NCBI GenBank assembly: GCA_947632345.1
Contig: CANROW010000002.1
Location: 1 to 63,501, forward strand
Source of the DNA: an uncultured Bacilli bacterium
GTDB lineage: Bacteria; Bacillota_I; Bacilli_A; RF39; UBA660
Direction: 5' to 3'
Length of the DNA: 63,501 nt
Positions 1 to 63,501 of the stretch are shown piece by piece (within the stretch, counting starts at the first letter, position 1; each line of letters starts with the position of its first letter). The notes beneath the pieces were generated by a model, which had not been told where the DNA came from, ran no database searches, and worked only from the letters and a program-made list of their open reading frames with translations. A program made the translations under genes and the position numbers.

Positions 1-1
1 T

Positions 2-424
2 TTGGAAAGAGCTCTTGATAAATTGGATAACAATGGGACTTTTGATAAAAATGGTAATATTAAATTATATGATTTTTATACGATTGGACTTACAACCAAT
101 CGTGACAAACTCTATGGCATCATCAATGATCGGGTTGATAAGATGATTAAAAATGGCCTTTTAGAAGAAGTTAAAGCATTATATGATGCCCATATACACA
201 GCAAAGCAATCAATACAGGAATCGGTTATAAAGAACTGTATAATTATTTTGATGGTAATTGTACTCTCGAAGAAGCCATTGACGAAATCAAAAAGAATTC
301 GCGAAGATATGCTAAGAGACAATATACCTTTTTTAACAATCAAATGGACGTCAAATGGTTTGAAACTAATTATGATGATTTTAATAAGACAATTGAAGAA
401 GTATATAACTACATAAAGGAGTGA
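2..424 (+). CDS. miaA: tRNA dimethylallyltransferase MiaA, C-terminal fragment (5' end outside window)
   Basis: ORF is open at the window edge. It carries the C-terminal MiaA-type motif KKNSRRYAKRQYTFF and is followed 4 nt later by rsmE. Confidence 0.8.
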   Translation: MERALDKLDNNGTFDKNGNIKLYDFYTIGLTTNRDKLYGIINDRVDKMIKNGLLEEVKALYDAHIHSKAINTGIGYKELYNYFDGNCTLEEAIDEIKKNSRRYAKRQYTFFNNQMDVKWFETNYDDFNKTIEEVYNYIKE

Positions 425-428
425 TGTT

Positions 429-1142
429 GTGCAACGCTATTTTGTAAATACCAAAAATGATGTATTCAATCTTTCACTTGATGATTCTTACCATGTCATC
501 AGGGTCATGCGTAATAAGATTGGTGAAGAAATAGAAGTGGTTATTGATAAAGAAGTATATATATGTGAAATAATATCATTAAAAGATGATGTGGTCACTG
601 TTAAGAAAATTCGTTTAGAACAACAAAATAGTGAACTCCCTTGTCAAGTAACGATTGCGCAAAGTCTAATCAAAGAACAAAAGATGGATTATGTTTTACA
701 GAAATGTTGTGAATTGGGAGCTACGGAAATAATCCCTCTCAATACGACCAGAAGTGTTGTCAAGTTGGACAAAAAAGAAAACAAGAAAATCGAGCGTTGG
801 AATAAAATCTTAAAAGAAGCGAGCGAACAGTCGAAAAGAGTAGTAATACCAACGGTTAGAGCAATTTTAGACATTGATGATTTATGTGAACTTGACTATG
901 ATATAAAAATCTTATGCACAGTCAATGAAGTGACAACTTCGATTAAAAGGGTCTTATCAAATGACTTAAATGGTGCTAGAATATTATTTGTAATAGGTCC
1001 GGAGGGCGGATTTACCGATGATGAAGAGAAAAAATTGATCAGTAGTGGCTTTATCGCAACTTCTCTTGGAAACCGTGTCTTGCGGACAGAAACAGCAGCG
1101 TTGTACGCTCTCAGCATTATCAATTATATATTAATGAGGTGA
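429..1142 (+). CDS. rsmE: 16S rRNA (uracil1498-N3)-methyltransferase RsmE
   Basis: 237 aa with a GTG start. N-terminus is MQRYFV. The SPOUT-knot motifs FVIGPEGGFTDDE and LGNRVLRTETAA are typical of RsmE. Confidence 0.85.
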   Translation: MQRYFVNTKNDVFNLSLDDSYHVIRVMRNKIGEEIEVVIDKEVYICEIISLKDDVVTVKKIRLEQQNSELPCQVTIAQSLIKEQKMDYVLQKCCELGATEIIPLNTTRSVVKLDKKENKKIERWNKILKEASEQSKRVVIPTVRAILDIDDLCELDYDIKILCTVNEVTTSIKRVLSNDLNGARILFVIGPEGGFTDDEEKKLISSGFIATSLGNRVLRTETAALYALSIINYILMR

Positions 1143-1146
1143 AAGA

Positions 1147-2181
1147 ATGGGAAATCTAGCATCAACTGACATTGTAGTAGTATTGATTTTAATTGCCGTC
1201 ATATTTATTTTAATGGGTATCATTGGCATAATAGATATATTGAATAAAAAGCGTAAAAATGAAGAGAATTTATTTACGAACGATGAAGCTCAAACCAGCT
1301 TTGAAGAAGAAAAAAAGGCTGTTCTCGACAATAATTTAGGCGAGGAATCGCCACCAGCTTCTCCTGTTGAAATAGAAACTATTAAGACCAATAACAATAA
1401 GCATATTGAAGAGATTCGTTATGTTGAAGAAGACGAAGAATTAGAAAAGACGAAAGCCAAGATTGAACTAGAACGCTTAAAAGAGGAATTAATTCGTCAA
1501 GAAGAACAAAAACAACAAGAAAAGGTTGAGCCAGTTGCCGTTCAAACACCAGCTCCAAAACCAGTTGTTCAAGAACAAAAGGCTGAAGAAAAAACCGAAG
1601 TAGTAGAGATAGCCCACGCTATCAACGATGAATTGATCAAAGAAGAAATTGAAGAAAAGGAAGCTGACTTGCACAAAGTTAATGCTGTTCAAGAAGATTT
1701 ACAAGAACTTCTAAACAAAAGCATTGACGAAGAAATCGCCCTACACGAAGATGAACAGGAAAAGAAAGCGATCATCAGTGTGGAAGAGTTCAATAAGATT
1801 AGCGATTCCCTCTATGACAATAACGAACAAGTTCAAATGGCCTATGAAGATGAAGGAAATGAACCAATCACGATTGATGAGTTATATAATACGCGCGAAA
1901 TGAAAACAGTTAAGCTAGATGATTTTAATTCCGTTAAGATTGAAGAAAAACCAGTTGTCATCAATGAAGCAGACATTAAGAAATTGGAGGATTTACCACC
2001 AATCGCGCTAGAAAAAAAATTCAAATCATCACCTTTCATATCACCAGTGTTTGGAATTAGTGAAACGAAAGATAATCTTGAGTTAGAACAGACCGCCAAC
2101 TTAGAAAAACTCAATGATGAAATAAAGAAAACGAATGAATTCTTAAAGACTCTGAAAGAATTACAAAAAAATTTAGACTAA
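1147..2181 (+). CDS. Membrane-anchored E/K/Q-rich coiled-coil protein, function unknown
   Basis: 344 aa. It has one N-terminal TM helix (IVVVLILIAVIFILMGIIGII) followed by long charged low-complexity sequence. No catalytic motif was recognised. Confidence 0.6.
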   Translation: MGNLASTDIVVVLILIAVIFILMGIIGIIDILNKKRKNEENLFTNDEAQTSFEEEKKAVLDNNLGEESPPASPVEIETIKTNNNKHIEEIRYVEEDEELEKTKAKIELERLKEELIRQEEQKQQEKVEPVAVQTPAPKPVVQEQKAEEKTEVVEIAHAINDELIKEEIEEKEADLHKVNAVQEDLQELLNKSIDEEIALHEDEQEKKAIISVEEFNKISDSLYDNNEQVQMAYEDEGNEPITIDELYNTREMKTVKLDDFNSVKIEEKPVVINEADIKKLEDLPPIALEKKFKSSPFISPVFGISETKDNLELEQTANLEKLNDEIKKTNEFLKTLKELQKNLD

Positions 2182-2202
2182 ATAGAATAAAAATGCTATA
2201 AT
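2173..2202 (+). promoter_or_regulatory. Putative sigma-A promoter for mtaB
   Basis: TTAGAC (2173-2178), 18-nt spacer, then extended -10 TGcTATAAT (TATAAT at 2197-2202). Confidence 0.4.
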
Positions 2203-2252
2203 ACCTATAGCTTTTTATTTTGGGATTATTTTGTCGTATTGGAAGTGATGAT

Positions 2253-3530
2253 ATGAAAGTTGGAATTTATACACTCGGATGTAAGGTTAATACCTATGAA
2301 AGTGAATATGTGACTAAATGTTTATTAGATAATGGCTTTGAAATTGCCGATTTTGATGATATCTGTGACATATATATCATCAATACTTGTACAGTTACGA
2401 ATACAAGTGATGTTAAGAGTCGAAAAATCATTCGTCAAGCCAAAAAGAGAAATCCCAATGCTTGTGTAATCGCAATGGGGTGCTTTGTCCAACACGCTAA
2501 AGATAATTTGTTAGATGAGATAGATATTGCTGTTGGTAATAAAGATAAAGGAAAGATAGTTGAATTAATCAAAGAATATTTTAATGATAAAAAGAGAATT
2601 AATAGACTAGTTGCTAAAGATGATTTAACGGATTTTGAAGATATGTATCTTGATAAATATTTGTCGCGAACAAGAGCTTTTGTCAAAATTCAAGACGGAT
2701 GTGAAAACTTCTGCAGTTACTGTATCATTCCTTATGTGCGCGGAAAGTGTCGTAGTAAAGATTTTTCTACCTGTATTAAAGAGATTGAATCACTAGTTAA
2801 AAATGGTTTTAAAGAAATCGTTTTAACTGGGATTCATACCGGTAATTATGGACGCGATATCAATACTGATTTTGCTAGTCTATTAAAAAGAATTGTTGCA
2901 ATCAAAGGATTAAAACGTCTTAGAATTTCTTCGATTGAAGCTACTGAACTAAATGATGAAGTATTAGATGTCATCAAAAATAGTCCTGTCATTGTCGATC
3001 ATCTCCACATTCCTATTCAAGCGGCTAGTGATGAAGTGTTAAAGATAATGAATCGAAAATATGACTTATCATACTTCATGAATAAAATTGCGGAAGTTCG
3101 GCAATTAAGACCAAATATATCGATTACTACTGATATCATTGTTGGCCATCCTGGTGAAACTGATGAAATATTTAATAAGAGTATTGACGTCCTTAAGAAA
3201 ATTAATTTTTCTAAGCTTCACGTCTTCCCTTATTCGAAACGTGATGGTACTAAATCAGCGGATATGGAACAAGTCGATGAACAAGTTAAGAAACAGCGCG
3301 CTCACCAACTCCTTGCGTTATCTAAAGGCTTAGAAATCGCTTATATGAAACGATTTATCAATGCTGATTTAGATGTCATTTTTGAAAGAAATCACGATGG
3401 CATATCCATTGGTCATACCTCAAATTACTTACAGGTTAAAGTATCAGATAATATTGCTAGTGGTGAAGAAAAAACAGTTCACATTCAAAAAATTGAATAT
3501 CCATTCGTCATTGGCACGATAAAAAAATAA
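2253..3530 (+). CDS. mtaB: tRNA t6A37 methylthiotransferase MtaB (MiaB-like radical SAM enzyme)
   Basis: N-terminal UPF0004 domain (MKVGIYTLGCKVNTYES...NTCTVT), radical-SAM cluster CENFCSYC, and a TRAM-like C-terminus. Start was moved to ATG 2253, which follows GGAAGTGA. Confidence 0.85.
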   Translation: MKVGIYTLGCKVNTYESEYVTKCLLDNGFEIADFDDICDIYIINTCTVTNTSDVKSRKIIRQAKKRNPNACVIAMGCFVQHAKDNLLDEIDIAVGNKDKGKIVELIKEYFNDKKRINRLVAKDDLTDFEDMYLDKYLSRTRAFVKIQDGCENFCSYCIIPYVRGKCRSKDFSTCIKEIESLVKNGFKEIVLTGIHTGNYGRDINTDFASLLKRIVAIKGLKRLRISSIEATELNDEVLDVIKNSPVIVDHLHIPIQAASDEVLKIMNRKYDLSYFMNKIAEVRQLRPNISITTDIIVGHPGETDEIFNKSIDVLKKINFSKLHVFPYSKRDGTKSADMEQVDEQVKKQRAHQLLALSKGLEIAYMKRFINADLDVIFERNHDGISIGHTSNYLQVKVSDNIASGEEKTVHIQKIEYPFVIGTIKK

Positions 3531-3537
3531 AGGTATC

Positions 3538-3753
3538 TCAGATACCTTTTTGTATTTGTTTATATATTCGATCAATAATAGCTTTTTTCTCTTTATCATC
3601 AGCTTCTTCCCAATTCAATAAGAAGAAAATGCCCAATCCAGGTAAAGTTACCTCATCGTTATCAGCAATGGATTCTTCAATAGCGTTTTTAATCGTATTA
3701 ATATCATCATCTTTAAAATTGTTTATTATATAATCTTTAATATCACTTTTCAT
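3538..3753 (-). CDS. sspI: Small acid-soluble spore protein SspI-like
   Basis: 71 aa. The core TLPGLGIFFLLNWEEADDKEKKAII resembles the Bacillus SspI core (MLPGLGVLFEVIW...SEKNEM). Confidence 0.55.
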   Translation of the reverse strand: MKSDIKDYIINNFKDDDINTIKNAIEESIADNDEVTLPGLGIFFLLNWEEADDKEKKAIIDRIYKQIQKGI

Positions 3754-3872
3754 CTAATCATCTCCTATAAATATTTTTATCACATCATAGTATTTTTATA
3801 CTTTTAATATCTTTTAATAAATATTATAATATATGAATAGAACAAGAAAATTAATAGAGAAGTGGTGGTAAA

Positions 3873-4511
3873 ATGTATTTTAAAATAAAAGACGAATTAT
3901 ATGATGTTGAAATCGTCAAAAAGATGAGAACGCGTAATACTTATATTCGCGTCAAAGATGATTTAACCATTTATGTGACCACTAATCGTTTTGTGCCAGA
4001 TTGGGAAATTGAAAGAATTTTAAAAAAGAGTGAGACATCCATTATTAAAATGATTGAGGCTAAAAGAAAAAAAGATGAGTTTAGTAAAAATTTTTATTTT
4101 TTAGGTAAAAAATATGATATAGTATATACAAATGACAATGATGTTGTCTTCAGTTTTAATAAAGTATATTTAGGTCGAAATATTGATTTGGATAAATGGT
4201 ATAAAAAAGAAGCTTCTAGGATTTTTAAAGAGCGATTTAATTATAATTATCAAAAATTTTCAAGAAAGATTCCTTATCCATCGCTAACTATTAGAAAGAT
4301 GAAAACGCGATGGGGCGTTTGTAATACTAAGGATATAAAAGTAACTTTAAATTTAGAGCTCATCAAAAAGGATATTGATTGCTTAGATTATGTCATCAAT
4401 CATGAGTTATCTCATTTGATTGAAGGAAATCATTCGAAAAGATTTTGGAGTGTGGTTGCTGAAAATTATCCTCATTATAAAGAAGTGCGGAAATTATTGA
4501 ATGACTACTAG
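3873..4511 (+). CDS. YgjP-like (DUF45 / M48-type) metal-dependent hydrolase
   Basis: The C-terminal zinc motif HELSHLIEGNHSKRFW is characteristic of the YgjP/DUF45 family. Confidence 0.7.
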   Translation: MYFKIKDELYDVEIVKKMRTRNTYIRVKDDLTIYVTTNRFVPDWEIERILKKSETSIIKMIEAKRKKDEFSKNFYFLGKKYDIVYTNDNDVVFSFNKVYLGRNIDLDKWYKKEASRIFKERFNYNYQKFSRKIPYPSLTIRKMKTRWGVCNTKDIKVTLNLELIKKDIDCLDYVINHELSHLIEGNHSKRFWSVVAENYPHYKEVRKLLNDY

Positions 4512-4543
4512 AAAAATAAAAGATTAATAAAGGTTGTGTTATA

Positions 4544-5278
4544 GTGTTAATAACGAGTTTAGATAATGAAAAAATAAAAGGATATATAAAGTTAAAAGAT
4601 CGTAAGTATCGCAAGAAGACTAATACATTTATCGTTGAGGGAAGACATTTAGTCTTAGAAGCATATAAAGCGGGGCGAATCATTGAATTAATTCTAGAAA
4701 AAGATGAAGTCCTTCCGTTAGATTTGCCAACAGTGTATGTCACTAATGAGATAATAAGTAAAATCTCGGAGTTAGAGAATCCTGATACCGTTATGGCTCT
4801 ATGCAAAATGGATGAAAAACAAGATATCGTGGGCGAACGCATTCTTCTATTAGATGGCGTACAAGATCCTGGTAACTTGGGAACAATAATTCGAAGCAGT
4901 TTAGCTTTTAATGTCGATACGATTGTATTAAGTCCAACTTGTGTCGATTTATATAATCCAAAAGTTCTTCGTTCAACCCAAGGAATGATTTTTGGTATCA
5001 ATATTATTAGAGTTGAATTAGCTGATGTCATTCACCAATTAAAACAAAAAGAAATACCCGTTTATGGCACCAAAGTCGAATATGGTGAAGACGTAGTAAA
5101 TCTAAAAGAAAAAGATCGATGCCGTTTTGGCTTAGTAATGGGCAATGAAGGTCAAGGCATTAGCGAGGAAATAGCTGATTTATGTGATAAATTTCTCTAC
5201 ATTGATATGAATGATAGAGTTGAAAGTTTAAATGTTGCGGTTGCAACTTCTATTCTTCTATATGAATTAAATAAGTAG
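4544..5278 (+). CDS. TrmH/SpoU-family RNA 2'-O-methyltransferase
   Basis: SPOUT motifs LLDGVQDPGNLGTIIRS, LVMGNEGQGIS and LNVAVATSILLYE. GTG start. Confidence 0.8.
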   Translation: MLITSLDNEKIKGYIKLKDRKYRKKTNTFIVEGRHLVLEAYKAGRIIELILEKDEVLPLDLPTVYVTNEIISKISELENPDTVMALCKMDEKQDIVGERILLLDGVQDPGNLGTIIRSSLAFNVDTIVLSPTCVDLYNPKVLRSTQGMIFGINIIRVELADVIHQLKQKEIPVYGTKVEYGEDVVNLKEKDRCRFGLVMGNEGQGISEEIADLCDKFLYIDMNDRVESLNVAVATSILLYELNK

Positions 5279-5285
5279 GTGCCCT

Positions 5286-5780
5286 ATGGAATATATTTTA
5301 ATAGGTAAAATTGTTGCGACCCATGGAATTAGAGGGGAGCTTCGAATTAAAAGTTCTTTTGAATACAAGGAGCGTATTTTTCAAAAAGGTTTTGTGCTTT
5401 ATATAGGAAAAGATAAAATACACGAAGTGATTAGTACTTATCGCCATCATAAAGACTATGAAATGGTCACTTTTGATGAATATAATAATATCAATCAAGT
5501 TTTAAAATATTTAAAACAGGATGTCTATGTGCGAAAAGAGGATTTAAATCTGCAAAATGATGAGTATTTAGAAAAAGACTTAATTGGAATGCAGGTCGAA
5601 TGCGCTGGAAAAACAATTGGAGTCGTTCGCGATATTACAAATACCTCTCCAACTACTAAAGTGATGGAGATTGAAATAGATGGTAAAAGGGTATTGATTC
5701 CATATCACCCAGATTTTCTTTTAAAGGTAGATTTACAAAATGGAAAAATAGAAGTAAAATTAATAGAGGGAATGATTTGA
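5286..5780 (+). CDS. rimM: 16S rRNA processing protein RimM
   Basis: N-terminus IGKIVATHGIRGELRIKS, a PRC-barrel C-terminus, and the conserved position directly upstream of trmD. Confidence 0.85.
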   Translation: MEYILIGKIVATHGIRGELRIKSSFEYKERIFQKGFVLYIGKDKIHEVISTYRHHKDYEMVTFDEYNNINQVLKYLKQDVYVRKEDLNLQNDEYLEKDLIGMQVECAGKTIGVVRDITNTSPTTKVMEIEIDGKRVLIPYHPDFLLKVDLQNGKIEVKLIEGMI

Positions 5781-6442
5781 TGAAAATAGATATATTGACA
5801 CTATTTCCTAATATGTTTGATGGGTTTCTGAATGAATCTATCATAAAAAGAGCTATTGAGAAAAAAGCTGTTTCAATTAACATCGTCAATTTCCGCAATT
5901 ATTCAAAATTGAATAATAGTCAAGTTGATGATACTCCCTATGGTGGCGGGAGCGGCATGGTTTTGATGTGTGAACCGATTGTCAGCGCAATTGAGGACTT
6001 ACGGGATGACGATACCACTGTTATTTTAATGACACCACAAGGTATGACATACAAGCAAGCTATGGCTCATGAATTAAAGCAGAAAAAGCATCTGATATTA
6101 GTATGTGGCCATTATGAAGGTTTTGATGAAAGAATTAGATCTTTTGTCGATATGGAGATAAGTATTGGCGATTATGTATTAACAGGTGGTGAAATACCAG
6201 CAATGGCGATTTGTGATAGTGTCATTCGTCTATTGGATGGAGTGATTAAAGAAGAGTCTTATCGTGAAGATTCCTTTACCGATAAAAGACTGGATTATCC
6301 TACTTATACTAAACCTTATGATTTTCGTGGGATGAAGGTGCCTGATGTTCTTCTATCAGGAAATCATCAAGAAATTGCTAAGTATCGTGAAAATGAAAGT
6401 TTAAAGCGAACGAAAGAACGCCGACCAGATTTATTAGATTAG
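5780..6442 (+). CDS. trmD: tRNA (guanine37-N1)-methyltransferase TrmD
   Basis: Motifs MKIDILTLFPNMF, DDTPYGGGSGMVL, CGHYEGFDERI and GDYVLTGGE. ATG 5780 overlaps the rimM stop by 1 nt. Confidence 0.95.
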   Translation: MKIDILTLFPNMFDGFLNESIIKRAIEKKAVSINIVNFRNYSKLNNSQVDDTPYGGGSGMVLMCEPIVSAIEDLRDDDTTVILMTPQGMTYKQAMAHELKQKKHLILVCGHYEGFDERIRSFVDMEISIGDYVLTGGEIPAMAICDSVIRLLDGVIKEESYREDSFTDKRLDYPTYTKPYDFRGMKVPDVLLSGNHQEIAKYRENESLKRTKERRPDLLD

Positions 6443-6448
6443 AGAAAG

Positions 6449-6919
6449 ATGGTGAATGTTATGCCTATTAACCAAAGATTTTTAGTTGTTAAGACCAAAG
6501 ATTCAAAAGAAATTACTTATATGGAATATGATAAGATTGATGGATATAAAATAACACCAAAGAATAATGTTAAGTTTACTGATGCAATTAACGTCAAAAG
6601 TATGGTTTTAATAAATCCATCATTAATTGAGAAAATGGTTGATATTAAAGCCCGTAAACGTTTTAACTATCTAATTAATTTATTGGCTATTATCTATGAA
6701 GATGATGATATGTCAGGCGAAGGACTTCGTCTTGCTAAAAACGAAGCTGAAAAGTTTAGAATGGAAATCATTAATAAATATAAAAAATATATCAGTGAAG
6801 AAAAATTAGAGTTGCTTGAAAACAAGTTACAGATATTAGAAGATGAATTAGATTTGCGAATGGAATATTTACTAGATATGCAGGAGCAATTTAATAAGGA
6901 AGAAGGAAAGAGTCGATAA
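6449..6919 (+). CDS. Hypothetical protein with coiled-coil C-terminus
   Basis: 156-aa ORF in a coding-like frame with a terminator at its 3' end. No motif was recognised. The start could be ATG 6461 instead. Confidence 0.5.
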
Positions 6920-6932
6920 TCCTTCTTTTTTT
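6901..6932 (+). terminator. Rho-independent terminator
   Basis: AGAAGGA (6901-6907) pairs with TCCTTCT (6920-6926), followed by a T6 run. It spans the stop codon of the 6449 ORF. Confidence 0.6.
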
Positions 6933-6954
6933 AGCAGAAGACGATATTATTTTG

Positions 6955-6983
6955 TTGTAAAAAGCTTAGGTATATGTTATAAT
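6955..6983 (+). promoter_or_regulatory. Putative sigma-A promoter for the J-domain gene
   Basis: TTGTAA (6955-6960), 17-nt spacer, then TGtTATAAT (TATAAT at 6978-6983). Confidence 0.5.
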
Positions 6984-7010
6984 ACAATACTGTTTTGGGG
7001 GTGTAAGCTA

Positions 7011-7586
7011 ATGAATCAGAATTATTATCAAATATTGGGGGTTTCTCAAAACGCCACACCTGATGAGATTAAAGTGGCATTTAGAAAATTAGCTAAACAA
7101 TATCATCCAGATATGAATTCCGGTGTCGATACAACACAAAAGTTTCAAGCCATTTTGGAAGCTTATGAGGTTTTATCTGATGATACAAAAAGAAGGGAAT
7201 ATGATACTGTAACATTTGCGAGTGGTAGTAGCAATTATCATACCGATGATGGTGTCTGGGAGGCTTACTGGGATATTTTTAAAACTATTTTCGGTGGGAT
7301 GAACAGCTCGCAATCACAATCAAGAACTAAACAGGATGAAAAACCCAATTATCATCAAAGGCAACCAGGTAATATTCGTCTTGATCTAGATGATACGACC
7401 ATTGACATTAAGCTTTCAGCATTAGTTGATACAGATTGTTTTTCTATTCAAAATGAGAATGGAAGAGATATCGGTGTACTTCGTTTTGGAAAACATACGA
7501 TTAAAATCATAACGGATGGTTATGTCAATTTAACAGATAGTCGTGGCGTAAAAGAGATCGAAATACAAAAAGGGCATCGCTTATAG
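7011..7586 (+). CDS. Orphan J-domain (DnaJ-like) protein lacking G/F and zinc-finger regions
   Basis: N-terminal J domain [32 protein letters not shown]...YEVLSD with the HPD tripeptide. The C-terminal 110 aa are unrecognised. Confidence 0.8.
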
Positions 7587-7596
7587 AAATTAGTGA

Positions 7597-7625
7597 TTGC
7601 ATTAATCTTTTTTGTATGCTATAAT
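7597..7625 (+). promoter_or_regulatory. Putative sigma-A promoter for rplS
   Basis: TTGCAT (7597-7602), 17-nt spacer, then TGcTATAAT (TATAAT at 7620-7625). Confidence 0.55.
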
Positions 7626-7689
7626 TACTGATAGTGATCCGCTGGATGGACATTTATGATCGCTTGAAATAGAAAAGGAGAGAGATATC
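7626..7689 (+). promoter_or_regulatory. Possible L19 (rplS) leader
   Basis: A 5' UTR of about 64 nt contains the hairpin GTGATC...GATCGC just before the SD sequence AAAGGAGAG. Firmicutes are known to carry an autoregulatory L19 leader at this position. This was not verified against a covariance model. Confidence 0.3.
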
Positions 7690-8037
7690 ATGGCAAATGT
7701 AATTGATAAAATTACAGAAAAACAACTAAACCCAAACTTGCCAGAATTTAGAGTTGGGGACACAGTTAGAGTCGATGTAAAAATCATTGAGGGAAAAAGA
7801 GAAAGAATCCAAGCATTTGAAGGAATTGTAACTGCTCGCAAAGGTGGAGGAGTAAGTGAGACTTTCACAGTTAGAAAAGTTTCATACGGGGTAGGAGTTG
7901 AAAGAATATTCCCAGTTAATTCACCAAAGATTGCCGGTATTACAGTTATTAAGAAAGGTAAAGTAAGAAGAGCTAAATTAAATTTCTTAAAGAATGTTGT
8001 TGGACAATATCGAATTAAAGAAAGAGGACAAGAATAA
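7690..8037 (+). CDS. rplS: 50S ribosomal protein L19
   Basis: 115 aa. Motifs [26 protein letters not shown] and [14 protein letters not shown]. Confidence 0.97.
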
Positions 8038-8057
8038 GGCAACATGCCTTATTTTTT
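8034..8057 (+). terminator. Rho-independent terminator after rplS
   Basis: ATAAGGCA / TGCCTTAT stem followed by a T6 run. Confidence 0.65.
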
Positions 8058-8060
8058 AGT

Positions 8061-8573
8061 TTGACTATGGAAAACGTAAAAAGAATTGTTAAAGAATATT
8101 GGATTTATGTCGCTATCATCGTTGTCATTCTTTTAATTAAGAGTTACGTCATAGCGCCAATTGTTGTCAATGGTACATCCATGGATTCAACTTTACGTGA
8201 TGGTGATTTAATGCTTCTGAATAAATTCGAATATGAAGTATCAGACATTCATCGCTTTGATATTGTCGTTGTAAAACATGATGGGAAACATATCATTAAA
8301 CGTGTCATAGGAATGCCTGGCGATAGCGTCAAATGTGAAGATAATATTTTATATATTAATGGCAAAGTCTATGCGGAAGAATATTTAGATCCTGGAACAG
8401 AAACTCAAGATTTTGAAATAGCTGAAATTGCCGAAGGCTATTATTTTGTTCTAGGTGATAATCGTGAGGTATCATTAGATAGTCGTTCGATTGGTCCTGT
8501 AAAAGAATCTGATATTGAAGGCCATGCCTTTTTTACATTATTTCCATTTAATCGCTTTGGAAAAAGTGAGTAA
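8061..8573 (+). CDS. lepB: Signal peptidase I
   Basis: N-terminal TM helix, catalytic-Ser box NGTSMDSTL, IKRVIGMPGD, and GDNREVSLDSR. The true start may be ATG 8067. Confidence 0.9.
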   Translation: MTMENVKRIVKEYWIYVAIIVVILLIKSYVIAPIVVNGTSMDSTLRDGDLMLLNKFEYEVSDIHRFDIVVVKHDGKHIIKRVIGMPGDSVKCEDNILYINGKVYAEEYLDPGTETQDFEIAEIAEGYYFVLGDNREVSLDSRSIGPVKESDIEGHAFFTLFPFNRFGKSE

Positions 8574-8585
8574 GGAGAATTGAGA

Positions 8586-9209
8586 ATGAAAGTCATTTTT
8601 GGTACGACGAATAAACGCAAGATTGAAGATTTACAAAATATTAGTAATCAATTCAATCTCGGACTAGATATTTTGAGTATGGATGATATTGGTTGGAATT
8701 TAGGCGAAATTGATGAAATAGGAAATACGCTTGAAGAAAACTCTCTCATTAAAGCCCAAGCTATCTATGATTTTTGTCAAAAAGAGGAGATTAGTTATCC
8801 AATTATTACCGATGACGCAGGATTGTTTTGTGATGCTTTGAATGGTGAACCAGGAATCAAGACTGCGCGATACGCTGATGAAGAAATTGCCTTAAATCCA
8901 ACGCTTCCTAAATATCAATGTGTATATAAATTATTGGAAAAGCTCGATGGTGAAACGAATCGAAAAGCAACATACTATTGTGTAGTAACATGTATGATGC
9001 CTGATAAAACCTATTTTCAAGAAATGGGTGAGAGCCAAGGGACGATTGCGACTGAAGTAATAGGTGAAATGAAAAGACCATACTTTTACTCGGTATTTGT
9101 TTTAGAGGGTAGTGATAAGCCTTTTAATCAATTAAAACCTGAAGAATTATCAGATACATACCGGTATTCAGCTCTTAAGAAGACGTTAAAGAAAATAAGT
9201 AATAGATAA
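8586..9209 (+). CDS. rdgB: Non-canonical purine NTP pyrophosphatase (RdgB/HAM1 family)
   Basis: Motifs VIFGTTNKRKIEDL and ITDDAGLFCDALNGEPGIKTARYA. ATG 8586 follows GGAGAA. Confidence 0.85.
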   Translation: MKVIFGTTNKRKIEDLQNISNQFNLGLDILSMDDIGWNLGEIDEIGNTLEENSLIKAQAIYDFCQKEEISYPIITDDAGLFCDALNGEPGIKTARYADEEIALNPTLPKYQCVYKLLEKLDGETNRKATYYCVVTCMMPDKTYFQEMGESQGTIATEVIGEMKRPYFYSVFVLEGSDKPFNQLKPEELSDTYRYSALKKTLKKISNR

Positions 9210-9311
9210 CATATTAGCGATGTTTTTTGTAATTATTTAATATGCTTGCTACAACCAATATATTTTATCTGGATATCTTTGGACAAAAAAAGTAGCTTGT
9301 CATAGATATTC

Positions 9312-9334
9312 CCAAGAGTTATTCTTGGTTTTTT
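9312..9334 (+). terminator. Rho-independent terminator after rdgB
   Basis: CCAAGA (9312-9317) pairs with TCTTGG (9323-9328), followed by a T6 run. Confidence 0.65.
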
Positions 9335-9379
9335 ATTGATTTAATTGTCAGATACTCATTAAATTTAATTTGCGGAAGG

Positions 9380-10180
9380 ATGGTAAGTATAATGATTAAT
9401 ACAATTGATTTAACTAATGAATATAGTAAATCTCAATTAGAAGAGGAATGGGATAAAATAGAAGCTAAAAAAGATGTAATTATCAAAAACATAAAAATGT
9501 TGTATGAAGTTATTGGTGAAAAAGAACCATCAATTCATCCGCAATGGGGGAGTCCGCATCTTTTTCCTTGGGCATATTTACCAGAAGAAGGTGTTTCTAA
9601 AATTATTATTGGGACGATTCCTCCTAAAAAATATTGTCATGGATTATGTGATGAGTATTATGACAATGAAAATACTTTTTTCTATGAATCTAATCATAAT
9701 AGTTTATGGACATATTTAAATCCTAATTTAAAAACGAAGGAAGAAAAGAGGAGTTATATTAAGGAGCATAAAATCGGTTTTATTGATTTAATAAAGCAAT
9801 GTACTCGTAAAAATAATAGTTCTTTAGATAAAGATTTAATTGTTGACCAGGACGATATAGTTAATATCGATGAATTGGTTAAAGTTTTAAAGTATGCGGA
9901 AGAGATAAATGTGAAAAATGATATCAAAGAAATTAAATTATGTTGTACGAGTCATTCTTTTAAAAGTGCGCATTATTTTTTAAAACAAATAGTAAAAATG
10001 AATAAAGACTATATGGTTATTAATGAAAGAAAAGGCATTTTATCAATCAATTATAAATGTTTTAAAAAGTCATATAAAATAGTCGATTTACCTTCACCTT
10101 CTGGAATTAATCATTCATCAAAGAGAATCACAGAAGAAGAAAAAAGAAAAATATATCAAGATGAATTGCTTTTAAGTTGA
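9380..10180 (+). CDS. Divergent UDG-superfamily protein (family-6 / hypoxanthine-DNA-glycosylase-like) with about 70-aa N-terminal extension
   Basis: The motif order and spacing match DNA-deoxyinosine glycosylases. IIIGTIPP...NSLW compares with ILILGtmPG...N.FW. IGFIDLIKQCTRKNNSSLDKDLI compares with alWDVl..C.R.GSlDs.I. IKLCCTSHSFKSAHYF compares with IfFNG..A. DLPSPSGIN compares with LPSTSPAN. The start is uncertain (9380 or 9392). Confidence 0.6.
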   Translation: MVSIMINTIDLTNEYSKSQLEEEWDKIEAKKDVIIKNIKMLYEVIGEKEPSIHPQWGSPHLFPWAYLPEEGVSKIIIGTIPPKKYCHGLCDEYYDNENTFFYESNHNSLWTYLNPNLKTKEEKRSYIKEHKIGFIDLIKQCTRKNNSSLDKDLIVDQDDIVNIDELVKVLKYAEEINVKNDIKEIKLCCTSHSFKSAHYFLKQIVKMNKDYMVINERKGILSINYKCFKKSYKIVDLPSPSGINHSSKRITEEEKRKIYQDELLLS

Positions 10181-10292
10181 TCTATATAAAAATTTGTTTT
10201 TATGGCTAAAAAACATATAAAATCGAAGATAGAAATGATATAATATTTATGTACTTAAAAAGATTTTATATTAAATGTAGTGGAGGAATGGC

Positions 10293-12773
10293 ATGATTAA
10301 AGAAAAGAGATTTTATGATTCGTTAGAAGGAATTTTTAAGGGTGCTAAAATAGAAGGACAGGGTGGCTTTATAAATTTACTTTCTATCAAAGAGAAGTAT
10401 TATAAAAAAGTTATAAAATATTTTAAGAGTGAAGTGGATAATGACCCAATTATTAATGATTCTTTTAAAGAGGATTTCTATGATAAATTATGTAATTTCT
10501 TCGATAAATTTTTTAGCGAATCTGGAAGCATATATTTTGTTAAATCTGCTAATTGGCAAAAAGTTTATGAGAAGATATATACTGATAATCAAGACGTTGT
10601 TTTATTTTGGAAAACAAACATGTTGTATTATGTAAAATCAGACAAAATATTTAATAATCAAATTATTAAAGTAGACAATGAAGATGGTACATTGAACTTT
10701 ATCTTTAAATTTGATGTCAGCGAATTGCAGATTAAAAAGAATAATGAACGTAAAGATTTTTTATATGTAGCAGATAAAAAAATTCATGAAAAAACGAATT
10801 TACATGACGAAAAAAGTGGCGACTTAATCTATGTTTTAAAAGTGGGTTATGAAGAGAATCGAAAAAAGACAAAATCAGAGCAGATTGCTGCTGAATTTGG
10901 AATTGATGAATATGTTGTGTTAAAAGCGATTAAATCTTTCGAAAAACAGAACAATGTGGATTTCTTTATTAACAAAAATGCTAAGGCCTTTCTTGATGAA
11001 CAATTAGACTTATATATTAATCAAATATTATCATCTGAAGATAATGCCTTTGAACAAACTAGATTAGATCAAATTAAAGCTATAAAAATTTATGCTAAAA
11101 AAATAATTGATTTTATCTCAAATTTTGAAAATGAATTAGTAAAAATATGGAATAAACCAAAATTTGTCTTAAATTCTAATTATGTAATTACTTTGGATAG
11201 GTTAAACGAAAAGTCATTAAACTTAGTAAAAAAACATAAAAATTTAGATTTGCAAATAGATGAATGGAATAAATTAAAACTTATTGATGAAAAGTTTAAT
11301 AAAAAGAAAGATCTTAATTGTAATAGTCATTTGCCAATCGATACGAAGTTTTTTAAAGATATAGAGATTGACATATTATCAAGCTTTGATAATTTAGATA
11401 ATGAATTGGATGGTCTCATTGTTCATAGTGAGAATTATCAAGCACTCAACACCTTAAAAAATAAGTTTGAATCAAAGATTCAATGTATTTATATCGATCC
11501 GCCTTTTAATACAGGATACGATTTTGAATATCTTGATAATTATCAAGATTCATCATGGTTATCTATACTATATGATCGATTAAAATTGGCGAAAGATTAT
11601 TTGAATGAAACTGGTGGATTATATTTACATTTGGATAGATATGCTAATTATTATGGACGAATTTTATTAAATAATATCTTTGGCAAAGATAATTATAAAG
11701 CAGAAATATATTGGGATACTTGTGGTAATACGGGATTTAAGACTAGTAAAAATAATTGGTATCAAAATACGAACAGCATTTTACAATATGCTAAAAATTA
11801 TGAATTAAATAAATTTTATAAACAGTATACATTATTGAATGTTGATGACCAAAACGAGGCGAAACAAGAACGAAAAAATAAAAAAATTGGTTGGCTTGAT
11901 ATTCAAAAAGATGAAGACAAAACTTATGTTGAAATGTATAATGACTCAGGTGAATTTGAAAAAAAATATATTGATTTTACAAATAAAGTGGATCCAGTTG
12001 GAATGATTTGGACCGATATTTTGAGCTTTTTATATACGCAGATTGGAAATAATGAATCATACTTTTTCGATGGTGGTCAAAAACCAGAACATTTATTAGC
12101 TAGAATGATACAAGCTCAGACTAGACCTAAAGAGATGGTTATGGATTTTTATTCAGGAAGTGGTACATCATTAGCGGTTGCTAAAAAATTAAATCGTAAG
12201 TTTTTAGGAATAGAGTTGGGAAGTCATTATAATACTTTTTATGATGATGGTAATAAAGTCGGAATTATTGGTAGATTGAAAAATGTTTTAGCGGGCGATG
12301 CCAAGTTTTATGTAAAGCAACCAGATAGTGATGCCTATAGTCCTCGTACTCCACAATTGACAAGAAATTTAAATTGGAAAGGTGGAGGAGCTTTTAAATA
12401 TTATGATCTTGAACAATATGAAGATTCTCTAAAAAAAGCTTCATATGATTCTTATGATATGCAGTCTTTATTTGATGAAAATATATATGGTCAATATACC
12501 TTCTTCGCTGATAAAAAAATGTTATCAAAATTTAATGTCAATGAAAATGGTCAAATAATGATTGATTTAGACAAATTATTTGATAATATTGATTTGCCAG
12601 AAACTATTTCTAATGCTTTAGGGTTACCAATTAAAAAGATAACGCATGATTCTGTTATCCTTTTAGATGAAGATAAAGAAGTCATTGAGAAATATGACTA
12701 TAAACATATGACAGAAGAAGAGAAAATGCATTTCTTTAACATATTGAAACCTTATCTATGGTGGGGTGAATAG
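10293..12773 (+). CDS. mod: Type III-like DNA methyltransferase (Mod), beta-class N6A/N4C MTase with long extra N- and C-terminal regions
   Basis: 826 aa. ENYQALNTLKNKF...CIYIDPPFNTGY is motif IV (DPPF at nt 11496-11507). It comes before GGQKPEHLLARMI...VMDFYSGSGTSLAVAKKLNRKFLGIELG, which is motif I (nt 12144-12167). Motif IV before motif I is the N6_N4_Mtase arrangement. SD sequence GGAGGA lies upstream. The stop is 2 nt before the res ATG. Confidence 0.85.
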   Translation: MIKEKRFYDSLEGIFKGAKIEGQGGFINLLSIKEKYYKKVIKYFKSEVDNDPIINDSFKEDFYDKLCNFFDKFFSESGSIYFVKSANWQKVYEKIYTDNQDVVLFWKTNMLYYVKSDKIFNNQIIKVDNEDGTLNFIFKFDVSELQIKKNNERKDFLYVADKKIHEKTNLHDEKSGDLIYVLKVGYEENRKKTKSEQIAAEFGIDEYVVLKAIKSFEKQNNVDFFINKNAKAFLDEQLDLYINQILSSEDNAFEQTRLDQIKAIKIYAKKIIDFISNFENELVKIWNKPKFVLNSNYVITLDRLNEKSLNLVKKHKNLDLQIDEWNKLKLIDEKFNKKKDLNCNSHLPIDTKFFKDIEIDILSSFDNLDNELDGLIVHSENYQALNTLKNKFESKIQCIYIDPPFNTGYDFEYLDNYQDSSWLSILYDRLKLAKDYLNETGGLYLHLDRYANYYGRILLNNIFGKDNYKAEIYWDTCGNTGFKTSKNNWYQNTNSILQYAKNYELNKFYKQYTLLNVDDQNEAKQERKNKKIGWLDIQKDEDKTYVEMYNDSGEFEKKYIDFTNKVDPVGMIWTDILSFLYTQIGNNESYFFDGGQKPEHLLARMIQAQTRPKEMVMDFYSGSGTSLAVAKKLNRKFLGIELGSHYNTFYDDGNKVGIIGRLKNVLAGDAKFYVKQPDSDAYSPRTPQLTRNLNWKGGGAFKYYDLEQYEDSLKKASYDSYDMQSLFDENIYGQYTFFADKKMLSKFNVNENGQIMIDLDKLFDNIDLPETISNALGLPIKKITHDSVILLDEDKEVIEKYDYKHMTEEEKMHFFNILKPYLWWGE

Positions 12774-12775
12774 CC

Positions 12776-15637
12776 ATGGAATTGTTTTATGAAAAAGTTG
12801 CAAATGATATTAATTATGAATCATTAGGTGACTGGCAAATTCCTAACATTACTAGTTTTTCTAGTGGGATAAAAGAACTATTTCCTTATCAAGTATCAGC
12901 TATAAAAAACGCTATTAAGTTATTAAATCTATATTATTCTAATAATTGTGATAAAAAGTTATTATTTGATAAATGCGTTGAACGTGGCATGGAGGATGAT
13001 TCTTTTCGCATCTATGAATATGTTCATAAAAAGAAAAATATGCTCTTTTATATAACTAGAAAGTATTATGATGTCTTAGAAAATGACGATAAGAAGTATG
13101 TTGAAGGTTATCACCTTTTTAATCGTGCTTGTTTTTGGATGGCAACAGCTAGCGGTAAAACAATTATTATAATCAAGCTTATTGAAATCATAGATTATTT
13201 ACAAAAAATAGGATGTTTGCCTAAAAATGATATTATGATATTATTTCCAGATAGTAACATTGAAAGTCAATTTAGAAGAGAAGTGCGAAGATATAATTGT
13301 GGTAAGTCTAGAACTATTAATGTTAACAGTTTAAAGGATTATGACACTATAAAAAATTCATTAACCCTCTTCGATGAGATTAATGTCTTTGCATATCGTA
13401 GTGATTTGCTTTCAACTTCTGAAAAAGAAAGACAAATTAATATAGATGCTTATGACAATAATGGTAACTGGTTTGTTCTTTTAGATGAAGCTCATAAAGG
13501 TGATAAAACTGGTGATTCAAAAAGACAAAATTATATAACTCAATGGACGAGAAATGGCTTTTTATTTAACTTTTCAGCTACTTTCACTGATAAAATTGAT
13601 TATTATACAACTGTCTATAACTATAATCTAGAAAAATTTATCACTGATGGTTATGGCAAAAATATATTTGTCAGTAATTCATACTTCACTTTTAATAAAA
13701 AGGATGAATTAAATGATGTCTTAAAGCAAAAACAAGTGTTAAAGTCCTTAATCACTAGTACCTTAATAAAAAAACATAAATTGGATGGTTATTATCATAA
13801 TCCTCTAATCGTTACACTAGTTGATACTGTTAATGAAGATGATTCTGATCTATTTTTGTTTTTTAAAGAAATTGAAAAAATAGCCGTTGGCAATATTGAT
13901 AGTGAAGCCTTTGAAAATGCTAAAAATGAATTGGCTGAAGAATTTGTTCGCAATCAAAAATATTCTCTTGGTAGTGAAGTGATAGTTGGTAATTATTTTT
14001 CAGAAATCAAGAGTATTACAGTAAAAGATGTTTTAAGACAAATTTTTAATTCAAAAACACATGGAAAGATTGAAATAAAATTAGGAGATGCAGCTAAGGA
14101 AATTGCTATGCAATTAGAAACATCATCTTCACCATTTATGCTCATAAAGATTGGTGATGCCAGCAAATTTAGAAGAGATAAATTGAGTTCAAACTATCAA
14201 ATAGGTAAGAGTTATGGAAATCATAAATATTTTGATACTATTAATGACAAAGATAGTAATATTAACATTCTTTTAGGTAGTAGAGCATTTTATGAGGGAT
14301 GGGATAGTAATCGTCCTAATGTAATCAATTTTATAAATATTGGTTCAAATGATGCTAAAAAATTTGTTCTACAAAGTATTGGGCGAGGAGTACGAATTCA
14401 ACCGCTTGAGAATGATTATAATAATCGTAAAAGAGCTAAGCCAAATGATTCTTTTAAAGAAGAATTACTAGAAACTCTATTTGTTTATGCAACCAATAAA
14501 ACAGCTATTAATACTATTCTTGAAACCTTGGATGAAGAAAGAGTTGGCGATGAGATAAGTATTGCACCATTGGCTCAAAATAATCCATCTTTTTCCCTCA
14601 TTTTACCAGAATATGCCATTGATGAAAAACAATATAGCAAGGCCAAATTTTTAATATCTAAACGCTGCCTCAATAAAGTAAAAACGACTTTTGAATTATA
14701 TGAAAAAACTTTATTTATGTTGTTATTTGGTATTTCTTCAAATGATTATGACTATTTAAAAAAAGTGTTGGATGATCAAAGTGTATTTTTAATAGATGAT
14801 TATTATGATTATAAAAATATCAATAAAACTCTTAGTGATATTATTGTCCATATAAAACAAAAGGAACATTTTGTAATAGGTATAAGAAAACTCAATAATA
14901 ATGATATTGTGCATTTTAAACATATAAAATCATCTTTAAGCGAATCTAAAGTTAAAGAATTACAAGATCTTATTTCGAATGTTATTAATTCTAATTCAGA
15001 ACGTGATTTAAATAAGTTAAAAAGTGACTTTGAAAATGGATTAATTACTCTTAACGAATATACTCAAAAAATAATTGATTATGGAAAAATGAGCAATACT
15101 ACCTATTTTGATTCAGAATTGATTTTATATAATATGAAGGAGCATTTGTATGAACCTCTAATAGTTTCTATGAATGAAAATATTAATTATATGAAACATA
15201 TTATCAATGTTGATTCTGAAAGAGAATTTATTGAAAATCTTGATAGTTATATAACTAAAAATACTATTAATTGTAAATGGTGTTTTTCTAAAGTAGATCA
15301 AACATTAGATAATGTATATATGTGGTATTTTAATGAAAAAAGCAATAAATATGATAAGTTTTATCCTGATTTTGTTTTCTGGTTATTAAATGATCAGCAT
15401 TATGACATTTATTTCGTTGATCCAAAAGGTTTTCAAAATGTTGATTATCAGTTTAAAATCGAGGGCTTTAAAGAGTTATTTGAGCATGATGATAAACAGA
15501 ATGTTTTTGAATATGAGAATGAGAAAAAGAGATATTCTGTATCTTTTCACTTATTGATGGTAGGAGACGTATTAGCTGTTCCGCAACCTTATAAAAGATA
15601 TTGTATTAGTCAAAACGATTTTTCTTGGTTGAAATGA
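12776..15637 (+). CDS. res: Type III-like restriction subunit (Res): SF2 helicase/ATPase with C-terminal PD-(D/E)xK nuclease motif
   Basis: 953 aa. Walker A is MATASGKT (nt 13139-13162). DEAH box is LLDEAHKG (13484-13495). FSAT is also present. Motif VI is QSIGRGVRI (14372-14398). The C-terminal YPDFVFW...YFVDPKG is PD...DxK-like (about nt 15365-15427). Confidence 0.8.
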   Translation: MELFYEKVANDINYESLGDWQIPNITSFSSGIKELFPYQVSAIKNAIKLLNLYYSNNCDKKLLFDKCVERGMEDDSFRIYEYVHKKKNMLFYITRKYYDVLENDDKKYVEGYHLFNRACFWMATASGKTIIIIKLIEIIDYLQKIGCLPKNDIMILFPDSNIESQFRREVRRYNCGKSRTINVNSLKDYDTIKNSLTLFDEINVFAYRSDLLSTSEKERQINIDAYDNNGNWFVLLDEAHKGDKTGDSKRQNYITQWTRNGFLFNFSATFTDKIDYYTTVYNYNLEKFITDGYGKNIFVSNSYFTFNKKDELNDVLKQKQVLKSLITSTLIKKHKLDGYYHNPLIVTLVDTVNEDDSDLFLFFKEIEKIAVGNIDSEAFENAKNELAEEFVRNQKYSLGSEVIVGNYFSEIKSITVKDVLRQIFNSKTHGKIEIKLGDAAKEIAMQLETSSSPFMLIKIGDASKFRRDKLSSNYQIGKSYGNHKYFDTINDKDSNINILLGSRAFYEGWDSNRPNVINFINIGSNDAKKFVLQSIGRGVRIQPLENDYNNRKRAKPNDSFKEELLETLFVYATNKTAINTILETLDEERVGDEISIAPLAQNNPSFSLILPEYAIDEKQYSKAKFLISKRCLNKVKTTFELYEKTLFMLLFGISSNDYDYLKKVLDDQSVFLIDDYYDYKNINKTLSDIIVHIKQKEHFVIGIRKLNNNDIVHFKHIKSSLSESKVKELQDLISNVINSNSERDLNKLKSDFENGLITLNEYTQKIIDYGKMSNTTYFDSELILYNMKEHLYEPLIVSMNENINYMKHIINVDSEREFIENLDSYITKNTINCKWCFSKVDQTLDNVYMWYFNEKSNKYDKFYPDFVFWLLNDQHYDIYFVDPKGFQNVDYQFKIEGFKELFEHDDKQNVFEYENEKKRYSVSFHLLMVGDVLAVPQPYKRYCISQNDFSWLK

Positions 15638-15639
15638 TT

Positions 15640-15668
15640 AACTATAAATGTTTATATTATTTATAGTT
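15640..15668 (+). promoter_or_regulatory. Intercistronic hairpin between res and the 410-aa ORF
   Basis: AACTATAAAT / ATTTATAGTT form a 10-bp stem with a 9-nt loop. There is no clean T-run, so it looks more like an attenuator or processing site than a full terminator. Confidence 0.4.
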
Positions 15669-15705
15669 GAATTTTAATACCAGCATATTATGAGGAGTAT
15701 AAATT

Positions 15706-16938
15706 ATGAATTTATTTGATAAATTAAAAAATAATAGGAATGATACTGAAAAGGAAATCATTAATAATGCCGAAATTAATCATGAATGTAATATAGTTAC
15801 TATGAATAACTATATGTTAGCTGATATAAAAAAGGAACAATTAAACAAAAATACTTTTTCATTGGCGATATCAAAAATAAAACAATCTAGTCCGTTATTA
15901 GTACAAACTGTTGATGAAATTAAACATGTTGTTGAATCCAATGCCAAAAATCATCATAATAATAGTAAGTTATATCGAGTAACAAATCTTGGCAAAGATG
16001 ATTCTTTAAAAGAAATGAAAAAAGGTAAAACTTTTTGGGGTGCTATCAAAACTAAGGAAGGCAAATCCAAAATGGCCAAACTTAAAGAGGTCAACGTTGA
16101 CGGTAAATTAGCTTTAGATCCAGTGACAATCATGATGACCGTAGCTCTTTCTAATATTGAAGCCGATCTAGGTGAGATAAAAGAATTAAATAAGAAAATA
16201 TTATCATTTTTAGAAGAAGAAAAAGAATCAGAAATTGAAGCCGATTTGGAATTATTGAATCATTCTATCATTGATTTTCAATATAATTTAGAGAATGAAC
16301 AGTATTTAGCAAATAATCATAAACAAGTTATGGACATTAAAAGAACAGCTAATAAAAATATGCTTTTCTACCAGAAACAAATAAATGATTTTTTAGCTAA
16401 AGAAAGAATTATGACAACTAGTAATGTCATGAATTCACTATTGAATGACCTTGTCAAAAAGTTCAAATATTATCGAATGTCTTTGTACATATATTCCTTT
16501 TCTACACTAATGGAAATCTTATTATTAGGAAATTATCAAAGTGACTATCTATTAGCTAAAAGAGATGAATTAGATATATTAGATGCTGAGTATTCACAAA
16601 CTTATAATACGGCTTTAAACTATATTAAAAAGAATGCTGATAAATCGTTAGAAAGTAATCTTCTATCAGGGATTGGTAGTGCTGGTAAAGTAATAGGTAA
16701 TTTAGCGGAAAAGGTCGATGTGATTAAAAATAAAAATATTGATACTTGGTTTAATGAAAAAGGAGATAATTTAAAACAGAAGGGTGAAAGTCTTAAAAAT
16801 CAATTTTCTGATTCTTTCGACGATATAAAGATGACAAACGCTACAACTTTTATCAAAAAGATTGAACAAGTTGATTCTATATATAACAAGACAAAAGAGA
16901 TATATTTCGATAGCGAAAACATTTATTTACAAATGTAA
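15706..16938 (+). CDS. Hypothetical 410-aa, mostly alpha-helical/coiled-coil protein; last gene of the Mod/Res cassette
   Basis: SD sequence GAGGAG lies 8 nt upstream. The composition is helical with heptad-like stretches (EIKELNKKILSFLEEEKESEIEADLELL). No NTPase, nuclease or TM motif was seen. Confidence 0.7.
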   Translation: MNLFDKLKNNRNDTEKEIINNAEINHECNIVTMNNYMLADIKKEQLNKNTFSLAISKIKQSSPLLVQTVDEIKHVVESNAKNHHNNSKLYRVTNLGKDDSLKEMKKGKTFWGAIKTKEGKSKMAKLKEVNVDGKLALDPVTIMMTVALSNIEADLGEIKELNKKILSFLEEEKESEIEADLELLNHSIIDFQYNLENEQYLANNHKQVMDIKRTANKNMLFYQKQINDFLAKERIMTTSNVMNSLLNDLVKKFKYYRMSLYIYSFSTLMEILLLGNYQSDYLLAKRDELDILDAEYSQTYNTALNYIKKNADKSLESNLLSGIGSAGKVIGNLAEKVDVIKNKNIDTWFNEKGDNLKQKGESLKNQFSDSFDDIKMTNATTFIKKIEQVDSIYNKTKEIYFDSENIYLQM

Positions 16939-16990
16939 TTTTGATAAATGTAATGAGAAAATTAAACTATGACAATTAATTAGTAATCAA

Positions 16991-17023
16991 AAAGAGGATT
17001 AACAATGATGTTTTATCCTCTTT
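16991..17023. terminator. Bidirectional terminator hairpin closing the cassette and the convergent teichoic-acid operon
   Basis: AAAGAGGAT (16991-16999) pairs with ATCCTCTTT (17015-17023). A-runs and T-runs flank it on both sides. Confidence 0.6.
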
Positions 17024-19677
17024 TATTTTTCTTTAATTAATGTTTCGTATAGACGATCTCTTTGATGATGATCATTATGAATAAAGAAATTATTCATTTT
17101 TTGGAGTTTATCTTTAGATGGTTCACCACCATTCTTAAGTATTTCTTTTAGCTGTTTTAGAGTCGTTTTGTAATCTTGAGAAAAGTCCCCAATGCCATTG
17201 TCAAATTTAAAATCTAACTCTCGATATAGATTCATTCCTGATTTAAACTTTACATAATCGGGTACAAAATAGATGATAGCTCTTTTCAAATAGACAAAGT
17301 CAAAGACATAACTAGAAAAATCAGTAATAAATACTTTATATTCACTATCTGGCCAATCAGCACCGATTTTAATTCGCTCATTATCGATTTGATATAAATA
17401 CTGATATTTTTTAAATATTGGATGAAGTTTAAAATTTAAAGTGAAATCATATTTTTCTAACATATCAGCTAATTCTTTACTTTCTAAGAATTTTTTGCTT
17501 TCAATGTAAAATTCTGATTCTATAAAAGTTTTTTCCATTTTCGCATAATTAGTAATTTGTTTACCTACTAAATATGATCGCCAAGATGGAGCATATAAGA
17601 TAGTGTTTGTCTTTTTGACATCGGAATTTAAAAAATCATATCTTGGCATACCACAATCAATTAAATGTTCTTTGGTAAAACAATAATTATTGATAAAATT
17701 ATCTTTTTCATAATACGTTGAAATAACTTCTTTATCCAAAGGAAGCCGATCAAGGGAATATTTCCAAGGGAGATGGGCATGAAGAATACCATGTTGTAGA
17801 TATATGATCTCCGGTATATTAGCGATATCTATATAATAGGTGTAAGCATTTTTAGTATATGGTGATGAATTCTCTTGTTCAATATAGGCTGTTATGATTT
17901 TGCTAGCTTTTAAATACATAAATTTATGTTTTAAACTATGAAATTTTATAACTTTTCTCTTCTGTTTTTGATTAAAAATATCCTTGTTAAAATCTTTACT
18001 ATTATTAGATACATAATATCTTTTAATTCCATCTTTTATTTCAAGATCGTGAATGAACTGATAATATCCATTATCTTTTTTTACGCCTTTACAGTCATAA
18101 TATAACCATATTGGTTTCCTTGGATGATATAATCGACACATCAATCTAACTAGCAATTTCTTTTTATCATCGGTGAAGTGATAGATAAAGCGATTCATTC
18201 TAATAGCAAATTTAGTTTTTCGCGTTGCTTTTTCTATTTGAAAATAATCATTAATTTTCGAATAGATGAAAATATATCCATTATTTATATAATGATATCT
18301 TTCCAGTTTATCAGAAAAGACATTTCCTTGTGGAAAGAAGAATCGAGAACTGATCAAATGGTCGTGAAGAGATATATAAACTTTAAACATACTGATCTTT
18401 TGGTAATCAATTTCTAATTCGGATAGATAGAACTTGGCACATTTTTCTTTACATTGATGATAACTAAATGATGATTCTCGTACGGCAAACTCTTCTTTTT
18501 TAATGTCTTCTTCATCATAAGCGACTATTACTTTAGGTATTTCTTGTTCATATAAGAAAGCCGGTGATTTAATACAAATCATCATTTTTATTTTATTATC
18601 AACGATGCGAAATTTTAATAAATCAATATTAATCTTACTATCAGCCCAAATAATATTTTTATCACTTGCAACTGCGATGGCATCTCGAAAAGAGAGAACT
18701 TCCTTTTTAGCTTTTTTCTCATTCTTTAAATCGAGCCAATAATATTTGTGATAAATATTTAGACCAGGATGATATAGAATGACATCGTCATTTACCTTTG
18801 ACAACAAGGCTATAATACGACCAAACTCTTCATCAAATTTTTTTCCTTCGTATTGGTATGGCATTAAAATTCCGGCTTTATTTTTCCAATTCAAATCATT
18901 GATGAAAAGAGCTTGATAATATTCAGGAACATTACCTTTGAATTGTTTGAAAAAAGTTTCCCAAAAAGACATTGTCGTTTCAAATAAATAATAGGCATAA
19001 AACCTAGTTTTAGTTATACTATTAGGCTGTTGTAAGTACCAATAAGTTCCCGTATCGACATAGCCGATTTTCATTTTATTCTTGATTATATCCATACTAA
19101 ATTTTTGATCTTCATGAAAAAAACCTGGTCTTGTATCAAATAAAACATTGTTTTTAAATTGGTTTTTTATACAATAATTCATCGTTGTAATTGAAATAAA
19201 CCAATTTTCTTTTTGGGTTAAATCATATATGCCAGTGTGTGTTAAAAAACGATAGCGATAGTGTAGTTTCTCTTGAGGGATACCATTGACAACAGGTACT
19301 ATTTTGTAACCTACTAAATCGATTTCATCATAATGTTCATCAAAGAAAGGGACGATACTCTTAATTGTATCTGGTGAAATTGTATCGTCAGAGTCTAGAA
19401 ATAATATATATTTTCCTTCGGCTAGGCTAAGAGCTAAATTTCGCGTTTTAGATAAGCCTTCGTTCTCTTTTTTGACATAGCGAATATTATCATATTTTTC
19501 GACATATGGCTTAATAATCTCGTCACTATTATCCGTGCTACCATCATTTATAATAACTAATTGTATTTTGGATATATCATAGTCTTGCTGCAAAACGGAA
19601 TTCAATGTTTGCGCTACCCATTTTTCAGCATTATAGACGGGAATAATAATGCTGATATCATATTTTTTCTTTTTCAT
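17023..19677 (-). CDS. Bifunctional family-2 glycosyltransferase / CDP-glycerol glycerophosphotransferase (TagF/TarF-like)
   Basis: N-terminal GT2 motifs SIIIPVYNAEKWV...INDGSTDNS...LDSDD. C-terminal Glyphos_transf motifs LYAPSWR and FITDFSSYVFDF. Start was set at ATG 19677, 1 nt after the upstream stop. Confidence 0.8.
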   Translation of the reverse strand: MKKKKYDISIIIPVYNAEKWVAQTLNSVLQQDYDISKIQLVIINDGSTDNSDEIIKPYVEKYDNIRYVKKENEGLSKTRNLALSLAEGKYILFLDSDDTISPDTIKSIVPFFDEHYDEIDLVGYKIVPVVNGIPQEKLHYRYRFLTHTGIYDLTQKENWFISITTMNYCIKNQFKNNVLFDTRPGFFHEDQKFSMDIIKNKMKIGYVDTGTYWYLQQPNSITKTRFYAYYLFETTMSFWETFFKQFKGNVPEYYQALFINDLNWKNKAGILMPYQYEGKKFDEEFGRIIALLSKVNDDVILYHPGLNIYHKYYWLDLKNEKKAKKEVLSFRDAIAVASDKNIIWADSKINIDLLKFRIVDNKIKMMICIKSPAFLYEQEIPKVIVAYDEEDIKKEEFAVRESSFSYHQCKEKCAKFYLSELEIDYQKISMFKVYISLHDHLISSRFFFPQGNVFSDKLERYHYINNGYIFIYSKINDYFQIEKATRKTKFAIRMNRFIYHFTDDKKKLLVRLMCRLYHPRKPIWLYYDCKGVKKDNGYYQFIHDLEIKDGIKRYYVSNNSKDFNKDIFNQKQKRKVIKFHSLKHKFMYLKASKIITAYIEQENSSPYTKNAYTYYIDIANIPEIIYLQHGILHAHLPWKYSLDRLPLDKEVISTYYEKDNFINNYCFTKEHLIDCGMPRYDFLNSDVKKTNTILYAPSWRSYLVGKQITNYAKMEKTFIESEFYIESKKFLESKELADMLEKYDFTLNFKLHPIFKKYQYLYQIDNERIKIGADWPDSEYKVFITDFSSYVFDFVYLKRAIIYFVPDYVKFKSGMNLYRELDFKFDNGIGDFSQDYKTTLKQLKEILKNGGEPSKDKLQKMNNFFIHNDHHQRDRLYETLIKEK

Positions 19678-19678
19678 C

Positions 19679-22330
19679 TTAATCACTCTCGTTTCTCTTA
19701 CCATAAATTTTTTTAATCATTGTTAACGCTATAATTATAACACATGTTGTACTGCTAATGCATAATCCCAGTTTTAAATATGGAGTCTCATAGACAAATT
19801 TAACTATATGAGATCCTTTAGGAACCTTTGCACCAACGAAGCCGCTATTGACGACAAAAGAATCTATTTTTTGACCATCGACGTACACTTTAAATCCTTT
19901 TGAATATCCTGTCGCTAGTTGAATAATGCCGTCTTCATCATTATCAATTTTGGCAACAATACCATTGGAATTGACTTCAGTTATCGCAACGTTTTGACTG
20001 AGATTCTTCATATCATCTTCATATTCTGTCATATCAACGGCATATAGTTCTATTTCATCAAAGGTATAAGTTCCTTTTTTATTAATGATGTATTCGATTT
20101 CTTTATCACTAGAGTAGCTACCAAGATTTATATAGAAATCGTCCATAGGATAATACCATTGAGAAGAATTTTTATCTTCTATATCATGATAATTATTAAC
20201 CCCATTAACGTTAATACTTATCTTGTTGGCCAAATTATTTCCTGCAAAGGGCGTATAGTTAAAATTCTTGATACATAAGTATAATTCTTTATCCATCATA
20301 TCTTGGACGTGAAATTTGATGACATATGGAACGTCATTGACAACAATTTTTTTAGCATCAATCTTTTCTTTGTCTTCATCAGCAATCTCGTAATCAACTT
20401 TGGTAACTACAGATGAATAATCATCTAAAGTAGATATTTGTACATTTCCTAAATCATCTTTATCCAAAACAGCTGCTTTCGTGATTAAATACTCACGATC
20501 AAGAGGATTGGCTTTTAACCATTCATCACGAGAAAGAACTTTATTATACATAACAAGTGGTGAAACAGGTGCGTTGTTCTTATAAATTCCTAATTCACCG
20601 ATAGAAGCATATTCTGAATAGTCATATGGTAGACGTTCAACATTATTTTTATCGGTTATAAAATATTTTTCTCCCATTAGAGTAGTAATTCTCGTACGAT
20701 TATCAAATTCTAGTAATATTTTATTGACTGAAACATCAAAGTTATAAAGATCATCACTCAAGTTTTTTAAATAATTATTTGATATTGATAAATAGGTATT
20801 TGGTGACTTATAGTCAAAATATTGGGCAGAATTTTGAAACCATCTTGGAAAACGACCAATTCTATAAAATGATTCATCTTTTTTTATTAACGCGATAGCT
20901 TTATCATAATTTTTTAAATTGCCATTAAGGGAATTATATTTATCGTCAATACTGTCAAAGGCAACACTATTTTTGATATATGGTGCATATCCTTTATAAC
21001 CAATATAGCCCAGATTCAAGAACACTAGAAGAAGTACTAATATTTTTACTATTGGCCTAAATTTATCATTATTGTGGAAGAGATGATTATATGCCACAAT
21101 GACGATGAGGATTGCTAAACAAGGAATTAAACTTTTAAACACTATTAAAAGGTTGTTAATATGAAGACCTATTAAAATGGTACAATAGAAAATCATAAAC
21201 ATTGTCATCCTAGTAAGTTCAATAGGCTTATACTTCAAATTATTGTTCAATCCGCAGACAATCAGATATGAAAAGCAAAAACAAAGAGCGAAAGTCCAGC
21301 GATTTGTACAATAATGAAAGCCATTCATCACCTTACCAAACATTGGGGTAACAAGACCAATAATTAAAATGAATGTAAAGAGAAGAATACTTTTATTATT
21401 TTTATAATTTCCAAGGCCAACAGGTAACATTAATAATAAGAGAGAAGAGCAGCCAATCGTCGTAGAGAAGCCACTATCGGAAATGATAAAAAGATTATGA
21501 ATTAAATTTTTATAATAACTTATATTATAATCAGCCATTAATGTGATAGGATTACGTCCAGAATTTTTAAAGGCATATAAAACTGGTAATAGAATAAAAG
21601 ATGATAATAAGATGGATATGCCAAAACAAACACCTGCTTTGATTAATTTTGTGAAAAAACCCCTTATACTCTTATGATCAATTTCAAATAAATATATGAC
21701 AAGAGCATAAATTAAGCTAAGTATTACTAGCATATAACAAAAATAGAAATTACATATTATTGAAATAAAATATAGTAATATTATATATTTATAGTTATTT
21801 TCTTTTAAAAATTTTTCAATACCAATAAATAACAAAGGTAGTAATATGGCGGCATTGGCAAAATAGGGATGCATAAAAGAGAAGAGTAATACATAGCTTG
21901 AAAATGAGTAGACTAAAGAACCAAGTAGAGAACTGAATGCATCTTTATTTTTATATTTACAAAATAATAAAAAGGTTAAACCGCAACAATATATTCGCAA
22001 AACAATTAGTAAAGAGTAAATGTATTTCAAGGCTCCGACCGAAAAGGGAAGACTTAAATAAAAGAATGGGTCACCAATAACATAATAGGCATATTCACCA
22101 ATGACTCCTTCACCTAATCCAATGTTCCAAGAGAATAATGAAAAACCATTTTTAATAATTTCATGATAGTTTTTAAAAATAACATAATGTTGATTAAAAG
22201 AATCCATTCCCAATAATAATGATTTTCCGCGGGCATAAAATCCTAAAAAGACTATTGACGCTATTATAGAGAAGGATAATGTATAAAAGATAAGGGTTTT
22301 ATAAAATTTATCATTTGTTCTCGTCTTCAT
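19679..22330 (-). CDS. YfhO-like polytopic membrane glycosyltransferase (cell-wall glycopolymer glycosylation)
   Basis: 883 aa. The N-terminal half has at least 12 predicted TM helices. A large extracytoplasmic domain follows, with one terminal TM helix. This is the YfhO-family architecture, and the gene is operonic with the TagF-like gene. Confidence 0.55.
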   Translation of the reverse strand: MKTRTNDKFYKTLIFYTLSFSIIASIVFLGFYARGKSLLLGMDSFNQHYVIFKNYHEIIKNGFSLFSWNIGLGEGVIGEYAYYVIGDPFFYLSLPFSVGALKYIYSLLIVLRIYCCGLTFLLFCKYKNKDAFSSLLGSLVYSFSSYVLLFSFMHPYFANAAILLPLLFIGIEKFLKENNYKYIILLYFISIICNFYFCYMLVILSLIYALVIYLFEIDHKSIRGFFTKLIKAGVCFGISILLSSFILLPVLYAFKNSGRNPITLMADYNISYYKNLIHNLFIISDSGFSTTIGCSSLLLLMLPVGLGNYKNNKSILLFTFILIIGLVTPMFGKVMNGFHYCTNRWTFALCFCFSYLIVCGLNNNLKYKPIELTRMTMFMIFYCTILIGLHINNLLIVFKSLIPCLAILIVIVAYNHLFHNNDKFRPIVKILVLLLVFLNLGYIGYKGYAPYIKNSVAFDSIDDKYNSLNGNLKNYDKAIALIKKDESFYRIGRFPRWFQNSAQYFDYKSPNTYLSISNNYLKNLSDDLYNFDVSVNKILLEFDNRTRITTLMGEKYFITDKNNVERLPYDYSEYASIGELGIYKNNAPVSPLVMYNKVLSRDEWLKANPLDREYLITKAAVLDKDDLGNVQISTLDDYSSVVTKVDYEIADEDKEKIDAKKIVVNDVPYVIKFHVQDMMDKELYLCIKNFNYTPFAGNNLANKISINVNGVNNYHDIEDKNSSQWYYPMDDFYINLGSYSSDKEIEYIINKKGTYTFDEIELYAVDMTEYEDDMKNLSQNVAITEVNSNGIVAKIDNDEDGIIQLATGYSKGFKVYVDGQKIDSFVVNSGFVGAKVPKGSHIVKFVYETPYLKLGLCISSTTCVIIIALTMIKKIYGKRNESD

Positions 22331-22601
22331 AAAAACCTCCTGATTATTTATTTACTACAATTTAAGTATAATAAATCACCATTTAAAATTCAATATCTAT
22401 ATGTATTTAATGAGGAAAATCCAGCAACTGGCAAACACAATGAACCCTTTTTTGTTTTAGATGTAAAGATTGATAGGAATAAATGAAAAAATAGTTATTT
22501 CTATAAAACAAATTTATTTTGTTCTAAATATATGATATGATAAAAATATAGTAGAATACGCGTGATTTTCATGTTCTATAGTAGTAAAGGAGTAGTAAGA
22601 T

Positions 22602-23237
22602 ATGGAAGAAGAAAATAGAGGTATCGAGAAAAATGATGTAAATCAAACTAAAAAGAAAAGATTACATTTAAAAAAATTATTAGTCTTTCTTTTGGTAGGA
22701 GTTATTGCATTATCAATAATTATAGCTTTGATGCCGAAAGACGAGGAAAGGATAGAAATGAAAGTTAAGAGTTCACTCGTTAAAATAATTGAAAAAAGTG
22801 ATCTTGAAACGGTTAATATCACCTATAATGTCATTGCCAAAAAATGTAAAGAGGACGATTGTGATACGACCTCAAATAATATTGGTGATTTTAAATATGT
22901 GGTTTCCTGTAAAGGGACAATAACGGCGGGGATTGATTTTACAAAGGTTAAAATTGATGTCGATGAAGAAAATAAAAAAATTGTGGTTGAAGTACCAGAT
23001 GCAATTATAAAAGGTGAACCCAATATTGGCTCAATTAAATTTTTAAATGGTAATAACGTCTCAGCTGATGAGTTGCCAAATGCAAGAAAGTTATGTCAAG
23101 AAGTAACAAAATCTAAAAGCCAGGAGGATAATCAATTGATTCCAGAAGCTAAAGCTCAAGCAATAACAATACTTGAAGAATTTTATAGCCAATGGATAAA
23201 GGCATATGATCCTTCATATACAGTGGAAGTTAAATAA
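22602..23237 (+). CDS. DUF4230-like membrane-anchored protein
   Basis: N-terminal TM helix. The motif GTITAGIDFTKVKIDVDEENKKIVVEVPDAIIKGEPNI is paralogous to the next gene. Confidence 0.45.
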   Translation: MEEENRGIEKNDVNQTKKKRLHLKKLLVFLLVGVIALSIIIALMPKDEERIEMKVKSSLVKIIEKSDLETVNITYNVIAKKCKEDDCDTTSNNIGDFKYVVSCKGTITAGIDFTKVKIDVDEENKKIVVEVPDAIIKGEPNIGSIKFLNGNNVSADELPNARKLCQEVTKSKSQEDNQLIPEAKAQAITILEEFYSQWIKAYDPSYTVEVK

Positions 23238-23246
23238 GAGGTGGTT

Positions 23247-23843
23247 ATGATGAAGAAGTTTAAATTATCATTAACTATTGCATTGTTAATTGGTTGTTTA
23301 GCAGGATGTGAAAAATCCAGTACGGAGTCATTAGCAGAAAATGTAAAAAGAATAGAACTTACTGGAAATTTAGTGACTTATCAAGCTTATTATCATAATG
23401 TATTAGAATATGAAAAAAAAGCGGGTTCTGGAATAACACATATGTTAGAAAAAGATAGAAAATTATTTGCTGAATACACTGGAACAATCAAATACGGAAT
23501 TGATTTATCACGAGTTAAGATTGATGTTAAAGACAATGAAATTATGGTTTTCATTCCTAAGGCCAAAATAATTGGTGAACCAAATGTCGATAAAGATGAT
23601 TTTAAATCTGAAAATTTTATTGAATCAAAAGATGGTTTTATAAATAAAAATCCTATAACAGCAGATGATATTGCTGAAGCCTTTGATCAGGCACAAACGG
23701 ATATAAAGGAAAATGCTCAAAATAATACGGAATTATTAGATATGGCCCAAAAAAGAGCCAAAGCCATCATCGAAGAAAATATAAAACAATTTAGTGGTAT
23801 ATCTGAAAGTAAATATACAATTAATTGGGAATATGAACAATAA
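23247..23843 (+). CDS. DUF4230-like lipoprotein (paralog of the preceding gene)
   Basis: Lipobox LIGCLAGC. The motif GTIKYGIDLSRVKIDVKDNEIMVFIPKAKIIGEPNV matches the preceding gene. SD sequence AAGAGGTGG. Confidence 0.45.
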   Translation: MMKKFKLSLTIALLIGCLAGCEKSSTESLAENVKRIELTGNLVTYQAYYHNVLEYEKKAGSGITHMLEKDRKLFAEYTGTIKYGIDLSRVKIDVKDNEIMVFIPKAKIIGEPNVDKDDFKSENFIESKDGFINKNPITADDIAEAFDQAQTDIKENAQNNTELLDMAQKRAKAIIEENIKQFSGISESKYTINWEYEQ

Positions 23844-23910
23844 AAAGAAGAGTATCCACAACTAGCAAATTCTTATCATCATTTAAGATCAATAAAAGGG
23901 GATAGATAAA

Positions 23911-24450
23911 ATGAAAAAAGTAATGGCGATATTATTACTTTGCTGGGGATTAGTCAGTTGTAGTTTAGCACTTCCGACGAGGGAAGATGAAGAAAACAAA
24001 GAAAATCTTGGCTATGTTGAACCAATCACTATAAGCGCCTTGATTAAATCCTTTAACGATCAAATCTTTACTAATTCTGGACTCGGACCAACAACAGAAA
24101 ACTATTCATCTCTTGCTGATGGAAAGTATTGGTTTGAAATAACCGAAGGAATACATTTAGTAGTACTTCCAAAAGGAGAACCGAAGAGTTTAGAAGAGGA
24201 TATCGTTGCTTCTAGTAATCTCTACTTTGAACAAGAACATATTAATGATCCTCAAGTATTAGCTTATACGCGAATGTTAATTATGGCGAATAATGCCCAA
24301 ATATCTTATGACGAAGCTCAGAACTTGATTGATGAAGCTCAAACATTAACTTCAGAAAAAGGTACTAGTAATAATGGTAAAGGTATTTCTGTCAGATTTT
24401 TAAAGTCAGATAATCATTATGAGTACCAGATAATCCGTGTCTATCAATAG
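23911..24450 (+). CDS. Hypothetical lipoprotein
   Basis: Signal peptide with lipobox-like LVSCS. No other motif was recognised. Confidence 0.55.
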   Translation: MKKVMAILLLCWGLVSCSLALPTREDEENKENLGYVEPITISALIKSFNDQIFTNSGLGPTTENYSSLADGKYWFEITEGIHLVVLPKGEPKSLEEDIVASSNLYFEQEHINDPQVLAYTRMLIMANNAQISYDEAQNLIDEAQTLTSEKGTSNNGKGISVRFLKSDNHYEYQIIRVYQ

Positions 24451-24470
24451 CTATTTATAAATCAATTATT

Positions 24471-24492
24471 AGAAGCTCAGGCTTCTTTTTTT
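24471..24492 (+). terminator. Rho-independent terminator
   Basis: AGAAGC-tcag-GCTTCT followed by a T6 run. Confidence 0.6.
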
Positions 24493-24628
24493 ATTTAAAT
24501 AAAAATATATATCTGTAAGATATTTTTTTATGATTAATATTTATATGATAAGTATTTATTAAAACTCTATTAATGCTGTGGACGTAATTAATGACTTTCA
24601 TATTATAATGTTTAGTGGAGGTGAAACT

Positions 24629-26071
24629 ATGGATCAAGAAAAAATAGGAAAATTTATTGCTGAATGTCGTAAGAAAAAGAATTTGACGCAACAGGAGTTG
24701 GCTGATGAACTGGGAATAACTGATCGCGCTGTTTCGCATTGGGAAAACGGTAGAAGTCTTCCCGATATTTCTCTTTTTCAACAACTGTGTGACATATTAA
24801 ATATTTCTATCAATGAGTTGATTTGTGGGGAGAGAATTAGTGAAGATAAATTGATTAAAAAAAGTGATGAAAACATAATTAATACATTAGAAGATAAGAT
24901 AAAGCAAAAGAAAAAAGCTAATAGTATTATAATTAGCTTAGTTTTAGGAATTATTTTTCTTTTTATCGTATTACTATTGAGTACGAGAATAACTTATCCA
25001 AAAATTAATTTATTTAACTTTACCATACAATCTTTACCTTCAGATGCCATTTATAAGTTGAATAAACAATTGAGCATTGACCAAAGAAACGTTTATTACT
25101 ATGGAATAGATTTTGCTGTGTTTTGTGATGATGAGGAAAAGTGTTATCAAGTGGATGAAGCCTTGAAACATAAACAGATGAGCATTGATAAATTTCAGAA
25201 ATATTTGGACAAACAAGTTGAATATGAAAATTATCGTATGATGCAATTTTGGGATGGTGGAACTAAAGTTTATGAAAAATCGGAAATGATTGTAATGTTT
25301 TGCAACACGATAGATGGTAATCGCGATGTCTATATAGGTAATGATGAAATGTTAAATAATTTACAAGGGGAATACTGTGGTCACTCTAAAAATCAAGATA
25401 AAAGTTATATTAGGACTTATAAAGTTATCAGTACGACAATCAATAGCAATGACGAAGAATTTAATGATGTGACTCTTGAACAAAATGATGGTACTAGAGG
25501 AAAAGTATTAATAAATAATTCATATTCTTTAATACCAGGACATACTTATGAATTCTCTTTTCTAACTTTTGATCACTTTAACGATACAATCGAAAATATA
25601 TTTAATCATTCTACATTCTTGAATGCTGTTGAAACATTGAAAGAGCCTGCGGAACAAATAAATGAAAAAATAATTGTTAATGACGACTTGGATAATGGAT
25701 CTGAATTAAATGAACTTGAACACGTCAAAATGGATATTGTCAATGGAACACTGACACCAACTTCTACTAGAGTCCGAATCACTGATTTAACTAATGGAAA
25801 ATATTCTTATGGGTCAGATTTTAGAATTGATAAAAAGGATGGTGATAAGTGGGGCGAATTAAAACCAAAAGAGCCATTGTTATTTACTGACATAGCTTAT
25901 GGACCAGATAGAAATGGTTATATTGAGTTGAATATTAATTGGGAACGTTCATATGGTAAATTAGCTAAAGGACGATATAGAATAGTGAAATCGGCATTGA
26001 TGAATTCCGAAACGCCTTGCGAAAACGAATGTAAAAATTATTATTTTTCAGTGGAATTTGATATTGATTAA
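24629..26071 (+). CDS. Membrane-tethered XRE-family HTH regulator with large extracytoplasmic domain
   Basis: N-terminal HTH_3 domain IGKFIAECRKKKNLTQQELADELGITDRAVSHWENGRSLPD. One TM helix (IIISLVLGIIFLFIVLLL) and a C-terminal domain of about 330 aa. Start was moved to ATG 24629, which follows GGAGGTG. Confidence 0.75.
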   Translation: MDQEKIGKFIAECRKKKNLTQQELADELGITDRAVSHWENGRSLPDISLFQQLCDILNISINELICGERISEDKLIKKSDENIINTLEDKIKQKKKANSIIISLVLGIIFLFIVLLLSTRITYPKINLFNFTIQSLPSDAIYKLNKQLSIDQRNVYYYGIDFAVFCDDEEKCYQVDEALKHKQMSIDKFQKYLDKQVEYENYRMMQFWDGGTKVYEKSEMIVMFCNTIDGNRDVYIGNDEMLNNLQGEYCGHSKNQDKSYIRTYKVISTTINSNDEEFNDVTLEQNDGTRGKVLINNSYSLIPGHTYEFSFLTFDHFNDTIENIFNHSTFLNAVETLKEPAEQINEKIIVNDDLDNGSELNELEHVKMDIVNGTLTPTSTRVRITDLTNGKYSYGSDFRIDKKDGDKWGELKPKEPLLFTDIAYGPDRNGYIELNINWERSYGKLAKGRYRIVKSALMNSETPCENECKNYYFSVEFDID

Positions 26072-26175
26072 ATAAATTTTTAAAGAAATGACATTTTTAA
26101 ATATATCATCAAAAATAAATACTTATACCTTTTTATAGGAAGAAGCGACATAATTATTTTAACCTAATAATTTGA

Positions 26176-26205
26176 TTGACAAAGTAATTATTCAAGTAAT
26201 AGAAT
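26176..26205 (+). promoter_or_regulatory. Putative promoter of the surface-protein gene
   Basis: TTGACA (26176-26181), 18-nt spacer, then TAGAAT (26200-26205). Confidence 0.35.
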
Positions 26206-26228
26206 AAAAACAAGGGAGGAGAGAATAT

Positions 26229-29042
26229 ATGAAAAAGAAGATAATTACATTGCTAGTTACTATAATATGTCTTTTTATTGGTAGCAATGTTTATGCAAAG
26301 ACTATTAGTAAAGATAGTTTAGGTAATTATGTAATATCATTGAGTTCTAATGAAAATATTCAAAGAGCGATAGATTCTATCGATTTAACAAATGATGAAA
26401 TTAAAAATGCTAATGGTATTATAATTGAGCTTGATGGTAATTTTCTAAATCAACAAATCAATATAAATTTGAATAAGAATATGACGATTAGAAGTAAAGA
26501 TTCTAATCGCAAAGCAAATTTAGGTGTTGGTAAGATTACTATTTCTGGAGCTGCAACTAATGTCACTCTTGAGAATTTATTATTCTTTGGAATGACTGGT
26601 AATATCCAACACGAATTCATTGTTGTTGATTCGTCTGTTGTTTTAACTATGAATAGTGTCGATGTCAGTTATGCCTCAAGACCGCCTGCTGGAGCCTCTG
26701 ATACGCATTTGATAACTTTGAAATTTACTGAAAATGCTGCAGGAACTAAGGCTTATATTTCTAATTCACAATTTGCTGGTATTTATAGAGCTGTAAGTAT
26801 GACTGGTTCTAACTATGATGTAACATTTGACAATACCATTTTGGCAGGAGATACTGTTCTTGCTTTGGCAAATGGTGATAATAACCATATCACAATTAAA
26901 AATGGATCAAATATTAATGTCGGTTCATCTTTCAGCAATAGTCCAAATATTGAAGGAATATCTATTAAAAGCCAAAAGAATCTAAAACTTGATATCATAG
27001 ATTCAACAGTTATAAATGATGATAAATCCAAATCAAACCATTTATTTTCATTTGATGATTCTAATAACCAAAATTGTCTTATAAGTATTATTGGAAAATC
27101 ATCTATTACTGACAACAATAATCAAGAAAATAGTAAAATATTTGATTTCGAAGAAGATATACCAGCTAATAGTAATAAAATTGTTGTTACTAAAGATGTA
27201 GCTATAACGCCAAATAATGTTGGTGAAAAATATGCTTCATCAGGTAATAATTATGTAGTTGGTATCCATGATGAAGAGGGAAATACTACTATTAAAATTT
27301 ATAATGGTAAAATACCTGCAGAAGATTTAGAGCTTAAGCCTTCAAGCAATGTTTTTAGAGGATGGTATAAAAATAAAAATTTTGCAGAAGTCGATAAATT
27401 TATAACTTCTGAATCTGTTACTGAAAATATGGATTTATATCCTAAATATGTGCATTCAGTTACTATTACAATTAATGGATTAGATCAAGAATTTACTTTG
27501 CTTTCTGATGAAACTTTAGAAATATTAGAAAGTAGATATAAAAATGCGCTTCAAGACATTTTAGGCCCAGTCAACAAGAATTTCAGCCATTTTGAGAATG
27601 AAGAAGGGCAAAAGATTACAAACGATTATATCTTTACAGAGGATGCCAAATTAACACCTATTTATACTATAACAGTTACATTTCAGGGAGAAGAATTTAC
27701 TTTGGGTGAAGGCAAAACTTTAAGTGATTTAACTGCCAGTGATAAGGAAAGATTTGAGGCTGTTGTTAAGAGCGAAGGTAAAATTTTTGATCATTTTGTC
27801 TTAAAAGGAACTAATACTTTCGTTGATAATAGTTATACTTTTAATGAAAATGTTGAGTTGGAAGCTAAGTATAATGTTACAATAACTATTGGTGATGTCA
27901 TTTTGACGTTACCATCAGGAAAAACAATTGCTGATTTATCTGCCGAAGATCAAACTAAATTGATGCAAATAATGAATATTAGTAATAAAACATTTGTCGG
28001 ATTTAAATATAGCGATGAGCAAATGATGACTAAAGACGAATTGTTAAGATATGTCTTTAATACAAGTATGGAATTAACACCTATGTATAGTGTAAATATT
28101 AAAATTGGGGATTTAATTCTTACTTTATCTGAAGGAAAGTCTTTAAATGATTTAACCAATGAACAAAAGTCAGCAATTCAAACCATAATAAAAAATTCTC
28201 ATAAAACTTTCAAAAATTATCAAATTATAAATGGTGAAGTTATTGATGATGATTATAAATTTTATGGTGATACCGAAATCGTCATTAACTATCAAATAAC
28301 CATTACAGTAGATAATGAAACATTTACAATTGAGGATAATGGTATTTTATCCAGTCTATCTAAAGAAGATAGTGAAAGATTAGATAGATTAGTTAGAAAG
28401 TCTGATAAAGAATTTAAAATATTTAAAGATAGTACTAATAAGTTAGTTGATGATGATTATATTTTCACTTATGATACAACATTAACTGCTATTTATGAAA
28501 TCATTATAAAAATAGGCGAAGAAGAGTTTAAAATTGATGAGGGAAAGACTTTAAACGATTTAACTGCTAATGGGGTAGAAGCATTAGTTAAACTAAAAGA
28601 AAGTGAATTTAAAATATTTAACAGTTTCATAGATGAATTAGGAAATACAATCGAATTAAACACACAATTAACCAAAAATACTACAATAATTGCTGAATTT
28701 AATATTGTTATCTCTATAAAGGATGAAGAATTTATCATTAGTGAAAAAGGATGTTTAAATGACTTATCAGATAGTGATAAAGAAAAATTACAAAGTCTTA
28801 TTAAGCCACAAGAAAATCAAGAATTTGCTCATTACATAAACGTAGAAACTGGAGAGATTGTTAATTTCAATACTAAATTTAGTAAAAATACTCAATTGGA
28901 AATAATATATAAAGCTAAAGAAAAAGATAAACCTATCGAAGTACCTAAAACTTACGATAATGTACAGGTGTACATTATTATGTCTGTAATTAGTTTACTT
29001 GTTTCATTAGAATGTATATATTTAGTTAAAAAAGGATATTAA
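26229..29042 (+). CDS. Large surface protein: signal peptide, beta-helix-like N-domain, seven repeats of about 69 aa, C-terminal TM anchor
   Basis: Signal peptide MKKKIITLLVTIICLFIGSNVYA. The N-terminal 400 aa are rich in short N/S/T/G-containing strands resembling pectate-lyase-type beta-helices. Seven repeats of type (I/V)T(I/V)xIGxxxFTLxEGKTLxDL(T/S)xxxKxxL follow. The C-terminal TM helix VYIIMSVISLLVSLECIYLV has no LPXTG. Confidence 0.8.
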   Translation: MKKKIITLLVTIICLFIGSNVYAKTISKDSLGNYVISLSSNENIQRAIDSIDLTNDEIKNANGIIIELDGNFLNQQININLNKNMTIRSKDSNRKANLGVGKITISGAATNVTLENLLFFGMTGNIQHEFIVVDSSVVLTMNSVDVSYASRPPAGASDTHLITLKFTENAAGTKAYISNSQFAGIYRAVSMTGSNYDVTFDNTILAGDTVLALANGDNNHITIKNGSNINVGSSFSNSPNIEGISIKSQKNLKLDIIDSTVINDDKSKSNHLFSFDDSNNQNCLISIIGKSSITDNNNQENSKIFDFEEDIPANSNKIVVTKDVAITPNNVGEKYASSGNNYVVGIHDEEGNTTIKIYNGKIPAEDLELKPSSNVFRGWYKNKNFAEVDKFITSESVTENMDLYPKYVHSVTITINGLDQEFTLLSDETLEILESRYKNALQDILGPVNKNFSHFENEEGQKITNDYIFTEDAKLTPIYTITVTFQGEEFTLGEGKTLSDLTASDKERFEAVVKSEGKIFDHFVLKGTNTFVDNSYTFNENVELEAKYNVTITIGDVILTLPSGKTIADLSAEDQTKLMQIMNISNKTFVGFKYSDEQMMTKDELLRYVFNTSMELTPMYSVNIKIGDLILTLSEGKSLNDLTNEQKSAIQTIIKNSHKTFKNYQIINGEVIDDDYKFYGDTEIVINYQITITVDNETFTIEDNGILSSLSKEDSERLDRLVRKSDKEFKIFKDSTNKLVDDDYIFTYDTTLTAIYEIIIKIGEEEFKIDEGKTLNDLTANGVEALVKLKESEFKIFNSFIDELGNTIELNTQLTKNTTIIAEFNIVISIKDEEFIISEKGCLNDLSDSDKEKLQSLIKPQENQEFAHYINVETGEIVNFNTKFSKNTQLEIIYKAKEKDKPIEVPKTYDNVQVYIIMSVISLLVSLECIYLVKKGY
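27457..28916 (+). repeat. Seven tandem, diverged coding repeats of about 207 nt (about 69 aa) inside the surface-protein gene
   Basis: Repeat units begin at VTITINGLDQEF, ITVTFQGEEF, VTITIGDVIL, VNIKIGDLIL, ITITVDNETF, IIIKIGEEEF and IVISIKDEEF. Confidence 0.8.
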
Positions 29043-29047
29043 GTTAT

Positions 29048-29079
29048 AAAAATATTTCAGAAATGAAATATTTTTGTTT
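29048..29079 (+). terminator. Rho-independent terminator of the surface-protein gene
   Basis: AAAAATATTTCA-gaaa-TGAAATATTTTT forms a 12-bp stem with a T-tail. Confidence 0.6.
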
Positions 29080-29355
29080 GTCAACATCTACAAACGATGT
29101 TAGGTAGATATTTAAAAAAAGTCTATATTTAAATAATTTTATTAGGACAAATTTGATAAATGATAAATTAGATTAAAGCAAGAAGAAATTCTTGCTTTTT
29201 ATGTTATAATTAATGAGAAAGGTCATTTGTTTGAGAGTGGTAATAAAAGTATTTGAAAATTGGCTACTTGAAAATTTTATTAAAAGAAAACTACTATACA
29301 AGTTTATTACGCAATTGACATATTGTATTAATCAAAAGGAAAGGAAGAGTAGTAT

Positions 29356-30693
29356 ATGGAACAGTCATCATTATTTGATACGCCTATGAGTGAACCATTA
29401 GCTTCGCGGATGCGACCAGGAACTTTAGATGAATTTGTTGGTCAAAAACATTTGATTGGCGATAATAAAATTTTACGAAAAATGATTGAAAGTGATAATA
29501 TTTCTTCAATGATATTTTGGGGACCTCCTGGTGTTGGAAAGACGACTTTAGCTAGTATTATAGCTAAATGTACTAAATCAGAATTTATTACTTTTTCTGC
29601 CGTAACTTCAGGCATCAAAGAAATAAAAAAAGTTATGGAGGACGCTGATAGTAACAAACGATTAGGAATTAGAACTATTTTATTTGTAGATGAGATTCAT
29701 CGCTTTAATAAAGCTCAACAAGATGCATTTTTACCATTTGTTGAAAAAGGATCAATTGTTTTAATTGGTGCAACAACTGAAAATCCTTCTTTTGAAGTTA
29801 ATAATGCCTTGCTTTCAAGATGTCGAGTATTTGTCTTAAAGGAATTAGCAAGAGAAGATCTTTTAACGTTATTAAAAAAAGCCCTTGTCGATGAGAGAGG
29901 TTTTGGAAAAGAAAACATATCCATATCCGATGACAATTTAAATATAATTGCGGCATTTGCCAATGGTGATGCTAGAGTCGCTTTAACGACACTGGATATG
30001 CTTGTTATCAATGGTAATACAAAAGAAGATGGAACCATAGAGATTTCAAAAGATATAATTGAAGAATGTTTGACGAAAAAGACGTTATTATATGACAAAG
30101 ATGGTGAAGAACATTACAACATTATTTCAGCACTCCATAAGTCAATGAGAAATAGTGACCCAGATGCAGCTGTTTATTGGCTTTCAAGAATGCTAGAAGC
30201 AGGTGAAGATCCCATTTATATAGCAAGAAGAATTACAAGATTTGCGGCTGAAGATATAGGACTAGCTGATACCAATGCTTTAAATGTGGCTATAAATGTA
30301 TATCATGCTTGTCATTTCATTGGAATGCCGGAGTGTAATGTTCATTTAGCTGAAGCCGTTATTTATATGTCATTAGCGCCTAAATCAAACGCCTGTGATG
30401 TCGCTTATCGAATGGCTAGTTCAGATGCTAAGAAGATGTTAGCTGAACCAGTTCCTCTCGTTATTCGAAATGCTCCTACTAAATTGATGAAAGAACTCAA
30501 TTATGGTAAAGGTTATCAATTTGCCCACGATAGTGAAGATAAGTTAACAACAATGGATTGTTTACCAGAATCATTAATTGGAAAAGTCTATTATAATCCT
30601 GGTAATCAGGGTAATGAAATTCGTTTTAAAGAGCGTTTAGAACAAATAAAGAAATGGAAAACTATTCACAAAGAAAAGTCCGAAAACAATTAA
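29356..30693 (+). CDS. rarA: Replication-associated recombination protein A (RarA/MgsA AAA+ ATPase), paralog 1
   Basis: Motifs LASRMRPGTLDEFVGQKHL, Walker A GPPGVGKTT, FVDEIHRFNKAQQDAFLP, ATTENPSFEVNNALLSRC, and the C-terminal MgsA domain DGEEHYNIISALHKSMRNSDPDAAVYW. Confidence 0.9.
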   Translation: MEQSSLFDTPMSEPLASRMRPGTLDEFVGQKHLIGDNKILRKMIESDNISSMIFWGPPGVGKTTLASIIAKCTKSEFITFSAVTSGIKEIKKVMEDADSNKRLGIRTILFVDEIHRFNKAQQDAFLPFVEKGSIVLIGATTENPSFEVNNALLSRCRVFVLKELAREDLLTLLKKALVDERGFGKENISISDDNLNIIAAFANGDARVALTTLDMLVINGNTKEDGTIEISKDIIEECLTKKTLLYDKDGEEHYNIISALHKSMRNSDPDAAVYWLSRMLEAGEDPIYIARRITRFAAEDIGLADTNALNVAINVYHACHFIGMPECNVHLAEAVIYMSLAPKSNACDVAYRMASSDAKKMLAEPVPLVIRNAPTKLMKELNYGKGYQFAHDSEDKLTTMDCLPESLIGKVYYNPGNQGNEIRFKERLEQIKKWKTIHKEKSENN

Positions 30694-30811
30694 TAAATAG
30701 ATAGAGAGATCTAGTATAATTAATATTAAAATGATATGATAAGCATCATACTACTAGCAGATCTCCAATATTTTGTTGTGAAGATTAGTTAAAAAGGAGT
30801 AAAAGAAAAGT

Positions 30812-31246
30812 ATGTTACAACTAATTTCGAATAGTGATGAAGAATATTATGCTCATTTATATAAATTAATTGATTCTATTGCCAATATTAATCCTAATTA
30901 TAATTGGTTAATAACAGATTTTGAAGCATATCCCCAAACTAAACGCTATCAAACATTAATTTTGAAAAATAAATATTTAATACTGAGTACAGAAAAGTTA
31001 ATTGAAATGTTAAAACAGGATAATTTTCAGTGGATTTGGGGAATTTTTTCAGCCATTCCAAATAGATTTAGTGAAAAAGAAATACTAGATTATGTTTTAC
31101 CAAGTTTAGAAGGGAAAAATCAATCATTCATTAAACATCCTTTAGCGGAATTAGAAATTGGGGTTGTCGATTCTTCTAGTCTATACATAATTTCTAATAA
31201 TGAATATATTGAAGTATTTAAAAGATTATATCCCAAAGCAGAATAA
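30812..31246 (+). CDS. Hypothetical protein
   Basis: 144-aa ORF with SD sequence AAAGGAG upstream. No motif was recognised. Confidence 0.55.
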   Translation: MLQLISNSDEEYYAHLYKLIDSIANINPNYNWLITDFEAYPQTKRYQTLILKNKYLILSTEKLIEMLKQDNFQWIWGIFSAIPNRFSEKEILDYVLPSLEGKNQSFIKHPLAELEIGVVDSSSLYIISNNEYIEVFKRLYPKAE

Positions 31247-31318
31247 AATATAGATATGAAAGTTAAAGAATAAGAAATTTATTGAATAAAACACCTATAA
31301 AAAGCTAGTATTTGAAGA

Positions 31319-31672
31319 ATGTCTAAGAAAAAAATAAGAGAAAGTTTGGAAAATTTTATGGATAAATATATAATTGTAACAACGCTATGTGATAAAGAGG
31401 CCATAGCAAATCAGATAATTGATACATTACTTGAAAAAAAATTGGTAGCTGGAAGTCAGCTTAGTAAAGTTAGTTCTAAGTATTGGTGGAATAATGAATT
31501 AGAAGAGTGTAGCGAATATAAATTAGAGTTTAGAACAAAAGAAAGAAAATTTACTACAATTGAGAATGAAATAAAGAAAATCCATGATTATGATGTTGCT
31601 GAAATTTCAAGCTGTGAAATCAAAACAGCCAGTAAAGAATTTTTAAATTGGATAGATGAAAATGTAAAATAA
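31319..31672 (+). CDS. cutA: Divalent-cation tolerance protein CutA
   Basis: 117 aa. CutA1 pattern IIVTTLCDKEAIANQI...LVAGSQ...YWWNNELEE..EYKLEFRT...I.KIHDYDVAEI. Confidence 0.7.
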   Translation: MSKKKIRESLENFMDKYIIVTTLCDKEAIANQIIDTLLEKKLVAGSQLSKVSSKYWWNNELEECSEYKLEFRTKERKFTTIENEIKKIHDYDVAEISSCEIKTASKEFLNWIDENVK

Positions 31673-31688
31673 AAATAAGTAATTTAAA

Positions 31689-31731
31689 ATGGATAATAGA
31701 CAAAATCGACAAACATCAACTGAAATATCAG
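31689..31731 (+). repeat. Decayed duplicate of the rbgA 5' end (direct repeat of 33103-33145)
   Basis: ATGGATAATAGACAAAATC matches ATGGACAATCGACAAAATC at the rbgA start in 17 of 19 positions. Both encode MDNRQN. Weaker similarity continues for about 25 nt more (..AAACAT.AA..TG..TATC(C)AG). Confidence 0.45.
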
Positions 31732-31814
31732 TTTAAATGTAAAAATACTTGCATGTCTTTATAAAATAAGTTTTTACATATTTAAGAAAAATCATAGATA
31801 TTGGAGATGAGGTA

Positions 31815-32801
31815 ATGAATAAAACAGAAGAACAAAATAATGTATTGGTATATAAAAATAGAAATGCTAATATGCTAGAAAAAATAAAATCTTCATGTTA
31901 TTATGTTTCTAAAAATAGTAGATATGTATCGATTGATTATGAAAAATTAGATGAATATATTAAGACAATTGACCTCCAAAAAATTAAATTTTGGTTGAGT
32001 AGTAATCCATATGATTTATTTGATATGAAAATTGATAAAATAATTAATTTTATGTTGCTATTTGATTCAATAAATTATTGTTTTTGGGGCCAACCTAAGT
32101 GGACTATAAATACTATAGAAGGTGAAAAGGATGGTTCAGATGCCTTATTATATGCTTTATTAAAATATGTAAAAGAAATGGATAAAATTGATTTTACTAA
32201 GGTCTCTTTTGAAGAATTCTCTAATGTATTAAAAGGTAATGTTGATATTCCCTTTTTACAAGAAAGATATAATACTGTTGTAGCAATATGTAATGTAGTT
32301 AATGACAAAATGAATGGTAATTTTTATAATTATATTAAAGATATTAATAAAGATACGGAATTATTTAATATTATTATTAGTAATTTTAGAGACTTTTGTG
32401 ATGAAAGAGACTACGATGGTAAAAAAATATATTTTTATAAATTGGCTCAATTATTAACTTCCGATATTTTACACATAAAAGAATTAATTAATGGTATAAA
32501 AGTTGATTATAGTAATTTAGTAGGATGTGCTGATTACAAAATCCCACAAACATTAAGAGCGTTAGGAATACTGAAGTTTAATAATGGATTATCAAATATT
32601 ATTGATAATAGACAAATCATATCTGAAAATTCTAAATATGAAGTTGAAATAAGAGCTAATACAATAACTGTTATTAATTATATTAATTCAAAACTAGAAA
32701 ATTGTTGTTCTATTGATATAAATGATTATTTGTTTGTATCTTCTAAAGAAGTTAAAACAATTGCTAGACCATATCATTTATGCAAAAATAAAAATTATTA
32801 A
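31815..32801 (+). CDS. Queuosine salvage protein (DUF2419 / Qng1-like queuosine 5'-phosphate N-glycosylase/hydrolase)
   Basis: 328 aa. The motifs SINYCFWGQPKW and CADYKIPQTLRALGIL match the DUF2419 signature as I remember it. Confidence 0.6.
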   Translation: MNKTEEQNNVLVYKNRNANMLEKIKSSCYYVSKNSRYVSIDYEKLDEYIKTIDLQKIKFWLSSNPYDLFDMKIDKIINFMLLFDSINYCFWGQPKWTINTIEGEKDGSDALLYALLKYVKEMDKIDFTKVSFEEFSNVLKGNVDIPFLQERYNTVVAICNVVNDKMNGNFYNYIKDINKDTELFNIIISNFRDFCDERDYDGKKIYFYKLAQLLTSDILHIKELINGIKVDYSNLVGCADYKIPQTLRALGILKFNNGLSNIIDNRQIISENSKYEVEIRANTITVINYINSKLENCCSIDINDYLFVSSKEVKTIARPYHLCKNKNY

Positions 32802-32890
32802 AAAAATAGATTTAATCGTATTAAATAAAAAATATTTTAAGGAGTGATTTTATAGAAAAAGATAATTTCGACCTTAAACCCTTAATAAAA

Positions 32891-33088
32891 ATGAGAAAGT
32901 TGGTGGTATTTTTGAATGGTAAATTGGAAACTATTTCAAATCTTTTTGAAGGTAAAGAAATAAGAAGTATATGAAAGAGTGAGAAAGAAGAATATTACTT
33001 TAGTGTTGTTGATGATATAAATGCATTAACAGAAAGTAAAATACCAAAACGATATTGGACTAATTTAAAAAGAAAATTAAAAAAATAA
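32891..33088 (+). pseudogene. Remnant of a Bro-N / DinD-like (antirepressor-type) gene with an in-frame TGA and truncation
   Basis: The reading is ...LFEGKEIRSI*KSEKEEYYFSVVDDINALTESKIPKRYWTNLKRKLKK. It matches the widespread N-terminal motif FEGK.IR..Wd.EkEe.yFSvvDv...L......YW..LK.kL. A TGA at 32972-32974 replaces the conserved Trp codon. The ORF ends after about 65 codons, whereas intact family members are 200 aa or longer. Confidence 0.6.
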
Positions 33089-33102
33089 AGGAAGTGATAA
33101 TA

Positions 33103-33996
33103 ATGGACAATCGACAAAATCAGGTAAACATAAATTGGTATCCAGGTCATATGGCTAAAACCAAAAAAGAAATAAGTGAAATGATTAATTTAATTGATAT
33201 CATTTATGAAGTTGTAGACAGTCGTATGCCTCTTAGTAGTAAGATTGTTGATATTGATGAATTGATTAAAAATAAGCCACGAATTATTATTTTTACTAAA
33301 TATGATTTATGTGACGAAAAAGAAACAGATAAGTTTGTTTCATATTATGAGAGTTTAGGTTTTAAAGTTATTTGTTGTGATTTGATCAATAATAAAAATG
33401 TAATTAATAAAATTCTTTTAGAGAGTAATGCTATTTTAAAAGATATGAATGCTAAGAGAATCGCTAAAGGAATGAAGCCTCGCAGTATTAGAGCTTTAGT
33501 AATTGGCGTTCCTAATGTCGGTAAATCAACACTTATCAATCGTTTAGTTGGAAGAAAAGCGGCTAATATTGGTGATAAACCTGGTGTTACTAAAACGTTA
33601 AGTTGGATTAGAATTAACAAAGATATTGAGCTTCTTGATTCTCCTGGTATTTTATGGCCTAAGATTGAAAATCAAAAACATGCTTATAATTTAGCTTCTC
33701 TTTCTTCAATCAAAGAAGAGATAGTTGATAATGAAGCTTTGAGCATTCATATTTTAAAAACAATGTATGATTTATACCCTGAGAGATTGAAAGAACGTTA
33801 TGGAATAGAAAATATTGATCTTGATGATATCGTCCCAACTTTAGATATCATTGCTACCAAAAGAGGAGCTTTATTAAAGGGGGGCGAAAAAGACTATGAC
33901 AAAGTTTATTCAATCATTATTAGAGATTTAAAAGACGGTCTATTAGGTAAGATTACTTTTGATCGTATTGACGAAATTAATCATTCTTCTGTTTAA
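33103..33996 (+). CDS. rbgA: Ribosome biogenesis GTPase A (RbgA/YlqF)
   Basis: Motif INWYPGHMAKT and circularly permuted GTPase motifs (TKYDL...GVPNVGKSTLINRL...DSPGILWP). ATG 33103 follows AAGGAAG. Confidence 0.9.
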   Translation: MDNRQNQVNINWYPGHMAKTKKEISEMINLIDIIYEVVDSRMPLSSKIVDIDELIKNKPRIIIFTKYDLCDEKETDKFVSYYESLGFKVICCDLINNKNVINKILLESNAILKDMNAKRIAKGMKPRSIRALVIGVPNVGKSTLINRLVGRKAANIGDKPGVTKTLSWIRINKDIELLDSPGILWPKIENQKHAYNLASLSSIKEEIVDNEALSIHILKTMYDLYPERLKERYGIENIDLDDIVPTLDIIATKRGALLKGGEKDYDKVYSIIIRDLKDGLLGKITFDRIDEINHSSV

Positions 33997-34012
33997 TAGA
34001 AAAGGTGTTGTT

Positions 34013-34732
34013 ATGAATCAATTTGTAAGAAGTGAATTATTACTTGGAAAAGAAAATATGGAACGCTTAAAGAAAGCAAAGATTGCTGTTTTTGGCATAG
34101 GAGGAGTGGGGTCCTATGTTTGTGAAGCTCTTATTAGAACAGGGGTTATAAATTTTGTATTAATTGATAATGATGTCGTTGTAGAAAGCAATATTAATCG
34201 TCAAATTCATGCCACAACGAAAACAATTGGCCAAAGTAAAGTAGAAGTTATGAAAGAACGAATGCTTGATATAAATCCAGATGCCAATATAGAAATATTT
34301 CAAGAGTTCTATTTACCAACTCAACATTCGAATATCATAGATAAATCCTTGGATTATATTGTTGATGCTATTGATACCGTCAGTGCCAAAATTGATATCA
34401 TTGTCGAAGCTAAAAAGTTGGAAATTCCCATTATTTCTGCTATGGGTACAGGTAACAAATTAGATCCAACGCAATTAGAAATAGCGGATATTTATCAAAC
34501 GGAGATGTGCCCACTTGCTCGAGTGATGCGCTATGAACTCAAAAAGCGAAATATTCCATCGTTAAAAGTTATTTATTCAAAAGAAAAGCCAATTAAAATA
34601 AGCGATTACTCTTGTGATGAAGGTAACACTAATAATTCGAAAAAAGTAATACCTGGATCCGTTTCATTTGTACCATCAGTGGCTGGATTAATTATTGCTA
34701 GTGAAGTTGTAAAAGATTTGATAAATACATAA
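34013..34732 (+). CDS. tcdA: tRNA threonylcarbamoyladenosine dehydratase TcdA (ThiF/E1-like)
   Basis: RSELLLGKENMERLKKAKIAVFGIGGVGSYVCEALIRTGV..FVLIDNDVV..SNINRQ is the ThiF-family Rossmann motif. Size and pattern fit TcdA/YgdL. Start was moved to ATG 34013. Confidence 0.8.
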   Translation: MNQFVRSELLLGKENMERLKKAKIAVFGIGGVGSYVCEALIRTGVINFVLIDNDVVVESNINRQIHATTKTIGQSKVEVMKERMLDINPDANIEIFQEFYLPTQHSNIIDKSLDYIVDAIDTVSAKIDIIVEAKKLEIPIISAMGTGNKLDPTQLEIADIYQTEMCPLARVMRYELKKRNIPSLKVIYSKEKPIKISDYSCDEGNTNNSKKVIPGSVSFVPSVAGLIIASEVVKDLINT

Positions 34733-34762
34733 AAACGAACACTCAAATTAGTGTCCGTTTTT
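34731..34762. terminator. Bidirectional terminator between tcdA and the convergent orphan operon
   Basis: ACGAACACT-caaatt-AGTGTCCGT forms a 9-bp stem with 1 mismatch. It is flanked by an A5 run and a T4 run. Confidence 0.55.
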
Positions 34763-34781
34763 GTTTTAAAACATTTTTTTA

Positions 34782-35360
34782 TTATTTTTTTTCATCTTTT
34801 TTAACCAATATTTTGGCAATAGCTTTTTCTTGTCCTTCATTAATTGCTGTTTCAAAGAATAGGTGTCGTATTTCATCATAATAATCATCAGCATTTTTAC
34901 CATTAGGATAGAGGACAATATTATTCTTTTCGAATTCATCGCATTCTTCTATGGATACTTTAAATGTTGAACCAATATTATTTTTTTCAATATCGGCATA
35001 TACTTTGTAGTCTGCAAATTGATCATCACTTTGAACTTCATAATCTACTTTGCCATATGGGCTGAAGGTTGGAAGAGGAATGCGATATGTTCCCATACAA
35101 ACGAATATATGATTGGAGTCAACAATTGTACTAGACCATTTGATTGCTAATTCTATTAATTGTTCATCATCTGCATCTTTTACATCATCATATAGTTGGG
35201 TATTGAAAGAATATATTTTTTCACTTAAGCGGAAAAATTCTTGGACTTCTGGTGTTTGTGCAAGTTCCTTTCTCCTTTTAATTGTACTCATCATTTCTTC
35301 TTGAGCATTTTTTAAAGATTCATAATTTTTTTTAATGCTTTCTAATTGTTTATTATTCAT
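34782..35360 (-). CDS. Hypothetical protein (192 aa), orphan operon gene 3
   Basis: ATG 35360 follows AGAGGGATAGT. It has an N-terminal coiled-coil and an acidic C-terminal half. No motif was recognised. Confidence 0.6.
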   Translation of the reverse strand: MNNKQLESIKKNYESLKNAQEEMMSTIKRRKELAQTPEVQEFFRLSEKIYSFNTQLYDDVKDADDEQLIELAIKWSSTIVDSNHIFVCMGTYRIPLPTFSPYGKVDYEVQSDDQFADYKVYADIEKNNIGSTFKVSIEECDEFEKNNIVLYPNGKNADDYYDEIRHLFFETAINEGQEKAIAKILVKKDEKK

Positions 35361-35454
35361 ACTATCCCTCTTACATAAGTATAACATAAATTGGTTAGCT
35401 GCTAACACAATAAAAATACATCGTCTAAAGAAACTTGCACATCGTGTGGTATAA

Positions 35455-36027
35455 CTAATTATTTTTTAGCAACTTTACCCGATTTTCCTTTTCGTCAACT
35501 TTTTGTAATTCACGAAAACATTTTTTAAATGGTACACAAAAATCATAAATTCTTGACCCTGACTGCCGAATATTAACAGGTATATAATATGATGCTTTTG
35601 GAAGGTCACCATCTAATTTCATAAATGATAAAATTATTTTCTCATCCTTTTTACGAATTTTCAAAATATTAGGGCAGGAGATTGGATAAGCATCGCTCAA
35701 TATCGTAATCATTTCATCATCTACTAATGTTTCATAACATGACATACACTTGGCCAATTCCATTCTTTCTTTTACTTTTGGTAAGTTGATATCTTCATCA
35801 AGAAGGTTACCATTTATTATATTGTTATACAATTTATTAAATATGAGATATAAATCTTCTTCACTACTTGAAATATTAAAATCTATCGCTGATATCTCAC
35901 AATAATTGGCAAACCTACAAGAAAAATTTATATTCTCTCCAGTTTGACATACTTCTAAAACTTTATTGTCTTGTCTCAATTCAATATCAAAAGTATCATA
36001 ATCATTCTTCGTTTTCTTTATCGTCAT
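35455..36027 (-). CDS. Hypothetical protein (190 aa), orphan operon gene 2
   Basis: Same strand as its neighbours, 69 nt downstream of the 485-aa ORF. It is Cys-containing (8 Cys). No motif was recognised. Confidence 0.6.
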   Translation of the reverse strand: MTIKKTKNDYDTFDIELRQDNKVLEVCQTGENINFSCRFANYCEISAIDFNISSSEEDLYLIFNKLYNNIINGNLLDEDINLPKVKERMELAKCMSCYETLVDDEMITILSDAYPISCPNILKIRKKDEKIILSFMKLDGDLPKASYYIPVNIRQSGSRIYDFCVPFKKCFRELQKVDEKENRVKLLKNN

Positions 36028-36096
36028 CGTTATCTCACATCCTCATTATAAAATTATTATTAAGTAAATACTTAGTAAGGAAAATATAAATTTATT

Positions 36097-37554
36097 TTAT
36101 TGTTTCTTTTCCTTGTACAATTTTAACTGTTTTGCATCTAAATTACTCAATAATTCTATTTCTTGAAGACATGTTAGCATTTTTTCAGCTTCTATAGAGG
36201 AATCCCATTCTCTTTTATACGAAGTGGTTCTCGTATCTTCGTTTTGATCATCTTTCCCTAATATCGTGTCTATAACAAATTTGTAAGAATTGATAGGTCT
36301 ATGACTATATTGTCCATTATTAGGTAAATATAACACTCTTAAATATTTATCACTAATTTTATCTATTTTATACAAAGATCCGTTTGAATTAGAAGTATTG
36401 ATAATGTCATTTAAATCTTGTTGTGAATTGGAAATGTCAACGATACCAATTAGTCCATCATCAACTAGATCTATATCACAGAATCCCTGAAAATGAGGAT
36501 CAGGATCAGACCAATCAAAATAATCTTTTATTGAAGAAGTAATGCCAATTTTTGATATAAATATATTTTCAGACGAGATAATTGGTTCATCGTAAGTTAT
36601 TTTTGCGATATGATTATTGCCTTCATAAGAAATTTCAAATTGACTCATAGCGTTACTAAAATCATCATTATGATTTACAGTTTCGCGTAATCTATCGAAT
36701 AAATTATCATTATGACGGCTAGGTACACCATTTTTTAGTAAATTTTCCAATTCTATTTCTGCGCTTTCCTCATCTTGTCGTAATTGTTCTTTAAGAAGTT
36801 GTTGATTTAATTCTTCTATTTTTTCTGAAACACGTTTTTTGTAATTATCATCAATTATTCCTCTTTTGCTCAAAATAAATTCGTGCATAAGATTTAATAA
36901 TTCTTTTTCAGATATCTTATCTAAATTATTCTTAAATCTATATTCTACTACTAAATCAATAAAATCTTTAACGTATGAAAATTTATTAAAATCTATCAAA
37001 CATTTTGGTCTTCCTTCAGAAACAGTGTAAAAAGTAATATTTTTATTATAGCAATAATCGTCTGTTCCTAATACAAATGCTTCCCCATTTCTCACTAATC
37101 TGTTTACTTCATCATCCTGCTCATTATAATCATAATAATATCCTTGTTTTTCCTTATTTTTTACTACCATTAAAAATTTTTTATTTGTCACCAATGATTC
37201 TCCTCCAAATGGAGTTGATACACGTTCGTATGTTTCATAAGTAGCTTTTTTGAAAGAATATTCTTCCCATTCAACGATAGAGACTATTTTACTAATGATA
37301 TTTCCTATCAACTGCGAATCAAAAGTAGAGTAGTTCTCCAACATTTTACTATAATCGTCTAACTCTTGTTTTAAAACAGTACAATTCTTCTCATATATTT
37401 CAATTTTTTCTTGATAAGAAAGCTTTATTTTTCTTTCTGCTTCCATTATTTCTTCGTTCATCTTTTGATGAAGCTTTTTTTCTACTTCTAAATTTGTTAA
37501 ATAATTGTCATAAGCTGAACTTAAATCTTCAAAAAAATCCATTTTCTTACCCAT
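36097..37554 (-). CDS. Hypothetical protein (485 aa), orphan operon gene 1
   Basis: Strong SD sequence GGGAGG lies 5 nt upstream of ATG 37554. Two coiled-coil segments (aa 20-75 and aa 235-275) flank globular regions. No NTPase or nuclease motif was recognised. Confidence 0.7.
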   Translation of the reverse strand: MGKKMDFFEDLSSAYDNYLTNLEVEKKLHQKMNEEIMEAERKIKLSYQEKIEIYEKNCTVLKQELDDYSKMLENYSTFDSQLIGNIISKIVSIVEWEEYSFKKATYETYERVSTPFGGESLVTNKKFLMVVKNKEKQGYYYDYNEQDDEVNRLVRNGEAFVLGTDDYCYNKNITFYTVSEGRPKCLIDFNKFSYVKDFIDLVVEYRFKNNLDKISEKELLNLMHEFILSKRGIIDDNYKKRVSEKIEELNQQLLKEQLRQDEESAEIELENLLKNGVPSRHNDNLFDRLRETVNHNDDFSNAMSQFEISYEGNNHIAKITYDEPIISSENIFISKIGITSSIKDYFDWSDPDPHFQGFCDIDLVDDGLIGIVDISNSQQDLNDIINTSNSNGSLYKIDKISDKYLRVLYLPNNGQYSHRPINSYKFVIDTILGKDDQNEDTRTTSYKREWDSSIEAEKMLTCLQEIELLSNLDAKQLKLYKEKKQ

Positions 37555-37780
37555 AAAAACCTCCCTTAATTAACTTTATTGTAACATATTATTTTTATTT
37601 CACATATAAATTTTTAAATTTATTTATAATTATGAAACGCTTGTTAACAAAAAGAATCTAAAGGCAATCAAAAAATGCTTGAGAAAGTTGTTACAGTTAA
37701 CTTTTATCCTATAATGAGCTATTTCTATATTAAGCTTGTAAGTGGTTAGAACCAGTGCCCTAAAGACAAAAGTTCCACAA

Positions 37781-38389
37781 TTATTTTAGATTGTTATTAT
37801 ATCTTTCTATATATTTTGGTAAAATTTTTAACCATTTATTAAATTGTTTTTGATTATCAAAACTATACAATTTATAACCTTCATTATTATATTTTTTAAA
37901 CTTTAAATTTAAAAAGCTTTCAATAAATTTTTGCCCATCGGAAGTTTGTCCTTCAGCACACATATTTAAAAATTTAATTCCATTACTACAAAACATATCT
38001 AACTTACTTTTCAATCCTTCTAATAATAAACTTAATATTATTTTTTCATTTCTGTAATTAGGTGCTATTGCTATCGCAGAAAATAATAGATAATATGATT
38101 TGTTATTTTCATATTTTAGTAATGTATTAGCATTAATTTCTGTGTCCTCTAACTGATTTCTCATAAACCGATCAAATTGTTCCTTTGATAGAGGTAAAAT
38201 AGTTATTTCTCCAACAATTTTTTGTTTTGAAGTATCTCTTATAAAAATATGGATATGATGATTTTTATTTTCCCATTCTATCACTTGTTCGATACTAGCA
38301 ATTGTTACTGGATTTAAATAATGTTTTTCTATATTCCAAACATCTTCAAAATCCTTGTATTCGTGCTCATATTCAATTTTGTATTTCAT
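37781..38389 (-). CDS. GNAT-like acetyltransferase (weak assignment)
   Basis: 202 aa. The beta4-alpha3-like segment LLFSAIAIAPNYRNEKIILSLLLEGL and the C-terminal ...GQKFIESFLNLKF resemble GNAT motifs A and B, but the canonical R/QxxGxG/A is absent. Confidence 0.4.
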   Translation of the reverse strand: MKYKIEYEHEYKDFEDVWNIEKHYLNPVTIASIEQVIEWENKNHHIHIFIRDTSKQKIVGEITILPLSKEQFDRFMRNQLEDTEINANTLLKYENNKSYYLLFSAIAIAPNYRNEKIILSLLLEGLKSKLDMFCSNGIKFLNMCAEGQTSDGQKFIESFLNLKFKKYNNEGYKLYSFDNQKQFNKWLKILPKYIERYNNNLK

Positions 38390-38479
38390 ACAATTTACTC
38401 CATTAAAAATTACTTATTGTCAAATAAAATATATAAGTGTGTTTTATAAATTCACAAATTTATAAATTTACACTAAAAA

Positions 38480-38491
38480 ATTATAGCATAA
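38480..38491 (-). promoter_or_regulatory. Putative extended -10 element (TTATGCTATAAT on the minus strand) upstream of the GNAT-like gene
   Basis: This is the same 12-mer as the putative tRNA-Thr promoter. It lies about 90 nt upstream of the GNAT-like start. Confidence 0.3.
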
Positions 38492-38505
38492 ATTAGAATA
38501 CTTTA

Positions 38506-38532
38506 AAACTCGAACTATAAAAGTCCGAGTTT
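38506..38532 (-). terminator. Rho-independent terminator after tRNA-Thr (left copy of the 27-nt inverted repeat)
   Basis: On the minus strand, AACTCGGACT-tttat-AGTTCGAGTT is followed by a T4 run. It begins 11 nt after the tRNA CCA end. Confidence 0.7.
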
Positions 38533-38542
38533 CCTATCAATC

Positions 38543-38616
38543 TGGTGCCGATAGCGAGAATTGAACTTGCCTCTGATCCTTACCAAGGACCTGTTTTACC
38601 ACTAAACTATATCGGC
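38543..38616 (-). tRNA. tRNA-Thr (anticodon GGT), CCA encoded
   Basis: The minus strand reads GCCGATATAGTTTAGTGGTAAAACAGGTCCTTGGTAAGGATCAGAGGCAAGTTCAATTCTCGCTATCGGCACCA. The cloverleaf has a 7-bp acceptor stem and anticodon loop TTGGTAA. Confidence 0.9.
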
Positions 38617-38624
38617 ATAAATAG

Positions 38625-38636
38625 ATTATAGCATAA
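38625..38636 (-). promoter_or_regulatory. Putative extended -10 promoter element for tRNA-Thr
   Basis: The minus strand reads TTATGCTATAAT and ends 8 nt upstream of the tRNA 5' end. Confidence 0.4.
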
Positions 38637-38673
38637 TAATTATACTTTTGACCATACTAATAATGGTGGTTTT

Positions 38674-39402
38674 ATGAAAATATTAATTACAGGAGCTAGC
38701 AGTGGGATTGGTTTTTTATCTGGTTGTGTTTTGGCTTCACGTGGACATAACGTTTATATGACGACCAAAACAGAGGAAGAAGCTAAAGTTTTAAGAGAAA
38801 AGATAGATTATTTACAACTCAATGTAAATATTTTTAAATTAGATATCACTGTTGAGTATAAAAAGATAGAAGAATTAGATTTAGATGTCTTATTTTTGCA
38901 TGCTGGAGTTGGCTATACTGGACTATTAAAAGATATTGATATTAATCTTTTAAAAGATAATTTTGAAGTAAATGTTTTTTCCAATTTACGAATGATACAG
39001 ACCTATTTAAATAATCAATCACCCGATAATAAAAGGGTAGTGATGACATCATCGCTTTTAGCCAACCATTCTTATCCTTTTTTTGGTAGTTATATAATGA
39101 GTAAAACGTGTATCGAAATGATGATGAATATTCTCCGTAAGGAAGAAGTGTTTACTCCAAACCAATTTATAGTTATAAGACCGGGGGCTTATCATACAGG
39201 GTTTAATCAATATATGATATTATCAGGTGAAAAGAGTGGTATGAGTTATCAATTGCGTTGTCTAATTAATAGACTGTTTCTCATATTAGAAAAGAAAAAT
39301 TTAAATTCAATTGTTTGCGAAGTTGTAGAAGCAATTGAAAAAGGAAATAGAAAAATTTATTCAGCTCCCAAGATTCAAGCTTTTCTATCTAAATTGACAT
39401 AA
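38674..39402 (+). CDS. Short-chain dehydrogenase/reductase (SDR) family oxidoreductase
   Basis: ILITGASSGIG is the TGxxxGxG motif. SS...YIMSK supplies the catalytic Ser and YxxxK. Confidence 0.8.
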   Translation: MKILITGASSGIGFLSGCVLASRGHNVYMTTKTEEEAKVLREKIDYLQLNVNIFKLDITVEYKKIEELDLDVLFLHAGVGYTGLLKDIDINLLKDNFEVNVFSNLRMIQTYLNNQSPDNKRVVMTSSLLANHSYPFFGSYIMSKTCIEMMMNILRKEEVFTPNQFIVIRPGAYHTGFNQYMILSGEKSGMSYQLRCLINRLFLILEKKNLNSIVCEVVEAIEKGNRKIYSAPKIQAFLSKLT

Positions 39403-39420
39403 TATTATTTATTAAAGTCA

Positions 39421-39449
39421 TTGACAAATATATTTAAATATGTTTAAAT
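39421..39449 (+). promoter_or_regulatory. Putative promoter for tRNA-Met
   Basis: TTGACA (39421-39426), 17-nt spacer, then TTAAAT (39444-39449). It lies 12 nt upstream of the tRNA. Confidence 0.4.
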
Positions 39450-39461
39450 TAATCTTGTCAT

Positions 39462-39538
39462 GGCGATGTAGCTCAGCTGGCTAGAGCGCCTGGTTCATAC
39501 CCAGGAGGTCGTGGGTTCGATCCCCTCCGTCGCTACCA
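39462..39538 (+). tRNA. tRNA-Met (anticodon CAT), elongator-like, CCA encoded
   Basis: Sequence GGCGATGTAGCTCAGCTGGCTAGAGCGCCTGGTTCATACCCAGGAGGTCGTGGGTTCGATCCCCTCCGTCGCTACCA, with anticodon loop TTCATAC. An Ile2 (lysidine) identity cannot be excluded from sequence alone. Confidence 0.88.
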
Positions 39539-39549
39539 TATTGAAACTG

Positions 39550-39577
39550 AACTCGGACTTTTATAGTTCGAGTTTTT
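39550..39577 (+). terminator. Rho-independent terminator after tRNA-Met (right copy of the 27-nt inverted repeat)
   Basis: AACTCGGACT-tttat-AGTTCGAGTT is followed by a T5 run. It begins 12 nt after the CCA end. Confidence 0.7.
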
Positions 39578-39741
39578 ATATGTTTAAATGTGATTGATTG
39601 GTGTGGATTTTATGGTAATATTATTTAAATAAAATTAATTACCCAGCAACGATAATTATTAGTATTAGAAAATTTATTAGTTTAATGCATTAATATGTTA
39701 TAATATTTACATATAAAAAGATTGAATGGATTGAGGTTTTT

Positions 39742-40689
39742 ATGGAGGAAGTATATAAAAATATTGATGAACAGCTTGAAATGATCAAGAGTAAAAATAT
39801 TTTAATTAAGGATGAAGAAAGAGCTCGTGACATATTATATAGAGAGAATTATTATAATTTAATTACATGTTATATAGACATCTTTTTAGATATTAAGAAA
39901 TCAAGTATGAAAGGCACAAGTGTTTGTACAACGGATACTTATTTTGAAGAGATATATGCTGTCTATCAGTTTGATCGTGAATTGCGTAATATTATGTTGA
40001 ACTACATATCAATCGTTGAAACAAATCTAAAATCTTGTATAGCTAACATTTTTTCAGAAAAATATGGGACGAGCAATTATTTAAAAGCTGAAAATTTTAA
40101 AGATACGGATTTAAATGATTTTATCGATTTTAAGGAATTGATTAAAAAAAATTTTTTGCGCAGCAGTCAAAATGATGAAGACGCTAAAAAGTATAGAACT
40201 TGTTTAGAAGAAGCTCCTCTTTGGATTTTGGCTAGTCATATGACATTTGGTACAATTATCAGATTTTACTCACTTATGAAGCTTGAAGATAAAAAAATGG
40301 TATCTAATTTCTTTCAAATCAATAACTATGATATGAATCAGATTCTTGTAATGTTAAATATGATAAGAAATATCGCAGCTCACGGAAACATTTTATTCAA
40401 TGTCAAATTAAAAGTAAAATATCCATTTAGAACTCGCAGTTATTTTCACGAAGCCCTTGGTATTGAACAAAATGCTCATGATTATAAAAGAGGTATGAAC
40501 GATATCTTAGCTATCATTATTATCTTAAAAAGATTACTTCAAACTAAAGAATATAAACGTATGATTAAAGAATTAGAAATTGCAATTGAAGAAGTTAAGG
40601 AAGATTTAGATTCAGATAGTTTTGAGAATCTTATGGATGAGATGGGACTGTTTAACACAATAGATACAAAAGCTGAAGTAATGAATTAA
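39742..40689 (+). CDS. Abi_2 family abortive-infection protein (AbiD/AbiD1/AbiF-like)
   Basis: 315 aa. Family hallmarks are present: EQLEMIKSKNILIKDEERARDILYRENYYNL, YQFDRELRNIMLNYISIVETNLKSCIA, and the central MIRNIAAHGN motif (RNxxAH). Confidence 0.75.
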   Translation: MEEVYKNIDEQLEMIKSKNILIKDEERARDILYRENYYNLITCYIDIFLDIKKSSMKGTSVCTTDTYFEEIYAVYQFDRELRNIMLNYISIVETNLKSCIANIFSEKYGTSNYLKAENFKDTDLNDFIDFKELIKKNFLRSSQNDEDAKKYRTCLEEAPLWILASHMTFGTIIRFYSLMKLEDKKMVSNFFQINNYDMNQILVMLNMIRNIAAHGNILFNVKLKVKYPFRTRSYFHEALGIEQNAHDYKRGMNDILAIIIILKRLLQTKEYKRMIKELEIAIEEVKEDLDSDSFENLMDEMGLFNTIDTKAEVMN

Positions 40690-40748
40690 ATCTTGCTATA
40701 TTAAGCTAATTATGGTATAATAATTCTACTTTTAAGGGGGAAATTATT

Positions 40749-41318
40749 ATGGAAGGTCTTTTTAAATTAAAAAGCGATAAAGATAATATCCATATTTTGG
40801 CTTTTCAGTATAATATTTTAAATTACTCGATTGGAGTTTTAAAAAATAGAAAAAAAGAACTACGTGCTGATCCTATTTTAAACTCAAAAATAGAAAATTA
40901 TTTATTAATGGAGAGACTATCTATTCAACAAGAATTGAGTAATGAAGAATTACCATTTGATATAAAGAGTAATGCTAAAGATTATATAAATAATCCACGC
41001 AATAGAGATCTAAAAAATTATATGAATATTTGTAATCATATCATTGCTAAACAATTGGATATTGCTGATCTTTGTTCAAGAGTCGATTTTTTAGATCATA
41101 TGTTTACTGTTAACGACAAAGATTTATTTTGTGTTGATTGCGCATTATCAACAGAAGGCTTAGTTTATACGGATGTTGACAAGAATTTTCTTTTGGGTTG
41201 TGCTAAGAGAAGGCATAGAATCGTTGATGTTGGTAGTAGTAATTCTGGTAAGTTAATGCCTATGTATCAATGTAGTTTTAAAAGCGATAGAAGTAATTTA
41301 ATTAATGTCGCTCAATAA
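40749..41318 (+). CDS. Hypothetical protein (189 aa) downstream of the Abi gene
   Basis: SD sequence AAGGGGGA is upstream. The gene starts 59 nt after the Abi stop and shares a terminator with it. No motif was recognised. Confidence 0.6.
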   Translation: MEGLFKLKSDKDNIHILAFQYNILNYSIGVLKNRKKELRADPILNSKIENYLLMERLSIQQELSNEELPFDIKSNAKDYINNPRNRDLKNYMNICNHIIAKQLDIADLCSRVDFLDHMFTVNDKDLFCVDCALSTEGLVYTDVDKNFLLGCAKRRHRIVDVGSSNSGKLMPMYQCSFKSDRSNLINVAQ

Positions 41319-41327
41319 AATTTATGA

Positions 41328-41355
41328 AAAGACACCATTCTATAAGTGTCTTTTT
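41328..41355 (+). terminator. Rho-independent terminator of the Abi pair
   Basis: AAAGACAC-(10 nt)-GTGTCTTT with a T-run. Confidence 0.6.
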
Positions 41356-41408
41356 CTAATTGTATATATATATAGCGGTCTTCTTTATTCATAAATAATT
41401 GAAAGGGG

Positions 41409-42098
41409 ATGATTATTATTTATTTTATTAAAAAAAATATTGATAAAATTAGACGTGGTAGTCATACTTACTTTTTAGATCCTAAAGAATTTAACCAAGT
41501 GCGTAATGGTCTAAAAGGCAATCAATTTGAAATATTTAGACCATATCCTGATAGTAATAAGATAATTCTTTATTCTAAAACGCCACCAAATGTTATTCTA
41601 TATGAAATAAAATCCAAGATACCTCTTCGTCATCAAGACATTTTAGGAAGTGTTTTTGCCCTAAATATAACAAATGAAATGTTTGGTGATATCGTTATTG
41701 ATGAGGATCACTATTATATTTTCATTTTAGAATTAATTGATAATTATATTACATCAAATCTATTATTCATAAAGAATAGTCCCATTGAATTAGAGCGAAA
41801 AAATCTTGATTATTTAAAAGATTATCATCAAAAATATGAAGAGGGAGAAATAATTGTTTCTAGTCTTAGAATTGATACCGTCATATCAAGAATCATCAAT
41901 ACTAATCGCAGTACTGTTTTAGAGAAAATAAAAGCTAAAGACATTTTAGTTAATTATGAATTATTGCAAAAAAGTTCTTATCTTTTAAAAGAAAATGATG
42001 TTTTTAGTATTCGGAAATATGGCAAGTACCGTTTTATTGGTGTTGAAAAAATGACAAAGAAAGATAATTATATTATCAAATATCAGAAATATATCTAA
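41409..42098 (+). CDS. ylmH: YlmH-like RNA-binding protein (S4 domain)
   Basis: The motif order FLDPKE...HQDILGSVFALNITNEMFGDI...RIDTVISRIINTNRSTVLEKIKAKDILVNYE matches B. subtilis YlmH (FLDPRE, HRSLLGALMGIGLKRQKFGDI, and a C-terminal S4 domain). Confidence 0.6.
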   Translation: MIIIYFIKKNIDKIRRGSHTYFLDPKEFNQVRNGLKGNQFEIFRPYPDSNKIILYSKTPPNVILYEIKSKIPLRHQDILGSVFALNITNEMFGDIVIDEDHYYIFILELIDNYITSNLLFIKNSPIELERKNLDYLKDYHQKYEEGEIIVSSLRIDTVISRIINTNRSTVLEKIKAKDILVNYELLQKSSYLLKENDVFSIRKYGKYRFIGVEKMTKKDNYIIKYQKYI

Positions 42099-42181
42099 TT
42101 ATAAATGTCAAAAATAGTCAAATTAGAGTTCAATTCATAGAGAATTACTCTTTTTTTGATATAATTACAATAGGTGAAGTT

Positions 42182-42823
42182 ATGGGTTCAGCAATTATAC
42201 ATATTTGTGTAGCAAAACGAGTTAATGAAATATTAAAGCGCAATGAAAAAAAATTATTTTTAGGTAGCATTGCTCCAGATATAAGCAAACAGATTGGTAG
42301 AACGAAAGAAAAATCGCATTTTTTAGATGGGATAAAAGACGATGTTCCAAACTTAGATAAATTTTTAATAAAATATCAAAATTCATTAAAAAATAATGAT
42401 TTTAATTTGGGGTATTATTGCCATTTATATGCTGATAAGTGTTGGTATTTAGACTTTGTTAATAAGTTCATATCCGATGACTGTAAAGAGATTATTTATT
42501 TAAATGGGAAGATAATCAAAGCCAATCCTGATGTCATAAGAAAGATATTATATAATGATTACTCTAACATCAATGTCAGTTTAATAGATAAATATGATTT
42601 GGATTTATCTCTTTTTTATGAAGAATCTCCAAAAATCGTTTCTTCTATTGATGAGATACCGCTGGATAAATTATATATTATCATTGATAAAATGGGGATT
42701 CTTATTGAGAATTCTAAGAATAGGCCAACGCTAATTTTCGATCCAAATTCAATAGATGAATTTATCGACCAAACAGCAAATAACTTCATTAATAATTTAA
42801 AAGAGTTGGGTGTTATTCAATGA
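42182..42823 (+). CDS. Zinc-dependent phospholipase C-like / metal-dependent hydrolase family protein (weak)
   Basis: The N-terminal pattern GSAIIHICVA...LGSIAPDI...SHF...CHLYADK resembles the His/Asp ligand pattern of this family. Confidence 0.4.
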   Translation: MGSAIIHICVAKRVNEILKRNEKKLFLGSIAPDISKQIGRTKEKSHFLDGIKDDVPNLDKFLIKYQNSLKNNDFNLGYYCHLYADKCWYLDFVNKFISDDCKEIIYLNGKIIKANPDVIRKILYNDYSNINVSLIDKYDLDLSLFYEESPKIVSSIDEIPLDKLYIIIDKMGILIENSKNRPTLIFDPNSIDEFIDQTANNFINNLKELGVIQ

Positions 42824-43392
42824 ATACAACAGTGATAATTGCTCAAATCTTTGCTTTCATAGCATTTGTTTTATATACGTTGAGCTTACAATTTAAAAAG
42901 AAATCAAAGGTATTAAAAACGCAAATCATTGCCAATGCTTTTTATGCTTTAGAGTATTTGATGCTGAATGCCTATGCTGGTGTTAATAATAGTCTGTTTG
43001 GAATATCGCGCTCAGTCTTGTTTTATATTTGCCATAAGAAGAAAAAAAAGTGTCCTTTTTATGTCATGGTCATATTCATAATATTAATTGTTATATTTGG
43101 GTTCATTTCTTATACTGACATATTTAGTACATTGCCAGTTATCATAAGTATTATTTTCTTTTTAGCATTATATTCTGAAGATATGAAGCTATATCGAATT
43201 GTTGCTGCCATCGCCTCAATTCTTTGGATAATCTATAATGCTGCAGTTGGTGCTTATGTTGGTATTGTTGATAGTGCCATCGAATTGACATCTGCCTTAA
43301 TTGCAATTTATCGCTTTGATATTGATCGGCAGACACTTCGTCAAAGATTGATGAAACGCGTTAAAAAACTTGTAAAGAAAGATGAAAAATAA
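42820..43392 (+). CDS. YgjV-like inner membrane protein
   Basis: 190 aa with five or six TM helices and internal duplication, consistent with the YgjV family. Its start overlaps the upstream stop (ATGA). Confidence 0.45.
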   Translation: MNTTVIIAQIFAFIAFVLYTLSLQFKKKSKVLKTQIIANAFYALEYLMLNAYAGVNNSLFGISRSVLFYICHKKKKKCPFYVMVIFIILIVIFGFISYTDIFSTLPVIISIIFFLALYSEDMKLYRIVAAIASILWIIYNAAVGAYVGIVDSAIELTSALIAIYRFDIDRQTLRQRLMKRVKKLVKKDEK

Positions 43393-43427
43393 TCTTTCTT
43401 TTTTTGTCGGAAAAAATATTGCAAAAA

Positions 43428-43454
43428 TTAGCAATTTAAGTTGACAAGTGCTAA
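43428..43454 (+). promoter_or_regulatory. CIRCE operator 1 (degenerate) overlapping the -35 of the hrcA promoter
   Basis: TTAGCAATT-N9-AAGTGCTAA compared with the consensus TTAGCACTC-N9-GAGTGCTAA. Confidence 0.65.
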
Positions 43455-43469
43455 TGATAATAATATAAT
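43441..43469 (+). promoter_or_regulatory. Sigma-A promoter of the hrcA-grpE-dnaK operon
   Basis: Consensus TTGACA (43441-43446), 17-nt spacer, then consensus TATAAT (43464-43469). Confidence 0.8.
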
Positions 43470-43473
43470 GATA

Positions 43474-43500
43474 TTAGCACTTGGGAAAAAGAAGTGCTAG
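43474..43500 (+). promoter_or_regulatory. CIRCE operator 2 (HrcA binding site)
   Basis: TTAGCACTT-N9-AAGTGCTAG lies between the -10 element and the hrcA SD sequence. Confidence 0.85.
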
Positions 43501-43509
43501 GAGGCAGAT

Positions 43510-44502
43510 ATGCTTACTGAGAGACAAAAAGAAATATTAAAGATAATAGTTCTTGAATATATCAAGTTAGCTAAACCGGTCGGATCTAATTTGATATGTG
43601 ATACTCTTAATTGTTCAAGCGCAACAATAAGAAGTGAAATGGCTACGCTTGAAGAGCTTGGCTTACTAGAAAAAACGCATACTTCAAGTGGACGAGTTCC
43701 TAGTGAAAAGGGATATCGGTATTATGTTGATCATCTGATGGAGTTGAAAAAGATGAGTGCTGAGGATATGTTGAAATTACAACTTATTTTCCACAATAAC
43801 CAATTACAATACAATGATTGCTTGTCCGAAAGTTTGCGATTGATTTCGGAAATGACGAACTATACTTCGATTAAATTGGGTAGTACCTCTCACAATAATA
43901 CACTCAAGGAGATAAGCGTGGTACCAATAAGTGAAGATAATTTGATTGTCATTGTAGTTACCAACATGGGATATGTTGAACATAAGAACATAGCGCTTCC
44001 AAACATTAATTTAGAAGATGTTAAGAAAACTGTTAATTTGATCAATAATATGATTGTTGGTACGCCTATCGATGAGATAAGTGCAAAATTGGAGTATGAA
44101 ATAAAGCCAATTATAGCTAATTACGTTGAAGAACATGAAAGACTATATAATGCCTTCTATAATGTCTTCAATAATTTCGCTAATAAAAATATTGATGTAG
44201 TTGGTAAGAAAAACATTTTAAAGCATAAAGAGTTTGGTAACATCGAGAAAGTCAGCCAGATTCTGGATAAATTTGATGATGATAATATAGCATCTTTAGT
44301 AGAAAATATTCAAGGAAACAACAACGATATCAACATTTTCATTGGTAAAGAGAATAACATTGATGAAGATATGACTGTCATTGAAACCAATTATCATACG
44401 CCACAAGAAGATGGAAAAATCGTTGTGGTCGGCCCTAAAAGGATGGAATATGATCGTGTTGTCAGTTTACTTGAGTTCATTAAAGAAAACATAGAACGAT
44501 AA
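43510..44502 (+). CDS. hrcA: Heat-inducible transcription repressor HrcA
   Basis: Motif MLTERQKEILKIIVLEYIKLAKPVGS...SSATIRSEMATLEELGLLEKTHTSSGRVPSEKGYRYYVDHL. Confidence 0.95.
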   Translation: MLTERQKEILKIIVLEYIKLAKPVGSNLICDTLNCSSATIRSEMATLEELGLLEKTHTSSGRVPSEKGYRYYVDHLMELKKMSAEDMLKLQLIFHNNQLQYNDCLSESLRLISEMTNYTSIKLGSTSHNNTLKEISVVPISEDNLIVIVVTNMGYVEHKNIALPNINLEDVKKTVNLINNMIVGTPIDEISAKLEYEIKPIIANYVEEHERLYNAFYNVFNNFANKNIDVVGKKNILKHKEFGNIEKVSQILDKFDDDNIASLVENIQGNNNDINIFIGKENNIDEDMTVIETNYHTPQEDGKIVVVGPKRMEYDRVVSLLEFIKENIER

Positions 44503-44512
44503 AGGAGATAAT

Positions 44513-45118
44513 ATGGAAGAAGAAGTTGTAAATAAAACTGAAGTTACGGAAGAAAAAAAGACAGTACCACCAGAAGGCGAGTGTAAACACCATAAAGGGA
44601 AGTGTTGTCATAAAAATAAATGTCAACAAGAAGAAGTTACAGAAGAAGAATTTGAAGAAAGTGCTGAAGTGCTCATTTTAAAGAATGACATTTCTATTTT
44701 GCAAGATAAATTGAAAACAGCTCAAGCTGAACAGATCAATTATCGAAAAAGAAAAGATGAAGAAGTGGCCAATCGTTTAAAATATGCAAACCAAGATTTG
44801 ATTTTAGAGATTTTACCAATTCTTGACAATTTTGAAAGAGCTTTAAAACTTCAAAATAGTGAAGATGCTAATCTGTCTAAGTTTCTTGATGGTATTAAAA
44901 TGATTTATAACAGTTTACGCGATACTTTGAAACGTTTTGGCGTTGAAGAAATTGATTGTCTTGGAAAAGAGTTTGATCACAATTTACATCAAGCAATGCT
45001 CGTTGAAAAAGATGAGTCAAAACCAAATAACACGGTTTTAGAAGTATTGATTAAAGGTTATTCCTTAAAGGAACGCATCATTCGACCTGCTGCTGTTAAA
45101 GTAAATAAATTAGATTAA
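44513..45118 (+). CDS. grpE: Nucleotide exchange factor GrpE (with Cys/His-rich N-terminal tail)
   Basis: GrpE core QINYRKRKDEE...LPILDNFERAL...HQAM. The N-terminal tail CKHHKGKCCHKNKC is unusual. Confidence 0.93.
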   Translation: MEEEVVNKTEVTEEKKTVPPEGECKHHKGKCCHKNKCQQEEVTEEEFEESAEVLILKNDISILQDKLKTAQAEQINYRKRKDEEVANRLKYANQDLILEILPILDNFERALKLQNSEDANLSKFLDGIKMIYNSLRDTLKRFGVEEIDCLGKEFDHNLHQAMLVEKDESKPNNTVLEVLIKGYSLKERIIRPAAVKVNKLD

Positions 45119-45146
45119 AAAAATAATAAAATGATAATAATGATAA

Positions 45147-46979
<1,833 letters not shown>

Positions 46980-47001
46980 AATAAAATTAATATTGATAAA
47001 T

Positions 47002-47025
47002 GAAGTTCTAGAATTCTAGAACTTC
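47002..47025 (+). terminator. 24-nt perfect palindrome after dnaK (terminator/attenuator)
   Basis: GAAGTTCTAGAATTCTAGAACTTC is followed by only a weak T-tract (aaCTTTTac). Confidence 0.45.
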
Positions 47026-47050
47026 AACTTTTACAAGAATAGGAGAATAT

Positions 47051-48850
47051 ATGAGAAAAGAACCAAAAAGAAGTGAAGTAAAGCAAGAAGATAAGTGGGA
47101 TTTGGAAAGTATGTATAATTCTGTTGATGATTGGGAAAAGGATTATCAAAAAGTAATTGAACTAGAACAAGAAGTAAAGAAATATAAAGGTCATTTATTA
47201 GATAGTGGCAAGACGTTATATGAATATTTGATTTATACTGATAAAATGGATCAAATTCTTGAAAATTTAATTATTTATGCCAGTATGAAAAGTGATGAAG
47301 ATACTACTAATACGCAATATTTGGCTTTAAAAGGAAAAGTTGAGAATCTAGAAGTCCGCATTGCTGAAGAGTTCTCTTTTGTAACACCAGAACTTTTAAA
47401 GACGGATTATTCAACTATTGAAAAATTTTATGAGGAATTTCCGCAACTTCGCGATTACGAATTCGATTTGAAAGATGTTTTTCGTTTTAAAGAACATACT
47501 TTATCTGAACCAGAAGAAAAGTTATTATCAAGTCTTTCAAATGATTTAGATTATTCTAATAAAACAGCTAGTATTATTCGCAATTCTGACTTAAAATTTG
47601 GAAATATTAAGGACGAGAATGGTGAAGAAGTTGAATTGACTAATAGTAATTATAGTATCTATATTGAATCAAAAGATCGTGAAGTTCGCAAAATGGCTTT
47701 TCAGGAAATGTACCGCACTTTGGCAAGTTTCAAAAATACGCTTGCGACAACTTATGCTGGTGAAGTCGATGCTAATGTCCATTTGAGTAAATTGCGCGGA
47801 TTTAAATCGGCCCGTGAAAGAGCTTTGTTTTCCAATAATATTGATATTAGTGTCTATGATAATCTGATTGATACGGTCAACAAACACTTAGACGTCATAT
47901 ACAAATACTACGATTTAAAAAAAGATGTATTGCATTTAGATGAATTGCATTTGTATGACATCTATACCGATTTAGTCAAGGAAAATACTAAACAATACGA
48001 TTTTGAAGAAGCTAAACAGCTCGTTATTGATGCTTTAGGTGTTCTTGGTGAGGATTATATTTCTAATTTGAAGAAAGCTTTTACAGAAAATTGGATTGAT
48101 AAATACCCTAATATTGGTAAAAGAGGTGGAGCTTATTCATGGGGAACATATACTTCTAAGCCGTTTGTTCTATTAAACTATCAAGGACGGCTTGATGATG
48201 TGTCAACGATTGCTCACGAATTAGGGCATTCAATGCACAGTTATTATTCTAAAAATAATAATCCATATCACTCATATAATTATCGTATTTTTGTCGCTGA
48301 AGTTGCTTCAACGGTCAATGAAATGTTATTATATAAATACATGCTAGGTAAAACAGACAATAAACAAGAAAAATTAGTTATTTTAAATAATTTGATGGAG
48401 TTGTTCAAAGGAACGATTTATCGTCAAGCGATGTTTGCTGAATTTGAACGAGATATCTATGCCAAAGTAGAAAATGGGGAAGTAATAACATATGATTTAT
48501 TATGTGATTACTATTATGAACTCAATAAAAAATATTTTGGTGATGGCGTTGTCGTTGATGAAGAAATTAAATATGAATGGGAAAGAATCCCGCATTTCTA
48601 TATGAATTTCTATGTATATCAATATGCGACCGGTCTTTCCGCAGCTGCAACCATTGTTACAAATATTTTAGCTGGTAAAAAAGATGCAATAGATAATTAT
48701 TTAAAATTTTTAACGCTAGGTGGAAGCATGTATCCAATAGATGAATTAAAAGTAGCTGGTGTAGACATGAATAAGAGTGAAGTAGTTGAGAATGCCATTA
48801 AGATGTTTGATGAAATTATTGATGAATTTAAAGAGGTCTACAATAGCTAG
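47051..48850 (+). CDS. pepF: Oligoendopeptidase F (M3B family)
   Basis: 599 aa with zinc motif HELGHSMH and the M3B layout. Confidence 0.88.
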
Positions 48851-48864
48851 AAAGTTGGTGTATT

Positions 48865-49968
48865 ATGAATAAAAAAGATTATTATGAGGTTCTAGGTGTC
48901 AGTAAAGATGCCTCAGAAGCAGAAATAAAGAGTGCTTTTCGAAAACTTGCTAAACAATATCATCCCGATGTATCCAAAGAGGCTAATGCCGAGGAAAAAT
49001 TTAAAGAAATTCAAGAGGCCTATGCAGTATTATCCGATGAAAATAAGCGAAAACAGTATGATCAATTTGGACATGCAGCTTTTGATGGAGCTGCTGGTGG
49101 TGGATTTAATGCTCAAGATTTCGATTTCTCTGATATTTTTGATAGTATTTTTGGTAATAGTTTTGGTTTCGGAGCCAGTGGTGCGACTTCTGCCAATAGG
49201 AAAGCACGTGGTGGTGACAAGTTGATTCATATTAATCTTGATTTTGAAGAAGCTATTTTTGGATGTGAAAAGCAAATTAAAGTCAATGTAAGTGATGAGT
49301 GCGATGAATGTGATGGTGAAGGAGGATTTAATAGTCAAACATGCCCAACTTGTCATGGTAGCGGAACAATAACTTCACAACAACGTAGTCTATTTGGCAG
49401 CTTTATGACGCGAACGACTTGTCCAGATTGTCACGGTGAAGGTAAAACATTTAAAAGAAAATGTTCTAAATGTAATGGTACGGGGCGTGTAATGCGCGAA
49501 AAAGTTCTAAATGTCACAATTCCGGCTGGTGTTGACACCGGAAATCGTTTGCGTTTGAGTGGTAAAGGCGAAGCAGGAATCAATGGTGGTCCAAATGGTG
49601 ATTTATACTTAGAGTTTACAGTTAGAGATCATGAATTCTTTCAAAGAGACGAAGACGATATCTATTTACGAGTACCAATAACTGTTTCAGAAGCAGCTTT
49701 AGGGTGCAAGAAAACGATTCCAACTATTTATGGAAATATTAAATTGACAATACCTGCTGGTTCTAATACTGGTGATAAGCAGCGTATCAAAGATAAAGGT
49801 ATAAATAATGCTACTACTAGAAATAAAGGTGATATGTACATCATAATAGACGTTAAATTCCCAGATAAACTTTCTCACGAACAAAAGAAATTATTTGAAA
49901 AATTAGCTGAAACTGATCTCGAAGATAGCGAAATAAATAAATTTAATCGATTTGTCAAAAGCAATTAA
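48865..49968 (+). CDS. dnaJ: Molecular chaperone DnaJ (type I)
   Basis: J domain with HPD, a G/F region, and four CxxCxGxG zinc-finger repeats ([32 protein letters not shown]). Confidence 0.97.
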
Positions 49969-49994
49969 AAAAAGTAGATATTTCTACTTTTTTT
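49967..49994 (+). terminator. Rho-independent terminator after dnaJ
   Basis: AGTAGA-tatt-TCTACT with flanking A-runs and T-runs. Confidence 0.65.
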
Positions 49995-50031
49995 ATTATA
50001 ATCTTGATATAATATTATAAGAGGTGAGATT

Positions 50032-51153
50032 GTGAGAATAAAAAAATTTTGGATGTGCATCATTATTTTTTTATCTTGTAGTATTTATATAGCAATAATG
50101 CTTGATAGAAGTATGGATCATATGGATTTTTCGGGCGAAATAGAGTCTAATGATGAGAATTTATCATTAATAAGTGATTTTGAAAAACCGTTTATTCCAT
50201 TATATAAAGTTAAAGTACCAGTCGTAAAAGATACTTGTGATCAAGATGAATGTATTACGAAACAAAGCTATAATTCTATCAAAAGCTTTTTAGAAAGTAA
50301 TTATACTACTAATAGAACAAATGATAGTCTTCTTGTAAATCAAAGTGATGATTATATTGAATTTGTTGAAAATGCCGAAAGCGATGATACAAGTTATACT
50401 TATCAAATTAATAGATATACGACGATTAATGACGTCAAAGAAGTCATTGAAGGCAAAAAAGTGGCATCATTTAATGGCAATGCAGCTTCGCAAGTACCTG
50501 TTTTAAATTATCATTTCTTCTATGATGCGACAAATGAAAGCTGTAACGAGATGATATGTTTAGATGTAAAGAATTTTGAAGCTCAGCTAAAATACTTAAA
50601 AGAAAATAATTTTAAAACATTGACGATTGAGGAATTTAGAGCTTGGATGTATGGTGAAATTGAAGTACCACAAAAAAGTGTTCTATTAACTATAGATGAT
50701 GGTGCTATGGGTACGAGTTTTATAAATGGCAATAAATTAATTCCTCTTTTAGAAAAATATCAAATACACGCAACCCTCTTTTTAATAACGGGGTGGTGGG
50801 ATAAAGCTAATTATCAATCTGATTATTTAGATCTTCAATCTCATGGTAATCTCATTCATGAATATGCGACTTGTAATGGTTCAAGTAAACCAAAGTTGCT
50901 TTGTTCAACAAGTGATCAGTTAAGAAAAGATTTTGCCAGCTCAATGGCAACTCTAGAATCAAATATTTCATTTTGTTTCCCTTTCTATGCTTATAATGAT
51001 ACTGCTATAAATGTCTTAAAAGAATTGGACTTTAAATTGGCCTTTATTGGCGGAAATAGGAAGGCAAAGCGTACTGATAATAAATATAAGATACCAAGAT
51101 ATGTCATATATAAAACGACATCGTTAAATTCTTTTAAAAATATGGTAAATTAA
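50032..51153 (+). CDS. Membrane-anchored polysaccharide deacetylase (NodB homology domain)
   Basis: N-terminal TM helix. NodB motifs LTIDDGAMG and LQSHG. GTG start. Confidence 0.7.
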   Translation: MRIKKFWMCIIIFLSCSIYIAIMLDRSMDHMDFSGEIESNDENLSLISDFEKPFIPLYKVKVPVVKDTCDQDECITKQSYNSIKSFLESNYTTNRTNDSLLVNQSDDYIEFVENAESDDTSYTYQINRYTTINDVKEVIEGKKVASFNGNAASQVPVLNYHFFYDATNESCNEMICLDVKNFEAQLKYLKENNFKTLTIEEFRAWMYGEIEVPQKSVLLTIDDGAMGTSFINGNKLIPLLEKYQIHATLFLITGWWDKANYQSDYLDLQSHGNLIHEYATCNGSSKPKLLCSTSDQLRKDFASSMATLESNISFCFPFYAYNDTAINVLKELDFKLAFIGGNRKAKRTDNKYKIPRYVIYKTTSLNSFKNMVN

Positions 51154-51174
51154 ATCCATTTAAAGATAAAAAAG

Positions 51175-51223
51175 ACCTAAATTTGATGTTAAGGATTTTG
51201 ACAACATCAATTTCTAGGTTTTT
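51175..51223. terminator. Long imperfect hairpin serving as a bidirectional terminator between convergent genes
   Basis: ACCTAAATTTGATGTT pairs with AACATCAATTTCTAGGT, followed by a T-run. It overlaps the last codons of the minus-strand rarA paralog. Confidence 0.5.
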
Positions 51224-52433
51224 CTTTTTTTAATTTTTCGATTCTTTCATATATCTGTTTTAAATTGATTTCATATCCACTGTTTTTAGGGGTGTAATAA
51301 TGTCTATTCAATAAGTTATCTGGCATATATTGTTGAACCACAAAACTGCCGGGAAAATTATGGGGATATTTATATGTTGTCGTATTTATTTTGATGACAT
51401 CTGGAATCGATCCAATATTTCCTTCTTCAATGTCTTTAAGAGCCATATTAATAGCTGTAATAGCCGTATTAGATTTTGGTGATAGAGCTAGCTCAATGAC
51501 AATTTCGCCCAGTGGAATTCTCGCTTCGGGAAGACCAACTAATTCACTAGCACTGATAGCCGCCATAACCCGAGGTCCCATATTAGGATTGGCAAGTCCA
51601 ATGTCTTCATAACAGATGACACTCATTCTTCTATAGATGCTATCAAGATCACCAAATTCAATCAAGCGTCCTAAATAGTGAAGAGCGGCATCGACATCAC
51701 TTCCACGAATAGATTTTTGAAAAGCACTTAATAAATCATAATGCCCATCACCATCTTTATCGCTGATATAGGAGGGTTTATTATTAATTTTTTTTAATAA
51801 ATCAATATCTATTTTTTGATCGTTAGTAGAGTAGTATGCCACCTCTAATAAATTATAGGCATATCTCAAATCACTACCACTAATTTTAGCTATGTGTTCA
51901 ATTGCCTCTTGATCTATTTTTATTTTTGGTAAAATCTTTTTAGCAATTACATTATTGAGAGCCGAGATGATATCATCCACGCTAAGTGGCTTAAGTTCAT
52001 ATAATTGACACCGACTGCGAATAGCGGGATTAATAGAGTGATAAGGATTAGAAGTAGTCATACCAATTAATGTTATCAATCCACTTTCTAACTGTGGCAA
52101 AAGCAAATCTTGTTTGTCTTTATTCAAACGATGAATTTCATCCATTACTAAGACAATACCATCTAACATTTTAGCTTCTTCGACCACTGCATCAAAATCT
52201 TTTTTATTATTGATAGTGGCATTTAAAAAGCGGTAGTGACATCCCAAGTCATTAACTAAAGCATTAGCAATACTAGTTTTACCAATACCGGGAGGTCCAT
52301 ATAGAATCATTGAAAAAATTTTGCCATTTTTTACGAGATTAGACAACACTTTATTTTCGCCAATCAAATGTTTTTGACCTACGACATCATTTAAAGTTTT
52401 TGGCTTCATTTTTTGGGCTAAAAGTTCATTCAT
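51207..52433 (-). CDS. Replication-associated recombination protein A (RarA/MgsA AAA+ ATPase), paralog 2 (YrvN-like)
   Basis: LAQKMKPKTLNDVVGQKHL, Walker A GPPGIGKTS, MDEIHRLNKDKQDLLLP, and the MgsA C-domain DGDGHYDLLSAFQKSIRGSDVDAALHYL. Start was set at ATG 52433. Confidence 0.88.
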   Translation of the reverse strand: MNELLAQKMKPKTLNDVVGQKHLIGENKVLSNLVKNGKIFSMILYGPPGIGKTSIANALVNDLGCHYRFLNATINNKKDFDAVVEEAKMLDGIVLVMDEIHRLNKDKQDLLLPQLESGLITLIGMTTSNPYHSINPAIRSRCQLYELKPLSVDDIISALNNVIAKKILPKIKIDQEAIEHIAKISGSDLRYAYNLLEVAYYSTNDQKIDIDLLKKINNKPSYISDKDGDGHYDLLSAFQKSIRGSDVDAALHYLGRLIEFGDLDSIYRRMSVICYEDIGLANPNMGPRVMAAISASELVGLPEARIPLGEIVIELALSPKSNTAITAINMALKDIEEGNIGSIPDVIKINTTTYKYPHNFPGSFVVQQYMPDNLLNRHYYTPKNSGYEINLKQIYERIEKLKKEKPRN

Positions 52434-52538
52434 ATCGATCACCAACTTACTAAAATATTATAACATTTGTACGATAAGCAGACAAATGTTTTTTATATAA
52501 ATAGTTTGAAATGGTGTTATAATTGAATTGGTGATAAT

Positions 52539-53426
52539 ATGATAAACGACATTGACGATTTCATAAATCATATTCAATTTGAAAAGAGATTAAGTCAAAA
52601 TACTAAACAATCATACTATAGAGATTTAATCAAATATCAAGAGTTTTTAAAGAAGAAGGGGATTACTCAAACAAAAGATGTAACTAAGAATGATATTGTC
52701 AAATACATTGAACTTTTAAATAAAGAAGATATGAAAACGACATCCATTGCTAGAAAACTGACAACAATTAAAGCTTTTCATAACTATTTATTTCAAAAAC
52801 AAGTTCTAAAAGTTGATGTGTCAGAGACTATTGATCGACCAAAACTTCGCAAAAAATTACCTAAAGTTTTAACAGTTGATGAGGTTGACAGATTACTGGA
52901 TATTGAATGTAAGACGCCATTTGACTATCGTAATAAATCTATGCTAGAATTGATGTATGGGACCGGTCTTCGAATATCTGAATTATTAGATTTAAAGATG
53001 ACTGATTTTGATTTAGAAAATTGCATAATTAGATGTAAAGGAAAAGGTAGTAAAGAAAGAATTGTGCCGATTGGTGAATATACGATGGATTCTTTAACAA
53101 ACTATTTAGGAGTTAGGAATCAATTATTAAAGAAGAAGACATGTGAGTATTTATATTTAAATAATTTAGGTGGTAGATTGAGTCGTTTCAGTTTTTTTAA
53201 AATTCTCAAGAAACTACTCCTCGAAAAAAATATTAATAAAGATGTTTCTCCTCATTCTTTGCGCCATAGTTTTGCTACTCATATGTTGGATTATGGAGCT
53301 GATTTGCGTAGTATTCAAGAGTTGTTGGGACATTCTGATATTGCTACAACAAAAATATATACTCATATTTCAAATAACAAGATTAAAAAAGAGTATGAAG
53401 AGTTTCATCCTCGAAGTCAAAAATAA
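52539..53426 (+). CDS. xerD: Site-specific tyrosine recombinase XerD
   Basis: 295 aa. It carries the catalytic pattern ...GLRISEL...HSLRHSFATHMLDYGADLRSIQELLGHSDIATTKIYTH. The xerD-deoB neighbourhood matches B. subtilis ripX-drm. Confidence 0.85.
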   Translation: MINDIDDFINHIQFEKRLSQNTKQSYYRDLIKYQEFLKKKGITQTKDVTKNDIVKYIELLNKEDMKTTSIARKLTTIKAFHNYLFQKQVLKVDVSETIDRPKLRKKLPKVLTVDEVDRLLDIECKTPFDYRNKSMLELMYGTGLRISELLDLKMTDFDLENCIIRCKGKGSKERIVPIGEYTMDSLTNYLGVRNQLLKKKTCEYLYLNNLGGRLSRFSFFKILKKLLLEKNINKDVSPHSLRHSFATHMLDYGADLRSIQELLGHSDIATTKIYTHISNNKIKKEYEEFHPRSQK

Positions 53427-53440
53427 GGAAGTGTGTAATT

Positions 53441-54610
53441 ATGAAATTTAAAAGAATATTTCTTTTAATATTAGATTCTCTCGGCGTTGGAGAAGCAATT
53501 GACGCCAATAATTATGGTGATAATGGCGCAAATACGTTAAAACATATAACGGATAATTACGATTTATTCATTCCCAATTTAGAGCGTTTAGGCTTCTTAA
53601 ATACAATAACGATGGATGATCGTGAGGACGTAGATGCTTATTATACTATAGCGCGTCCAACTAATAGTGGAAAGGATAGTTTAACAGGACATTATGAGTT
53701 AGTTGGAATTGAAAATAAGGTGCCATTTAAAACTTTTACCGAAAAAGCTTTTCCAATTGAATTAATTGATAAAATTGAAGAAATAACCGGAAAGAGGGTT
53801 ATTGGTAATAAGGTCATCAATGGAGAACAAATTATTAATGAATTAGGAGAAAGGCACTTAAATTATGGTTCTTTGATTGTTTATACATCGAATGATTCAA
53901 CTTTACAAATTGCTGCGCACGAAGATATTATACCAGTTGCTAAATTGCATACTTATTGCGAAAAAATAAGAAAATTAACCCTAAATGAAGAATGGAAAGT
54001 CGCTCGTGTAATTGCTAGACCATTCACAGGAAAACCAGGTAAATTTAAGTTTACAAACGATCGAATGGATTTCTCAGTTAAACCACCACAAAAAAGTATA
54101 TTAAATTCATTAAAAGAAAAGGAATACAGTGTCATTTCTATTGGTAAGATTGCTGATATATTTGATGGAGAGGGTATAACAAAATCTATTAAGGGAGCTA
54201 AAACTAATATAGACACAATCAATAAATTAACGGATATAATGAGTAAAAACTTTACTGGTCTATGTTTGACTAATTTAAACGATTTTGATGCATTATATGG
54301 ACATAATCGCGACATAGAAGGTTATGGTAAAGCGATAGAGGAGTTGGACGTTGAAATGCCAATGATTCTAAACAAATTAAATAATGATGATTTATTAATA
54401 ATAACTGCAGATCATGGATGTGATCCAACTTTCCCAGGAAATCATCATACACGTGAAAACGTTCCAGTTATTTTGTTTGGTCGTAATTTTAAGACACCAG
54501 GTAAATTAGAGCCTCGTCAAACAATGGCTGATATAGGTGCTACAATAGCAGAAAATTTTGGTGTCGAAATGCAAAAAATTGGAACGAGCTTTCTAGATGA
54601 TTTAAAGTAA
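53441..54610 (+). CDS. deoB: Phosphopentomutase
   Basis: KRIFLLILDSLGVGE, TADHGCDPT and a length of 389 aa are typical of DeoB. Confidence 0.92.
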   Translation: MKFKRIFLLILDSLGVGEAIDANNYGDNGANTLKHITDNYDLFIPNLERLGFLNTITMDDREDVDAYYTIARPTNSGKDSLTGHYELVGIENKVPFKTFTEKAFPIELIDKIEEITGKRVIGNKVINGEQIINELGERHLNYGSLIVYTSNDSTLQIAAHEDIIPVAKLHTYCEKIRKLTLNEEWKVARVIARPFTGKPGKFKFTNDRMDFSVKPPQKSILNSLKEKEYSVISIGKIADIFDGEGITKSIKGAKTNIDTINKLTDIMSKNFTGLCLTNLNDFDALYGHNRDIEGYGKAIEELDVEMPMILNKLNNDDLLIITADHGCDPTFPGNHHTRENVPVILFGRNFKTPGKLEPRQTMADIGATIAENFGVEMQKIGTSFLDDLK

Positions 54611-54638
54611 TTTAAGCAAAATAAAAAGGGTAGGGTAA

Positions 54639-54806
54639 CTACTCTTTTTCTTCTTCAAAACTGTCACAAATAGTGTCATCTTTGCAATTAGGATCGCTGC
54701 ATCCACATCCTACTTTAATTTCATTTAGTTGACACATCATTTTGTCACAATCGTTGTGTTTACATGTCTCAACATTACATTTAATTGTTTGACTTTTTTT
54801 TGCCAT
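54639..54806 (-). CDS. DUF1540-like small Cys-rich protein
   Basis: 55 aa after moving the start to ATG 54806, which follows GGAGGT. It has 10 Cys, with the pattern KCNVETCKHNDCDKMMCQLNEIKVGC. Confidence 0.6.
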   Translation of the reverse strand: MAKKSQTIKCNVETCKHNDCDKMMCQLNEIKVGCGCSDPNCKDDTICDSFEEEKE

Positions 54807-54915
54807 AATCTTACCTCCAATATTATTATGCGATAATAACAAACATTTATGCTTCCGATTTGATTGACATTAATTGTAAAATATGGTAAAACAAGAACAA
54901 AAGTGGTGTTTTGAT

Positions 54916-55665
54916 ATGATGTTAAGTAGAGAACAATTAAAAAAATGTATTGACCAATTCATGTTAAAATATGGAGAGATGGCTGAAAATGTGCTCTCTG
55001 ATAAATTCTTTTGGTTTGAAGATATCGGTTTTGAAAATTGGTTTTATCAGTACTATGTTGACGCATATTATAAACCCAATAAAAACGAAAATTTTTTTCT
55101 TCAAGTTTTTTCTATAAGTGGGGCATACCCAGACGAAGTTAATCCATACTATCAAATGGCAACTGAAATAGAGGAGGAGTATGGGGTAGATCGTGACATA
55201 ATGGAAGTAGGAGCTGGCTTCTTCCCTGCTCTTGCCGTAGAATTGCGCAAAAAACAGATTAAAATTGGTAAGGGAACTGTAACTATCTATGATCCGAAAA
55301 CAATTATTGATTCAGAGTCAGAATACGGAATTAAAGTTATAAAACAAAAATTTACAGAGAATATGATGATAAAAGAGGGAAGTATCTTAGTAGGCCGTAA
55401 ACCGTGTAAAGCAACGCCAATAATCATTAAAAATGCCAATGCTCAAGCAATTGAAACATATATAAACTTGTGTGCTTGTAATCATACGCCTGATACATAT
55501 CAGCACGAACATTCGGATGTTGCTCAAAAAGATATGTGGCCACATTATATAGAAAATCTCACTAAGAGCACTCTACCAAAAAATTTTATAGCAAATAGAG
55601 TAGTGAAAGAGAACCCTATCACCTATGAAAAAGAAATAATAATAAAAACAAAGAGAAGAGGTTAA
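54916..55665 (+). CDS. Hypothetical protein with Rossmann-like GxGxxP motif
   Basis: The motif IMEVGAGFFPALAVEL resembles nucleotide- or SAM-binding motif I. Nothing else was recognised. The start is uncertain (54883, 54916 or 54919). Confidence 0.55.
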   Translation: MMLSREQLKKCIDQFMLKYGEMAENVLSDKFFWFEDIGFENWFYQYYVDAYYKPNKNENFFLQVFSISGAYPDEVNPYYQMATEIEEEYGVDRDIMEVGAGFFPALAVELRKKQIKIGKGTVTIYDPKTIIDSESEYGIKVIKQKFTENMMIKEGSILVGRKPCKATPIIIKNANAQAIETYINLCACNHTPDTYQHEHSDVAQKDMWPHYIENLTKSTLPKNFIANRVVKENPITYEKEIIIKTKRRG

Positions 55666-55720
55666 CTACTCTTTTTCATTATAATAGGCTATAACCTTAT
55701 TAAATATATATAATATTGAT

Positions 55721-55808
55721 ATATGCGCGTATTATAACCTTATTATATTTATAAATAAGGATAATATGCACGTATAACCTTATTTTATATATAATAAGGT
55801 TATATATA
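55721..55808. repeat. Two tandem 43-45-bp units, each ATATGCRCGTAT followed by a hairpin built on ATAACCTTATT / AATAAGG(T)TAT
   Basis: Unit A is 55721-55763 (imperfect hairpin). Unit B is 55764-55808, with the perfect 12-bp palindrome TATAACCTTATT-N8-AATAAGGTTATA at 55773-55804. A third ATAACCTTATT lies at 55691-55701. Confidence 0.7.
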
Positions 55809-56067
55809 AATTTTAAAAAAATTTTTAATTAAATATGCTGTATGTTTGTACATCTAGTTAATAGATAGCTTACTTATGTGTTGCTTGATAATCGTAGTTT
55901 TAGTTACAGTTTCCTTCAAGCTAATAAAAACTATTCTAAATATAATAATTATTTTTGAAAGGCAACATAATATCAATTATAGGAAGTTAATCCGAGTTAA
56001 ATTACTCATATATTTAATTATAATAATATTAGGATATCAAAATAAATAAAAGATATAGATAGAAATA

Positions 56068-56094
56068 AAAATAAGACTTTTGAAGTCTTATTTT
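56068..56094. terminator. Orphan strong hairpin in the intergenic region (bidirectional-terminator-like)
   Basis: AAAATAAGACTT-ttg-AAGTCTTATTTT forms a 12-bp stem. No annotated gene ends here. Confidence 0.4.
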
Positions 56095-56264
56095 GAGTGA
56101 ATAAATCATATACTTACAAAGCTTAATCAGTTTAACCTAAACATATAGATTATATGAAAAAGTCTTCCAGTTAGTACCTGGAAAAGGACAACATGAATAA
56201 CCTATTTTCATAATGAGCAAGGAAGAGTAATATTTCACTCCTCTCTTTATGTAATCATATTATA

Positions 56265-56291
56265 TAAAAAAGATATCAATACTGATATCTT
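56265..56291 (-). terminator. Rho-independent terminator of the minus-strand HTH gene
   Basis: On the minus strand, AAGATATCA-gtat-TGATATCTT is followed by a T5 run. Confidence 0.6.
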
Positions 56292-56295
56292 ATAT

Positions 56296-57063
56296 TTACA
56301 CTTTTCTTGATTGTATTTCAGCTATTTTTTCTAGTACTTCTTTAGCATTTTCTTCATTTATTTCAGTGTATCCCAACTCTCTTAATGCTTGAACTTTTGC
56401 TGTATTTAATTCCTGTGTTCTGCTTAGTTTTTCTTCATTTTTATGTTCAATGTCTTGAACAAAACGTTTATGTGATTCAGCTAGTTTTGATTTAGAAGCT
56501 CCACCATTGTTATATAGCGTTAGTCCAGAGAAAAGAATACTTTCAAAAATGAACTGCTGTTCTTGATTAAATACAAACTCCATTGGGTCAGTGAAACCCA
56601 TTGCTTTTGACATATATGCTAGAATGTATTTAAGCTCTTTAGAAGTTTCCATAGATTTTAAATAATGATATAGATAAACATAAGAATTGTATGTATCCTT
56701 AGTTTGGTCTTCTTGCAACTTTTCTTTTAATAAATTAATGATATCAGCTAAAAGATCTTGCTCTTTTTTATTAAATCCTTTTAAATCAGCTATTATTTCT
56801 TTATCAGAGGAATCCTTTACACCATCGTTTAAACGACCTTCAACTTCAATAATGTAACTTCCCTCAATTTTAATATCATTCAATTCTTCTTCGGATTTAA
56901 TGTTTAAAAGGCTCATCAATTTAGTAGACTTTTCTTTTGGCCATTCCTTTAAACTAGGTAAAGCTAGGTAATTGTATAGCATTTGACGAGAAACACCTAA
57001 ATACTTTGCTAATCTTACTTTGGATATTCCTAATTCATTTAATATATTATTTAATTTCTCCAT
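56296..57063 (-). CDS. HTH (XRE-like) domain protein with uncharacterised C-terminal domain
   Basis: The N-terminus LNNILNELGISKVRLAKYLGVSRQMLYNY is a helix-turn-helix. ATG 57063 follows GGAGGGTAGAAGT. Confidence 0.65.
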   Translation of the reverse strand: MEKLNNILNELGISKVRLAKYLGVSRQMLYNYLALPSLKEWPKEKSTKLMSLLNIKSEEELNDIKIEGSYIIEVEGRLNDGVKDSSDKEIIADLKGFNKKEQDLLADIINLLKEKLQEDQTKDTYNSYVYLYHYLKSMETSKELKYILAYMSKAMGFTDPMEFVFNQEQQFIFESILFSGLTLYNNGGASKSKLAESHKRFVQDIEHKNEEKLSRTQELNTAKVQALRELGYTEINEENAKEVLEKIAEIQSRKV

Positions 57064-57140
57064 ACTTCTACCCTCCATAATTTAATTTTATCATTTTATT
57101 TGACATTGTCAAGTGTAAAGTATAAAAAATTGTTTAAAGA

Positions 57141-58250
57141 CTATAACAAATACCAGAGTTTTTTATTATGCTTTCGTACTTCTTTTATTATACCGCCACC
57201 AAGGCACCTTTCACCAAGATAAAAGACACATGCTTGTCCTGGTGTAACTGACTTAATATTATCATATCTTACCAATAGTTCACCGTTATCTAAATATTCA
57301 ATTTTTACTGGATAATCACTTGCACGATATCTAAATTTTGCAGTACATTCAGTAGGCCTTTCTTCACCATTAAAATTGACCATTTCTACAATGCAACTAT
57401 CAGATAATAAATATTCATTGTCTTCACCTAATGCCACATATAAAATGTTTCTTTCAAGACTTTTTCCTACAACAAACATTCTATTCTCATAACCACCTAT
57501 ATCAAGACCTCTTCTCTGCCCAATCGTATAATACATCAATCCAATATGTTTACCTAATACTTCGTTATTATCAATGTTTACGATATCTCCTGGAAGATTT
57601 GGTAGATAATTTTTTAGAAAATTTTTAAAGTTTCTTTCGCCTATGAAACATATTCCAGTGGAGTCCTTTTTATTAGCAGTGGTTAAATTGTGTTCATTTG
57701 CGATTCTACGAACTTCACTCTTATCAATATCACCAAGTGGGAATAATACATCTTTTAATTGATCGGCACTCAATTGTGATAAAAAATATGTTTGATCTTT
57801 ATTAGTATCTTTACTACGACATAATTTACCATCTTTCATTTTAGCATAGTGCCCTGTAGCTATATAATCTGCACCAAGTCGTCTAGCTTCTCGAATAAAA
57901 AAATCAAATTTTATATATTTATTGCACATTATATCAGGGTTAGGAGTTCTTCCTTTTTTTAGTTCATCCAAAAAATATGTAAATACATAATCCCAATATT
58001 CTTTGACGAAATCAATACGATGAAGAGGTATCCCAATTTCTTTACATACTTTTAAAGCATCATTATAATCTTGCTCTTGCGGACATATATTTTCATTTAG
58101 AGTTGGATTACCTAAAATATCATTATTGATGGCAGCATCCCAATTACGCATAAAAAGCCCTTCTACATCATATCCTTGTTCTTTTAGAAGAATAGCTGCA
58201 ACTGAAGAGTCTACTCCCCCACTCATACCAATAATAACCTTTTTACCCAT
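57141..58250 (-). CDS. mnmA: tRNA 2-thiouridine(34) synthase MnmA
   Basis: PP-loop IGMSGGVDSSVAA. Also NPDIMCN, ATGHYA and GICFIG. Confidence 0.95.
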   Translation of the reverse strand: MGKKVIIGMSGGVDSSVAAILLKEQGYDVEGLFMRNWDAAINNDILGNPTLNENICPQEQDYNDALKVCKEIGIPLHRIDFVKEYWDYVFTYFLDELKKGRTPNPDIMCNKYIKFDFFIREARRLGADYIATGHYAKMKDGKLCRSKDTNKDQTYFLSQLSADQLKDVLFPLGDIDKSEVRRIANEHNLTTANKKDSTGICFIGERNFKNFLKNYLPNLPGDIVNIDNNEVLGKHIGLMYYTIGQRRGLDIGGYENRMFVVGKSLERNILYVALGEDNEYLLSDSCIVEMVNFNGEERPTECTAKFRYRASDYPVKIEYLDNGELLVRYDNIKSVTPGQACVFYLGERCLGGGIIKEVRKHNKKLWYLL

Positions 58251-58320
58251 AATAAATCACCTAGGCATATTATACAACAATATATAAAAAAACAAAAGAT
58301 GATAAATCTTTTGTTCTAAT

Positions 58321-58437
58321 CTACAGCCTAGTAGTTAATTCAATTATTATGAGAAATGGTAATGCCAATATAATTAGTACAATAGCAATTAAAGTCGATA
58401 AAAATCCTCCGCTTTGTTTTTTATAATATCTTCTCAT
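58321..58437 (-). CDS. Possible 38-aa small membrane peptide (unannotated)
   Basis: Sequence MRRYYKKQSGGFLSTLIAIVLIILALPFLIIIELTTRL. It starts 3 nt after the NUDIX stop. The SD sequence is weak, so this is low confidence. Confidence 0.3.
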   Translation of the reverse strand: MRRYYKKQSGGFLSTLIAIVLIILALPFLIIIELTTRL

Positions 58438-58440
58438 AAT

Positions 58441-58881
58441 CTACTTTATATTATATCCTAATTTTTCTAAACTATATTTAGCAAATGGTGAAAGTTCAGC
58501 GCCTTTTAATTTATCTATTTCATACCAGTTAGCACCTTCTGAATCTAATCCGTCAGCATCCATTTTTAAATCACCATCATACTCTTCTACTCTATATAAT
58601 ATTCCAATGTGATGCAAATCTTCCCATACGTCATCATGCATATTCCAAGTTATATTAGTTGCTGTGCAATCAAAAAGTTCATATTTTTGTACTACTAAAT
58701 TTGTCTCTTCTATTAATTCACGTTTTAAAGTTTCATTTGGTAGTTCTAAATGTTCTATTCCACCACCAGGTAAGTCTAGTTTACCTTTATATCCGCCTCT
58801 TGCTTTTCTTATCAAAACAATCTTATTATCATTGATTATGATACCATAAGAACCAATATGGTTTTTAACAATAGTTTCCAT
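58441..58881 (-). CDS. NUDIX hydrolase
   Basis: Nudix box GGGIEHLELPNETLKRELIEETNL (GX5EX7REUXEEXGU). ATG 58881 follows GGAGGT. Confidence 0.85.
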   Translation of the reverse strand: METIVKNHIGSYGIIINDNKIVLIRKARGGYKGKLDLPGGGIEHLELPNETLKRELIEETNLVVQKYELFDCTATNITWNMHDDVWEDLHHIGILYRVEEYDGDLKMDADGLDSEGANWYEIDKLKGAELSPFAKYSLEKLGYNIK

Positions 58882-59140
58882 AAATACCTCCAAAACAATT
58901 ATACATATATTATATTACTTTTATTAGAATAATTAAAGCTATATTTCATACTTTTACTTAACCCAGTAAACTACATAATAAAAGCACCTTTAATGGCGCT
59001 GTTTTTGTATAATAGTCAGAGGATGGAGGTGTATTATCCTTCATCTCTTTTGAGCGAAAATGTTGTGTTGACACATCGTAATTTTTACCTCTCTTATTAA
59101 TATAGTACTATTTTTTATCAAATAACTTTTCTATTTTCCC

Positions 59141-59746
59141 TTATAAAACTAATTTGATTAAGTATTGCATGATGAACACTTCATATAGTGAACATAATAC
59201 GCAACAGATCAAACTGACAATAAAGACTTTTAAATATTGATGACTGATTCTTCGAAAATTAATTATATTTCTCATAAAGAGATGTTTAAATAATCTGTAA
59301 CAGAAATTGCATCCGTGAAAACACATTAACAGCAAGACCGTTAAAAATAATACTTGATGGGGAAATATATATATGAAGGATAAGATTATTCCTTTTAGAC
59401 CAAATGTACCAATGATTGATGAGATAGAAAATCCAATGATAAAACTTTTTAGAAGAACTATTCCTATAATAAATATGAAACCAACTACACTTAATCCTAA
59501 TATAAATATGATAAATACATATAAAAAATTTGAAAATAAAGAATTGAAGAAGCTACTTAAATACTTAATGTTTTCTATTCCATTAAAGAACTCCTGTTGC
59601 GTTTGAATGACCAATTCTTTATTACCATCCGATATTATAAAATAAAAGAAAAAGCCACATATAATGCTTATGAGAATCATACTAATAAAAACTAAATACA
59701 ATTTTTTTTGCTTATTAAGACTATTTTTAATACTATGTAATTTCAT
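59141..59746 (-). CDS. spoIIM: Stage II sporulation protein M-like membrane protein
   Basis: About 200 aa with five TM helices. The size and hydropathy layout match SpoIIM, and the gene neighbours a spoVB-like gene. The start is either 59746 or 59758. Confidence 0.5.
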   Translation of the reverse strand: MKLHSIKNSLNKQKKLYLVFISMILISIICGFFFYFIISDGNKELVIQTQQEFFNGIENIKYLSSFFNSLFSNFLYVFIIFILGLSVVGFIFIIGIVLLKSFIIGFSISSIIGTFGLKGIILSFIYIFPHQVLFLTVLLLMCFHGCNFCYRLFKHLFMRNIINFRRISHQYLKVFIVSLICCVLCSLYEVFIMQYLIKLVL

Positions 59747-59844
59747 TAATATCACCATTAAAATATATTCCTAATTTTTTTAAATATACTATTTTAATTT
59801 ACTTTTTTTATATTTTTTATTATAATTGTAATGAGGTGGAAAAT

Positions 59845-59931
59845 ATGAGTAAAAGGGCGATAAAAATAACATCGATATTATTTCTATTAATAATGATAGG
59901 ATCATTGATTGCAGGATTATTCTTTGTATAA
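59845..59931 (+). CDS. Unannotated 28-aa hydrophobic peptide gene (small membrane protein or type I toxin-like)
   Basis: Sequence MSKRAIKITSILFLLIMIGSLIAGLFFV. A strong SD sequence GAGGTGG lies 7 nt upstream. TATAAT is at 59821-59826. A dedicated terminator lies at 59943-59969. Confidence 0.5.
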   Translation: MSKRAIKITSILFLLIMIGSLIAGLFFV

Positions 59932-59942
59932 AAATGTTATTT

Positions 59943-59969
59943 AAAAAGAAGAGAAAGTCTTCTTTTTTT
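59943..59969 (+). terminator. Rho-independent terminator after the 28-aa ORF
   Basis: AAAAAGAAGA-gaaag-TCTTCTTTTT with a T-run. Confidence 0.55.
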
Positions 59970-59993
59970 CTTTCTCTTACATAAACTTGAATT

Positions 59994-61283
59994 ATGAAAG
60001 AGAAATTTATCATATCAACAATTATTTTAATAATTGGAGGCTTTATAACTAAATTATTGGGTCTCTTTATTAAAGTCATAATGACACGAGTGGTTGGAAT
60101 AGATGGGATCAGTTTATACATGTTAATTTTACCAACTTTTTCTTTGGCTATGACTATTACGCAACTCAGTCTACCTATATCAATATCAAAATTGGTATCA
60201 GAGGATAAATATAATAATAAAAACATTTTATTCTCAACAGTTCCCATTTCAATGATCATAAATATAATAGTCATACTTGTATTAATCTTTTCATCAAAGT
60301 ATTTAGCTGTCAATTTACTTCATGATGAACGTTGTATATATCCGATAATTGCTATTAGTTTAACCCTTCCCTTTATTAGCATGTCCAGTATTATTAGGTC
60401 ATATTTTTTTGGTAAACAGAAAATGTTACCTCATGTTGTTTCCAATATAATTGAACAAATCATTAGAATGATATTAATCATTTTTTTAATACCTAAATTA
60501 ATTACTAAAAATATTGTCAGTGCGGTATGTGGGTTAATCTTAATTAATATCATTAGTGAAACTGTTTCTTTTTTAGTTTTATTTTTATTTCTTCCTAATA
60601 AACTGCATTTGACCAAAAAAGATATTGTTCCAAATAAAAAATATATCAAAGATATATTAAATATTTCTATTCCTAATACTAGTGGGCGCATTATTTCTTC
60701 TATTTTTTATTTTTTTGAACCAATCATTTTAATGTTTATTTTGACAAAGGCTGGTTATAGTCAAGAATTCATTAGCACTGAATATGGCATTATTGAAGGA
60801 TATGTTTTACCACTCATTACACTTCCTAATTTCTTCAGTATTGCGATAAGTAATAGTCTATTACCAACCATATCTAATTATCATGCAAAGGGAGATATTG
60901 CCTCTATTAAACGTAAGTTAAAACAAAGTATCATCATTTCCGGATTTATTGGTTTGATAGTAATTACTCTCCTCTATTGTTTTCCAACTTTCTTTTTAAA
61001 ATTAATATATAACACGACCTATGGGAAAAATTATTTATTATTTTTATTACCGGTATTTATTCTATATTATGTCCAACCTCCGTTAGCAGCTATTTTACAA
61101 GGAATGAATAAATCTAAGACTTTGATGTTTAATGAATTACTTGGTATCATCCTAAAGACTTTAACTATTCTTGTCTTATCTTATTTCCGAATTGGGTTAT
61201 ATGGTCTGATCATTGGCATTATGATAAATATTATTGTTTGTACTATTCTCGATTTTTTTAGCATTAAAAAAAGTATTTATTAA
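59994..61283 (+). CDS. spoVB: SpoVB-like MOP-superfamily flippase (polysaccharide/peptidoglycan lipid-linked precursor export)
   Basis: 429 aa with about 12 TM helices. The N-terminus STIILIIGGFITKLLGLFIKVIMTRVVGIDGISLYMLILP is typical of SpoVB/Wzx-like proteins. It is shorter than the roughly 520-aa Bacillus SpoVB. Confidence 0.6.
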   Translation: MKEKFIISTIILIIGGFITKLLGLFIKVIMTRVVGIDGISLYMLILPTFSLAMTITQLSLPISISKLVSEDKYNNKNILFSTVPISMIINIIVILVLIFSSKYLAVNLLHDERCIYPIIAISLTLPFISMSSIIRSYFFGKQKMLPHVVSNIIEQIIRMILIIFLIPKLITKNIVSAVCGLILINIISETVSFLVLFLFLPNKLHLTKKDIVPNKKYIKDILNISIPNTSGRIISSIFYFFEPIILMFILTKAGYSQEFISTEYGIIEGYVLPLITLPNFFSIAISNSLLPTISNYHAKGDIASIKRKLKQSIIISGFIGLIVITLLYCFPTFFLKLIYNTTYGKNYLLFLLPVFILYYVQPPLAAILQGMNKSKTLMFNELLGIILKTLTILVLSYFRIGLYGLIIGIMINIIVCTILDFFSIKKSIY

Positions 61284-61852
61284 CTTTTTTCTAGAAAAGA
61301 GAAAGCAAAGTTTATAAATACTAAAGCTGGGAACAGAAATAATAATAGCTCGTTGTCAATTTTCATAAGACTATTTAGAATATATTTATCAGCCGGAAAT
61401 GAATAAAGATTTAATTTTAATACAGTATTAGAAAACCAATAAGTAATTATGTTAAAGAAACCTGTTAGGAGACATACTGTATATCCGAGATTGATTTGTC
61501 GATGCTTAAATAATTTTCTTCCAAGTAAGAAAGTATAGACTATATATAAAAGCGAAATTATTAAATATGACACCATTAAAATTGATAAATTCCATATTTC
61601 GGTTGTCAAATATTTTACTGTGCCATCATTGAATGAAACAATATCGTTAATGGATATATTAAAATATCTATATAATAAAATATAAATGAGCAAATAAACA
61701 ATGGTCAATCCACCATAGATTAATAATTCAGTCTTAATTTTTTTGTCCTTTTTTCGCTCAGTTATAATGATATTTTTTAATAATAATGATGGCAATATAA
61801 ACCATAGTGAAAGATTTAAGGCAAAAAATAATGCAAAAGCGAAATAATACAT
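61280..61852 (-). CDS. Hypothetical polytopic membrane protein
   Basis: 190 aa with five or six TM helices. No motif was recognised. Confidence 0.55.
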   Translation of the reverse strand: MYYFAFALFFALNLSLWFILPSLLLKNIIITERKKDKKIKTELLIYGGLTIVYLLIYILLYRYFNISINDIVSFNDGTVKYLTTEIWNLSILMVSYLIISLLYIVYTFLLGRKLFKHRQINLGYTVCLLTGFFNIITYWFSNTVLKLNLYSFPADKYILNSLMKIDNELLLFLFPALVFINFAFSFLEKS

Positions 61853-61978
61853 GAAATCAACCCTTTTCTTCTTTAAATCTATTATAACAAAATTTTTTAT
61901 GACTGACTACTACTGTTTTTATATTTTATGTTTAAACGTTACTAAAAATAAGTTATAATTAATATGGAGATGATGTTT

Positions 61979-63379
61979 ATGGAGCAATATGATGTAATTA
62001 TAGTTGGTGCTGGTCCAGCCGGTTTATTTACAGCATATGAACTTATTACTAAAAATAAAAATTTGAAGATTTTATTATTAGACCAGGGAAAATTTGCGGA
62101 GAACCGTGTTTGCCCTATGAACAAAAATGGTACTAAATGCGCCAATTGTAATCCGTGCCAAATATTATCTGGATATGGTGGTGCTGGGACTTTTTCTGAT
62201 GGTAAACTAAATTTCATACCCAAACTTGGCAAAAGCGATTTGTTTAAATATATGGCAGAAGATGAAGCATATAAAATTATAGATGATACAGAGGAAATTT
62301 TTACAAAATTTCATATGGATAGTGATGTCTATCCTTCTGATATGACAAAAGCAAATGAGATTAAAAAGAAAGTAGCTTTAATGGGAGCTCGCTTGTTGTT
62401 GATTAAGCAGAAACATTTGGGAAGTGATCATTTACCTGATTACATAAAAAATTTCACCCATTTCTTAAAGGAAAATGGTGTTGAAATGTTAGAAAGTGCT
62501 TCGGTTATTGATATTAAAAGCATAAAAAAAGACGAGCATGAAGTAATTGTTAAAATAGGTAAAAAAGAAATGAGTTATAAAGCTAAAAATGTCGTTGTAG
62601 CACCAGGAAGAACAGGAGCTAAATGGGTTCAAGAATTAGCCGATAAATATGGGATATCTTACTTGTCACAAAGTATTGAAATCGGTGTTAGGGTTGAAGT
62701 TAGAAAAGAAATATTAGAAGATTTATGCAGTATCATCTATGATCCAACCATCTTTATTAAGACCGATACATATGGGGATGAAATTAGAACATTTTGTACA
62801 AATCCCGGTGGCTTTGTCGCTAAAGAGAATTATTACGGATACATATGTGTTAATGGGCATTCACTAAAGGATGTTAAATCTAACAATTCCAATTTTGCCT
62901 TTATTAGTAAAGTGCATTTAACTGAGCCCGTGACCAATACTCGTCAATATGGTGAATCAATAGCACGAATTGCGAATGTCTTGGGAGACGGAAAACCTAT
63001 TATTCAGTCTTTAAAGGATTTAAAAAGTGGACGAAGGAGTGAATGGCATCGCATTGAAAAAGGGTATATCACCCCTACTCTTAAAGATTGTGTAGCTGGT
63101 GATTTGGCTTTGGTATTACCACATCGCATTATTACTAATATAATCGAAGGATTAGATAAGCTAAACGAAATAATTCCTGGCGTTAATAATGGGGAAACTC
63201 TTCTCTATGGTCCAGAAATAAAGTTTTTTTCAAATGAGATAATGACAAATAATAAGTTTAAATTAGAAGATTATGATGTATATTTCATTGGTGATGGTGC
63301 TGGAAAAGCCGGCAATATCGTAACAGCTGCTGCAACAGGCCTAATTGCCGCAAGAGATATATTGGTGCGGAATGCCTAA
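61979..63379 (+). CDS. FAD-dependent oxidoreductase (COG2509-type NAD(FAD)-utilizing dehydrogenase)
   Basis: N-terminal dinucleotide-binding motif YDVIIVGAGPAGLF and C-terminal GDGAGKAGNIVTAAATG. Start was moved to ATG 61979, which follows GGAGATGA. Confidence 0.75.
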   Translation: MEQYDVIIVGAGPAGLFTAYELITKNKNLKILLLDQGKFAENRVCPMNKNGTKCANCNPCQILSGYGGAGTFSDGKLNFIPKLGKSDLFKYMAEDEAYKIIDDTEEIFTKFHMDSDVYPSDMTKANEIKKKVALMGARLLLIKQKHLGSDHLPDYIKNFTHFLKENGVEMLESASVIDIKSIKKDEHEVIVKIGKKEMSYKAKNVVVAPGRTGAKWVQELADKYGISYLSQSIEIGVRVEVRKEILEDLCSIIYDPTIFIKTDTYGDEIRTFCTNPGGFVAKENYYGYICVNGHSLKDVKSNNSNFAFISKVHLTEPVTNTRQYGESIARIANVLGDGKPIIQSLKDLKSGRRSEWHRIEKGYITPTLKDCVAGDLALVLPHRIITNIIEGLDKLNEIIPGVNNGETLLYGPEIKFFSNEIMTNNKFKLEDYDVYFIGDGAGKAGNIVTAAATGLIAARDILVRNA

Positions 63380-63501
63380 AATAAATCGATTCTTCATAAT
63401 TAAATACAAAAAAAGAACACTATGTGAACTGCATCCTTTAGAGTAGACATCAAAAAAAAGAACTTAAAAAAAATATGGTAAAATACACTTTCGAAAGGAG
63501 G

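Follow-up and report, generated by a model that had tools for sequence, protein, structure and literature searches.

The gene and its surroundings

The window is a stretch of 63,501 nucleotides (contig CANROW010000002.1, positions 1 to 63,501 of the forward strand, assembly GCA_947632345.1) from an uncultured Bacilli bacterium, and the sequence has been recovered solely from DNA runs of rabbit gut metagenome. Here, we will be concerned with one gene in it, which encodes a glycosylase-like protein directly upstream of a type III Mod/Res module, and with the features on either side:

8580 to 9209, forward strand: rdgB/Ham1 (d)ITP/XTP pyrophosphatase, the upstream neighbour (Pfam Ham1p_like, E=4.6e-33)
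9312 to 9338, forward strand: terminator-like hairpin and T-run between rdgB and the glycosylase gene, modest (-7.1 kcal/mol, z=-1.6)
9380 to 10180, forward strand: UDG-superfamily, family-6-like glycosylase gene, 266 aa from the ATG at 9380 and probably 262 aa from the ATG at 9392
10236 to 10244, forward strand: TGATATAAT, an extended -10-like (TGnTATAAT) element within the 112-nt spacer before mod
10293 to 15637, forward strand: type III Mod/Res module (Mod 826 aa, Res 953 aa), a neighbour and not part of the feature

The Shine–Dalgarno sequence GGAAGG (9374-9379) directly abuts the ATG at 9380 and sits 12 nt ahead of the ATG at 9392; therefore, translation probably begins at 9392 to give a protein of 262 aa, the length also recorded for the window protein in the protein collection (P0001).

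Standard models do not recover this protein when it is scanned alone. Pfam PF03167 reaches E=0.026 and 15 bits, below its cut-off of 24.3, and NCBIfam TIGR04274 (DNA-deoxyinosine glycosylase) reaches E=0.0064 and 16.6 bits against a curated equivalog cut-off of 80 bits. A phmmer search of the single sequence against the PDB gave no match, and a word-index homolog search returned the protein itself, one 90% identical fragment, and nothing more. Scanning the protein with PADLOC (PADLOC-DB v2.0.0, 2023) produced no relevant match; this release is reportedly older than the report of the antiviral glycosylase Brig1. Base composition does not usefully set the gene apart from its neighbours, as its GC content (26.1%) is like that of Mod/Res and its GC3 (0.18) like that of rplS, cutA, and rbgA.

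Fold, motifs, and family affinity

An exhaustive HMMER search of 1.84 billion representatives (E≤1e-3) found 71 relatives of the glycosylase, most of them about 200 aa long. Sixty-four of these were aligned (A1), and this alignment is the basis of the profile, the model input, and the conservation figures given below. Scanned singly, 61 of the 64 relatives match TIGR04274 (best E=5.2e-20) and 19 match PF03167 (best E=1.1e-7). When compared with the PDB, the profile of the 64 relatives matched 2L3F at E=1.1e-15, the next UDG matches (MUG) being at E of about 0.5; hhalign of the same profile with 2L3F gave a probability of 98.5% and E=2.6e-15 over 150 columns. The entry 2L3F, titled [quoted passage not shown] is the family-6-type structural representative.

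The AlphaFold2 model built from the A1 alignment has a mean pLDDT of 87.2 and a pTM of 0.82, with core blocks at pLDDT 90-97. In a Foldseek search of the PDB with this model, the ten best matches were all UDG-superfamily glycosylases. The first was 2L3F (E=4.5e-5, prob 1.00, target TM 0.57), followed by human TDG, the MUG proteins of D. radiodurans and E. coli, a family-4 UDG, UdgX, and SMUG1; family-2 structures were matched at E=3.4e-3 (4JGC), 6.5e-3 (2C2P), and 1.5e-2 (1MUG), and the family-4 structure 4ZBY ranked fifth (E=0.02). Transitive sequence homology, together with a model whose ten best PDB matches belong to the UDG superfamily, thus supports the description of the protein as a divergent, family-6 (HDG)-like member of the UDG fold. 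The first-pass annotation had made this claim from the letters alone and had named the absence of a significant profile or structural match for an AlphaFold model as grounds for abandoning it; significant UDG-fold matches were what both the relatives' profile and the model returned.

Within the protein, all of the motifs that the annotation had quoted from the open reading frame are present and in the order given there, and the profile and hhalign matches to 2L3F show that this is no chance resemblance. Together with the other segments of the protein, they are as follows:

9380 to 9535, forward strand, residues 1-52: N-terminal extension, charged (11 D/E, 7 K/R), with predicted helices at residues 17-29 and 31-44
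9536 to 9550, forward strand: HPQWG, with H53 invariant and P54 present in at least 90% of the 64 relatives; no aligned counterpart in 2L3F
residues 75-82, forward strand: IIIGTIPP, the motif 1 stretch
9611 to 9625, forward strand: motif 1 GTIPP, aligned with GSLPS of 2L3F; G78 and P81 invariant
9626 to 9673, forward strand, residues 83-98: KKYCHGLCDEYYDNEN, which holds the 9-residue insertion relative to 2L3F (pLDDT about 78-79, below the core)
9677 to 9709, forward strand, residues 100-110: FFYESNHNSLW, the aromatic/Asn segment, with Y102, N107, and W110 conserved; aligned with YYGNPGNDFW of 2L3F
9773 to 9838, forward strand, residues 132-153: IGFIDLIKQCTRKNNSSLDKDL, with D136 invariant and D150 nearly invariant, both paired with an Asp of 2L3F
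residues 185-200, forward strand: IKLCCTSHSFKSAHYF, the quoted motif region with CTS
9944 to 9952, forward strand, residues 189-191: CTS in place of the family-6 FNG; T190 in at least 90% of the clade
10085 to 10111, forward strand, residues 236-244: motif 2 DLPSPSGIN, aligned with VLPSSSGAN of 2L3F

Five residues (H53, G78, P81, W110, and D136) are invariant over the 64 relatives and a further six (P54, Y102, N107, D150, T190, and P240) are conserved in at least 90% of them. In the hhalign alignment, N107 and W110 pair with the N and W of GNDFW in 2L3F, D136 with the Asp of WDV, D150 with the Asp of QDS, T190-S191 with the N-G of FNG, and PSPSG with PSSSG. All residues common to the clade and 2L3F (G78, P81, Y102, N107, W110, D136, D150, and PSPSG) are kept in the window protein. 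The catalytic Asn of family 6 presumably lies within the N-x-F-W segment, and by alignment N107 would be its counterpart.

Of all known families, family 6 (HDG, TIGR04274; 2L3F) is the best match in both sequence and structure, and it shares with the window protein the fold and the linear order of the motifs. Motif 1 (G-[ST]-x-P) can be aligned, as can the segment Y..N.[FL]W, the two Asp residues, and motif 2 (LPS[PS]SG.N), where the family-6 pattern L-P-S-S-S-G-x-N is answered by LPSPSGIN at residues 237-244. The differences are equally specific. In family 6, G-S-x-P-S leads directly to YYxxxxNxFW, whereas the window protein has GTIPP and then the 9-residue insertion; family 6 has F-N-G after the central strand, whereas the window protein has CTS. 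The window protein also adds the invariant His-Pro before strand 1 and the 52-aa helical extension at its N-terminus. Family 2 (MUG/TDG) supplies the second-best structural neighbour, but its profile-to-sequence match is not significant (E of about 0.5) and the window protein has no GINPG motif. Some members of the clade carry the JGI label "G:T/U-mismatch repair DNA glycosylase." To judge from the alignments and the model, the protein clearly belongs to the UDG superfamily, with family 6 as its nearest known relative, and the curated threshold and the two motif features would place it outside family 6.

The first-pass annotation had read three features as signs of a repurposed scaffold, and each needs some correction. 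The N-terminal extension is present and charged, but it is about 52 aa and not about 70 aa long, since the conserved core of the wider clade already takes in residues 53-74, which open with the invariant H53-P54. The Cys/His-containing insertion inside motif 1 also exists; it measures 9 residues against 2L3F and occurs in essentially all relatives, for which the consensus is PPxRFCxxxxxxxxxDxxFYYGS. C86, the C of RFC, is a widely conserved position (at least 90% in the A2 subset), but H87 recurs in P0003 only and C90 varies (Tyr in P0003), and the conservation of these three residues across the relatives gives no metal-site signature. Likewise, CTS does replace FNG, but with T190 in at least 90% of the clade the exchange is not peculiar to the window protein; P0003 has TG where the window protein has the TS of CTS. 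By alignment, then, two of the three features, the insertion and the change of NG to TS, are general to a large uncharacterised clade. E103, which replaces the clade Gly of FYYGS, is confined to the four-cluster subclade described below.

Subclade, chromosomal slot, and the adjoining R-M module

In the maximum-likelihood tree, the window protein groups with P0002, P0003, and P0004 in a clade with support of 100/99 and a long stem of 1.15 substitutions per site; 2L3F falls inside the set of other relatives and not outside it. The N-terminal extension is found only in this four-cluster subclade, where, beyond the window, P0003 and P0004, the closest relatives, have it. As the subclade comprises 4 clusters among 1.8 billion representatives, the tree and the searches place the protein in a rare, extended, long-branched subclade of an uncharacterised family-6-like group. 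Its closest full-length homolog, P0003, has 247 aa and aligns end to end at 36% identity by phmmer and 33% by tblastn; P0083 is a strain variant of P0003, and both are 33-36% identical to the window protein. Across this 33-36% identity, the clade-invariant residues are all retained in the window protein, P0003, and P0004, and the ORF is undisrupted in all assemblies seen.

The constraint on the gene can be estimated to some degree from strain variants of its ortholog. Between the loci L001 and L018, there are seven non-synonymous differences and one synonymous difference in the glycosylase gene (pN/pS about 1.6), as against 18 non-synonymous and 56 synonymous differences in seven flanking genes (Fisher p=8e-4 for the glycosylase gene versus these). 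None of the seven non-synonymous differences touches a motif residue. The excess of amino-acid change hints at something unlike a tightly constrained housekeeping enzyme; it is compatible with relaxed or with diversifying selection, both of which fit a total of 8 substitutions equally well. For the window sequence itself, comparison with L006 over 549 aligned columns gives, as the sole difference, 12 gap positions that correspond to a 4-residue deletion in P0002, and dN/dS is thus uninformative.

In at least five assemblies, P0003 and P0083 are found within the gene order greA-rplS-...-lepB-[gene]-cutA-rbgA-rnhB-ltaS-topA, and R-M genes are absent there. The gene lies 19 nt downstream of lepB and overlaps the start of cutA by 4 nt. 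By tblastn, the same genes are found in the window, with rplS at 7690, lepB at 8082, the glycosylase at 9395, cutA at 31358, and rbgA at 33124. Because relative and window have the same rplS, lepB, cutA, and rbgA around the gene, gene order indicates that the glycosylase gene is an ancestral resident of the rplS-lepB...cutA-rbgA-rnhB neighbourhood. No rdgB gene occurs at the corresponding position in the P0003-type relative. One might be tempted to describe the stretch between the gene and cutA in the window as a 21-kb insertion; this would be an over-reading, since teichoic-acid, YfhO, and MgsA genes lie in the stretch as well, and it may represent a rearrangement rather than one island.

The adjoining module can be examined in the same manner. 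Mod (10293-12773) is a full-length match to PADLOC MTase_III (E=7.8e-175), and Res (12776-15637) is a ResIII/REase_III protein (PADLOC REase_III, E=7.6e-33). Among 185,579 species genomes, the only close relative of Mod was found in an uncultured Bacilli MAG (L012), where Mod is 76% and Res 72% identical and the module is flanked by recG and a B3_4-domain gene. Nucleotide similarity between this locus and the window is limited to window positions 10293-15635, from the start of mod through the stop of res. A profile scan of L012 found no UDG-like ORF, and the 410-aa ORF that lies downstream of res in the window is not in L012 either. Because the similarity is confined to mod-res, with neither of these ORFs, sequence comparison marks Mod/Res as a self-contained, independent two-gene unit that landed beside the glycosylase gene.

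A survey of 50 metagenomic loci of the main group, with up to two genes per side available at 32 of them, gave 96 neighbouring proteins, among which there was a single R-M protein (an N6_Mtase). The commonest neighbour was PAD_porph (7 of the 96 proteins, possibly from related loci), and no other partner recurred in the Pfam tally of these 96; the remainder were miscellaneous and included polA, pgk, uvrC, and lepA. All-versus-all BLAST of flanking ORFs found no recurring partner gene in the wider clade, and eight Pfam-annotated contexts of relatives held no R-M genes. Searches for the glycosylase by tblastn gave no phage or plasmid matches, PHROG gave no match, and BFVD gave weak matches to phage UDGs only. 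Some distant relatives have genes of mobile or defence type nearby, which, like the strain differences, speaks against a tightly constrained housekeeping role; these are Fic together with a caspase-like protease, Bro-N, a transposase, HipA (at two loci), a rolling-circle Rep, and a nucleotidyltransferase fusion with an NTase_sub_bind protein beside it.

What, then, of the glycosylase gene as the head of an R-M operon, as first annotated? The gene is indeed directly upstream of Mod/Res and on the same strand, and this position is its sole likeness to the accessory genes of type III R-M systems; position alone, however, is no evidence for an operon. The 112-nt spacer between the gene and mod has no predicted terminator but does hold the TGnTATAAT element ahead of mod; read-through into mod may occur but would be incidental. 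The proposed functional or regulatory link to Mod/Res is not supported: the ortholog occupies its slot with no Mod/Res beside it, the related Mod/Res module has no glycosylase, and 1 of 96 neighbours is an R-M protein. Since Mod/Res is a two-gene module in its own right and adjoins the gene by chance, the evidence does not favour the view of the glycosylase as an R-M component, and we see no evidence that it works jointly with Mod/Res.

Probable function and competing readings

We consider it probable that the gene is a resident of the chromosome that encodes a stand-alone, most likely active, monofunctional DNA glycosylase of the UDG superfamily and of the repair type, and that it is not a component of the R-M system. 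We infer base excision that leaves an abasic site. Motif 1, the aromatic/Asn segment, and motif 2 would form a pocket into which a damaged or non-canonical base is flipped; the N-glycosidic bond of this base would be cleaved, and the resulting abasic site would be left for base-excision repair.

As for the substrate, family 6 (HDG) is described, in the work of Lee, Dominy & Cao (2011) as cited in PMC5387724, as excising hypoxanthine with no excision of uracil. By analogy, our leading guess is a deaminated purine (hypoxanthine or xanthine, for instance), although it is a tentative one to which we give somewhat less than an even chance. It is favoured because of the affinity to family 6 and because rdgB (ITPase) lies just upstream, with rnhB downstream in the relative. 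The exchange of NG for TS, together with E103, could make both activity and substrate different from those of HDG.

Glycosylases of the UDG fold are also established as defence enzymes, namely Brig1 (PMC11078745), an antiviral glycosylase closest to family 4 (4ZBY) and located in defence islands, and Brig2 (10.1101/2025.10.29.685425). Like these, the window gene is a stand-alone UDG-fold gene that is too divergent for the standard family models, and one may ask whether it excises a phage-specific modified base in the same manner, either alone or as a complement to type III R-M, since modified phage DNA would otherwise evade the latter. We regard this as unlikely. The gene does adjoin Mod/Res in the same orientation, and no terminator is predicted in the spacer, but the same module in L012 does without a glycosylase, and the ortholog lies in a housekeeping operon (lepB-cutA-rbgA-rnhB) that has no defence genes and is neither a defence island nor a mobile element. 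Several distant relatives are found in accessory contexts, although the contexts of these relatives are mixed, and the 96 neighbours across the main group include a single R-M protein, with polA, pgk, uvrC, and lepA among the others. The ratio of 7:1 in the ortholog against 18:56 in the flanking genes (p=8e-4) would be compatible with an arms race, but the signal consists of 8 substitutions and relaxed constraint fits it equally well. Brig1 is closest to a family-4 structure that ranks fifth for our model (E=0.02), whereas the window gene is closest to family 6 and sits in a conserved housekeeping slot; the two are set apart here by description and not by sequence.

A further reading is that of a catalytically dead or decaying UDG-fold protein that serves as a lesion- or DNA-binding scaffold, or whose gene is drifting towards loss. 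The pN/pS of about 1.6 in the ortholog, the long stem branch (1.15 substitutions per site), the change of Gly to Glu at position 103 along with that of NG to TS, and the rarity of the subclade (4 clusters among 1.8 billion representatives) would all agree with decay. Nevertheless, we hold it to be very unlikely: the residues invariant in the wider clade are all kept in the window protein, P0003, and P0004 at 33-36% identity, 0 of 7 strain differences fall on motif residues, every assembly seen has an undamaged ORF, and the core of the model is confident (pLDDT 90-97).

A more ambitious proposal joins the clade signature to the idea of immunity. In it, the clade marked by HP...G[TS]xPPxRFC plus a 9-aa insert...FYYGSxxNxFW...D...TS...SPS would be a distinct UDG family with an enlarged pocket and a substrate other than hypoxanthine, and the fast-evolving subclade would represent a gene for base-excision immunity, settled at a hot spot of the chromosome and backing the neighbouring type III R-M system against phages with modified DNA. 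We think it quite unlikely that this holds as a whole.

A repair-type glycosylase, resident in its slot, thus remains the reading that we prefer, and it removes the tempting inference of a glycosylase heading an R-M operon. For those who annotate similar loci, we would point out that the synteny of a relative and the limits of homology of an R-M module can tell neighbours from partners. The analysis also marks out a family-6-like group of the UDG fold, with at least 71 clusters at 50% identity, in which no characterised member was found. The group has a signature of its own, consisting of the invariant His-Pro, the 9-residue insertion that follows motif 1, and TS where family 6 has NG, and it could, once assayed, widen the range of substrates known for the UDG superfamily.

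Neighborhood of the glycosylase gene

In the relative carrying the closest full-length ortholog (strain-variant loci L001 and L018), the end of the glycosylase gene is overlapped by cutA, whereas in the window the two genes lie ~21 kb apart (window 10181-31357, compared with L001:8741). Upstream, rdgB sits between lepB and the glycosylase gene in the window and is missing from that place in L001. The features of this region are as follows:

9380-10180 (+), glycosylase gene, a divergent family-6-like UDG-fold protein
10181-31357, the ~21 kb: Mod/Res, the 410-aa ORF (orf410), TagF-like and YfhO genes, two DUF4230 genes, an HTH regulator, a 937-aa protein and mgsA
10293-12773 (+), mod
15638-15670 (approximate), 13-bp AT-rich hairpin
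15706-16938, 410-aa ORF

The glycosylase-gene neighborhood is a hot spot for rearrangement or insertion. Between L001 and L018, compared from lepB to an ABC transporter gene, seven housekeeping genes together carry 56 synonymous and 18 non-synonymous differences; the glycosylase ortholog carries 1 and 7, respectively.

The type III pair and the ORF after res

At 826 aa, Mod is of unusual length, and ~380 aa of it precede the methyltransferase domain. Because a single PADLOC type III profile (PDLC03638) matches it from end to end, this long architecture is an already existing subtype and not a one-off. The 410-aa ORF that follows res had no match in Pfam, NCBIfam, PADLOC, or PHROG, and is not present at the related Mod/Res locus of another Bacilli MAG (L012). 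The hairpin (z=-2.8) lies between it and res. This ORF lies outside the conserved R-M module.

UDG-like relatives in other settings

Among the nearest neighbors of the main UDG-like clade (metagenomic loci L020-L069), 7 of 96 are Porphyromonas-type peptidyl-arginine/agmatine deiminases (PAD_porph), which may stem either from kinship among several genomes or from true linkage. At L013, the UDG-like gene (P0007, L013:7001-7600) is preceded by a 134-aa ORF (L013:6352-6756), a truncated tandem paralog in which motif 1 is missing and the IGITD...TS...SPS half is retained; two HipA-type toxin genes flank the locus.

In GCA_947627805.1, tsaE-tsaB-rimI-tsaD directly precedes a tight run of four overlapping or almost abutting genes (L016:3536-5852), encoding HTH_3 (203 aa), UDG-like, 131-aa, and 221-aa proteins, of which the UDG-like member (P0086, 214 aa) shares the HPKWG start and has no N-terminal extension.

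In a Campylobacterales MAG (GCA_050251635.1; L015:6609-7858, also P0022), a family-6-like UDG domain is preceded, within one fusion protein, by an MntA/Pol-beta-type nucleotidyltransferase (285 aa). The fusion gene begins inside the 3' end of an NTase_sub_bind gene, whose product is HEPN-like. The pair resembles a HepT/MntA-style toxin-antitoxin system in which the antitoxin would bear the glycosylase-like domain.
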